From NCBI RefSeq assembly GCF_009914755.1, contig NC_060938.1: a stretch of 64,000 bases of DNA, one strand, 5' to 3'. Each line of letters opens with the position of its first letter. Within the stretch, counting starts at the first letter, position 1. This document shows, piece by piece, positions 1 to 64,000 of this stretch. The stretch is from the human T2T-CHM13v2.0 reference genome, Homo sapiens. A program made the translations under genes and the position numbers. The notes under the pieces were generated by a model. It saw only the letters and a program-made list of their open reading frames with translations, searched no databases and had not been told where the DNA came from.

Positions 1-940
1 TGTCACACCAACCCCCTCCTCCACCCGTGTGTCACACCAACCCCCTCCCCCACCCGTGTGTCACACCAACCCCCTCCTCAACCCGTGTCACACCAACCCC
101 CTCCCCCACCCGTGTGTCACACCAACCCCCTCCTCCACCCATGTCACACCAACCCCCTCCTCAACCCGTGTGTCACACCAACCCCCTCCTCAACCCGTGT
201 CACACCAACCCCCTCCTCAACCCGTGTGTCACACCAACCCCCTCCTCCACCCGTGTGTCACACCAACCCCCTCCCCCACCCGTGTGTCACACCAACCCCC
301 TCCTCAACCCGTGTCACACCAACCCCCTCCCCCACCCGTGTGTCACACCAACCCCCTCCTCAACCCGTGTCACACCAACCCCCTCCTCCACCCGTGTGTC
401 ACACCAACCCCCTCCCCCACCCGTGTGTCACACCAACCCCCTCCTCCACCCGTGTGTCACACCAACCCCCTCCCCCACCCGTGTGTCACACCAACCCCCT
501 CCCCCACCCGTGTGTCACACCAACCCCCTCAACCCGTGTGTCACACCAACCCCCTCAACCCGTGTGTCACACCAACCCCCTCCCCCACCCGTGTGTCACA
601 CCAACCCCCTCCCCCACCCGTGTGTCACACCAACCCCCTCCTCAACCCGTGTGTCACACCAACCCCCTCCTCAACCCATGTCACACCAACCCCCTCCCCC
701 ACCCGTGTTTCACACCAACCCCCTCCTCAACCCGTGTGTCACACCAACCCCCTCCTCAACCCATGTGTCACACCAACCCCCTCCAGCCATGTGTCACACC
801 AACCCCCTCCTCCACCCATGGGTCACACCAACACTCTCCCCGACACATGTGTCATACCAACGTCCTCCTCCACCCATGTATCACATCAGCTCCCTCCTCC
901 ACCCATGTGTTACAGGGAGCCCCTCCTCCCTCCATGTGTC
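1..940. repeat. C-rich minisatellite/VNTR, unit ~29 bp (TGTCACACCAACCCCCTCCTCCACCCGTG) with 26-27 bp variants; ~30 copies, decaying after ~800; starts before the window
   Basis: Directly visible tandem repeat; explains the three overlapping P/H/T/C-rich ORFs. Confidence 0.97.
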
Positions 941-1251
941 TGTCAATCTGAGCCCCTTTTCCATTCATGTGTCACTCTGAGCCTCTTTCCCACCTCCATA
1001 CCCTCCTGCCACCCCTACTTCTTAATCTTTAACCCCTTTCCCTAAAGGTTTCCCTCCATGGGCTCTTTCAGAGAATGTTATATTATCAGGTCATTTACTC
1101 ACAGATATTTTTGCACCACCTACCACGTGCCTGGCTGCGTGTCCCTGTGCATGTGTGTTGGTGGTGTGGATGGCTGGAGAGTGTAGGACGAGGCAGGCAG
1201 TATGGTGGTTGAGAAAGATGTCAAAGAACAAAGGAAGGTGTTTTGGGGTAC

Positions 1252-1490
1252 AACTTTATTGAGATGTAATCCACATACACACAATCCGCCCATTAAAGCT
1301 CACAGCGAAGTGTGTTTTAGTTATTCACAGATATCTGCAACTATCACCATAATCAATTTAAGATCATTTTCATCACCCCCAAAAGAACTCCAGAGCCTTC
1401 AGCTGTCACCTTCACCCTCCATGCACACCCCCCAGCCCTCAGCAACCAAAAATCTACTTTCTGTCTCTGGGAAATTCTTGAAGTGCCCCT
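1252..1490 (-). mobile_element. Old L1 (L1M-type) 3' end fragment
   Basis: CTTTATTGAGATGTAAT...CAACTATCACCATAATCAATTTAAGATCATTTTCATCACCCCCAAAAGAA resembles the reverse complement of an L1M 3' UTR. Confidence 0.65.
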
Positions 1491-1928
1491 GGACTTCATG
1501 AGTCCTCACTGGGTCCCCAGAGGTGCCTGTTGCAACCCATTTCACAGATGTAGAAGGCAAGGCTGGAGAAGTACCAGGGAGTCAAAGCAGTGGGTGGGTG
1601 GGGTCGAGTCCCCGATGTCCACTCACAGACCTGGGCCAGAATCAGGCCTGTCTCCCCCTTCACCTCCCCATCCTCCGTCCCTTGGCCTGGCTGCACAGTC
1701 ACCTGGGGGCTCTGTGGGGCTAAGGGAGGCCCAGGCCCTGGCCATAGGAGGCAGGTAGGGCAAGGCTGGGCAGGGTGGACAGGTACCCCAGCGCTGCAGG
1801 TGCCCAGCAGTGGGTGGCACTGCCTAGGCTGGCTGTCCCTTGCTGTCACTGCTCTAACCACTAGCAGCAGGCGTCCCCTCTGCCATCCGAGCGCTTGCAC
1901 TGCGCTTCCGGGAGGAGGGTTGCGGCCC

Positions 1929-2021
1929 GTAGTCAGTAGTTGGGGGGTGGGAACGGCTTCATACAGGAGTTGATGCACAGTTATCCAGCTCCTATATGAT
2001 GCCTTTCTTCATCCCCTTCAA
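1929..2021 (+). ncRNA. MIR337: miR-337 precursor
   Basis: 5p GAACGGCTTCATACAGGAGTT (1951-1971) and 3p CTCCTATATGATGCCTTTCTTC (1989-2010) match recalled mature sequences; arms are complementary. Confidence 0.96.
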
Positions 2022-2468
2022 CCACGCGCAGCCCCCGGACCCTCCTCTGCACCCTTGGCTGCACGGGGACGCGTCCTCAAGTCCGCTGCTGTCCTGCCAG
2101 CCTCTTCCCGGCATGCTCCTTGGGCTCTTCTCTCTCTCTTCTGCAGCTCTCTGACTTCCTGGAGGGGAGGGCCTGGGGCTGGGCCATCTCTGAGGCCCCT
2201 CCTTGGCAGGGAACTATGCCCCTGGTGGGACACCCCCTGGGCTGACTCCACAGCCAAGGGCAGATAGGCCGGAGGGGGAGTTGGGTAGCCCTGGGGCTTC
2301 TCCCACTGAGGGGCTGGGGCTGTGCTCCCACACAGAGCCCTCCAAAGGGACCCGGCCCACAGGATGGATGGACAGACGTTGGAGAGATGGTGCCCCTTTG
2401 TGCCCAGGGTGGAGGGGGTGGGGCTTTGGCGGACCAGGGCTGGCCCTTTCTGTGCCCCAAGAGGAGGG

Positions 2469-2540
2469 TCTCCTCGAGGGGTCTCTGCCTCTACCCAGGA
2501 CTCTTTCATGACCAGGAGGCTGAGGCCCCTCACAGGCGGC
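2469..2540 (+). ncRNA. MIR665: miR-665 precursor
   Basis: Mature ACCAGGAGGCTGAGGCCCCT at 2511-2530 pairs with AGGGGTCTCTGCCTCT arm. Confidence 0.93.
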
Positions 2541-2930
2541 TTCTTACTCTCTCCTTAAACCTGTTCTGGAGACATTTCCCCTCTCCCCAAGGATTCCCAA
2601 CTCTGGGTCCCCAGAAGCTGTCAGCTGGGCTCCCTTCTTCCCCTGTGCGTACCCTGCTCAGGCTGGGTACCTGAGGGTGCCCAATGGCAACATGAGCAGG
2701 GGGCACGGCCGTGGCCCCTGGTTCTTGGACCTCTGTCTTCTGCCTCTCTGACTAACTCAGGTCCTGTGCATGGCAGAGGTGACCCGCACCAAGCCCTGTG
2801 ATATTGGCATCATTAACCCCATTAACAAGCCACGACAGCCAGCCCAGGCATGAGCATCGGGGCAGCAGGGCAGCCAGTGTGGGGAGAGAGGCCTTGCAGT
2901 AGCTGAGGCCATTAGAGAGGACAAGAGGGT

Positions 2931-3200
2931 GCAGGAGGGAGCATCCTCACCTCTGCCCTTCCCACTTACATCCCATCTCCCCTTCCTCACCCCTCCTTCC
3001 CCATGCACCCCTTCTTCCTGTAGGAGGGAGCACCCTCACCTCTGCCCTTCCCACTCACCTCCCATCTTCCCTTTCTCACCCCTCCTCCCCAATGCACCCC
3101 CTCCCTTCCTGCAGGAGGGAGCACCCTCTCCCCTGCCCTTCCTTCCCACCTCCCGTCTCCCCTTCCTCACCCCCGCTTCCCCCATGCACCCGCTCCCTTC
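2931..3200. repeat. Three tandem ~90-bp pyrimidine-rich copies (CAGGAGGGAGCACCCTC...CATGCACCC)
   Basis: Units start at ~2931, 3020 and 3111. Confidence 0.85.
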
Positions 3201-4000
3201 CTGGTCTACCCCTCAGCTTCTGTGGTGTCAGGATGGGTATGCTTGTCTTTGTTGATCTCAGACAGGTGGACAGGGGTCTGGACGAGGCTTACTGTTTGGG
3301 TCTGAGGTCAGTGCTCATGGGCTTGGGGCATGACAAGGGTCTTGTCGTCCCCGCAGCAGGGCTCTGAGCGGGTGGGTGGAGCTTGGGAGTGGGGGTGATG
3401 GCTTCTATTTGTTGTCTTTCTCTTTTTCACTTTGGGAGCAACCGGGGTCACCAGGTGGGCAGGAGGGGACCTCACGTCTCTGCCCTGGGCAGATTGTTAA
3501 GAGCTGGTCAAGCTCCTGGCACGGGGGCCTGAGTCCAAGGCCCTAACTGGACCTGGGGCCGCCTGCAGGAGGGATGAGCGAGTCCGGACCCGAGCGGTGA
3601 GTAGCCCTCAGCTGCCTGGGTGGTGTGCTGTTGAGTGTTCCAGAAACTGGCCCTGTGTGCACCAGGGCTGGAGGCTGGCACGTTGGGCATCTCATGGGGG
3701 TGGGCTGGGTCGGGAAGGGAGGTTGATGGACAAGACTCAGCAGGAGTGGAGCTCAGGGCTCCCTCCATCCCCTGACATCAGTGACCTGGGGGTGGACAGA
3801 GAAGGTGGAAGATGGGTGCATTTAGTTGTGGCCCGCCAGGTCCCGTGGGCCTGTGTGCCAGTGTCCGCGCCAGGCTGTGCTGTCTGCTGTTCAGAGGAGT
3901 TTTCACCTTTTTTTGTGGTGGCCATGATGTCATAACCCAGCATGACATTTAACATTAACCTTCCTTTTTCTTTCCCCAGGAGAAAAAAAGGTTTGTATTA

Positions 4001-4200
4001 TTTTTCTTTTGAATTTTTTATTTCCATAGGTTTTGGGGAACAGGTGGTGTTTGGTTACATGAGTAAGTTCCTTGGTGGTGATTTGTGAGATTCTCGTGCA
4101 CCCATCACCTGAGCAGTACACACTGAACCCAGTTTGTACTTTTATCCCTCACCCCCTCCCACCCTTTTCCTGGAGTCCCCAGAGTCCGTTGTATCACTTT
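4001..4200 (-). mobile_element. L1PB-like 3' end fragment
   Basis: TTTTATTTCCATAGGTTTTGGGGAACAGGTGGTGTTTGGTTACATGAGTAAGTTC, same motif as the L1 end at ~48750. Confidence 0.75.
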
Positions 4201-4501
4201 ATCAGTAGTTCTCCTCTGGGCCTGGGGGCTGCCGCTCTTCTCTGTAAACTAAACCTGCTGTGGCTGGATGGGGCAGGGGAGCCAAGGAGGCGAGGTCCTC
4301 ACTGTCTGCTGGTGTGGGGGGCCGTGGCCACTCTAGCACCGGGAGCCCCCAGTCAATATGTGTGTGTGTGTGTGAACTGTGGATAAATACGCTTACCTTA
4401 GCGCGTGTCTGGATTCCCCCACTGTGGGGCACGGGTGATTACTGCTGGTAAATTCTCTGTTTGGCCTTACCCTGCAAGGTAGTCCTGTTCATCCCTCCAC
4501 C

Positions 4502-4802
4502 TTTTTTTTTTTTTTTTCTTGAGACGGAGTTTCACTCTTGTTGCACAGGCTGGAGTGCAGTGGCGCGATCTCAGCTCATCGCAACCTCCGCCTCCCAGGT
4601 TCAAACGATTCTCTGCCTCAGCCTCCTGAGTAGCTGGGATTATAGGCATGCGCCACCATACCCAGCTAATTTTTTGTTATTTAGTAGAGACGGGGTTTCT
4701 CCATGTTGGTCAGGCTGGTCTCGAGCTCCTGATCTCAGGTGATCCATCTGCCTCGGCCTCCCAAAGTGTTGGGATTACAGGCGTGAGCCACTGCACCCGG
4801 CC
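4502..4802 (-). mobile_element. Alu (S-type)
   Basis: polyT followed by GAGACGGAGTTTCACTC...GCGTGAGCCACTGCACCCGGCC. Confidence 0.96.
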
Positions 4803-5659
4803 TTGCCCCTCCATCTTTGATGGCCAGGAGGAAAGGATGGCGGTCGTCGACGGTCCTGGCTGCAGGGACACGGGGACTGCCAATCCACCCCACATTTACC
4901 CAAGGAGCCCTTACCAAGCAGGGACAGAGATTTGCCATTAAAATCCAGCCTCTGGGACCCCCCAGGGGTGGCCTTCAGGAGACCTGATCTAGGGACCCTC
5001 CATTATGACCCCAGGCTCTATCCCAAGGTAGTTTACTTCAAGGGACTTGGGAGCCCCAAGAAGAATGTCATCTGGGAACAGAGGGGGTTTTAGGAGCCAG
5101 CGGCCCTTGGAGACTGGGTCTGGTTATTCTGGAAATGACCCTCCCTCTCACTACATCCCCCATTTGATGATGGGAAAACAGGCTGGAAGATGGACAGCCA
5201 CTACCTGAGGTCACCCAGCAAGTCAAAGTTGGGGCCTTCTGGGGCCAGGTCACTAAAGGGGATCTGCACCTCTTGCAGCTGAGCCCCTGGCCTTAACCCA
5301 TGGCAGCCTGTCTTGGGCTGCCATCAGAGGCAGAGTGCTAGGTGAACGGACAGACAGACATGGTGCCCTTGAGCTCCTGGAGCTGCTGTGATGTTGGTTG
5401 TTGTGGAGGTCATTGCTGGGCCTTGTGACTGGAGGCAGAGTGGGTGAAGTGGCCCAGGTGAGAGGACAAAGATCAGCCACCAGGAAGGGGCCTCCATCCT
5501 GGCTCTGTCCTCAGCTCCTCTGCAGCCGGTTCTGGGCCTTGATTTCCCCAAGTTTACCTTGGGAAATTGACATGAGAAGTCTGTGGATGGGGCTGGGAGC
5601 TCTGAGTGCCAGCTGTGCCCAGCAGTTTATTCCTAACTCTGAATCCTCACAGCAGCCTT

Positions 5660-5815
5660 GGTGGGTTGGAGTGACAGATGAGGAAACTGAGGCTGGGAGA
5701 GGCCTTCCTGCAGCCAGCCAGTGGAGGGAGAGAGAAGCCCAGAGGTGTAGCCCCTGCCTTTGAACCTGGAGATCCTGACCATGATCTCCTGGTGCTGCTA
5801 TCAGGGGTAGATTCT
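5660..5815 (+). mobile_element. MIR fragment ending in a hairpin (miR-3070-like)
   Basis: MIR core CAGATGAGGAAACTGAGGC at ~5675, then TTTGAACC; inverted arms CCCCTG/CAGGGG and GGAGATC/GATCTCC. Confidence 0.6.
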
Positions 5816-7202
5816 TCAGACAGGTGGATGGTGGGTGAAGGCCAGGCACCCCTGGGGACTTGTGAGGGCATCGTGAGCCCTGTGTGGGGCTGGGCAGTGC
5901 AGGGAAGGAAGGAGGCTGAGCTTGCAGTGCCAGCCTTGGGCTCCCGTGGGGTGTGTCCTTGGTCAGGGGCTCCCCACTGTGTGCCCAGTGGTCCTGGTCC
6001 ACGATGGGTAGGAGCAGGAGGCAGAGCCACACTGTCTGGAGGCTGTCATGCTCCCGTGCCTCCCCTCGAGGACACAGTAGGGTCTCTTCCATGTGGGAGC
6101 TGAGAACTATGGGGCCAGGTGGAAATGGCTTTCCTAGGGGATGGGGTGGCTCCAACTCAGGCTAGTCAGACCCCTGCGGGGCCCCTGAGCTTTGAGCCTG
6201 AGATCTGTTGGGTGGTCTCACGGTGTGTCTTCAGGAGCAGGTTCCTCAGCAGGGCAGAGAGGGCAGAGCTGGTGTGTCCTGGCATGGGGGCCCGTGTGCA
6301 CAGAGCTCCAGTGTTTTTGCCCTCCTAGATGAAGTTCAAGGTCATGCTGAGAGAGGCCCACGGCTCCTTCCCCTCTGTGTCCTCGCAGAGCTCTCACCTG
6401 TGGAGGGGTGCAGTGGGGCGGGGGTGCTCTGGGAGGTTGGAGGCCACTCCTGGATAGGTGTGACCCATGGCCAGGAAGAGGGGTCAGCATGTCCTGGACT
6501 GTGGAGGGGGAACTCAGAGTGGGTGAGTGCCACCTGCCCTACCTCCCCAACTCCCTGTGGGACCCCTGGCAGCTCCCCTACCCAGGGCAGTGCACCCTCA
6601 CCCTCACAACAGCCATTTTGCCACTTTGGGGACAGCATGACCCTCTGAAATGGGACCCAGGACTTTTCCTCTCGGAGTGGGGGTTAGGGACTGCTTGAGA
6701 CCAGGGCTTGTGGACCCTGCAGTGTGGGGCTCAGACCGCACCTCGTTAATCACATGGCGAGGAGGCCAAGGCCAGAGGTGGGAACTGGGTTTCGGGGCTC
6801 CCTTTTCTGGAACCCTTAGGAGAGACAGCCCCCACTCCCCCGCCTCCCACTGCCCTAAGGCACCTCTTCTGTCCTCTCTTTGACATGAGCCTGTGGGGGG
6901 TGCACGTCCCTGGTGGCCTCAGTGGGGGTGGGTGCCTTCTCATGGCAGAAAGAAGTGCCCAGAGTCTTGGTGGGGACGCCTTCAGGAAGGTTGGGGGAGG
7001 CCTGCTGCCCATGTGCCAGGCCCCCAGGGGCTGTTTCAGGGCAGAGCGTTTCCTGCCCCCACCCTTCCTGCCCAGTCCACTTGCCCCCTCGTCCACCCCA
7101 CCTACTCCCTCCCTCCTCCCATGCGTGTCCCCTCCCCCGCCTATCCTCCCACCACCTCCACTTTTAGAACAAACCCCAAAGTCAGACAGTCTTTTAGTTT
7201 GC

Positions 7203-7208
7203 TTTATT
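7203..7208 (-). terminator. Probable RTL1 polyadenylation signal AATAAA (cleavage ~7189)
   Basis: TTTATT on + strand ~940 nt beyond the RTL1 stop in otherwise GC-rich DNA. Confidence 0.7.
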
Positions 7209-8147
7209 TGAGGAGTGCAAAAAGATTGGGGGGTGAGAAAGCTCGGGGGGTGGGGAAGGGTCTACTCCCCTTGCAAAGCGGTGGTGTGGCCAGAGCCTCT
7301 CTGTGACTCGGCATGGTCCCCTGGGTGTCTGTGTGCCTTCTGGGACTCCATCCCTGTATGAGGGGCCCCTGCACCCCTGCACTGTCCAGTGTTCAGTGTT
7401 GGGAGGGAAAGGCGCCCCAAGGCATGCAGGGGCCCTCTTTGCTGTGCAAGTCTGGTAAGTGGCACTGGTACGTCCGGATGCCCCAAAGAGCGGCTTTGTC
7501 CAGGTAAGTCCAGAGCTCAGGGCAAGAGGAAGGCGGGGTCAAAAAAGCTGAAGCAGATGTGGTGGGGGTGGGGGTGGGTTTGCTTGCAGGGTGTGATGGG
7601 GGTGAGGGAGGCACCACATCATCAGATGTCGGGAGGTTGGGGGATGGGGGTTGGGGGGCGGGGGCGGGAGCTCAGGGGAGCAGGAGCACCGGCAGTGGAG
7701 GTAGAAGAAGTCAGTGGAGCACCCGAGGTCAGTGTCCCAGGGTGGCCATCGCCAGGCCGGGTGGGGGGCCCCGTCACCTGCTTGCTTGGCTGCGCCTGCT
7801 GTGCCTGCTTCTTCATCTGGCCACGCGTCATGGGGTCACTTCCTGCTCACCACTGCTTTCTCCCTCATGGATGTCACTCCCGGGCATGGGCTTGGGACCT
7901 GGAGAACGGAGAACTCGTAGCCCAGGGCTGGCGCTGGGTCTCTGAGGACTGGGTAGTCCGTTAGCACAGGTGGCATTGCTGGTTGATGAGTTGAAGAAGT
8001 TGTTGCCCTTCACAAGTGGGTTCCTCTTGGGTCAGGAGTGGCAGGAAGGGAAGCGAAGCAGGCTGAGGCGCGGGGAGGCCAGGGGACGTCGGGAGGTGTT
8101 GGGGTGAGAAATAGAGGGGACTCTTTGCTGGAGACAGGGAGGCGTCT

Positions 8148-11100
8148 TCAGTCGAGGTTAGCATCTTCGTCCTCATCAGGCAGCTCTTCTAGCCTTGCCT
8201 GCTCCCTGGGCTGGCTCTCCCAGGCGGGGATGGGCAGGGCCCGCCTGTAGATCAGGGTCAGGAACTGGCTCAGGGCCCTGGCTGCCTGCTCCCGGCTGAG
8301 CAGGTGCAGCTGGCCATCTGCACTGTGGATGTGGAGCAGGCGGCTACCAAGGAATTCCAGGACCTGGGGATCCATCAGGTGGCGTGGGCGGGGTGGGTGG
8401 GTGGCTGCTGTGTGGCTGGGTGGGGCCTCCTGCACGTCGTTGTCCTGCTTGTCCTGCGAGGTGTCTTGCAGGCCGTCATGCAGGCCACACTGACGGTAAC
8501 GTTGCAGGTCGTCTTGCAGGGCTTCTCGCAAGACGACATCCTCATCACCAACGACGTGCAGCTCCAGGTAGCGGTTCTGACGCAGGGCAGGGAGGTGGCC
8601 CTCCTGGGGGGTGACTCTGACACCGAAGAACTCACACAGCGTCAGCCAGAAGCCAGGGGTGAACTGCAGGCCTCGGTGGGCCTGGGAGTGCAGAGCATTT
8701 CGCTGCCAGCGGCCAGGGCCCAGGAACAGCTCAGCCAGCTCCTGGGCTGGGATGGTGTTTGCACCTACGAGAGCGGGCATCTGGGTGAGCAGCTGGGTGA
8801 TGGCTGTCGTGATGCTGCTGCCTGCGATGAGGGACGAATCCAGGATGAGTCGTAGGGAGCGCTGGGGCTGGGGCCGAGCCACCCGCATGGCGGGTGCCGG
8901 CCGCAGCGAGAGGCATTGCCTCACGCGCAGTAGCACGAGGATGGCTGCCAGGGCTAGGGTGTTCTTCCAGTACAGGAGGCCTCGGAAGAAGTGCAGAATG
9001 ACGGCCCTGATCTGGGCCATGCTGAAGTGGGCGAGGAAGCTGTTGAGGATCTGGTCGATGGGTATCATGGCCAGCAGCTCTTGCCGTAGGATCTGTTCAT
9101 TGAGCTCATCCTGTTCTTCATTCTCTTCTTCCCCGGATTCCGTCGATGGATCCCTGGGGAATCCCCTTGAGGCCAGCAGCAGGGTTTGCCTGGCGGCAGT
9201 GTTCCTCTGGAAGGCTCTCCTCCACCGGAGGTTTCTCACAGGTGGCAGAGCTCGGCCGCCGTCTTGTTCTGGCAGCTCCATGACGTCAAAGTTGAAGTGG
9301 GAGAAGAAGAAGACCCAATGCCCGGGGAGAAGTACGGTGAGCCTGTCATTATTCAGAGAGGCTAGATCCTCTGTGTTGAGAAGGATCATGATGGGCTCCT
9401 CGGTGTTCTCCAGGTAGCGGCACCACACCATGAAGGCAGCCCGTATTGGAAGAATCTTCATCTCCGCTTGAGAGTACTCAACCTCGATAGGGGAGATGTT
9501 GCGGGAGTAGAAAGCGCAGCAGGCTCTCTTGCCGGTTTGGTCGTCGATTTGGATCAGGGAGGCGTGCAGGGCCGTGCCGGTGACGCCGGTTTCCAAGTAG
9601 AATGGGTTCTGGGGCTTGGGGTGGTGGAGGAGAGGCGCCTTGCGGAAAGCCCTCTTCAGGCACTCGAAGGCCTCTTGCTCCTGGACTCCCCAGTAGAACT
9701 GGTAGGAGCTCAGCAGCTGCCGCACCAGGGGCTCTGCGATGATGCTGAAGCGCTCCACGAAGTGGCGGTAGGGGAAGACGAATTCGATGAAGTTTCGCAG
9801 AGATAGCTTGGAGCCAGGGGTAGGGTACCCTGTTATGATGGTCATGACGTTCTTGTTCAGTTTCACCCCTTTGGGGGTGACGACGAAGCCCAGGAATTCC
9901 ACGGTTTGGCGGTGGAACTGGCTCTTGTCCAGGGAGCAGTAGACGTTGTGATGGCGGAAGCGGACCAGGACTTGGCGGACGTGGTGGAGGTGCTCCTCCT
10001 GACTCATTGAGTAGATCAGGACTTCCTGGCCATAAGAAAGCACAAAGAACCCTAGCATGTCCTTTAGGATGAAGTGAATCACGTTCTGAGGTATGATAGG
10101 GTCTGGGGAGAGCGCGAACGGCTGGTAGCTCTTCATCTCTTCAAGCTCCAAACCAAACGCTGCTTTCCACACATCTTCGGTGCGGTGCCCGTTCACGCTT
10201 TCCTCCACAATGGTCCCACGCAGCTCCAGTTTTGTGAACCACTCGGCTCCGTGTAACTGGTCAAACAGTTCCGGAATCATCTGTATGTAGTCCTGTCTGT
10301 TGGTCAGCATGTCCTGCAGGTCCCAGTATTCCTCCTGTAGCCTGGCTCTTTCTTGCATCCTGGCACCCACAGGTTCCCAAGGCGCGGTGGAGGGACACTC
10401 GTAAAAGGTCTCGCTGTGATCACTGTCTCCAGCCTGCTGAAGCTCAGAGGGCTCTGATTCAGAAAGATCATCGGATCCGTCTGAGCTTGGCTGGTCGGAA
10501 GTCTCATCATCTGCTTCCTTCGGGTTAAACACGTCGGCCAGGTCTGAGTATGGGTGTGGCAGTCCGGGTAGCAGGCTCATGCCGTGCCTCTCTAGGGCAA
10601 TGCATGGCGGGGGCGGGCGGAAGCAGTTCTTCAGGCAGTAGGGAGAGTGGAAGGTGCAGCGGCCTTTGATCCAGTCGACTTCGGGGGCGTGGACTCGGAG
10701 CCAGCGGATGCCTAGGACCACAGAGAAGTTCGGTGAAGGTACGATGTCAAATTCGATGGACTCCTGGTGGTTCTGGTGGATACACACCAGGGGCTCCGTG
10801 TAGAGCCAGACAGGCTCGTTGCCAATCAGCGAGCCGTCCACGGATTGGACCGGCTGTGGGTACGGCTTCTCGTAGAGCTCGACGTAGTGCTCTTGGGCGA
10901 ACTTCTCATCCATGAAGTTGCCGTCAGCTCCCGAATCCACCAGGGCCTGGACCGCGACGCTGTGGTAGGGGTTCACTCTCACCATGAGCAGCAGGAAGAG
11001 GTGGGCGCGATTGATGTCCGGATGGACTTCGCTGGGCAACCAGCTGCTGACCATCCACCTCTCTGGAGCAGGTGAGTCGATCCAGGTCAGGTTCCGGGGG

Positions 11101-12224
11101 CGGGCCTCGGGGGGCAGCCTGAGCATAGCTCTTCTCTCTGCCAGCTTCTCTTCTATTTGCAGGATGAGCACAATCAGACTGTCTAGGGAATCCGGCTGAG
11201 GGACCCGGAATAGATAGTGCCTGATCTCCTCGTTGAGCCCCTGGCACAAGTGGGCCTGCAGGACTTCATCTGGCCAGCCCAAGATGGGTACCAGGCTCTG
11301 GAACTCATCGATGTACTCAGTGGCAGAGCGGCCGCCCTGCCTGATGGTGAACATGGCCTCTTCTGCCACACGCAGTGCCTGGCGGTACTCAAACACCTCG
11401 GACATGGCCTCCAGGAAGGCTGGGAAGTCTCCGATCAGGGGGCTGTTTTCCTGCAGTAGAGCTTTGGCCCATTCTAATGCCAAGCCGGACAGGTGATTGA
11501 TGACATAGCCAACTCTCAGACGGTCGTTATAGAACATTCTTGGGTAGCTCTGTAAGGTCAGTTGGCAGAGTACGATGAACTCGTGGAATTCTCTGCGATC
11601 GCCAGAGAAGTGCTTTGGGGCGGGCAGTTGGCCTGCATTGATCCCTTTGATCAAGATCTCTTCTGCTACTCTCTGTTGCTCTTTGAGGTCTTGCATTCGG
11701 AAGTACAGCGAGATGATGGACCTCACCATGGCCATAAGTTCTGCGGTTGAGTGCTCGGTCTGGTTTTGCTCTTGAGGAGTCTCCTCCCTTCCCGATTCCT
11801 TCAGGTCAGTGTGAGCCTCTTGTTCTTCTCGGGCTCCCGATGGGTTGACTGATGCTTCTTTCATCCTATCAGATGCTCCACTGAGTGGATCCCCCCTTGC
11901 CTGGTGTGAACCGTTGCATGACTCCTCCAGGTCTTGGAGTAGGTCATTGGGTGGATCCTCTATTTCCTTACGTGGGCCACTGGATGGCTCCTCCATGTCT
12001 TGGAGTAGATCAGTGGGCAGCTCTTCCATTTCCTGGAGTGGGCCACTGGGGGGCTCCTTCTTTTCCTGGGCTGGGCCGCTGGCTGGCCCTGCCTCTCCCC
12101 GCACTCCACTGCCCGACGTCGCCTCGGTGGTGTTGGATGAGCCCTCGGAGGACTCCATTTGTTTTGATGATGGATTCTTATGCTCCATCATCGTCTCAAA
12201 TGAGTCTTCAGAGGGTTCTATCAT
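8148..12224 (-). CDS. RTL1: Retrotransposon Gag-like protein 1 (PEG11), 1358 aa: Gag/capsid-like region, aspartic protease (ALVDSGA), degenerate RT and RNase H, no integrase
   Basis: Single 1358-aa ORF beginning [16 protein letters not shown]; Gag-like [11 protein letters not shown] and [17 protein letters not shown]; retropepsin DSG motif; RT-like [12 protein letters not shown]...VEFLGFVV; antisense to miR-431/433/127/432/136. Confidence 0.99.
8443..8556 (+). ncRNA. MIR431: miR-431 precursor (RTL1 antisense)
   Basis: TGTCTTGCAGGCCGTCATGCA at 8462-8482. Confidence 0.96.
9322..9414 (+). ncRNA. MIR433: miR-433 precursor (RTL1 antisense)
   Basis: ATCATGATGGGCTCCTCGGTGT at 9385-9406; 5p arm TACGGTGAGCCTGTCATTATTC. 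Confidence 0.96.
10415..10511 (+). ncRNA. MIR127: miR-127 precursor (RTL1 antisense)
   Basis: TCGGATCCGTCTGAGCTTGGCT at 10471-10492; 5p CTGAAGCTCAGAGGGCTCTGAT. Confidence 0.97.
11919..12012 (+). ncRNA. MIR432: miR-432 precursor (RTL1 antisense)
   Basis: TCTTGGAGTAGGTCATTGGGTGG at 11932-11954. Confidence 0.95.
12138..12219 (+). ncRNA. MIR136: miR-136 precursor (RTL1 antisense)
   Basis: ACTCCATTTGTTTTGATGATGGA at 12152-12174; 3p CATCATCGTCTCAAATGAGTCT. Confidence 0.97.
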
Positions 12225-12310
12225 TTCGTCGGATGGAAAGGAGTGTATTCTGAAGATTGGTAAGGTTGTGATGGCGTCCAGTCAGTAGCTGGGACCGTGG
12301 AGATCAGAAC
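12225..12310 (-). other. RTL1: 5' UTR part of the RTL1 coding exon; splice acceptor at 12311-12312
   Basis: Minus strand CACTCCCCTTCCACCACCAG|GTTCTG, pyrimidine tract plus CAG, 86 nt upstream of the ATG. Confidence 0.75.
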
Positions 12311-13679
12311 CTGGTGGTGGAAGGGGAGTGTGGGGAGTAAAGGCAGTAGTTTAGGATCTTGTGAAGTGGCAGTATCAGGGTGTCAAGGACAAATCAGATG
12401 CCCAACTAATCAGAGCAGAGAGAAATGGGGGAAAGCCTTCTTGTATCGAGCCAGCCTCTTTGGCTGGTCACTTGGGGTGCCCCCAGGGAGGGAAGATCTG
12501 TCAACCCCTGACCTGCCTCCCAGGCTTATTCAGTCTGCCTGTCCTGTCCTTTTCCTCCATAGATGTGAGAAATTCACAGCCCATAAATTCTGTGGCTGGG
12601 AGCAGCCACCGTGGCAGGCGGGTACCTGGCAGGGTGCACAGGCTGCTCCATTCCCCCCTGGCACATGCACCTGGTCAATCCTCTTTTCCTGCTTTGGTCA
12701 CCTGAGAATCACAGAGGTCACATCTCAGCACCATCCAAAGCCACCCCTGGCAGGCTCAGGGCTCTGGAGCAAGCCCAGCCACCTTGGTTGTGGAGCGGGA
12801 ATCTCTAGCAAAGATGCCTACTGTTTCACCAGTGCAGTGGAAGAGGAGAAAATGGGCACTTGGCCACTGTCCCGTCAGTTGGGTCAGCAGCCCAAAATAG
12901 TTCTTATTTCCTTCCCCATGTTCAAAATAGAAATTTCAGGGGGTGTGTACAGGTCTGGGTTTTTTTTTTTTTTTCCATAAATTTTATAACATACCTACTA
13001 TGTGCTGGATAACTGCATATTTGTTACTTGATTCTAACTCAGACTTTTGGCCAATTTCTCTTTCTCGATTTGGTCTCCTTCCAATGCTATGTTCTCCCGA
13101 CCTCTGAGCTGTTGAGGAGATCTTCAAATAATCTCCTTCTCTTCCTACAATCTCCACTCTCCCAGGACTGCCCTCTTTGTGAGGCTTCTGGAACTTCACA
13201 CATCTGGCCTCAATTTCACCAGTGCAAGCATATCTGCACGCCTCTCCAATCTTATCCTCCCAGGTCCCCTTCTTAACGCCAGTGGGTCTGGTCTCCTCTT
13301 TCTAGCAAATATCTTTTTCTCTCTGTTGCTGGTTGAGCCCTCCCAACAGACATGTATCTGGCAGAGTTGGGACATTGAGTGTGGGGGTTGGGGGGAACAT
13401 GTGACATCTTTGGAATCTGACGGTCCCAGAGTGGATTTTTGGAAATCTAGTGTTGGGTGGTTTTAGTGGGCTGAGACAGAATTGAAAGGGAATGTCTTGG
13501 TTGGGGTTATTTGCACATTTCTTCTCTGCTGGGGCAGAGCAAATTAAGCTTTGATTATCTGATAGATTAACTGTAAAGCTACTGCTCTTTATAAATTTAA
13601 CACCTTTTGTTACTTCTGAGTTTTCTTCTAAGCCACTGGACCCATCCGTAAAAAAAAAAAAAAAAACTGCGTTCCCCCT

Positions 13680-16600
13680 TACGTGAAACTCATTGGCTAA
13701 AATCCAAGCTTTCCAACAGGATACAAAATTCAGATCTGCTGTTTCTCAAAATTAAGTACACCCTTGTTAGCATGACACTTAAATTTGATCATGCAGTCTC
13801 TCTGATTAAAGCCTTCCACTGTTTATTTACTGTCTGCAATATTAAATCCAAACCTTCTAGCGTAAACATATCTGACATGTAAACTCACCAAAACTATTCT
13901 CTGGTTAAAATGTAAGGGCCTTAATATAATATAAAATTCTTATTTTGTCATTCCTCAAGGTAGAGATCACATTTTTTTAAAGCACAGTATACAAATCAGC
14001 ATGGTATAGGAATTATAAGAATCATCATCATCATCATCATGATGTACATAGCACATTGCAGAAATTAACTCATTTCCTCTCCATAAAAGTCCTCTGAGAT
14101 ATGCATTATTACTGTAAAATTCCAAACCTCTAATATAAAATTCTAATTGAAATACAAATAAATAATTCTAATTGAAATACAAAAACTAAGTAATTCATCT
14201 GCAGACTTATCTATCAGGAATAAAAATCTCAGCATGTCTCTCACTTAAAACTCTTTATTGGTGAAAATTTAAATTTCTTAGCAAGACGATTTAAAAACTA
14301 GATTATGCCCCCTCTTAATATAAAGTCTACACTGCTTAACATATTTACAAATTCGACCATGTGAATGATTAAATCCTTCAATGTTCCTGCCTTCAGCTCA
14401 AAATCTAATATCCTCGGCATGTTAGAAAAATCTTAATACTTCTTAACATCAAAGTTTAAACTGTTAGCAAGATGAATAAAGGTCATCTCATAATTTCTCT
14501 ATTTAACACATATAAAAATTCATTTTTATTGCCTGTAAAGTTTCAACCACTTAGCATAAAATGAAAATTTTCACCGTGTAATTTACTTGCCAACTGATTA
14601 ATACGAACCCCCAAATCTCATCAGGTCACTCCTAAAACCCTTTATTGGCTTAATTCCAAACCTCTTCGCATGATATAAAATTCTGACCATGTCATTCCTC
14701 AAAATAAAAAGGTCACTCTCCCTTGCAAGATACACGAATTTGCTCTTATAACTTCTGCTTAAAGCTTTATTCTATCTCTTAATTACCTATGAGATAAGGT
14801 CTAATTATTTTTAGCATAGAACAATACATTTTACTATAAAATTTCTCTGACTACTCTACCCAAGACAAAATTTCTGCCATGTTACTGCCTTAAAAATCTC
14901 TTAATGAGCCAGGCACGGTGACTCACAGCTGTAATCCCAGCACTTTGGGAGGCCAAGGCAGGTGGAACACTTGAGGTCAAGGGTTCTAGGTCAGCCTGGC
15001 CAACATGGTGAAATCCTGTTTCTACTAAAAATACAAAAATTAGCCGGGAGTAGTGGCTCATGCCCGTAATCCTAGCTACTTCTCCTAGGCTGAGGCGGGA
15101 GAATCGCTTGAACCTTGGAGGTTGCAGTGAGCCGAGATTGCGCCGCTGCACTCCAGCTTGGGCAACAGAGGGAGATTCCCTCTCAAAAAAAAAACAAGAC
15201 TCTTAATGGCTGAAGTCCAAATTCCTTAGCATGGCATAAAAATGTAATTCTGTCATCCCTCAAAATAGTGTCCAAACTTCTTAGCATGCTATGTAAATTT
15301 AATCATATAACTTCTTTTTATAAAAACATGCTTTGTCTATAAATGACCCGTCTCCTCAGCATGGAGCCCAGCCTGGGTGCCCTTGTGCCCAGGGGATACC
15401 TCTGCTCACGAGTGGTCTGATGCTTATTCATTATCTGGTTCAGCAAATCCAGATACCTTAACTTAAAATATGTTTACAATCCAGTTTCTCTGGAGACAAA
15501 ACCCTCATCAATTTACTTCTTAAAACGCTTTACTGGCTGACATCCGAACGCCTCTGCATGAGATTTCAACAATGAGCTCAATGAGCTCATCCCCCACCCC
15601 TTCCAAACACAGCACTTGAATGCCTTCAACTCTTTTGTAAAATCACATCTCCTTAGCATGTGAGCAAAATCTGATCATATCATCTTTATCATAGAGATCC
15701 TGTCTTATAGCTGTGCCAAAATGCACTTGTTTGAGCATGTAACTTCTCAACTTAAAACTTCTCGAGGTTTCTTCATTGCCTGTAACATAAAGTCCCAACT
15801 ACTTAACACAAAATGCGACATTTTACCATGTAGTTTCTCTCAGGATGATCTATTAAAAAACCCCAAATCTCATCCTGTTCCTGCTGTAAGCCAAGCCAAT
15901 CCAAAGTTATTAACATGATATAAAAATTTGATCATGTCATCCCTTAAAGTCAAATTCACACTTCCTAGGACAATATATAAAATTTGATCTTATAACTCCT
16001 TTTAAAATCTTACAGTGTCTCTTAGTTGTAAATGGAAGAAAAGTCAAAATTCTTAGCATAAAATGTGAATTTTATTTTGTAATTCACTGCATACTATTTA
16101 TCAAACGCAAAAAACTCACCAGGCCACTCTGTTAGAAAGTTTTATTGGCTAAATCAAATTCCTTGGCATATGCAACAGTCTAATCATGTTGGAGCCTCAA
16201 AATAAATTCCAAATTTCTTTTCATATTCGCAATATTGATCATTTAACTCCTCTGATTAAAATCTTTCAACTTTGGTGTCAACATTAATCACACCTCCTAG
16301 GCAAGCTCTGCAGGTTGAAATTGGCACTCCCCCAAGATAGAAATTCAAAATGTTTGCGCATGATTGTTAAATTGGTGGCTGTTACTTTTACAATTTCCAG
16401 TGTTTCCTTGTTGCTTGTAATGTGAATCCCAAAGCCGTTACCCGTAAAATATATTTTATCATGTTTTTCTGCATACTTATCTCCCACAAACAAGAATCTC
16501 ATCATCACATTTCTTAAAACCCTTTGGCAAAAATCCAAACTCCTTAGCATGATATAAAACTTTGATCCTGTCATCCCTCAAAACAAAGTCCAGATTTCTT

Positions 16601-16870
16601 CCCAGGAAACTCAAATTATGAAACTCTTGCTTAAAATCTCAACGTGTTTTCATCACTACAAAAAGCCTCACCATTTTAGCAAGGCACCCACTTTTAATCA
16701 TGGCACTCCCAGCTTCAAACCTGTCAAATTTCATGTCCTCAACATAAAATCTAAATGCCTGAGCATGAAATGAAAATTGGACCAATTATTTCTTACATTA
16801 AAAATCTTTGGATTGCTCTTCTCTACTTAAACTATAAAGCTGAAGTTCTTTTCGCATGAAACTAGAACTT
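13680..16870. repeat. AT-rich, highly decayed tandem array of an L2-like motif (AAATCCAAACTCCTTAGCATGATATAAAA..TGATCATGTCA)
   Basis: Motif recurs at ~13700, 13845, 14400, 14652, 15213, 15640, 15898, 16151, 16531 and 16747. Confidence 0.7.
14907..15194 (+). mobile_element. Alu
   Basis: Alu consensus with polyA; TSD-like CTCTTAATG on both sides. Confidence 0.95.
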
Positions 16871-19800
16871 TTCACCACCTACAGTTTCCAGCTTCCATTT
16901 CCTGTTCCTCACGCTTCTCTCTGAAAAGACTGAGTTTCCCATTCTCCAGCCTCCAAATGCATTTCGATTTTATTGTCCCCAAATGTTTCTTTTCTTTTTT
17001 TTGTTTAACCACGTCCCTCTGCCCATAATTCATTAATTCATACAGCAGCATGTCCTGATTCTTTTTCTGGGCCAGGCACGGTGCTCGATCCCCAATGGAG
17101 GGAAATGGAGGCAGACCCATCTTGCAGGTCATCACCAGGAAGGAGATGAGACTCATGTCCTGGAGACGAATACCCCACTGGAGGTGAGTGAGGGGCCTTG
17201 GAAGCAGGGCCAGGGGGTTCCCTCCACACCTGCTGAGCATCTGCCTCTCTGGGAGGGCTTTGGGCGTTGTTGGGGCCTGTCGGGCCTCCAAATTCTGGCT
17301 TTAGATGGGCACTCTGGGATTCCCATCTGGCTTCACCTGCCTACCAGCTGGCCTGCCATAGCCTGGGCCCTGCCTCTTCTCTGCGCTTTGCAGAAATCAT
17401 ATTCTCAGTCCTTCAGCTGTGGCTCAATACATGTTGTTCTCAAATCTCATGACAGTTTCTTTAAGAAATATCTACTGATTTGAAAATTCCCGCCTTATTT
17501 GAAAAAAAAAAAAAAAAAAAAAGAAGCCCAGAATTTAATGCTGCTGGTTTGGGGTCACAGCTGCCTTTGAGGTCTTCGAATGGGACCCTCTTCCCCCCAA
17601 CACTCAAGAGACAGACGCCCCAGCCTCACCACCTTCAGTGCCCAGAGCCTCTGTCGGGTCAGCTCCTTGCTTGCCTCTGAGCCAGTGGCCCATTGGGTCA
17701 GGGCTGCCAACGTGTGTCTATGAAGGGTTGGGTGTGGGGGGGGCCATGGGGGGGACAAATCCCTCAGCAAATACCTCTCTCTGTCAGCTCGCCTGTACAG
17801 TAAAGGAAATCTGATTTTAAAAATAGAGCTTGGAAGAGGAGATGAGAGGATATTTAGGAGCAGAGTTGAGCCTGGGGCGGGGGGCCGGGGTGGGGGAATT
17901 AGGGGAGAGGTGAGGACAGGGGAGGAGGGTGGGAGGCTGGGGGCTGAGGAGGAAGGTGAAGCTGGTGAGGAGTGGGGAGGCTGTGAGGATGGAAAGGGGA
18001 GTAAGGGAGAGGTGGGTTCTCTGGAATGCTGGCCATGCCTCCTCTCCTGGCCTCCAGAAACTAGCCCAGTCACACCTGGGGCCCCTGGCTCTCTGGGCTG
18101 CCAGGATGGGTGTCAGGTGAAGATCCCTGTCCATCTTGGCCTCCTTGTAGGTGGTGCTCAGAGCTCCTTGGGTTTGAGGGACATAGCTACTGGGTCTTAG
18201 GAGGGAAGTGGCCTCAAAATGAATACCCCCAGCAGCTCCCTCTGCTGCCTGGCCTGCTGTGGCCTCCTGTGGATGGAAGGCACAGCGTCACAGTGAGGGT
18301 GGACATGCAGGGACCCTGGGAGGGTTTGTTATTATTTATCGATTATTATTATTATTTATTTTGTTGAACTCGTGTCAAGGTTAAGATGTGTCCATGGCAG
18401 CTTGAGGCTTGGAAGCCTTCCTGGTTTCCCTGGTATGAACAAGTGTCAAGGATGGCTCACTTGATGGGACTTGGTGAGGAGGCTGGTGAGATTCCTGGGG
18501 GCTTCCTGAGGGCCTCATAAGGAGTTTGGGTTGGGTCCTGGGGATCCCAGTGGACTGTGGAGTCTGCAGGGGCTGCTGGCCTGGCATAGCTTATGTTGGA
18601 GTCCCTCCCCCCGGGACCCTTCAATCTTGCACACCCCTGACTTGTGGCTAAAGACGACTTGAGCCTTACAGGGTGGGAGGCCGTTGGCATCTCGGCCCAG
18701 GGCAGCCCAGTCTCGGACATTCCCTCTCTTCCCCTATGGTCTGGACCGAGGTCCTTGAATGCCAGGCCCCATGGGCCTCGGACTTCATCGTAGTGATGGG
18801 GAAACTGAGTCTTTGGAAGGAGGAACAGGGAGTTACAGTAGAACTACGCTGTCCCCAGGGCGTGTCTAAATCCCAAACCACCCAGCAGGGTGGGGGTCTT
18901 CTGTAGAGGGACCCCCAGCCCCTCACCTTGCTAAGCCACTGAGGTGACAGGGAGTGCCTGGGCCCAGCAGCGCTCCTGCTGCTGTGTCCCTGCCCCCTCT
19001 ATGCTTGACTGGCAGCTCCAGGGGGCAGCTGTATCACTCTGCCCAGAATAACCCTGGGAAGGGGCGTGTGCCGCCTGCGGGAGGGGCTGTGCGAGGGGTC
19101 ACGGGTGAGCTTGTCCTTCTTGTCTTGCCCAAATCAGCGGGGCCAATCAGCTGCTCCTGAGGCTGATCTTGCCTTTCAAGGCAAGTGGGCAGGGACAGGT
19201 CTGCACCGGCCTCCTAGCCTAGATGGGCACTGACTGTCAACATGACCTTCCTCTCCCAGGTCCTCAGTTTCCCCATGTCTGCAGGGAGGGTTTCGGTGGT
19301 GGTCTTCTCACTGTGCTCCTGTAGCTCTGGGGTTCCTAAGAGGTGCCTGCGGGGGTCCCTGGGAAACAGTAATGAGAGGAGGTGGCTGGCCCAACAGGTG
19401 GAGCTCAGGGACACCCATTGCTGCCTTAGTTCCACCAGCTGCTCCTATAAATTGGGGTCGTCGTATTATTTCATTTAAACAGAGGTTGCCAGATCTGAGC
19501 AATGGTTGAAAGCACAGACTATGTGGTCTCTTCTAATGGCTTGTCTTGATTTTCCAACCTGGGCTGGGAGGGGTGTAAGAGTGGAACCTGCTCATCTCTG
19601 GTGGGCTCTCTACTCTCACCCAGTGGGCTGCGTGGACAAGCCCAGGTGGCTGCAGGCCTAGGAGTGGAGCTGTTCTTAGAGTAGGAAGGTGAAGACTTTG
19701 AGGCAAACAAGGAGCGCCCCACCTCAGGGCCTGGTGGAACTAGAATGAGGGCAGAAGGCAGATGAGAGGCTGGCTAACCTTGCAGAACCTCAGTTTCTAA

Positions 19801-20872
19801 GGGGATGATTAGAAAGGTAGGAGCACCTCCTTCCAGGGAAGACGGGTGTGTGAAGCCCTTTGTAAACTGTAAATGCTATGGACAAGTCAGGGATAGCTAC
19901 CGTCATTAGGATTCTTACGACTGTTACTTCCAGAACACCCACTGTAATTGTATGGTCAAGATTTGGACAGCATTTCATGCATGGTGTCAACTTTAATTTT
20001 CCCGTTAACCCCACAAGGGGACGATGCCCTGCTTGGAGAGTAAGTAAACTAGAGTCCAGAGGGGTGAAGTGGCTCCTCTGGAACCATAATTATCGGCGAC
20101 AATGGTGCACAGACCCAGCATACAGGACCTTCCCCGGGAGGGGCAGGCTGATGACTGGAGTTGGTGAGGGGTACGTGCGGAAGACGGAATGTGACCCAGA
20201 AAGGGACGACTAGAATGTATTTATTAAATACATTCAAATGAGTCTCTGAGTACCTGCTCTGTGTCAGGCGTGATTCTAGCCACTCACCCCTAAAACTGAC
20301 TTTGCTCCTAACGAGTTGGGGGATGTGCTGCCGTCTTACAGAGTTAAACTGGGATTCGGAGGGCGAGGTGCTGGCACAAGGCCCCCGAGAGACAGAGGCA
20401 GGGTTTAAAGCCAGGTTTCTCCTGGGCAGGAGCAGATGCCCAGAGTGGGGTTGGCAGTTGCCATTTGGGAAACTGTTGGGACCTTCAGAGCCAGAGATGC
20501 CATCTTCATTCCATGGTGTTGATACTGCCAGCCTCGTGGCCTGAGGGGCATCCAGACCACAAGAGTGGGGGTCTCAGTGTCTGCCTCCATCTCCCCCAAA
20601 GGTGCTTGCTGTCATTCCCAACTCATTCTAGCTTATTTGGTGTTCGAGGAGGGACAGGACAGCTGGCCCAGGACCTGCTAATTATAGCTGCTCAAGTATT
20701 TGAATAGAGGCCTTGAGTACACACCACCATGTCATGGTTTTTTCTTACAGACGAATGAACACTTTAACCCTTGTCCTGAGTGCCAGGCCATCCCATTCAC
20801 TGCCCCACCTCCCCTGCCTGCCCACCCGATCCCTGGGGGAGGTCGACATGGGACCTCTGCCCCACATCTTAC

Positions 20873-20934
20873 CTTGGCTGCAAGCGTTCAAGTGGATCTC
20901 CTCCCGTCCTGTGCCACTCGATCCTCGCTGCTTG
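20873..20934 (-). other. RTL1: Predicted non-coding RTL1 5' exon (62 nt)
   Basis: Minus strand ACTTTTTAG|CAAGCAG...GCCAAG|GTAAGA; no ATG inside. Confidence 0.55.
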
Positions 20935-21457
20935 CTAAAAAGTTATTGAATACATTTGTTTCTTTAATTGTGAAAGTCCAGTCTTTTTGACATGCGTACA
21001 TTTTCTACAGTAGCAACCACAGTGCACACACACAGTCTTCCAGCCTGCTCTGCTCGCGTGCCTTTCTGTTGTGAGCTTTTTTCCACGTGGCTACGTTGGG
21101 GACCTCCGTGATGCTTCCTGAGTGCTTACTATGCGCCAAGCGCTGCTTTCACCATTTTACAGGTTTTCACTCTTTCAATCGTTCTAAGAAGCTGCGAGGG
21201 CCTTCCTTTTATTATCCCCATTTTTCAGAAGAGGAATCCGAGGCCTTGGGACCTACACCCACCCTCACACCCGGGCCCACGCTCACTTTAATAACCCGGA
21301 CTGGGCAAGGACTAAGTCCAGCCAGAGCGTCAGCCTCGCTGGCGTCCTCACTGGCCATGGCCCTGCAGCCTTGCTCTTCAGTTCCTGGAAGCCTCCTGCC
21401 CTTGGTGGACAACCATTTTGCTCTCTAGCAAATGGATAGAAAAGTTTATGTGAGTCT

Positions 21458-21971
<514 letters not shown>

Positions 21972-22693
21972 TCATATTAATCTGCATTGGTGACTCCTTT
22001 GTCCCATCTTCCCTCAGCACACAGTAGGGCTGCTGGCAGCAGGTGAGGCCTGGGGCAAGGGCTCAGAGAGGCAAGATGCCATTTGGCCATGCCACCGAGT
22101 GAGCAGTTTCTCTTCTTGCCCTCCCAGGTGGCGTGAAGGGGAGATGGCTGCTTTCTCCTGGGAAGGGAGCAGATGCCTGGCCCAGGACCAAATCAAAAGG
22201 TCTGAAAAATGATATTCATTGTCCTAATGTGTAAATTTCGACAATTTGCAAATTTGTAGATTCTTTAGAATAGAACTAACTCAAGCCCTTCATTCTGCAG
22301 CTGAGGCTCACTGCCCCCAGTGGGCAGTGGGTCCAGGGGGTTTCTGAGGACAGGGCATGACCCAGCCCTGCTGCCCCCAAGATGGCACCTGGCTTGGAGG
22401 GGTGAGGGGCCCTGTTAGTCTGACTTTGAAGAAGACCAGCCTTCCAGACTCGCTTGGTGCCCTGACAGGTATGTGTGCTCTTCTCTCTCCCACCCAACAG
22501 CCCCTTTTGGGAGACAGGGTCTGAGAGGAGTCAGGGTCGTATAACCTTAACACAGTGTGTTATCCAAAAACCCACTAACCCTGTTACTCTTGTCTGTCTG
22601 CTATGTGAAACCAAGGGCGGTGTTAAAGTTTATCACCATGATATACAGATGTGCGTGGGGACATCTGGGATGGGGCTCAGGGGTCTACCTGGA

Positions 22694-22784
22694 GGTCAGA
22701 GAGGGCAGGATCTGCTTAGGGGAGATGGATGACTGTGGGGGTCAGACAGGGCAGGGTTTGCTTAGGGGAGATGGATGACTGTGG
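22694..22784. repeat. 46-bp tandem duplication
   Basis: GGTCAGA.AGGGCAGG.T.TGCTTAGGGGAGATGGATGACTGTGG twice. Confidence 0.85.
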
Positions 22785-23220
22785 ACATGTGGCTGTAAAT
22801 CATCCTCCCCGTCTTACATAGGATGGGGATGCAACTTTCAAGAGTTGCCTTGATTGGTACCTTAAAGGAAATAAAACATAAAATGCTTGGCACATAGTAG
22901 ATGCTCAACACATGTAGAAAAGGCACTTATTTTAGGTGGATCTGCCGCCGAATGGCCCTTTTGCAAGCTCTTCTCATTTTTTGGAATCCAAAGGGAAGGT
23001 GTGGGGAGCAGGGTCGGGGTGGAGGGGAAGGACGACGTGAGGTTGCAGAGGGCATTTTCTTGAGGCAATGGCATATCTTTCATTGGTACTGGCTGGGTTT
23101 ATGCGGACTTTGAGAGGAGTGGAGTGTCTCCAAGTGGGGCTACCCCAGCCTGCAGGTTGGATGCAGGTAACCTCAGTCTGGGCACTGCATTTTTATTTAC
23201 CATAAAAATATTTCATATTT

Positions 23221-23523
23221 GCTGGGTGTGGTGGCTCACGCTTATAATCCCAGCACTTTCGGAGGCCGAGGCCGGTGGATCACCTGAGGCCAGGAGTTTG
23301 AGACCAGCCTGGCCAACATGGTGAAACCCCGTCTCTACAAAAATACACAAAATTAGCTGGGCGTGGTGGTGCATGCCTGTAGTTCCAGCTACTCAGGAGA
23401 CTGAGGCATGAGAATTGCTCGAACCTGGAAGGCAGAAGTTGCAGTTAGCCGAGATTGCACCATTGCACTCCAGCCTGGGTGACAGCAAGACTCCGTCTCA
23501 AAAAAAAAAAAAAGAAAGAAAAA
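23221..23523 (+). mobile_element. Alu
   Basis: Alu consensus with polyA. Confidence 0.95.
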
Positions 23524-25349
23524 TTGCAAAACTATAGCAATCACCTCAAGGTTTTCACAGGAATCAAACTCAGTCCAAACTAAAATGCTGTGTAATAAAT
23601 AGTGGGGCTTCACGTGCAGGAAAGGCGATTAAGAGCGAGGCATGCAGGCCGAGGGCTGCTTAACCTGTCTCAGATTTCTTCCGCACAAAGTCATGGTTGA
23701 AAATAGGTCTCTGCCTGGCAGAGGGTAAAGAAGTTCTCGAAGGCCTCTGTCTGCATTAGCTTGGTGAGAGGGAAGACATTTAACCAATTAACCAATTAGT
23801 GATCTGTGCGGATGGAGACTGAGCAGGACGAGGGTGCCACCCGACTGGGTGTAAAGTGGGCTTAGTTTTGTCTTCTTGGTGTCTGGGAGCCTCAGTGCCT
23901 TTCTACGTAGATGGGAGTATGCTTGTCACATCCTTGTCACACAAGTAACCCTGTGCCTGTTTGAGGATTCCAAGAGCCTGTGACGGCTGCAGGGGGCCCT
24001 GAAGCTTAGTGTGCAAGCAGGAGCTGGGGACAGAGGGGCTTCTGACGGGAGTCGGGGTGCCTCCTCTGGATGTGGGGGTGGGCTAGGGTGGGCAAAGGTT
24101 GCTTCCCGTTCTCCTGCAGCTGACAGTTAGAAATGCCAGTGCCGTTTAGCCACAGTCCCTCTGGGTTAGAGTCGGGAAGAAACATGGCAGTTGTGTGTTT
24201 TGCACAGGAATCAAGCTGTCAGGGGGCACAGTGAGGCCCCAGCTCCTTACCAGCAAGCCGTCTAGGCTGCGAACGCGAGCCGCCGGGCCGCAGCTCTCTA
24301 GAGGTCCCTGTCCCCACCGCCTGGCCCCATCTCATGTCACATTCCCCCAAGGTCTCATTCCACTCGGCTAATCTCCAAGAACACCGGCCAGGGCATTGGC
24401 TTTCGGGTCCTTTTAAAGACCAAAAAGTAAAGCACTCCCCCGTGGGTGCTGGACAGCTTGGGAGGGATTTGGGGCTGTGGGTGGTGAAATCACAGCCCTG
24501 GGCACACACCTGCCAGCCCGATGTCACTGACAGGCTGCTCGGAGGCTTGGGGCTCCAGTGAGAGCATATAGATATTTTTTAAAAAACATATTCGCGATAA
24601 AATAAATCCCCTGTGTCTGCAGAACTTGCTCTGGGCATGTACCCACTCCCAATCCATCAGGAAACATGCCCTTTGCTTTGTATTTGTAAAAACAGAAACA
24701 AAAACAAAAACAACCCACAGGCGAACAAGCAAATTAAATCCCCCCCACACAAAATGTTTATTCTAATTATGCAAGAAATGGATTGATAATTAATACACGC
24801 ATTAGTAAAAATCAAACACTGCAGATAAAGCCATCTTTAATGCTTCCCTCGATCCCTCCCCATCACCCCCCAGCAAATTAACTGCTCTTCTCAGTTTCAG
24901 GCGTCTGGTTCCAGATATTTTTTTCTGTGCATTTGCATATGTAGATAAATATACCTCTAAAATCTATGACTTTGTTTATTTTTTACATAAACTATATCAT
25001 AGTGTACATTTCCTCTCGCAGCAGCTTGTGTTTCTTCCTTCAAGAGTCTGCTTAGAGATAATAAAGATCAACACTATTCCTTATAACAACACCTCAGTAT
25101 CCTGCGAGCTGTACACACCAGAGTTTATTTAACCACCTTGCTGCTGGCATGAAAGCCTCAGGTCCTTTACCCTGGTTGGTGGGGGGGTGGGGTGGGGGGG
25201 TGGGGGGCGGGGGGGGGCAGTGAATTGGTGGCGGCAGGTGTAAGTAATTGCTGAGATTTGGGTTTGGGGAGTGGGCTCACGAGTGTTTATGACATTATTA
25301 TAAATGAATATATGAGTGCATAAATTAGCAAAATAAAAGGGGGCTTTTC

Positions 25350-25424
25350 TGGACCAATGATGAGACAGTGTTTATGAACAAAAGATCATGATTAATCCAG
25401 TTCTGCACAAAACACTGAGGTCCA
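25350..25424 (+). ncRNA. SNORD112: C/D box snoRNA SNORD112 (14q0)
   Basis: Terminal stem TGGAC/GTCCA, C box ATGATGA 25357-25363, D box CTGA 25415-25418, internal ATGA and ATGATTA. Confidence 0.93.
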
Positions 25425-28400
25425 TTAGAAGACAATAGGTCTTGGCTGTTTCATTCCTTTTAAGAGCTGTTTAATATTCCACGGTATGTATGCACCATTG
25501 TTGATTACACTCTTCTACTGTTGAAAATCCCAGCTGAAAGTGCTCTGGGGGAGGAGAAGCTTTGGTCACAGTCCTAGCCGTCAGGGTGGGTCACAGATTC
25601 ATAGGTGTTCATTAAATTATTTTTTAAAAAAGAATACATAAAAATGGTGCTTAATGCAGATCAGTGAGGAAGCGTGTCACAAATCGAGGTTTTAATTAAT
25701 ACGATTCTGCTCAACTAATGCCCGATAAAAAAGATCTAAGCTGTTTCCATTTTTTGTTGCTGTTACCAACGACACTGCAGTGAGCATTCTTGCAGCTAAA
25801 TCTGTAAACACATCCTCGACTGTTCCTTTACCCCAGCTTCTTAGAGATGGGGTGGTGGGTTAAATTGTTTGCAAAAGTTTATTTTCATTGAGTGATCTTT
25901 CTAAAATGGCATTTTGACCTTGTTACTGTCTTGCTTTAAAGCCTCCATCTGACTTCCTGGAGCTTCCGGGACGGGGTCCAAAAAATAAGGCCTTATCCTG
26001 GCATGGAAGACCCTTTAGGGTCTGTCTTGGAACTTGCCAGCCTCAGCCCCTCCCCACTGGTGTTTACCTGCTAGGCGCACCTCACCCCCACGGGGCTACC
26101 TGTTTCTCTCAGCAGGCTCCCTACTTCTTAGGCTTTGCGCGGCCATGCCTTTTCAGCCAGTTTCTCCCCGGCCTTAAAGAGCAGGCTTGAAATATCCCTG
26201 TTGGGGAGCCCAAAGTTAGATGGGCCCCACGAAACACTGTGTTCAGAAGCCCACCGAAGCCCTGACCCTGGAAGTGGGATGCCTCATTGACATTTTTTTC
26301 CCAATTAAAGGGAATGTTTTGCATTTTTCTAGAATTGATGAAACTGGTCAACTGTTAATCACCCTCCTTCCTTTGTCCCTTTCTAGGAGCCCTGGGCTCC
26401 CCCAGTGTTGCCTGGGTCTGACTTTGCCTCAGTGAAAACTGCCTCGAATTCTTTCTTGCACCGATGGGCAGATGGGCAGTGTCGGAGGATCGTGTCATCT
26501 GTCCCGTGGCGCTGGGTAAGTCTGCAGTGTTGTAAAGCTGCAAACACCCTTCTGGGTGGGGCTCAGGCTGGCACCCCCCCACTGCCCCAGCCTGCGCTAT
26601 ACCACGTTCCCCTGATGCTTGCCTTGTGCCGGGCCCCAGAACCCAGGGTCATGGGGTTCACAGCGCGGGAGTAGCGTCTCAGTGTTGTGAGTTCTGGGGA
26701 TGAGGTTCGGGGTATGATTACAGCTTGGAAATGGCTGATTGCCATTATGGCTCCTCCTTGCCAGAGGTAAACGGGTCTGGTCCCAGAACAGGAGGAGGAC
26801 ATGTGATGACTGGAGTAACGATGAGGGGCTCTGGGGAAGGACAGGGCTGAGAGCAAGTGCTGGGACCTTTGGGACCGAGTCATATTCTAAAAAGAGCACA
26901 GGCTTTGGGGGAGAGGAGCTGTGAGGCCAAGGCAGCATCCCCCTGGGGAGCTTGTCAGGAGTAACAGGAGCCACTGGCAGTGTTTGGGCTTTTGGTCCCT
27001 TTTTTTCTCTCCCAGGGGAAGGGAGAAGGAGGCATTGCAGGAAGCCAGCCACCCTGAGCACAGACCCAGCTACAGAACAGACTTGAGCTGCGTGTCCTTG
27101 GCAAATCCCCAAGTGTTTCTGTGCCTTGGTTTCCTGATATTAAAAAAAAAAAAAAAAAGGACTCATAATCTCTCTCACACAGGGCTATTGAGATCTCAAT
27201 GAGGAAATAACGCAAATAAATCATCCAGCACAGTAGCCAACACGCAGTACCCAGCAAAACTCGGTAGCTCTCCCCATCTTACCCCGTCATGAAATGCTTA
27301 ACCCCCTCCCTGAGACGGGCAGCTGCTCCCTTTCAGGGCAGGGAGACCCAACAGAGGACAACACAAATGCCAGAGAGAGTGTGAGGGGCAATAAAAGCTG
27401 ATGCTCGCCTCCCTCCCAGACATCTTCCCAGGGAAAAGTGTGCTTTCTTGAACACCTGGGGGCCGGGGAAGGGGCTGCCCTACCACTTTGAATCGGGTTT
27501 CCCGAAAAGTTTGGTGAGAGTTTATTTTTATGTAAATAACATATAAAAAGTCAGACTTCTCCACAGGCAGATTTTTTGAGGCTCATATTTTACAGACTTT
27601 GGCAAGGGTCACTCGGAAGGAACAGTGGTTACAGTCTCCAGAGGTTCATAATTCCTGGAAAAACTTCTGGCCAAACCTGACTTCTCCTAAATTTCACAGA
27701 AAATTCTCCCTGGGCTGGGCTCAGGCTAAATGAGCTTTTTGTGTGTTAGTACAGCCTTACCTAGTGGAAGCATGACTTGCACGTTGCCCTTTACACAAAA
27801 GGGAACCTCCTCGGCCGCTGTGAACAAAGGCTCCGCTCTCCGAAATGTTTGATTTGTTTACTCGGGAGCGTGAGCCTGCTCGGGCACATGTCTGATACTG
27901 GGGCTATTTCTCTGCGGCCATATGTAGAGCTGTCCAGGTCTCTGCAATTTAACCCTGCGCTTCATGCCAGAATCCCATTTCCTAACTTCCTCAAGCAACG
28001 GGGCAAGGGAACCACAGCAAAAAGGAGTGTAGGGGGAGTGTTCCCTCCGTGTCCGGCAGGGGCTAAAGGGCTTGCTGCCCTGTGGCGTCTGCCTCTAAAT
28101 AGGGATTTGGGTCGGTGACTTTTCACATCTACACCAAAGCCCTTCAGAACCCTTTCTGCACCACCAGCTATCCTGAACCAGAAATCCCTGTTCACAGAAT
28201 TTCCCATGTGGGTGCCTCTTGTTCTGCACCCTGCATCGCGCCCCCTCCCCCGTTTATGTAAATGACACATGTAAATGTCACTCTCCCAAACATTTTCACA
28301 CCTGCAGCTTCAAATCAATCTTTTAATAGGTTAAAACAACAGCACCAACAAAAACCAACAAAAACAGAGGCTCCCGAGAAACAAACAGTTTTTCCCGAAG

Positions 28401-30037
28401 GGCTTGCAGTGCCTAACTGAGCTGCCAAGGCCGTCTGTCTGTCTGTTAGCCAGGAAGGCAAACCAGCCTGCGCACTCCACCTGCAACACGATGCTGCCCC
28501 CCGACGGCGGGTCGGAGCAGCTGTGGCGACCCCAGGGCTGACAGATTGGGTTGTCAGGAGCAGGACAATGAGGCTGCAGTGAGGATGGGCTCCATCCTTG
28601 AATGACTCTGCCCTCCTTGAAATTTTTCTGCTCCATGGAGGTGCATCTCTGCCCCCGAGGACCTTGGGCATTTCACAGACAAGGAGCCCTGGCTGGCCTC
28701 GCAGCCATCCCCCATATGCACACACGCACACGCACAGACATGCGCGCACACACACATGCTGAGTGCCTGCACTGGGAGCATAAGGCAGAAAACTCCTTTG
28801 GAAACTGCAGAACAGAGCCTTGTCTAGCAGAGGTCCCCTGATAAAGGTCCCACAGTTCCTGGGAACTGAACCCCTGTGAATGGGCCAGGAGAGGCAGCTC
28901 CCGACTCCCGTGTGGGCTGCATTCATCAGCAGGCCGGCACCCCAGCCCTGTCACTGTGTGAGGAGCTTTCATGAGTCCACTGAACATGTAAGTCACAGTC
29001 TGGCAGCTGGCTGCATCTGTGGTTGCTGCTCAGCCTCCAGAAAAGGGCCCCTCAACCTGCCAGACCTCCTCGCTCCTTCCACTCACTCTGCCAGCCTGTT
29101 GCCCCAGAGAGGACACAGGCCAGCCTCTGTGGGCTCAGGAGCCAGGGCAGGTGCTTGGCCACTCTAGGTGTTCTGGCCCTCAAGAGGGGAGTTGGCAGCA
29201 GGACAGTCCCCACCTCCCCCCACCAGCCCTGGGCACTCAACCCCATTCTCTGCTCCTCTCCCTCATTGCCTTATTGGGACAGAGGCACCCCGCCAACCAT
29301 CTCTGTGCCTTTGCCATTTAGCCCAGGGCAAGCTACTCGGGAGAGGCCAAATGGCCTCATACTGACCCCTGCCTGGTCCCCTCTGGCCACCTCGCTCACT
29401 TGCCCGCTTGCCTGCTCAGGAGTTGGTGCTGTGGGAGCTTCTCAAAGGCCTAAACATGTGGGCTGCCAGCCTGGGCAGGAAACCGTGCTGCAGCCTTCTC
29501 AGCCAAGCACTGGCCTGCCTCTCTCCCCTCGGATGCCTCCTGTAACAGGGAGCTCCCTCTCTCCCCAGGCAGCCTGCTCAGGGCTCGCACGCAGAGCTGC
29601 TTTGCTGAGCCCTCCCCTGCCTTTTGCATCTGCCTCCTCGGCTGTGCAGCAGCCCCCTTGCCCCCTCTGCCCTCCGATCTCTGCAGGCTGTGGGCTCCCT
29701 CTCTTTTCAGTCCTCTCCTTTCTGTGCTGAATGGCAATACCCCCACCAATGGTGGGAACAGGATTGGGCGCCTCTACACCTGTCCTAACACCTCTGTCTC
29801 TGTTCTTTTAGACCTGGGACAGAGCCCTTTGCCCTGCTGTTCTGCTAAAAGCCCAGGGGAGGGCGTGGTGCTCCCCTCCTGGGGCCAGCTGCTCCATGTC
29901 TATCTGTTGAGCGGCTTCTCAGCCCTCTTGGGTTTTCTATGGCCCCTTTTCCAGTTGCTAGGGAGAACGCTCTGTATGCAGCCCCCTGCCTTTTCTGCAG
30001 GAGCTGCTGGCCTCCCGGCCAGCCCTGGTCAGCCCTG

Positions 30038-30043
<6 letters not shown>

Positions 30044-30067
<24 letters not shown>
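30044..30067. repeat. (CAG)8 microsatellite
   Basis: Direct count. Confidence 0.9.
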
Positions 30068-30068
<1 letters not shown>

Positions 30069-30723
30069 AGGCAGCCACAGCAGGGCTGGGGGCTCCCGAG
30101 CCAGGCAGACCGGCTTGACTCCCTGCTCTCTAGCTGCAAGACAATTCCCTTTACTTTTCAGACTCGGCTTTTCCCCTGTGAAATGGAGATGAGAGTTTCT
30201 CCGTCACTGGCTTGAAGTGAGGACTAAATGAGATAAGTGTAGGCTTGCACACATCAGACACTTCATAAATGCTTGTGGAGTAGACGGTGGGACCCAGGGA
30301 GGGAGAGAGAGGTATGTAACAAGTGTCGCAAGAGAGAAAACAGCCTGGCCTTTCAAGACCCTGCTCCCAATACAAACGGGAACCTCTCCTGGCAGAGTCC
30401 CCTCTGCTGGCTTAATCGCACAAATCAAGTCAGCCGGAGGCAGCCCCCGGCCTGTGGAACTCACAGTAGATGCAGCAGGCAGCATAAATGACATGCAGAG
30501 CCCACATCTGCATTTAATAGACCGAGAATTTGCATTGTATATAACAGCACGAGGGGTAAAGCATGAAGGCATAAAGGAACAGTTTTTCCCGGCGGCTTCC
30601 TTGAAGGGCCAGCTTAGACAGGGGTCTGGGGAGGAGAAACTCAGCGGGGTCCGGGCATCCCATAGACTATGGGACAGACATCCATCCATGCACTCATTCT
30701 CCAAGCCACCACAGTGTACCTAC

Positions 30724-30819
30724 CTTCCCCGGGCCCAGTCCCAAGAGTGAGGCTGGGGATGAAGTGATGCCGGTGGCTTAGTGATGCCGGTGGCTTCCTG
30801 TCCTCGAAGCTCAGTCGGT
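30724..30819 (-). other. RTL1: Predicted non-coding RTL1 5' exon (96 nt)
   Basis: Minus strand CCCTGTTTGTTTCCCCCACCAG|ACCG...GGAAG|GTAGGT; no ATG inside. Confidence 0.55.
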
Positions 30820-31037
30820 CTGGTGGGGGAAACAAACAGGGAATAAGACACTGGAAATTGAGGTGATCAAGAGGGGGTGCAGGCATGGAGATTTATGGAG
30901 CCCCGTCTTGGAGCCAAGTCCCGAACTGGGCTGTCTGCAAAGAACTCACCCGGGCAATAACCCTGCACACTGGTCTCATGAGCCCCATTAGATTGATGAG
31001 GAAACTGAGGCACAGAAAGGCAAAGTCCTATACTCAC

Positions 31038-31190
31038 CGTCTCTCAGCTGGTGTGAGGCTGGGCCAGGATGGAACCCCAGACTCTCCGAGGCTCCCCACC
31101 ACACCCTGCTGCTGAAGGCTGCTCAGCGAGGCTGTGCCGAGTGCTGGGGGGGTGTGGGTGGGCAGGGGACGGATTGATTAGTTATAAGCA
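31038..31190 (-). promoter_or_regulatory. RTL1: Predicted RTL1 first exon (~31155-31038) with TATAA box at ~31182-31187
   Basis: Minus strand CTTATAAC ~30 nt upstream of the putative start; donor ACG|GTGAGTA at 31038/31037; no ATG in exon. Confidence 0.55.
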
Positions 31191-31839
31191 CCTCCCAGCG
31201 GTGCTTGAGATCCCAGCTCCTCTGTGGCCCAATCCGTTTGAAGGGCAGATTCAAAATTAGGTGGTAGCACCTATGGGCAGAGGCTTATGAAAATGGCATT
31301 ATTAACCTGATGTGGAGAGGGCCCTGCCTGTCTGCAAGTAGATTGCAGATAGAGACGGAGGGGGCTGGGCTTGTTTGTGTGGACAGTGAGTTAGAGAGGA
31401 CAGAGAACATCCAGGGGCCCTCCAGGGCTTCCGGACGGGGAGAACCAGATCTGGAGGGGCTGGACAAGTGGGAGGGGGAAGAGGGGTACGTCTTAAGGGT
31501 GCCCCGGCACCTCAGGGAAATGCCCCAGGCTGGACTTGGAGGAGGATCTCCAGCCTTGACTCTGACACAGACAGGGACTATGGCCCTCCCCGCACCTCGG
31601 TTTCCCATCTGTGAGATAAGAGATGGAAACCAAACGTCATTTCGAGAAAAGCCCCCATTCCCACCACCCTCCTGGCCCCCCCTTCCCCCACCACCACAAT
31701 CACGTTTGCCAGACACCTGTCTGCTTGTCAGAGCAATATTCAACAGGAGAGTTCCTTCGCTTCCTCCCTGGAGGGAGAAGGGAGAGGTGTGGACGGGGAG
31801 AGGGGAGGGGAGAGGTGCCCCCCACTCAGAGAGGCCGCT

Positions 31840-32520
31840 GAGCAGAGTTCTGCATCGGGTAGGAGTTGGGCCACCGAAGATTTGTGCCAACTCACGGTGC
31901 GGTGGAATCAGACAGTCTGAATTCTTCAGACACCAGCCAAGAGTCTGTGGCGCCCCCACGTGCCACAAGGGGGCTGCCTGGGCCACATTTCTGAGCCCGA
32001 AAAGTGAGGAGGGGGACAGTCAAGAGGGACCGGCGCTTTTGCTCTGGCAGCGGCGCTTTTAACTGCGACAGATGCGTGCGGTGCGGCGGGGGAGCCGGCC
32101 GTGCCGGGGCTGGGGGCTGCTGGGCGGGGGTGGTCGGGGCGGGGGGCGGGGGCTGCAGGTTGCGCCCCTCCCTCACAGACGGCTGCGCTGCAATGCAGCA
32201 GGCTGCGGGAGCTGTCCCGGGAGCTCTCCTGTCCGGTGGCCGGCTTTCCAAAGTGGGGAACGAGAGATGAGGGAGGGAGCACTTCCAGGCGCTGCGTGGT
32301 GGCCAGGCGCCCAGGAAGCCGAGGGGCCCGAGACTCTGCAGCGGGGCCAGAAAGAGAAGAGTGGGGGAGGAGGCCGGGAGTGGTGCATGGACCAGGGGGT
32401 AGAGGGAGGTGGGTGTGGACCTGGGGTCGGGCGCCAGTCAGCTTGCAGCCTATGAAGGACGGAAAGGAGGGCTACAGAGATAGGGGAAGAGTGGGGCTGA
32501 GGATAGCCAGAGCGGCTTGG
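31840..32520. promoter_or_regulatory. CpG-rich island in MEG8 intron 2 (position of the MEG8 DMR) with CTCF-like motif and GC boxes
   Basis: High CpG/GC density 32030-32350; minus-strand GTGGCACGTGGGGGCGCCA (31948-31966) resembles the CTCF core; several GGGGCGGGG at ~32120-32151. Confidence 0.75.
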
Positions 32521-35500
32521 CACACAGTTTTAGGGTAAAAGCATCAACTCTTATCTTTCCAAAAGAAATAAAAAAGCCAAAAAAAAAAAAAAAAAAAAAA
32601 AAGGCATTTGAAAGCTAGACAGCTGAATCCTTCCCAGCATGACTGAGCCGGTCACTCCAGGGTCTTCCTTCAAAGCGTGTCTAATGGGAGACAGCGTTGT
32701 CCCAGTAACCAAATTGGGACCAGAGTCCCAGGGAAGGGCTCATCAGGTGGCCGCTCTGCCTTGAAGAGTGGTACCCTCAGGCCCTTTTCCAGCCAGGGGT
32801 CAGGGAGAGAGCTGGAGGGCTCGGGGAGGCAGGGACTGGGAGGGAGAGTGGGGAGAGGAGCGCTGGGGGCTGCAGGAGGGTCTCTGGGCAGCTGGCGGGT
32901 GTCTCGTTCCGCAACACTCTGCACCCTGGTACATCGTCCTCCGTCCACTCAACGTGGAATGATTCTCTTCCCTCTGGATCCAGCCCCTCTAGTTCCCTTT
33001 TCACTTTGAGGCATTTGCCCCCTGTGAATCAGTTCCCTGCTACTCCAGAAAATTTCTCTCATACCCCAGGCCCCTCTGTTCTTTTAAATGGCACCCTTCA
33101 CCCCCAGCCCTTCATCTTCTGCACTGTATTTTCACTTGTTGATTTAAAAATCCCTTTATTATGGGAAATTGCAAACAACACAAAAGTAGAGAAAATAGTA
33201 CGTATTTTTACTGTTTACTCAATTTTCATCTTGCCATTACCCGGACACGGTTGCCGTCAAACCCTGGCCCCTCTTGTTTCATCTAAACCCTAAACTGTCC
33301 CTCTACTCCCACTGCCCAACCCCTACCCCTGGACTATTTCGAAGCAAATTTCAGACACCATCCTGTTTCCTCTGAGCATTTTTTAGTTTGTATCTCTAAA
33401 TAAGAAGCTTTTGTTTCTTAAAAATAAAACCACAACACCATTATCACAAGTTAAAAAATTAATAGCCTTTCCTTAATATCATCCACCATCTATGTAGCAT
33501 TCCAATATTCTTGATTGACTCATAAATTTCTTTTACAGTTGGCTTGGTCAAGTCAGTGTTCAAACTATCTCCTGCTCTTTCAAGGGGATCTGGGGCTCTA
33601 GAAGGTAAGTATGGCTACACATTTAGGGGTTGAATATCTGCCTGGACCTTAAATGAGAAACTCAACCTCAGCAAACCTCAGTGTTCTCACTGAAAATGGG
33701 GCAAGTTCTGGGTCTCTCCTTGGGTCATTGAGAGGGTTAGAGCATTAACCCCTGAAGCCCCAGCCGCATGTCTAATATGTCAGAGACACTCAGCAAACAG
33801 TAGCTGCGAGAATGATTCTTTTTCCCAGAAACGTTTAAAGGGGATTTGGGCAGGGGCAGGCAAAACATAGCTGGCTATTGTCCATAAAACAAAAGGCTCC
33901 TGGCAGTCCAGGTCCCCTGAGTGGTTAAAACAGCACATGCACTACATCCCAAAAAGGGCAGCCTACAGTCTGGGGGCTGGGTTCGCCTGGACCTCCTGGC
34001 TTGCCGTTTAGCTGCCTGACCTCAGCTGTTGTGACCTGGGACCAACAGGGGACCCCGGCAGGTGCCTATCCACTAGATGGCACTCTCTACTGTGAGTCCA
34101 GGGGGGACCACCACCCCAAACTGCTTTGGCCACTGCCCAGCCCTGGGTGCCACCGGAAGATGCACACCACTAAAACATCGCAGATAATTTCTAAAAAGCA
34201 CTTCTCAACATGTCATGCAAAAGATGCGGTGGTTTATTTCCTTGCATAAATCCCAACCAGATTGCAGAAGCAGAGGGAATGAACATTTAATGACTTTGCT
34301 GAGGCCAGACACTGGTATGTCTACGCTCTCTTTAAATCCTCATCCCAGCGACATCTGATTTCCCTTCATTTTACAGATTAGAGGACTTGGAGAGGTTAGT
34401 GACTTGCTCGAGGTCGGCTAGGAAGCAAGACCCAGGATTCCAACTCAGGTCTGTGTGATTCCTCTGCAAAATGGAGAGGTGGAAGGATGGATGTCAGGTC
34501 TGATGGATGGATGGATGCCTACATCAAGATACATGCATAGATGGAGAGATGGCTGGCTACCTCATGAATGCTGGTAAGATGGATGAGTGAATTGAAGCAC
34601 AGGTGGTGGAAGGAGAGAGGAATGAGAGAGGATAGTCAATTTCCCACCAAGATCAAAGGCTTACTTGATCTTTGAAGAGAGGTTCCCTCTGAATGGAGCT
34701 TGCTGGTGAAGCTCCTGCCTTCTGTTCTGCTTCTGAGCGCACTGACTGGCTCAGGTGGCTCTGGGACAACAGGTGGGATGCCAGCTTACAGGGACCAAGT
34801 CCCAGCTGTGGTGCTGGAGCTGCTCAGTGGCAACTCTCCGTCTCTGCTGCTTTCACGCAGCACTGACGAAGAGCAGGCATCCGCCTTTCCACTGGCTCTC
34901 CTGGATGACTAAGCCCTAAGCCCCAACCGCATACTCAGCCCTTCACTGGCACTTGGCATAATTTTATCTCCTCTAAATCATCACAGCCACCCTCCATGAT
35001 AGCAATTTCTATTCTCAATTAAGTGAAAAGGAAACCGAAGTTTAGGAGTGGTAAGTGACTTACCCAAAATCGTATAGGGAGGAAATGCAGACCCAGGATT
35101 TGAACTCGAGTCTTCTTTCCTTCCAAACTCATCCCCTCAACCTGTTTATTTCCTTTTCTCTATGACCATGTCTGAAGAAATCTGCCTTGGGGTTGTCTCA
35201 TATTGGACTCACTCTCTTGGTCTGTCAGTGAGCTGAACTTCTCATCCAATCAAATCCAAGCTTATTTCCCAAGTAATATCTCTAGTGTATTCTATTTGTA
35301 ATGATCACACAGGCAAGGGCCACACATATCACTGGCATCCTACAGTACAATTAATCAAGTCAAATTAGATTCCTGGCATCTCATATTCTGACTGAATGCT
35401 AATGGTAGTAGATGTAAAAATGACTCCAGTGCAAGGCAAGGAGGGAGGGGACTGGATGTAGGGCTGAATGGCGAATCAGTAAGCCTTGCTGCAGACCTGG

Positions 35501-35674
35501 GTTAACATTAGCAGATAGGTTTTGAGAACCTGCTCATGGGCTAGGCCCTACTTCACACATTCTAGGTGCTAAGGTTTCAATCTCAGCTTTGCCATTGACT
35601 ACTTTTGTGAGTTTGGACAAGGTATTTAATTTCTGTGCCGCGTTTTCTTCAGTTGTACCAACAGTACCTTACTA

Positions 35675-36063
<389 letters not shown>

Positions 36064-38579
36064 GAATGCTTTCCAGATGTTGAGCATTCAATAAATATTT
36101 ACTTACAGTGAAAATTACAGTTGTTATAAGTATTGTTATTGAGGTGTCATTTGATATCATTGGCAGGTAAGAATCATTATCCACATTTTACCAGTAACTG
36201 AACAGGTGCTCAGAGAGGCCTGTGTGCTTGTCTTTGGAGAATGCATCAGTGAAATAGAAACAGAAATACTAATTTAAAACTAGAAGTTCTAGTGATAGAA
36301 GTAAGAGTTCTACACAGCAAATGGGCATGATCCATCTAAAGAAAGATGAAACCCTAAGAGAGGTGAGACTCCTGTGAAGGAATTTCCTTGCAGTATAGGG
36401 GCTTACACAGGGGTTGCATGGTTGCTGGGAAGAAGCTGAGTAGGTCAAAGGCAAGATAAATAATTACAGTCCTCTGAATCCAAGTTTCTGAGGTTGAAAT
36501 TCATTAAACTTCATGGTTTCTAGCAGTAATGGGCAAGGTTCCCCAGTTCTCAGATATGATTTCATTAAACTTCTTTCCCTTCCTATTTTTTGGGGGAGAA
36601 ACAGTCACTTGAGAAATGTTTCTTGACTTGCTCTTTTGGAGGTGGCCAGTTGGAAAAATTCTGAGTCTCTTACCATGAGGGGCATGAGGACTGGGAAGCC
36701 TCCTCCTTTTCCTGGGGCAGCACATCTGTAACTGGAGCCTAGGTGGCATGTGGCTGCACATCACATGGGGTGCCTCTGGCGGGGTGCAATCGGATGCCCT
36801 AACAGCCAGGCGGGAGGAGATGGGTTTAGCATTGGTGCTGACTTGCTGGGCTGTGTTGAGGATAAGCTGTGATCCCAGCATTGCCTGACTTCAGATTCTG
36901 TGCCAGTCCTGTAAGAACTGTTGCCCCTGCATCTCCTCCAAGATGGACAGTCTATTTATTCATCCAGGTCCAATGGTACATCCTGGGGATTCCCTCTGCT
37001 TCTGGGGCTGCCTGTGTGGGAGGTCAGAAAAACCTTCGCACCTCCCCCCCAGCCCCCGCCACGTGATTTATTCTCACACTCACATTGCGGGCTGGCAGTG
37101 GGACATTGCTGCCAAAACGAGGCTTCCGGAAGAAGTGGTAAGGCCGACTCTGGAGCGACACTGCCCGGGTTTGCCTCCTGGCTCAGCATTTCCTTGCTGT
37201 GTGACCACTTATAAGTCACTTAACTTCCCTGAGTCTCAGTTTCCTTAGGTATAAAATAGGACTAGTAATGCTTTGCTCAAATATCATCATCTCCGTGAGG
37301 CCTCCTCCCTGGTGTCACTCCCTACCCCCTTCCTGCTTTATTTTCCTCCCTAGTTCTTACCACCATCTTTTATCCCATGCATTAGGCTTACCTTTTCTGA
37401 TGATTTTCTGTTCCTATCTCCACCCACAGGGATGTTAATTCTCATGGAACCGGGATCTGTCCGTTTTGCTCACTACTGTATCCCTGGCACTTAGACCCAG
37501 CAACAATACAAAGTGCATGCTCAGAAATTTTGGGGAAAAATTTATGAGATACTATTGAATTGTATCCACCCCAGAGGAGTGTCAATGTATGCAAAGTAGG
37601 CAGTGTGGTGCTTGGTACAGAGTATGCATTCAATAAATATTGGCTAATTATGATTATTATGTCTAATTCACAGGACTGTTGTGAGAATCAAACGAGATAA
37701 TGTATGCTGAGGCATGCTGTGAACACTACGTGCTGGGTACAGGAGGTACAATATTAATGATCCCTGCTGCTTGGAGGGAACTTGCACTTAAAATGTTATG
37801 CTTTTCATTTTCACACCACTTAGGAGGGAGGAAAGGCTGGTGGGATGATCGCCACCTGAGGCTCAGGGAGGGGACAGGCCTTCTCCAAGGCCTCACAGTA
37901 TGAAGAAGGCAGGGGCAGGTCCCCACACTGGTGGTCTTCCCACGACTCCCTCATGACAGTCCCCCAATGGACAGATTGATGTGTAAATGACGTTATACAC
38001 CTACACCATAACTCTATATAATATATAGAATTATTTTCAGGTCCCTGAGTTGCTCTGAGGCCAGTTGTGGCAGGTGGTACACACCCAGGACAAGCTGGGG
38101 GGAGGGGTAAGAAGGAAACTGGCTGTGTATCTTTGGTAAGGCCCATAGTGAAGCCTCTTTTGGTTTCTTGGAATCAAGTTGAACATCAAGAATCTCACTG
38201 CATAGACTTCCCCAAGGGCAGTCCCACTTCACAAAATGAATTTTCATTTTCCAAAGCACATCCCTTAGTTGGATTTCTGTTTTTCAGTGTATTTGTTTAA
38301 GCTCTGATGCCATGTCCAAAAAAGAACATGCCCGAACAATTCCCTGCCCGAGTCCCAAACCCTTGGCTTGATCTGAGCATTGAACTAATTCATTTCTTTG
38401 ATCAAACTGGGGACTGTTTGAGCAGTGGGCTGGGCGTCATGGGACGGGGAAAGGGTGGGGTGTGCGCAGGTGTGCAAGGCGGGCTACTTGAGGGATGGGC
38501 GATAGTTCAGGTCACCCTCCGGTTGGACCCACGAGGGCGCTGCATTCCTCATTCTACAAACCGTACAAGTCGGGGCACA

Positions 38580-38654
38580 AGACAGAGAAGCCAGGTCACG
38601 TCTCTGCAGTTACACAGCTCACGAGTGCCTGCTGGGGTGGAACCTGGTCTGTCT
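38580..38654 (+). ncRNA. MIR370: miR-370 precursor
   Basis: GCCTGCTGGGGTGGAACCTGGT at 38627-38648; 5p CAGGTCACGTCTCTGCAGTTAC. Confidence 0.96.
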
Positions 38655-39786
38655 GTCTGTCTAACACCAGAGCTCGGGCGCTGCTGCAGAGGGAGCCAAG
38701 ATTTGGGTGAGGGAGGGGGCTCAGAGGTGGGATGGAGGGTTTTTTTGTATTTTTTTTTAACCTGGTTGCCATTGGCTTGAAAATAATAACATAACTTTGC
38801 TTGGGGACCCCCCACTGCAACTATCTTGCTGATGGGGAAGCAGGCACAGAGACGTTAGTTTGCTTTGCTGATGTCACCCAGCTCGTCTGGCATTGAGGCT
38901 GGATTTGGGAGGTGGGTACTGAGGTGTGAGCATATGTGCTGCAACCACTGGGCCCACTGGCTCGTGGTGTGTGCGCAGGTGCAGATGGCTCAGTGATCTG
39001 GGTTTGAGGGCTTTTACCAATCCCCCCAGCAGTGGGTGTACTCTGAACTCAAGCTTGTGTATTTCACACTCTCCCTCGACCCTTCTCTTTAGCCTTCACT
39101 GAAAACTCCTGCAAGCCACTGACCCATGGAAAATATTTAAGAATACATATATTACATATATGTTGTAAATTTATATATATATGTATCTGGAAAGGGATTG
39201 TATCCAGGAGATTTGGGAGTGATTGTTTAAGGTAGAGGGAGGCAGGGGCATGAGAGGGGGAGGGATGGAGGTGGGGACCACCAGTGGTAATTCTCGTGGG
39301 TGGTTTTAACAATCAATACAAGAAGAGAGAGACATGCCAGCAGCAAGGACGGGAGTGGGTTGTAAACCAGGGATGGTGATTAATTCTTCACAACTGAGGG
39401 GCATTAAAAAAAGAAATCAGAGTGGTTCGTGGCTATTAATTTTGTTATTAAAAATAATCAAGGAATAAAGAAATAAGGTAATAAAGGCCTCGAATGGAAC
39501 AATTCTGAGAATGTGTTCTGGGCAAAGGATTATGACTAATCCAGGTCTGGTAACCTGATATTAACAAACAAAAAAGGCCTCGTAGGCTATTTTCTTTTTT
39601 TAACCGGCTTTATGTTCCATAGAATGGGCACACTGGGGTTTCTCTCCCAGAGAAGGTGAGTGCAGACAAATAAAAGCCGGCTTTGTGGGTGTTGATTGAA
39701 CAGTTAAAAATGAATGAATGCGTAAATAAAACCAGAGACAGCCAAGCATGTACCAATGATGGCAATGTGTTCCTCACTCCCCAGCT

Positions 39787-40155
39787 TTATAAATATATAA
39801 TTGATAAATCAGTATTGTATGTATTTGTATTGTATTTAAATTGTACAGTGTGACATTTTGATATACATATATATTGTGAAATGATTACCATAATCAAGCG
39901 AATTAACATACCCATCACCTCATGTAGTTCCGTTTTTCCATGTGTGCAGTGAGAATACTTAAGGTCTACTCTTTTAGCAAATTTCAAGCATGAAATACAT
40001 TATTGTTAACTATAGTCACCGTACTCTGCATTGGGTTACCAGAACTTACTCCTAACTGCATCTTACTCCTAAGTTTGCATCCTCTCACTAAGATCTCCAG
40101 ATTCCTCTCACTCCTGACCCCTAGTAACTACCTTTCTAGTCTCTGCTTCTGTGAG
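39787..40155 (-). mobile_element. L1MA-type 3' end fragment interrupting a snoRNA relic
   Basis: TTGTGAAATGATTACCATAATCAAGCGAATTAACATACCCATCACCTCA, L1M 3' UTR reverse complement; directly follows TGTACCAATGATGGCAATGTGT. Confidence 0.75.
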
Positions 40156-42045
40156 GTTATTCCAAAACAAAAGCCAGGTTCTAGGCTGTTGAGGCTGAGG
40201 GTAGGAAGTGTATCAACAGGTATACAGAATAGTCACTGGTCTTGGGCTAAATGGTGACTTCAAGTGTAGTGGCTGCATAGTCAAAAATGAATTAGATGAG
40301 TACAAAAGTGACGAAATGAAAGAATGTCAAGAATGGACCACAAAGACAGTGTTTTATGACCTAAAGATTAAGATTTATCCATTTGTGTACAATTGTGGAC
40401 TATATAAAATAAAACAAGACTTTGACCTCAGTGGATAAGAAGTATTTGGATGTACTAATCAATATTTTTGGTCTGGGTCAGTGGTGGGTTCATCTGTGTT
40501 TGTTGTATTTAAAAAAATAAATGAAAACATTGAAAAGGGTGAGTAGGAATCAAATATGATTGTCACTCCAAGTCTGTGTCATCTGCATCCGTTAGGAAGA
40601 ATATCTGGGTTGGTTCCTTCTTGGGTAAGATGCACAGGGACATATGTTTGTGAGAGTCATGATTCTTGTTTTTGATTAGAGTGGTGAATTAATACACACT
40701 CATTTGTAATAATACAAATTAATAAATGAATAATTGCGGAGAGCTATGCTTGGGCCAGTGGTGAGACTGTCATGAACCAAAGATTATGATTAATACTGTG
40801 CTTCTCACCTGATGGCCATTAAAAAAATCTAGGTTTTTTCATCCTTTTTAATATCAGCCTTGTGTTCCACAGAATGGAGGCTCCAGAGTGAAATTAATGA
40901 CACTTTGTCGATGAAGATCTTGATTGTGACCTCTGTGGAAAATGAGCCATGAACCAACCAATGTGAGTAATGTTTAGTGTTGTTGTTTTGAAGTTGGGTG
41001 GTTGGTTGATGGTTGTTTATTACATTATTAAACGTGAATCAATACATAAATAAGGTCAAAGATGACGGGCATGATGAGAATGTCATGAACCAAGGGTGAT
41101 TAATTTCATATAGCGTAACTGTTACCAAATTAAAAAACAATATTACTGGGCTGTTCTCTGTAGCAAATGAGCAAAGAAAAAAAGGAACACACACACACAC
41201 ACACACGTATACTACATATATATCACATGTATCATGTGTTATGTTTATACATGTATCCTATATATATATCACATACGTAATATGTGTTATGTTTATTTTT
41301 CATATTTGCAGGCTGGGGTGGGTTTATATATGTTTATGGGGTAATTAAACATAAATGGATGCATGTATAAACAAGATCAAAGAGAGTCAAGCATGGACTA
41401 ATGAAGACAATGTATCATGATCTAAGATTTATGATTGCACAGCTCTGCAAATTGGAGAGACATTGAAACACAAATATTTATGCTGTTTCATTCATTTCAG
41501 TAGCATTCCACTATTAATTTATGCACTACAATTTTGCATGAACACTTCCCTATTGAAGAAGTTTGGGATGTTATGTCGGTGGCAGAGAGTCACATAGGGA
41601 AGTAAGGTATTGGTCGTTTTCTGTTTGTTGAATAGGATTCGTGATTGTTCTTTCATGATTTTTGTTTAAAGCGATAAATAAAACTTAAAAGGGCCAAGCA
41701 TAGATAATGAGGATAATATTTCATGTAAAGTGAGGCTTATTAATTAAATTCTACACAAGTAAAAGTCATTAAAAATGATCCAGGGTGTTTATTTTTCTAA
41801 TAGTTGCTGTTTGTTGCACAGAATGGACAAATCATAGTTTATATAGTCATGCAGTATTTATGAGAATGTTGACTCTTACTTGGGTAGATAAGGTACTTAA
41901 AGAAAATGTAATTAATAGTTGATGTTGTTAAATCTTGGCTGGAGAGTTGTTTAAGGGTGTTCATAAATGAGTAAATGAATGAATGAACAAACACATGAAT
42001 AAAACAAGAGAGGGCAAACATGGGACAAAGGTGATCATATCTCAT

Positions 42046-42787
42046 TGTCGTAAATTCTTTTTATGTAGCTTCAGCATCCGTTTTTAACCTAAGTTTAACT
42101 TTCTCATTCCAGAAGCAGGCTTAGTCACCCTTGACACAGTTTGCAGTTATCCACCTCCTCCAAGTTCTTAATATGTTAGATCCAGATAACTGCCTTGTAC
42201 AGCCACCTCCAGGATACTGCCTCCCTAAAAAACAGCTAGATACACTGACCCCACAGCCTATGTGGACCACACAGATATACTGGCTTGCTCTAAATGCACC
42301 AGTGAGAACTCTCTGCAGGAAACCTGCTTGGGAAATGCCATAGCCTGCAATACAGGCTTTCCCCTTCCCGCTGGCCCTGTGAGGCATGCAGGATCTGTAA
42401 GTAATAAACTGCTTCTGTTGTTTCATTTCATGTGTTTTGTTGAGTTGCTTCCTCTGTGTCTCACCTGACCAACACACTTGAATTGAACTTCTTTCCTGGT
42501 CAGGGATCTCCTAGAGAATGGCTATCTTGGCAGGAATAGACTAGATGTAGGTCAGACAAGAACCACAGGGGTACTGCCAGTGTAAATGAGTTTCCTATGA
42601 GAGGGACACCTGGTAATGGATAGGATGCTTAGGCATTAGACTGTCTGCTGGGATAAAGACGTATCCCGTAAAAGATACGCTGTAAACACCCATGACCACC
42701 TCTCCTGCATCCCCATCAGGCAGAGCTAGAATTTATATTCACTCTCTTGAGACAGACCTCAAGACCATGTTAGAAGAAAGTACAACA
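42046..42787 (+). mobile_element. Solo LTR (ERV/ERVL class, family not assigned)
   Basis: TG...CA termini, 5-bp TSD CTCAT (42041-42045 and 42788-42792), AATAAA at 42403. Confidence 0.85.
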
Positions 42788-43369
42788 CTCATCATCCTAG
42801 AATTATGATTATTCCAATTCAGTTCATCCAAGGTCCCTTTAAAAATGCATTGGTTAAAGAGTCAGTTAATATTCTTTTTTTTGGCATGGTGGCATGTTGG
42901 ATGTTGATTTTAGTACTAAAAATAAATAAATAATTACCTAAGTGTGTAAAATAAACAAAAGGCCAAAACATGGACTGGTGATGAGAATGGTCCAAGAATG
43001 AAAGCATTATAGTTAATTAAATTCTGACTGCCACACAAATAACCTACCCTGTTTCACTTCCTTTACCAGCTGTTTTGTATTTCATTTTGTACATGAACAT
43101 AGTTTATTTACACGTTTGCCCATAAATAGAAATCTGGGCTATTTACTCTGACCAAGGAGCACACAAAGAGATGAAAGATGACGTCAGTGTTCTATTAGTG
43201 GAGTAACAGATTGGATTTATGATTGCTCATTGCAACTTCTTTAGAAATGATCAAATCAAATAAAAGAGTGTCAGCATAAACCAATGATGATGTTTCATGA
43301 AGCAGAGATCATGATTAATCCAATTAGGTTCATTAGAAAAAGTTCTAGAATATAACCTAAGAGTATTTT

Positions 43370-43850
43370 CTAGTATTGCCCAATGGAACTTTCTTTCTTT
43401 TTTTTTTTTTTTGCCTTGAGACAGGTCTCACTCTGTTGCCCAGGCTAGACCTCCCTGTGCTCAGGTGATCCTCCCACCTCAGCCTCCTGAGTAGCTAGGA
43501 CTACAGGTGTGCACCACCATACCCAGCTAATTTTTGTATTTTTTGTGGAGACAGGGTTTCTCCATGTTGCCCAGGCTGGTCTTGAACTCCTAGGCTCAAG
43601 CAGTTCACCGGCCTTGGCTCCCAAACAGCTGGTTACAGGTGCAAGCCACCATACCCGTCCGCAGTAGAACTTTCTGCAGTGATGGAAATGTTCTGTAATC
43701 TGTTCTGTACAGTATGGTAGCTACTAGTCCATGTGATTATTGAGTCCTTGAAATGTGGCTGGCGTTCATGAGTAACTGAATTTTTAATATTACTTAATTT
43801 TTATTAATTTAAATTTAAATAGTCACATGTGGCTACTGGCCCATGCAAGT
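43370..43850. mobile_element. MER3-like hAT DNA transposon interrupted by a minus-strand Alu (~43392-43660)
   Basis: GAACTTTCT flanks the Alu on both sides; GTGATGGAAATGTTCTGTAATCTG...TTGAAATGTGGCT. Confidence 0.7.
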
Positions 43851-44098
43851 CTGATATCCAGTGGGGCAGTCAAATTTTAAAGCTACTACATTAGTCAGTT
43901 GTGTTAGGTGGTTGGTTCATGGCAGTTTTTTGAATATTAAATATGAATACATAAATACAAAAGTTAAATAAAAGCCTAAGCATGGACCAGTGATGAAAGT
44001 GTGTCATGAACCAAATATTATATCCATACATTTCTCAACAGATGAAGTCCATTATGTAAAGGTTTCTGTTTCTCCAGTTATGGTTAAGGATGAAAAGA

Positions 44099-44128
44099 TT
44101 ATCTATCTATCTATCTATCTATCTATTC

Positions 44129-44179
<51 letters not shown>

Positions 44180-44225
44180 ATCTATCTACCTACCCACCTA
44201 TCTATTATATATCTATCTATCTCTA
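44099..44225. repeat. (TATC)n tetranucleotide microsatellite
   Basis: Direct observation. Confidence 0.95.
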
Positions 44226-45473
44226 TAATATACTACTGTTTTTCTTGGTTTTGATGGTAGATTCGTGGTGTTTTACTTGATTATGTTATAAAAATCAATA
44301 AGTGAATACATTTTTAAAATTCAAAGACCTTAAATAAATAGGTTATCTGTCTTCTATATGGTAAATATTCTATAGACACGAAGGTCACAAGAACCACTCC
44401 CACTTACAAAAAGAATAGGAGGCACTGAGCAGTGCCACCCCACGGCAACTCCGTAGTCCTGCTGGGCAGATGATGTGGGCTCTCCTTACCTGGGCCTGTC
44501 ACTCATATAAGTGGGGACACATAGAGAGGGGTTTGTAATGGTCATCATTCTCATTTTTATTTTAGGTGATTCACTCAATGGTGTTCATTAAGTTAATAAT
44601 TAAAATAATCAATTGATTAAGTCAATTAAGAATGAAGTGTTAATTGTGGGTCAGTGGTGAGAAAGAGGGCCAGCCATGGACCAATGTTGAGAATGTGGCA
44701 CAAGCCAAGGATTATGGTCAATCCAGTATATTAAAATTTTAATATTTCTTTAAAAAGTTTAAATCTAGTCTCTTTCACACCTTTTCACACCTGCTTTCTC
44801 TTCTACAGAGTGAGTGCACCGCAGGTGATCAGCTATTCTGTAATGATGAGGGCCGGGCTGCTTTCTCTGTGGGCAAGGAGCATGGAGGCTGATGACAGGA
44901 CAGTCAGGGTCCTTGTTCTTGGTTTGGATGATTTGCTCATGGATGTTGACTGTATTATTTAAAAGAAATAAATAGCTCTACATATTAAAATATTGCAGAA
45001 CATGCATGGACCAATGATGAGAATGTTATATGAATCAGTGTTCATGATTAATCCAATTCAACACCACTTCTATTAAGAGTACAGTCAGGCTATTTTATTT
45101 GTGCTGCTGGCAGTTTAATATTCATATACATTTTACATCACTGTTGATTTAAACAGTCCTCCATTGATATACACCTATGCCATTAACTGCTTAAGAGGGT
45201 ATCACAAAGGAAGATTGAAAGTAATTATCAGTATTCTATTGGGCAAGAAGATGGTGGATTTATAGTAGCTCATTGTGTCATCTTTGAAATATAGACAAAT
45301 TAAAAGAAAGAGGGCTAAGGATGGGCCAGTGATAACTGTGGCATTGCTATGTATGAAGAATGTTGATTGATCCATTGATCCATGTGTGTCATACTGAGAT
45401 GCGTTATAGGAAGAGATCTAGTGTATTATCTCTGTGGGAAATTAGATTATAGACATGCACAGTCTAGTATCAT

Positions 45474-45763
45474 CAGTGCTAGCCACTGGAGCTACTGTGC
45501 ACTTGGAATGTGACTAGTCTAATCGACATGTGATCTACATGGAAAAATACACACCGAGTTTAGAAGCCTCAATATGAAAAAGGTAAAATATTTCTAGAAT
45601 TATTTATATTTATTAAATGATAGTATTTTAGATATTGGGCTAAATAAAATACACAATTACAGTTGATTTCATCTTTTTCTTTTTACTTTTTAAATATTGT
45701 AGCTTCTAGAAAATTTACAAGTATTCGTGTAGGTGGCATTATATTTTTTATTGCTCAGCACTG
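45474..45763. mobile_element. MER33-like hAT DNA transposon remnant
   Basis: Inverted ends CAGTGCT/AGCACTG; CACTTGGAATGTGACTAGT; AT-rich core. Confidence 0.6.
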
Positions 45764-45942
45764 CTATAATCCAATGAGAGGAATATTCAATTTTATGTTT
45801 TTCTAATCCATGGGTACTGATTGTATTATTATTGGCTAATCAGTGATGAATCAATGACGAGTGAATAAATGAATGAGAAAAAAATGGGAACAGCACATGC
45901 TAAACATTAAAGTGTATACTGCTGAAACAAGGATTATTTTCC

Positions 45943-46228
45943 TTTTTTTTTTTTTTTTTTGAGACAGAGTCTCACTCTGTCACCCAGGCTGGAGTGCAGT
46001 GGCGCAGTCACAACTCACCACAGCCTCGACCTCTAGGCTTAAGCAATCCTCCTGCCTCAGCTTCCCTAGTAGCTGGGACCACAGGCTCATGTCACCACAC
46101 CTGGCTAATTTTTTTGTATTTTTTGTAGAGATGAGGTTTCACCATGTTGCCTAGGCTGGTCTCAAATTCCTGGGCTCAAGTGATCCACCCGCCTTGGCCT
46201 CCCAAAGTGCATGAGCCACTGTCTGGCC
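45943..46228 (-). mobile_element. Alu (J-like)
   Basis: polyT plus Alu reverse consensus. Confidence 0.93.
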
Positions 46229-46621
46229 TATTATAAGTAGTTTTTATTAAGCACCAAAACCTGTAAAAATAATGGCTATGGTTTAATGGTTAATTCTTTT
46301 AGGTAAGGATGGTTAGTTTGTTTAGGTAAGGAAGACATGAAAAGATCATGTAATAATCGATGCTGTTCTGTGTTGTTGGTGGTGTCTTGCTAGTCTTCAG
46401 TTTTTTGTTTCAAAGAAAATTACTGACATTAACAAATACCTGATTAAGTAGCTGACTAAATGGAAGAGGATCAAGCATGGCAAGTGCTGAGTGAGGATTA
46501 ATCCATGTAGGCACTACTGAAATCCACTGTAAGAGATACCCAGTCTCTTACCTTCATAGATGGGCCTGTAGCAGGGTCTTGATCTTAACCCTTTTATGCC
46601 TCATGGTAGTGATTACATTAG

Positions 46622-46959
<338 letters not shown>

Positions 46960-48563
46960 GCTTATTAAACAAGTGTGTAAATGAATAAAAAAAGAAAGCC
47001 AAGCATGAACCAATGGATTATTATTATGTTTTTGAAGCATTGAAGTCAATAAAATACACACAAGCCCAGGGCTGGATGGTTGCTCTTACTTCTAAGGGAA
47101 AGATTTTTACATAAAGAAGAAAATGGAAGAGGACCAGTGTTGAGAATGTGTCAGGTGATAAGAATTAATATTAATCCAGTTCTAGTCATTGAGTTCATTG
47201 AATAACAATGAGAATGAAGATCTAGTTGATTATCTCTGTGGGTGATGGGCAGATTGACAGATGTTAGTTTTATTCAGAGTTTTTGAACAGTTTTCTTTGG
47301 ATTCTCAGCTATGGATTGTAAGGGAATGAATGAATAAGTTTATGTCACAATAAGTTAAAAGAGAACAGATGACAGACCAGTGATGGTCATAAATTTTGAA
47401 GCAAGTATTAGGATAATACATTTCTATACTGCTGATGTCCATGTAAAGGATATAATGTCTGGACTCCTAAATGCTTAATGTTCACAGATGTGTTCTTGTT
47501 ATAGTCAGTTTTGGATGCTGGTAGATTTATCCTTCTTAATTTTCTTTCAAAAGATAGATATGAGATTAAATTAACCTATTACAAATTAAATAGTAAATAA
47601 GCAAATAGATGAATACATAAAGAGGGTCAAGAAGGATTTGTCAATTAAATAAAATTTTATTTTATTTTAAGAATAAAATAAAACTTAAAAAAAGAATGAG
47701 CATTGGTGAAAATGTACCCTGAAACAAAATTTAAGATCAATATAATTCTGAACAAGTGGGTTCCACTACAAAACAGATGGAAGAAAATAACTTCATTCAG
47801 TTTACAATTGTTTAATATGTCATTTTTTCACCACTCTTAATTTACACATTCTGCCATTGATAAAGATTTAGGTTTCTAAGCTATTGACAGAGAAAACACA
47901 AGTAAGGAAAAAAATGTTGTCAGGGAAGTAAAACAAGTGGTTCCTTTATGTTCTTTGTTAAATGTTTAAAATTTGAAAAAGTTGAGGAAAGGCTAGAGAA
48001 AGAGGGCCCTGCCTGGACCACATTGAGTGTGGGACTGTATAAGGATTTTGGTTGGTCCATATGTGTAACAGTGAGATCCACTGTTGAAGGAGATTTGGTG
48101 GATTAGCTCTTGGAGAAATTAGCCTACATCTATCAGTTATAATATTCATATATCTTATTCTTGCTTTGTTGTGATTCATGAATATTGATAAAGCAATTTT
48201 TGTCAATTAATGAATTAAATCAATAAACAACTGTATAAATAAATAAAAATGTCTCAAAACTAAACCAATGGTAAGTACCCTGAGGTGCTTGAATCAAGGA
48301 TTTTGATTAAACTATATGACTCTAGGTCCATTATAAAAACAAACCTAATTTACTGCCTCAGTGGGACATGAGCTTGTAGCTGCAGTGAGGAATATAGGCA
48401 TCTCGTGCTTGGGATTTTGCACATCTGATATGAATCCTATTATTAGTAGTAAATCAGTGCATGAGTAAATAAAGACACATACCAATGAATTCAGCCAAAG
48501 AGGGCTGGATATGCACCAATTATGAGAGTATTATTCTAAGTAAATGAAGGAAGGGATTATTTA

Positions 48564-49110
48564 TTTGCTTATTTATTTTTTATTGACAGAATGCTTTTTT
48601 ATTATCTATAGCATCAAGAACAATACTTCCTTCATAGCAATGACAAAATAAAACTATAATAATAAAATAATAAAAAATAATAAAAATGTTAGCAGTATAG
48701 CTAACAATTGTTTACTATATATTAATCACTGAGCAATTTTTTAAAAATTTTCTATTTTTATTTCAATAGTTTTGGGGGAACAGGTGGTTTTTGTTTACAT
48801 GGGTAAGTTCTTTAGTGGTGATTTCGGAGATGTTGGCGCACCTGTCACCTGAGCAGTGTACAGTGTACCCAATGTGTAGTCTTTTATTCTTCATCCCCTA
48901 CCAGCCTTCGCCCTGAGTCCCCAAAGTTTATTATGTCATTATTATGCCTTTACATCCTCACAGCTTAGCTCCCACTTATAAGTAAGAACATACAATGTTT
49001 GGTTTTATTCCTAAGTTAATTCACTGAGAATAATGGTCTTCAACTCCATCCAGGTTGCTGCGAATGCCATTATTTTGTTCCTTTTTACGGCTGAGTAGTA
49101 TTCCACAGTT

Positions 49111-49151
<41 letters not shown>

Positions 49152-50630
49152 CACATTTTCCTTATCCACTTGCAGATTGTTGGGCATGTAGGCTGATTTC
49201 ATATTTTTAAAATTGTGAATTGTGTTGCTATAAACATGTGTGTGCAAATGTCTTTTTCATGTAATGACTTCTTTTCCTCTGGGTGAATACCCAGTAGTGG
49301 GATTGGTGGGTTAAATGGTAGTTCTACTTTTAATTCTTTAAGGAATCGCCATACTTTTTTCCATACTGCTTGTACTAGTTTGCATTCCCACCAGCAGTGT
49401 AAAAGTGTTCCCTTTTCACCACATCCATGCAAACATTGATTAACTTTTGATAGTTTAATTATGGCCATTCTTGCAAGACTAAGGTGGCATCCCACTGTGG
49501 TTTTAATTTGCATTTCCCCGGTAATTAGTGATGTTGAACATTTTTCATATGTTTTTTGGGCATTTGTTTATCTTCTTTTGGGAATTATCTATTCATGTCC
49601 TTTGCCCACTTTTTGATAGATTTTTTTTTTTGTGTTTTGTTTTTTTGCTGATTTGTTTGGGTTCCTTGTAGATTCTGAATATTAGTCCTTTGTCAGATCA
49701 TAGTTTGCAAATATTTTCTCCCACTCTGAGAGGTGTCTGTTTACTCTGCTGATTATTTCTTTTGCTGTGCAGAAGCTTTTTAGTTTCATTAGGTCCCATC
49801 TATTTATTTTTGTTTTTGTTGCATTTGTTTTTGCATTCTTGATCATAAACTCTTTGCCTAGGCCAATAACTAGAAGAGTTTTTCTGATGTTATATTGCAG
49901 AGTTTTTATGGTTTCAGGTCTTAGATTTTAAGTCTTTGATCCATTTTGAGTTGGCTTTTGTTTAAGGTGTGAGAGATGATGATCCAGTTTTATTCTTCTA
50001 CACGTGGCTTGCCAATTATCCCAGCAGCATTTGTTGAATAGGGTGTCCTTTTCCCACTTTATGTTTTTGTTTGCTTTGTTGAAGATCAGTTGGCTGTAAC
50101 TGTTTGGTTTTATTTCTGGGTTCTTTCTCCTTTTCCATTGGTCTATGTGCCTATTTTTATACAAGTATCATGCTGTTTTGGTGACTATAGCTTTGTAGTA
50201 TAGTTTGAAGTTGGGCAATGTAATGCCTCCAGATTTGGTCTTTATGCTTAGTATTGCTTTGGCTATGTGGGCTCTTTTTCAGTTCCATATGAATTTTAGG
50301 ATTATTTTTCTAGTTCTGCGAAGAATGATGATGGTATTTGGATGGTAATTGCATTGAATCTGTAGATTTCTTTTGGCAGTATGGCCATTTTCACAATATT
50401 GATTCTATCCATGCATGAACGTGGGATGTGTTTTCATTTGTTTGTGTCATCTATGATTTCTTTCAGCAGTGTTTTGTAGTTTTTCTAGTAGAGATCTTTC
50501 ACCTCTTTGGTTAGGTATATTCCCAAGCACTTTTTTGTTCTTGTTCCAGTTGCTGTAAAAGGGATTGAGTTTTTGATTTGATTCTTAGCTTGGTTATTGT
50601 TGGAGTATAGCAGTCCTACTGATTGCATGA
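48564..50630 (-). mobile_element. 5'-truncated L1PB-like insertion (ORF2 3' part and 3' UTR) bounded by a 13-bp TSD
   Basis: ORF2-like peptides ([10 protein letters not shown]; [22 protein letters not shown]); AAGGGATTATTTA at 48551-48563 and 50631-50643. Confidence 0.9.
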
Positions 50631-51437
50631 AAGGGATTATTTAAAAGAGGACAAACATAGATGAATAAAGTTAATGTATCATTAAAAATGTTCATATAAA
50701 TAAAAGGGGACTAGGGTTCTGCACACTGTGGATAAAGAACATAGAGTCAGTTATTTGTAATAATATTGTAGGCCATTTTGCATTTTCCTTGAAGAAAATA
50801 AAAATACTAACAAATTATTCCATGAGTGAATAAAAAATAAACAAATAAATGGATTCATAAATTAGGATCAAACATGGACCATTGGTGAAAATGTGTTAAG
50901 AAATGGGGACATAAATTTATCCAATTCTAATCAAGGAAGACCTATAAAAAAGATCACCTTGGTTCTTACCTATGTGGGTGGGGCTTAAGTGATAGAATTT
51001 GGAACATGCCTAGTTTTTTATTATTTTTTTTAGGGCACAGGTTTGGGAGTTTTCACTATATTGCCTAAATTAGTAATTAAAAAAGTCAATAAATAAAATC
51101 AGGGCCATTCTTGGGCTAATGATGGGAATTTGACAAAAACTGGAGTTTTTTTTTTCCATAAATTTGGTACAACAGGACTTAGGTCCCTTAAAAAAAATCT
51201 AAATCTGTGCTGCTTCTTGAATTTTCTAAAATCTAGTTTTTACTCCACATTCTGTATGCCAGATCTGACTTATTTGTTATCCAATGATGGAGATCATGGC
51301 TGTCACTTATGTGGATAAGAAGCAGAGAGGCACGTTAAGTAACAGAGTTCTTGTTCTTGCTTTGAAGGGGGCTATTCATGTTGTCCATGGAATTAATTCA
51401 AGGGAATGAATGGCTACCACAAACATAAATAGAATTA

Positions 51438-51618
51438 AAAAATGCTGAGAGAGTGGATGTGAAGTGTTCTCACCACAAAAATGGCAACTACGAGAAGTAA
51501 TGGTTATATCAATTAGCTAGAGTTAGTCATCCGACAATGTATATATAATTCAAAACATCATGTCGTATGCGATAAATACACATAATTTTATCTGTCAATT
51601 AAAAATAAAATAATAAAA
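51438..51618 (+). mobile_element. L1MA-type 3' end fragment
   Basis: GAGAGTGGATGTGAAGTGTTCTCACCACAAAA...TGTCAATTAAAAATAAAATAATAAAA. Confidence 0.7.
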
Positions 51619-52249
51619 TCAAAACCAATTAAACAATGCCATGCATGGGCAAATATTGGGAATATGTAATGAACCATAGGTTAAGATGAATTCATTTTAG
51701 TACAGCTGAAGTCCCTTACAAAGATGAATTTATTTTGGTACAACTGAAATCCCTTACAAACATAATTGGAGGGGGTTGTATTCATTTTCACAGTTGCTTA
51801 ATATTCTACTCTATTGTGCACCGTATTTTAAGAAGATTTCTCTATTGATAAAGATCTAGGCTTTTTCATTGGTGGGGAGGGAGCACCTACAAATACTGAA
51901 CAAATTGCCAGTGTTCCAGTTGTGGAATGAGGTGATAGGGTGTTCATTGTACTGCTATTAAGTTATGAGTAAATTAAGCGAAAGACGATTGAGCAAAGAG
52001 CAGTAGCACACGGGATGGTTAGGAAGCAAGGTTATCGATTAATTATAGGCACAGTCTGAGGCCCAATTAAAAAGAGATCTCGTCTACCAGCTCTGTGGGA
52101 AACAAGCCTGGAAATAGCATTCTGCAGCAGTCAGAGGTCTTGTTCTTGGGTTTTTGTGATTCATGGATATTAAATTATTTTGTGGGTGAAACCATGAATG
52201 AAATAATATGCATAATCAATAAACAGTGCATAAGTAAATACATGAGGAA

Positions 52250-52319
52250 AAAGTGAGTGATGAATAGTTCTGTGGCATATGAATCATTAATTTTGATTAA
52301 ACCCTAAACTCTGAAGTCC
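52250..52319 (+). ncRNA. SNORD113-1: C/D box snoRNA SNORD113-1
   Basis: GTGATGA...TTTTGATTAAACCC...CTGAAGTCC; matches recalled sequence; 5' stem degenerate. Confidence 0.88.
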
Positions 52320-54770
52320 ATTAGAAAGAGACCTTGCTCTTCTCTGTAAGAGAGTGGAATTCAGAGTAAAAGTTCAGTTTCTTGGGCTTTAGTGCTTCCT
52401 AGGTAGGGATCATAAATGAATCGATGAATGCATTAACAAAGAAATGTGTAAGTGAAGATAAAGACTGTCATATGTGGACCATTTATGAGAGCATGTCATG
52501 AAACAAGTATTTCTAGGAATATATTTGTAGAATACTGAATTTCAATATAACATATAGGCAAAAGCTGTCATTTGGAGTACATAGGAGCTGCAGACACGCA
52601 GAAGCACATGGACAGATGCATCTAAGTGTCCATGTTGGCATTCTGGATTGGTAAGAGGTTGCTAGCTGTCAGCTTATTGAGAAGGAAAAATATTTACACA
52701 AACAAAAGATTACATGACTGTAATAGAAAAGGAGCAAATATGTGCCAATTTGAGGATGTGTTACATGACACCAGTTATGATGGATCTAATTGTATCCACT
52801 GAATTTTATAAAAAGCGACAAAAAATGGCAAGGGATAGAGTCGGTTATTTCTATGGGTTGTTTTGTTTTGTGTTCAAGTTCAAGTGTAGAGTCTGGGATC
52901 TCTGGTAATTATATATTGTTTTTTAAGTTGAATGAATATAATTATATCTCAAGGGCCAACTCTGGACAGTGTGGAGCATGTGATGTGGAATAAAGCTTAT
53001 GACTAATCCCGTTCTACCCTACTGGTGTCCTTATAGAGAAAGTAGGATCTAGGCGCTTCTAACTTGGGTTAACTTGGGTTAAGTTCATAGAGAGGGATCA
53101 TAGAATATTTCAGTTCTGGGCTGCTGGTGGGTTTACCATATTTTATTGAGAGAGGGCCAAACACGAACCAATATTCAGAATGTGTCGTATGACCAGGGTT
53201 ATAATTAATCCAACATTATTTAGTGAGTTTTATTTTTAAGAAAATTAAAAGAGGATTTTTTGGGCTGTAGCTATGGGCTATGAATATGTAGACAGATATT
53301 GACAGTTCTTATCCTTTGTCTTGGAGTCCATTGTTATTGATATGTTGTTCTAAGGGAATAAAGGAGGTTATTCATATCAAGATCAATTATTTAAGAGAAG
53401 GCCAAGCATGGGCCAGTGAGGAACAGGTGTTATGAACCAAAGATAATGATTACTCCAGTTATACTCTAATGTTGTCCAGATAAATAGAGCTCCAGGTTGC
53501 CCCTGCTTTGGATAAAGCACACATTGAAATTTCCATGGAGTAATTCTTTAGAAAAACAGATATGTAATTTATTCCATGCATAATTGTATATATGAGTAAA
53601 TAAGTGAATCACTAGACATGTAAATCAGAAAGATTTTGCATCATTAATGAGAATATGCCATAAAACAAAGGTTTACATTTATCTAATTTTGCACAAGTGA
53701 GATCCACTAAAAGTGATCACCTATCTGGTAAATTTATGGATCTGGAGTATGTAGACAGATATTTATGATAGATATGGCTCTTATTCTCATGTTGATATTC
53801 ATTGTATTATTTAAAAGCCCAAACTACACAAGTCAATAAATAAGGAGTGCCATTTTTGGGCAATGATGAGATGACCGAAGTTTATGATTAATCTAATACT
53901 GCCAAACAAATTTCCATTAAAAAGTCTAACTGTAGGGTCTTTCTTTCTCTTGAAAGTATGTATTTTACTTCACCAAATGAGCACATTATGGTGAAGAACT
54001 GATTTAGTCATTCTCTAATGCTAAAGATCTTGCCTTTTACTTCTGTGGGTAAGGAGAGAAGAGATTTATGTAAGTAACAATTAGTGTTTACTGTTCTTGG
54101 ATTGGGAGGTTGGTTCATGGGTGTTGCCTGAATTTATTAAAATAATAACTGGATATATTAATAAATAAAACTAGGTAACACCAATATGTACCAGTGATGA
54201 GAATATGTTCAGAATTGGGATTTATGATTAATCTGATTTGGTACTAGTAAAATTCAATAAAAAAGATACAGGGTATTTCATTCATTTTCAGAGATGATTC
54301 AGATTGTTTTATTATTGCGTTGTGATTCAGTTAAGTACCTCTCCATTGATAAAGATTTAGGCTATTAATTCCTTGAGGGAGGAGCACATAGGAAGATGGA
54401 CAGTGTTGTCAGTGTTCTAGTTGTGCAGTAAGATTATGATTCCTTGGTGATTCATTATACCATATTTGGCACTTGAAAAAGGACCAACCGTGGACCAGTG
54501 AGTAGCATGGAGCTGACATGAAAGAAGGAAGTTGATTAATTTATAAGTGCCAAAAGTGCATATATGTATATATATGTATACAAACTCACACACACATATG
54601 TTGCAGAAAGTGACTTCCATCTATTAGCTCTTTGGTCAATGGACATATATACAATCATTAGTATTCACAGATGTTGTTCTTGAGCTTTTTGATTCATGAG
54701 AATTGATTATACTATTATTATTAATGAATCAATGAATAAAGAAATAAACAATGCATAAAGTATGTCAAGT

Positions 54771-54841
54771 ATAGCCAATCATTAGTATTCTGAGCTGTAG
54801 GAATCAAAGATTTTGATTAGATTCTGTAACTCAGAGGTTTA
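54771..54841 (+). ncRNA. SNORD113-2: SNORD113-2 (C and D boxes both degenerate)
   Basis: ATAGCCAATCATTAGTATTCTG...TTTTGATTAG...CTCAGAGGTTTA; homologous to the -1/-3/-4 copies. Confidence 0.8.
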
Positions 54842-56524
54842 TTAGAAAAAAGAAACTAGTTATTTCGTCTGTGGGAAAGGGGCTTACAGCAAAAGTTAGG
54901 AATAGCCAAAGATCTGATTCTCAGTTCTTCATGCCTGTGAACTGTATGAGAAGTGAACCAATGCAAGAATAAAGATGTAGAAATTAATGATGGCTAATTA
55001 TGCAAGTCTTTAATGAAACAAGGGTTATTACTAATTATTGTTATTTTCTGAAGCACTGAGTTTCATAACATAAATAGATTAAGTGTCCCTTACTATTTTC
55101 CACAAAAGACATATCTAATTTCACGAGAGTCCCTGTTGTAATTTTGGATTGATGTTGGGTTGTCGGTTTTATTTAGAAAAGAAACAAATCATTTACATTA
55201 AAAGTAATTGTTCCAATAATTGCCTAATTGAAAGAAGGCCAGGTGTGGACTAATACTGAGAATATGACCATAGGTCTTATTAATCCAATTCTGTTCACTG
55301 AACATTATCTAAAACAACAAAAATGATCTAGCCATTTGTATTTTTGGGCAGTGAGCATACAAACAGATATTAGTCAGTGTTCTTGTCCATTGTCTTGGCT
55401 TTTATTCATTTTGATGTATTGTAAAAAGTGAATGAATAAATGAGTTTGCGTTTCAATTATTTAAAAGAGTATGGAGGATTGGCCAAAGTGTCATCAAACA
55501 AAAATAACAATTAACCCATTTTTACAGATGAAAAATAAAAGAAATCTACATGGATCCCACTTTGGACAAAGTGCGTGTCAACAGTTGCATGAAATGGTAT
55601 TTCACTTCTTGATTATTGTTTGTTTTTATTCTTTTTTTAGAAAAAATGAATAAATGATCAAATTATTTTGGGGGTAATTAAATAAAAGAAAGAACACAAG
55701 TGAGTCAGTAAATGCTTAAATTAAGGTAGATCTTGGATCATTGCTTCATGGCACACTCTCAGAAATGCTCAAATATGGTGCCTTAAAAAAATTAATGAGG
55801 TTTGGGTGTTGATGTGGTTAGGGAGTATACAGATAGATAGTTGTTAGTGGTTACATTTATTACTCTTGCATTGGGTGGATTTAAGGGTTCATTATATTAA
55901 GAATTAAACAGTAAGTAAATTCATACATAAAAGGTATGGTTATTCTTGAGTCAATAATGAGAATGTGTTAGGAACCAAGGTTTATGATTAATCTAAAATA
56001 ATTTCTAAAAGAAGTTAAGTCTTTGCTGTTTCGTTCTTTCTAAAATGTGTATTTTCCTTCACACAATGAACATGCCACAGCTAATTATTCGATAACAATA
56101 AAGACATTGGTGTTTTGCCTCTGTGGTTAAGGAGCTCAGAGTCTGTTGTAGATAATAGTTAAAGTTCATGTCCTGGGTTTAGGTGGCTTGTTCATCACTA
56201 AATTATGTTAGAAGAATAAACCGCTAAATATATACATATATAAAAAGCATACCATACAAGAACCAATAATGGAAGTGAACCAAGGTTTATGATTAGTTTA
56301 ATTCAGCCCAACTTAGGTCCATTACAAATGATGGAGGGCTTTTATTAATTTCAGAGGTTTTTAATATTGTATTTTATTTTGTGCCGTGGTTGATTTACAC
56401 ACATTTCTTTAAAGTTAAAGATCAAGGCTATTCACTCCTCTAGGGAGAAGCAGATAGGAAAAGGAAGATAGTGTCAGTGTCCTCATTGTGAGTTAAGATG
56501 GTGGTTCACAGTTGTTCATTCTAT

Positions 56525-57053
56525 TGTATTATTATCTTTTGCTGTGTAATGAATTACTGAACAATTTAATGGATTAAAACAACAATAAACATTTGTCATT
56601 TCTCACGGTTTCTATGTGGCAGGAATCCAGGAGAGGCTTACTGGGGGCAGTTTTAGCTTAGGGTTTCTTGTGAAGTTGCAGGCAAGATGTCAGGTTGAGT
56701 TGCAGTCATCTGAAAGCTTGACTGTGCTAGAGTGTCTGCTTCACTTACATGGCTGGAAAGTTGGTGCTGATTGCGGGAAGCCACAGTTTCTTCACAAATA
56801 GACTCTTCCTCAGGACTGCTTGAGTATCCTTACAACATGGCAGTTGATGTCCCCTAGAGCAGTCAATCTAAGACAGAGAAAGGTGGAACCCTCAATGTAT
56901 TTTATAATCTAGCTCCAGAAGTCATACACCATCATTTCCACAGTATTCTGTTGGTAATACAGGCGGTCATGATTTAATATGTAAAGAAGCTACACAAGGC
57001 TATGCATAACAGGAGCATGGGCCTTGGGAGCCATTTGGAGGCTGGCTACCTCA
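56525..57053 (-). mobile_element. MLT1-type MaLR solo LTR
   Basis: TGTATT...TTAAAACAACAATAAACATTTG..TTCTCACGGTTTCT...GGAGGCTGGCTACCTCA. Confidence 0.75.
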
Positions 57054-57347
57054 TGTACTATCTTTAAAATATGGACAAATTAAATAAAAGAAAGTCTGGA
57101 TGAAATATTAATGTGAGATTGGTATGAAGCAAGGAAGTGTAGTTAATTATTTGTATAATGCTTGGATCCATTCTGAAAAAATGCAGTATCACTTCTATGG
57201 AAAATAAGCTTATAGATCTCAGTAATATTCAAGGATCTTGTTCTTAGTTTTTTTTGATTTGTGTCTATTGGCTTTGTTGTTAGTGATTCAATGAGTGAAA
57301 CAATAAACAAAGGTATGAATGAATGAATAAAAAAGAAATGCTAGGCC

Positions 57348-57418
57348 TAGACCAATGATGAGTATTCTGGGGTGTCTGAATCAATGATTTTGATTAAACC
57401 CTGTAACTCTGAGGTCCA
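57348..57418 (+). ncRNA. SNORD113-3: C/D box snoRNA SNORD113-3
   Basis: GACC-ATGATGA...CTGA...TTGATTA...CTGA-GGTC. Confidence 0.92.
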
Positions 57419-57944
57419 TTATAAGAGGAGACCTAGTTAATACCTATATGGTAAATGATATTATAGTGGAAGTTAGAATTATTTGGGATTTTGTTCTTAG
57501 GTGGTTGAAGTTCATAGGTGTGGATTGTATTACTAGAAAAGATTTAGTAAATGAAAAATGAAACAAATATGTAAATAAAGGAAGACAAGTAGAGCCATAT
57601 GTTGCCTAATTATGAGAATGTATAATGTATTTATTATTATTAACACACTTCTGAAGCACTCAGTTTCAACATAAATTGATTAAATCTGATACCTATTTGG
57701 GTAAGGAATATACATACAGAGACAAGTACCTAGAAATCAGTATTGTTTGTCCTGCATTATTTAGATGTTGCTGTTTCTTAATGAACACAAGAAAATATGA
57801 TCTAGTCTGGGAATCATGAGCAAATGACAGGTGTTAACGCCATTCATATTTCTGATGCAATCTGTATGTTCACAGATATTGATGATGTCATGAGTGAATG
57901 TATACACAGGAGTGAATGTATTCAGTTATTTGAGGAAGGTAAAG

Positions 57945-58158
57945 CAGTGTTTCTTGACTTTGGCTCTATTGACATTTTGGGTAATTCTCTATGGTGCAAG
58001 ATTGTCTTGTATATTGTAGGGTGTGTAGTAACTTCATTGGCTTCTACTCAGTAGATGCCAATGTTGACCCTCCTCCCAGTGTGACGATCAAACATTTCTT
58101 CAGACTTTGGCAAATTTCATCTGTGGGGGGCAACATTGTCCCCAGTTGAGAACCACTG
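57945..58158. mobile_element. MER20-like hAT DNA transposon
   Basis: CAGTG...CACTG termini; CTATTGACATTTTGGG; CCCAGTTGAGAACCACTG. Confidence 0.8.
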
Positions 58159-58977
58159 AGGTACAACATGGACTGAAGAGGAGCATGTGTTAAAAACGTG
58201 TGAATTATTTATCCTGTAGTATCTTACTGATGTTCAGATAAAGAAAAAGCAAAACAAAAGACCTAAAACTAGGCTCTTCCCCCACGGGGTCAGGTTCATG
58301 TGTATAGTTGCATTTAATTGTATTACGATTCTGGGTTGTTGATGGGCTGATCATACTGTGTTTTCTCCGAAAAAACAAAGAATTGTTCATGAGTACTTAC
58401 TAAATGAATAAGTGAAATGACAAATGAATAAAGAAACACATAAAGGAGAGTCTAGCATGGACTATTTTGGTGAAAATTTACCATAAAAAAAGTGGTTAAA
58501 TTTACCTAATTCTGTACTGTATAAATGAGATCCATTATTGGGAATAAAGTTCAGATTTTTACCATCTGGGTAGAAAACACATAGATGGATACTTGTAGTA
58601 GCTTTTATTCTTGTGTTGGGTGCCAGATAAATCAGTAAATAATATTCCAGGCCATTCTTGGGCCACTGATTAAAATGTGGTGTGAATAAGAGTTTATAAT
58701 TAATCTAGTACTGTCCTACAAATGTCCCTTGAAAGATTTAAATGCATGTAGGCTGTTCTTTCTTAAATCTACTCTTACTTTACACAATAGATGCACCATA
58801 CCTGATTTAATTATTTTTCAGTGGTGAAAATTATGGCTTTTACTTCTGTGGGTAAAAAGTGTAGGAATGGATTTAAGTTAATTTTTATATTCTTGATTCG
58901 TGTGGGCTTGTTCATGCTTTTTATTATTTTAGAGAAATAAATGGGCACATATTTAAATAAAGTAAAAAAGCTCTGTG

Positions 58978-59055
58978 CTGTGATCGCGCCACTGTACTCC
59001 AGCCTTGGCAACACAGTGAGACTCTGTCTCAAAAAAAAAAAAAAAAAAAAAAAAA
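58978..59055 (+). mobile_element. Severely 5'-truncated Alu with polyA and TSD
   Basis: GATCGCGCCACTGTACTCCAGCC...polyA; AAAAAGCTCTGTGC on both sides. Confidence 0.88.
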
Positions 59056-59244
59056 GCTCTGTGCATTGCCCAGTGATAGAAATGATTGTAAACAATAACA
59101 AAATTCTATTTCCATTCGACACAACTGAGAACATTAAAGAAAATAAGTTAGAGGGTTTTTAAATGACTTTTAGAGTTGAGGATTATTCCATTTTATTTTT
59201 GCACCATAGCTAACTTATATTTCCTCAAGTGACCTAATCTGTTG

Positions 59245-59590
<346 letters not shown>

Positions 59591-59713
59591 AATCTGTTGA
59601 ATGTTTAAGGGCAGTACATAGACAATGGTTTATATTGTCAGTGTTCCTATTGTGGGGTAAGATGGTGTGCTCGTGGTCATTTATTGTGCCACATTTAAAA
59701 TACAGACAAATTA

Positions 59714-63200
<3,487 letters not shown>

Positions 63201-63920
63201 GGATAAGTCTACTTTTCTTCCACGTAACAACCACAGGATAGATGACATTCATTTTCTAAGAAACAAAATCTTGGCAGTTAGATCCGTGGGGTAAAGAATA
63301 TAGATACTAATGTAAGTTAACACCTCAAGTTCATGTCCTTGGTTTGGATGCTTTGTTCAGGAGTGTTTAGTGGTATTTCAAAGGAATCAATATCTATAAC
63401 AAATTAAAATAACCAGGAATGGACCAGTGATGGAAATGTGTTCCGAAAATATGTTTAATATAATTTGGCACAACTGAAGTGATAAAAATATAGTAGTTAG
63501 ACCATTTATATTCACAATTATTTAACATTGTATCTTATTTTCTACCTCAAATGATTTAATCTTTTCCATATTGGTATGGTCCTGGCCGATAACTCTTTGT
63601 GTGGCAGCCTGAGAGAATATGGAAGACACTGTCAGTGTTGGAAGATGGTGGTTTTATCACTTTTCATTGCACTGTCTTTAAAACATGGGCAAATTGACTA
63701 AAAGAAGACTACAGAAGAAATAATGGTGATTGTGAATTTGGTATGAAGCATGGATGTTAATTAATCACACATGTTCTCTGAGGTCCATTGTAAAAGGAGA
63801 CCTAGTCTTCAGGGAGAGAGCCACTAATGGGGAGATCTTATTCCTAGAATTTTGTGGTTATATTATTATTCATGAACCAATGAATAATAAATGAATGATA
63901 TAAAGGAAGAAAAACGTGCT

Positions 63921-63994
63921 TGGACCAATGATGAGTACCATGGGGTATCTGAAACAGGATTTTTGATTAAACCCATATGCAATTCTGAGGTCCA
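63921..63994 (+). ncRNA. SNORD113-4: C/D box snoRNA SNORD113-4
   Basis: TGGACC-ATGATGA...CTGA...TTGATTA...CTGA-GGTCCA, perfect terminal stem. Confidence 0.92.
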
Positions 63995-64000
63995 TTACAA

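What the first reader, a model, noticed from the sequence alone, without database searches (positions are those of the whole stretch)
31030..31149. Human counterpart of rodent miR-1188, antisense to the predicted RTL1 first exon and built from a MIR
Seen: TGGTGTGAGGCTGGGCCAGGA (31049-31069) and TCCGAGGCTCCCCACCACACCCTGC (31085-31109) form a GGTGTG/CACACC hairpin. They directly follow a MIR core (GATGAGGAAACTGAGGCACAGA, ~30995). From memory these are near-identical to mouse miR-1188-5p/3p, which I do not recall being annotated in human. The same bases on the minus strand form the predicted RTL1 exon 1 with its GTGAGTA donor. Inference: a possible sixth perfectly complementary anti-RTL1 small RNA acting on the 5' UTR, or conservation driven only by the RTL1 exon and promoter.
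Basis: partly seen in the sequence, partly recalled or inferred. Interest (0 to 1): 0.7.

Follow-up and report, generated by a model that had tools for sequence, protein, structure and literature searches.

The report
miR-1188 relic inside RTL1 first exon
An old repeat fragment forms the first exon of the imprinted placenta and muscle gene RTL1 and, on the opposite strand, is the human match of the rodent microRNA miR-1188; it likely yields little microRNA in people, but any it does yield would be a perfect-match guide against the start of RTL1 mRNA.

Summary
Window 31039-31120(+) matches Rfam mir-1188 end to end (102 bits, cut-off 106; 77 of 82 bases; the only strong match in the genome). The 5p arm equals the published mouse guide at 20 of 21 bases. 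The hairpin lies wholly inside curated RTL1 exon 1 (31038-31155, minus), between a GT donor and a TATA-like box, in a MEG8 intron. The MIR repeat does not just precede the hairpin: it covers the donor, 5p arm and loop (31004-31089); a MIR origin of the 3p arm is only suggestive. Against an active human miRNA: the hairpin is no more stable than shuffles (z -0.9; all 8 annotated neighbours score -2.1 to -7.7), and two deep human catalogues lack it, though one lists weak products of the same cluster. For it: 94% conservation, with all 5 differences keeping the structure (P about 0.1). Human/mouse similarity was already noted in 2015; I found no paper noting the overlap with RTL1 exon 1. Verdict: a dual-strand MIR relic, most likely kept mainly as RTL1's first exon; a sixth slicing guide remains possible (about 30%) and is cheap to test.

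The parts
31039..31120 (+). Hairpin orthologous to rodent pre-mir-1188, in the MEG8 intron between exons 26387-26515 and 33539-33604
   Evidence: Rfam RF03856 102 bits, E 7.6e-25, full model; single strong match in the genome; 26 of 26 model pairs are standard pairs in human
31049..31069 (+). 5p arm, equivalent of mouse miR-1188(-5p); predicted slicing position on RTL1 mRNA nt 97/98
   Evidence: 20 of 21 identical to the mouse guide in the PMC4395123 supplement; cut site computed
31085..31109 (+).
   Evidence: Identical to the Rfam consensus over this stretch; gives a 0-nt overhang on the loop side and about 3 nt on the base side
31038..31155 (-). RTL1 first exon (118 nt, non-coding; spliced 5' UTR of 362 nt with no upstream ATG)
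   Evidence: RefSeq NM_001134888.3 in the supplied gene table; canonical GT/AG at all three introns
31031..31037 (-). 5' splice donor GTGAGTA of RTL1 exon 1, inside the MIR and not a consensus feature of it
   Evidence: 6 of 91 other copies have a GTRAG on that strand within 45 nt of the core
31004..31089 (+). MIR-type SINE remnant (family name recalled) covering donor, 5p arm and loop; RTL1 reads it in the SINE's own direction (inferred from a B-box-like remnant at 31067-31077)
   Evidence: Profile from 91 copies, core excluded: E 1.1e-5 per window; refined 54-copy profile E 6.2e-12, 45 of 68 ungapped identity against a null mean of 23
30998..31011 (+). MIR core motif
   Evidence: 8,104 exact copies in the genome against 111 for the reversed control
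31181..31187 (-). TATA-like box about 31 nt upstream of the RefSeq RTL1 5' end
   Evidence: TTATAA at 31182-31187; 28 such hexamers in the window, about 0.004 expected per 10-nt slot
31860..32520 (.). MEG8:Int2-DMR (approximate), maternally methylated, 0.7-1.4 kb upstream of the RTL1 start
   Evidence: hg38 100,904,423-100,905,080 in PMC12764072, placed with the miR-665 anchor; densest CpG 300-mer of the window

Best explanation
A MIR repeat remnant supplies the splice donor and much of the first exon of RTL1 on the minus strand and the human orthologue of the rodent mir-1188 hairpin on the plus strand; it is likely kept mainly as RTL1's first exon, with the hairpin likely processed so poorly in human that slicing here would be minor. 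Steps: (1) shown: MIR homology over donor, 5p arm and loop; (2) shown by annotation and sequence: a spliced, ATG-free first exon with a TATA-like box at -31; (3) inferred: the donor arose by substitution in this copy, letting a promoter 19 kb upstream splice into the retrotransposon-derived coding exon; (4) established: the maternal MEG3-MEG8 transcript runs through the same DNA on the other strand; (5) inferred: the bulged hairpin in that transcript is a marginal Drosha/Dicer substrate, measurable in rodents and at or below detection in human; (6) follows from geometry: any guide made is perfectly complementary to exon-1-containing RTL1 mRNA.
For: Hairpin z -0.86 to -0.96 against -2.1 to -8.3 for 8 of 8 annotated hairpins in the window. 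Only 15 of 21 5p bases are paired; there is no basal UG, and the loop-side overhang is 0 nt for the named arms. No row at this place in McCall 2017 Table S7, which lists even single-read loci, nor among its 15 cross-species orthologues, while weak products of the same cluster are listed (miR-665-5p 57 reads, miR-1193-3p 16 reads). None among 2,469 candidates of Friedlander 2014. PMC2632752 lists mmu-miR-1188 without the 'also in human' mark. The AGO2 preprint names six anti-Rtl1 miRNAs and 10 perfect sites and never mentions miR-1188 in its main text. An independent job exists: donor, TATA-like box, ATG-free UTR, and a DMR just upstream.
Against: 77 of 82 identity to the Rfam consensus is very high for a 5' UTR exon (P 8e-6 at an assumed 75% baseline). 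All 5 differences keep the structure (P about 0.10), and only 1 of 5 falls in the 46 arm bases (P 0.11), the pattern of a conserved miRNA. Rodent miR-1188 is measured by qRT-PCR. I did not check whether the two human catalogues include placenta or fetal muscle, and their pipelines may discard weak hairpins. The AGO2 preprint's transcript model may lack this exon. Whether mouse Rtl1 starts at the same place could not be checked (Ito 2015 not held).
Confidence: 0.5

Rival explanations
1. It is a real, tissue-restricted human miRNA. Maternal miR-1188 loads AGO2 and slices paternal RTL1 mRNA in exon 1, removing the cap, as a sixth self-targeting hairpin that is selective for exon-1 isoforms.
For: 94% identity with an intact seed. 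All 26 model pairs are standard in human. Differences avoid the arms and keep pairing (each P about 0.1). AGO2 slicing of Rtl1 by antisense miRNAs is established in mouse. miR-370, an annotated miRNA of the same host, comes from the same MIR segment.
Against: Hairpin not above shuffles. Absent from two human catalogues. 4 bits under Rfam's cut-off. In a rat array atlas miR-1188-5p is near background in most tissues (middle value 0.16 against 35 for miR-127; column meaning inferred, head row not seen).
Confidence: 0.3
2. The hairpin yields a low-level ordinary miRNA conserved for seed-type targets elsewhere, and the RTL1 overlap is incidental.
For: Seed identical in mouse and human. PMC4395123 reports Bcl2 and Sp1 reporter repression by mimics and opposite effects of an inhibitor in a mouse line.
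Against: Those data are mouse-only and rest largely on several-hundred-fold overexpression. No human reads in the catalogues searched.
Confidence: 0.12
3. The constraint acts on DNA: the MIR remnant is a promoter-downstream or enhancer element for RTL1, for example through the E-box at 31045-31050, and the hairpin is a by-product.
For: E-box CAGCTG inside exon 1, present in the Rfam consensus. RTL1 is expressed in muscle. The DMR with a reported CTCF site lies 0.7 kb away.
Against: E-box hexamers are common (3 sites in 2 kb), and a 6-mer cannot explain 77 of 82 identity. No binding data were available.
Confidence: 0.08

Closest known systems
Rodent mir-1188 (Rfam RF03856; mmu-miR-1188 in a Meg8/Rian intron)
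   Same: Same host intron region upstream of miR-370, 77 of 82 bases to the family consensus, same fold, same seed.
   Different: Not annotated in human, 4 bits under the family cut-off, no human reads in two catalogues. The passages I read do not link it to Rtl1.
RTL1-antisense self-targeting miRNAs (miR-431, -433, -127, -432, -136; miR-434 in rodents)
   Same: Maternal plus-strand hairpin opposite paternal RTL1 mRNA, so perfectly complementary and able in principle to guide AGO2 slicing.
   Different: Those lie in the retrotransposon-derived coding exon, fold strongly (z -2.1 to -7.7) and have mapped cuts. This one lies 19 kb away in a SINE-derived 5' UTR exon, folds weakly, would hit only exon-1 isoforms, and has no mapped cut.
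MIR-derived miRNAs and exonised MIR elements (general classes, recalled); MIR370 as the local example
   Same: A hairpin and a splice site carved from a MIR copy. MIR370 matches the same profile in the same orientation (E 0.005-0.008 per window).
   Different: Here one copy serves both strands: first exon of an imprinted protein gene and hairpin in the reciprocally imprinted host. The mir-1188 hairpin starts about 30 nt further into the repeat than miR-370.

Membership tests
mir-1188 family (Rfam RF03856) | Full-length sequence and structure match | tested here: met
   Model 1-82 of 82, E 7.6e-25, 26 of 26 pairs standard
mir-1188 family (Rfam RF03856) | Score at or above the curated gathering threshold | tested here: not met
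   102 bits against 106; it is an orthologue by position and sequence, not a member by Rfam's rule
mir-1188 family (Rfam RF03856) | Syntenic single copy in a MEG8 intron upstream of miR-370 | tested here: met
   One strong match in the genome; mouse placement in PMC2632752; gene table
Canonical miRNA gene | Stable hairpin with about 16 or more pairs between the arms | tested here: inconclusive
   16 of the first 22 5p bases paired, equal to miR-370, but z -0.96 with 45 of 300 shuffles as good
Canonical miRNA gene | 2-nt 3' overhangs at both ends of the duplex | tested here: inconclusive
Canonical miRNA gene | Microprocessor motifs (basal UG, apical UGU, CNNC 16-18 nt downstream) | tested here: inconclusive
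   No UG at -14, no UGU right after the 5p arm, CNNC at +10 and +15 from the named 3p end; the motifs are optional (recalled)
Canonical miRNA gene | Reads from both arms with homogeneous 5' ends in human | tested here: inconclusive
   No raw reads available; absent from two published candidate tables, which leans negative
RTL1 self-targeting (slicing) miRNAs | Perfect complementarity to mature RTL1 mRNA | tested here: met
   Both arms lie inside exon 31038-31155 of NM_001134888.3; true by construction for that isoform
RTL1 self-targeting (slicing) miRNAs | AGO2-dependent cut opposite guide nt 10/11 | not testable with these tools
   Predicted at mRNA nt 97/98 and 61/62; not among the cuts described in the preprint's main text; its supplements were closed
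MIR SINE remnant | Homology to the high-copy core and the tRNA-like head | tested here: met
   Core with 8,104 copies; profile match 31004-31089, E 6.2e-12. The name MIR is recalled; no repeat library was available
MIR SINE remnant | Homology continues through the 3p arm (A-box side of the head) | tested here: inconclusive
   Four column ranges: p 0.02-0.09 against random windows, 0.05-0.26 against shuffles; needs about 11 nt deleted

The most novel reading that the evidence does not exclude
One MIR insertion gave RTL1 its first exon and, on the opposite strand, a conserved maternal miRNA that slices that exon. It would be an overlooked sixth, isoform-selective, cap-removing brake on RTL1, sitting beside the maternally methylated MEG8:Int2-DMR, which would then act as RTL1's promoter-proximal imprint.
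Probability: 0.25. Interest if true: 0.65.

Novelty: new member of a known kind. Interest (0 to 1): 0.35.

Why it matters
RTL1 dosage underlies placental and muscle features of Kagami-Ogata and Temple syndromes, and mouse work points to Rtl1 as the key AGO2 slicing target. If the hairpin is active, miRNA control of RTL1 reaches outside the coding exon. Deletions or variants in a MEG8 intron could then change RTL1 level, and models that silence only the coding-exon sites would be incomplete. If it is inactive, the locus is still a tidy case of a SINE supplying the first exon of a domesticated retrotransposon gene. It also places a DMR described as of unknown function next to the RTL1 start site.

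Tried and rejected
Rfam at gathering threshold missed the locus (15 other hits); it appears only in the E-value scan. Folding with wider flanks: the hairpin is predicted to form with 30-nt flanks (duplex 0.86) and not with 60-100 nt (0.03-0.06), but annotated miR-431 fails the same way (0.04) and miR-433 partly (0.3), so I gave this no weight. Minus-strand fold is also unremarkable (z -0.70). An intermediate 34-copy repeat profile scored the locus worse (E 0.007) than the first and last; the last training set includes 4 of 107 loci picked by similarity to this region, the first does not. The 91 copies come from 90 loci taken from the first 100 listed of 8,104 matches, all on one contig. No MIR homology was found upstream of the core. 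The bacterial promoter scan is not informative here. DNA search with window 35031-35186 returned only itself. Glazov 2008, Caiment 2010 and Ito 2015 are not held; they could bear on orthology, sheep expression and the mouse Rtl1 start sites. PMC4226911, PMC6805670, PMC10570562 and PMC7986171 do not discuss miR-1188 in the passages returned. Searches for first-exon papers gave nothing useful, nor did those for a repeat origin or curated status. No other mammalian genome was available, so flank conservation is untested. Rejected: chance resemblance (E 7.6e-25), and generic MIR similarity as the cause of the Rfam hit (next best genome match 26 bits).

Full report
Observation. The two strings lie at 31049-31069 and 31085-31109 and pair in the predicted fold. 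An E-value scan of 30000-32000 finds Rfam RF03856 mir-1188 at 31039-31120(+), all 82 model positions, 102 bits, E 7.6e-25. It was missed at the gathering threshold of 106, where 15 other RNAs of the window were found. Reading the printed alignment, 77 of 82 positions equal the consensus. Across the genome the model has 2 matches at E<=10: this one and one of 26 bits. The supplement of PMC4395123 gives the mouse guide, which equals 31049-31069 at 20 of 21 bases, differing at nt 11.

Minus strand. The supplied RefSeq table puts RTL1 exon 1 of NM_001134888.3 at 31038-31155, so the hairpin is wholly exonic. All three introns have GT/AG ends, the spliced 5' UTR is 362 nt with no upstream ATG, and a TATA-like hexamer lies about 31 nt upstream of the annotated 5' end (28 copies in the window). 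The densest CpG 300-mer of the window starts at 32001. Anchoring hg38 on miR-665-5p identifies this stretch with the MEG8:Int2-DMR, maternally methylated and described as of unknown function (PMC12764072 passages). In mouse, deleting it lowered Rtl1 in a cell line but by under 10% in embryos, and raised miR-1188 on paternal deletion.

Repeat origin. The 14-base core has 8,104 exact copies against 111 for the control. A profile from the 170 bases after the core in 91 copies (90 loci from the first 100 listed; core excluded) hits 31007-31088 at E 1.1e-5 per window. A 54-copy profile gives 31004-31089 at E 6.2e-12 and 45 of 68 ungapped identity; 2 of 5,000 random window stretches reach that. So donor, 5p arm and loop are repeat-derived, correcting 'directly follow'. 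The 3p arm resembles the far end of the repeat head only weakly (p 0.02-0.26 over four column ranges and two nulls). The donor is not a consensus feature (6 of 91 copies have a GTRAG nearby). The names MIR, A-box and B-box are recalled; no repeat library was at hand. The same profile hits annotated MIR370.

Is it a human miRNA? For: conservation of 94%, against an assumed neutral 67% or UTR-like 75% (baselines recalled; P 5e-9 and 8e-6), with the caveat that the species behind the Rfam consensus were not shown. All 26 model pairs are standard in human. Of the 5 differences, 3 are unpaired and 2 turn A-U into G-U (P about 0.10), and 1 lies in the 46 arm bases (P 0.11). Neither test is significant. 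Against: z -0.86 with 38 of 200 shuffles as good, whereas 8 of 8 annotated hairpins score -2.1 to -7.7, repeated with equal flanks (-0.96 against -2.2 to -8.3). McCall 2017 (PMC5630040; passages and supplements) has no row at hg38 chr14:100.89-100.91 Mb in Table S7. That file was cut when stored, but rows run in chromosome order to chr7, so chr14 is inferred to be held; Table S5 was too large to read. Its 15 cross-species orthologues exclude miR-1188, yet it lists weak arms from the same cluster at 16-57 reads. Friedlander 2014 (PMC4054668; supplements only) has no chr14 candidate at 101.3-101.5 Mb among 2,469 (hg19 place recalled). Folding in wider context did not discriminate.

Literature. 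PMC4395123 (passages, one supplement; Fig. 1A not visible) says human and mouse miR-1188 differ by one base, so the counterpart is in print. PMC2632752 (passages, section 19) places miR-1188 in a Meg8 intron without the human mark and finds two Peg11 exons. No paper holds 'hsa-miR-1188', 'human miR-1188', 'mir-1188 ortholog' or 'mir-1188 family'. Five papers hold both miR-1188 and Rtl1; I read passages of 3 of the 5 and none links them by overlap. The AGO2 preprint 10.1101/2025.04.02.646793 (sections 6 and 7, passages; supplements closed) reports 10 perfect sites for miRNAs above 30 RPM and 7 mapped cuts from five miRNAs, with no mention of miR-1188; its Table S3 could bear on this. PMC6805670 treats only coding-region miRNAs in the passages seen. 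PMC11194098 (passages) proposes that polycistron transcription blocks Rtl1 in cis, possibly by transcriptional interference. Glazov 2008, Caiment 2010 and Ito 2015 were not held, so prior notice there cannot be excluded.

Mechanism and verdict. Most likely (0.5) a MIR copy gained a donor and became the first exon of RTL1 behind a TATA-like promoter. The maternal MEG8 transcript reads the same bases as a bulged hairpin that rodents process at low level and humans barely. Any guide made would match RTL1 exon 1 perfectly and cut at mRNA nt 97/98, but five strong hairpins in the coding exon already do this work. The main rival (0.3) is a real tissue-restricted slicing guide, favoured by conservation higher than a UTR exon needs. 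Seed-type function elsewhere (0.12) and a DNA element (0.08) are less likely. It works like an RTL1 self-targeting miRNA in geometry; membership needs reads and a mapped cut, which I could not test. Interest 0.35; new member of a known kind.

Noticed in passing
window 38582-38663 (+): Annotated MIR370 matches the same MIR-type profile in the same orientation (E 0.005-0.008 per window; 31 of 68 ungapped). Two MEG8-intron hairpins thus come from different registers of separate MIR copies. A repeat origin of miR-370 is, from recall, already published.
   Followed up: partly
window about 31860-32520: The MEG8:Int2-DMR, the window's densest CpG stretch, lies 0.7-1.4 kb upstream of the RTL1 start and is unmethylated on the allele that expresses RTL1. 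The passages I read do not mention this proximity. Deletion in mouse embryos changed Rtl1 by under 10%.
   Followed up: partly
window 31045-31050: E-box CAGCTG inside RTL1 exon 1 and the hairpin base; one change from the repeat's majority sequence and present in the Rfam consensus.
   Followed up: no
window 30753-30800: RTL1 exon 2 holds an exact direct repeat of about 18 bases in two copies 20 nt apart (seen).
   Followed up: no
window 35046-35144(+), 37122-37240(-), 35573-35637(-), 34386-34452(+), 37856-37922(+), 27009-27127(-), 20371-20423(+), 38842-38906(+): Further MIR-like pieces, most or all outside the long masked stretches listed in the annotation; they cluster around 34-39 kb.
   Followed up: no
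window 54771-54841: SNORD113-2 is annotated but was not among the Rfam hits at the gathering threshold, unlike SNORD113-1, -3 and -4.
   Followed up: no
window 8443-8556: The miR-431 hairpin is predicted to lose its stem to an alternative fold when flanks are included (pair probability 0.04), although it is an established miRNA.
   Followed up: no
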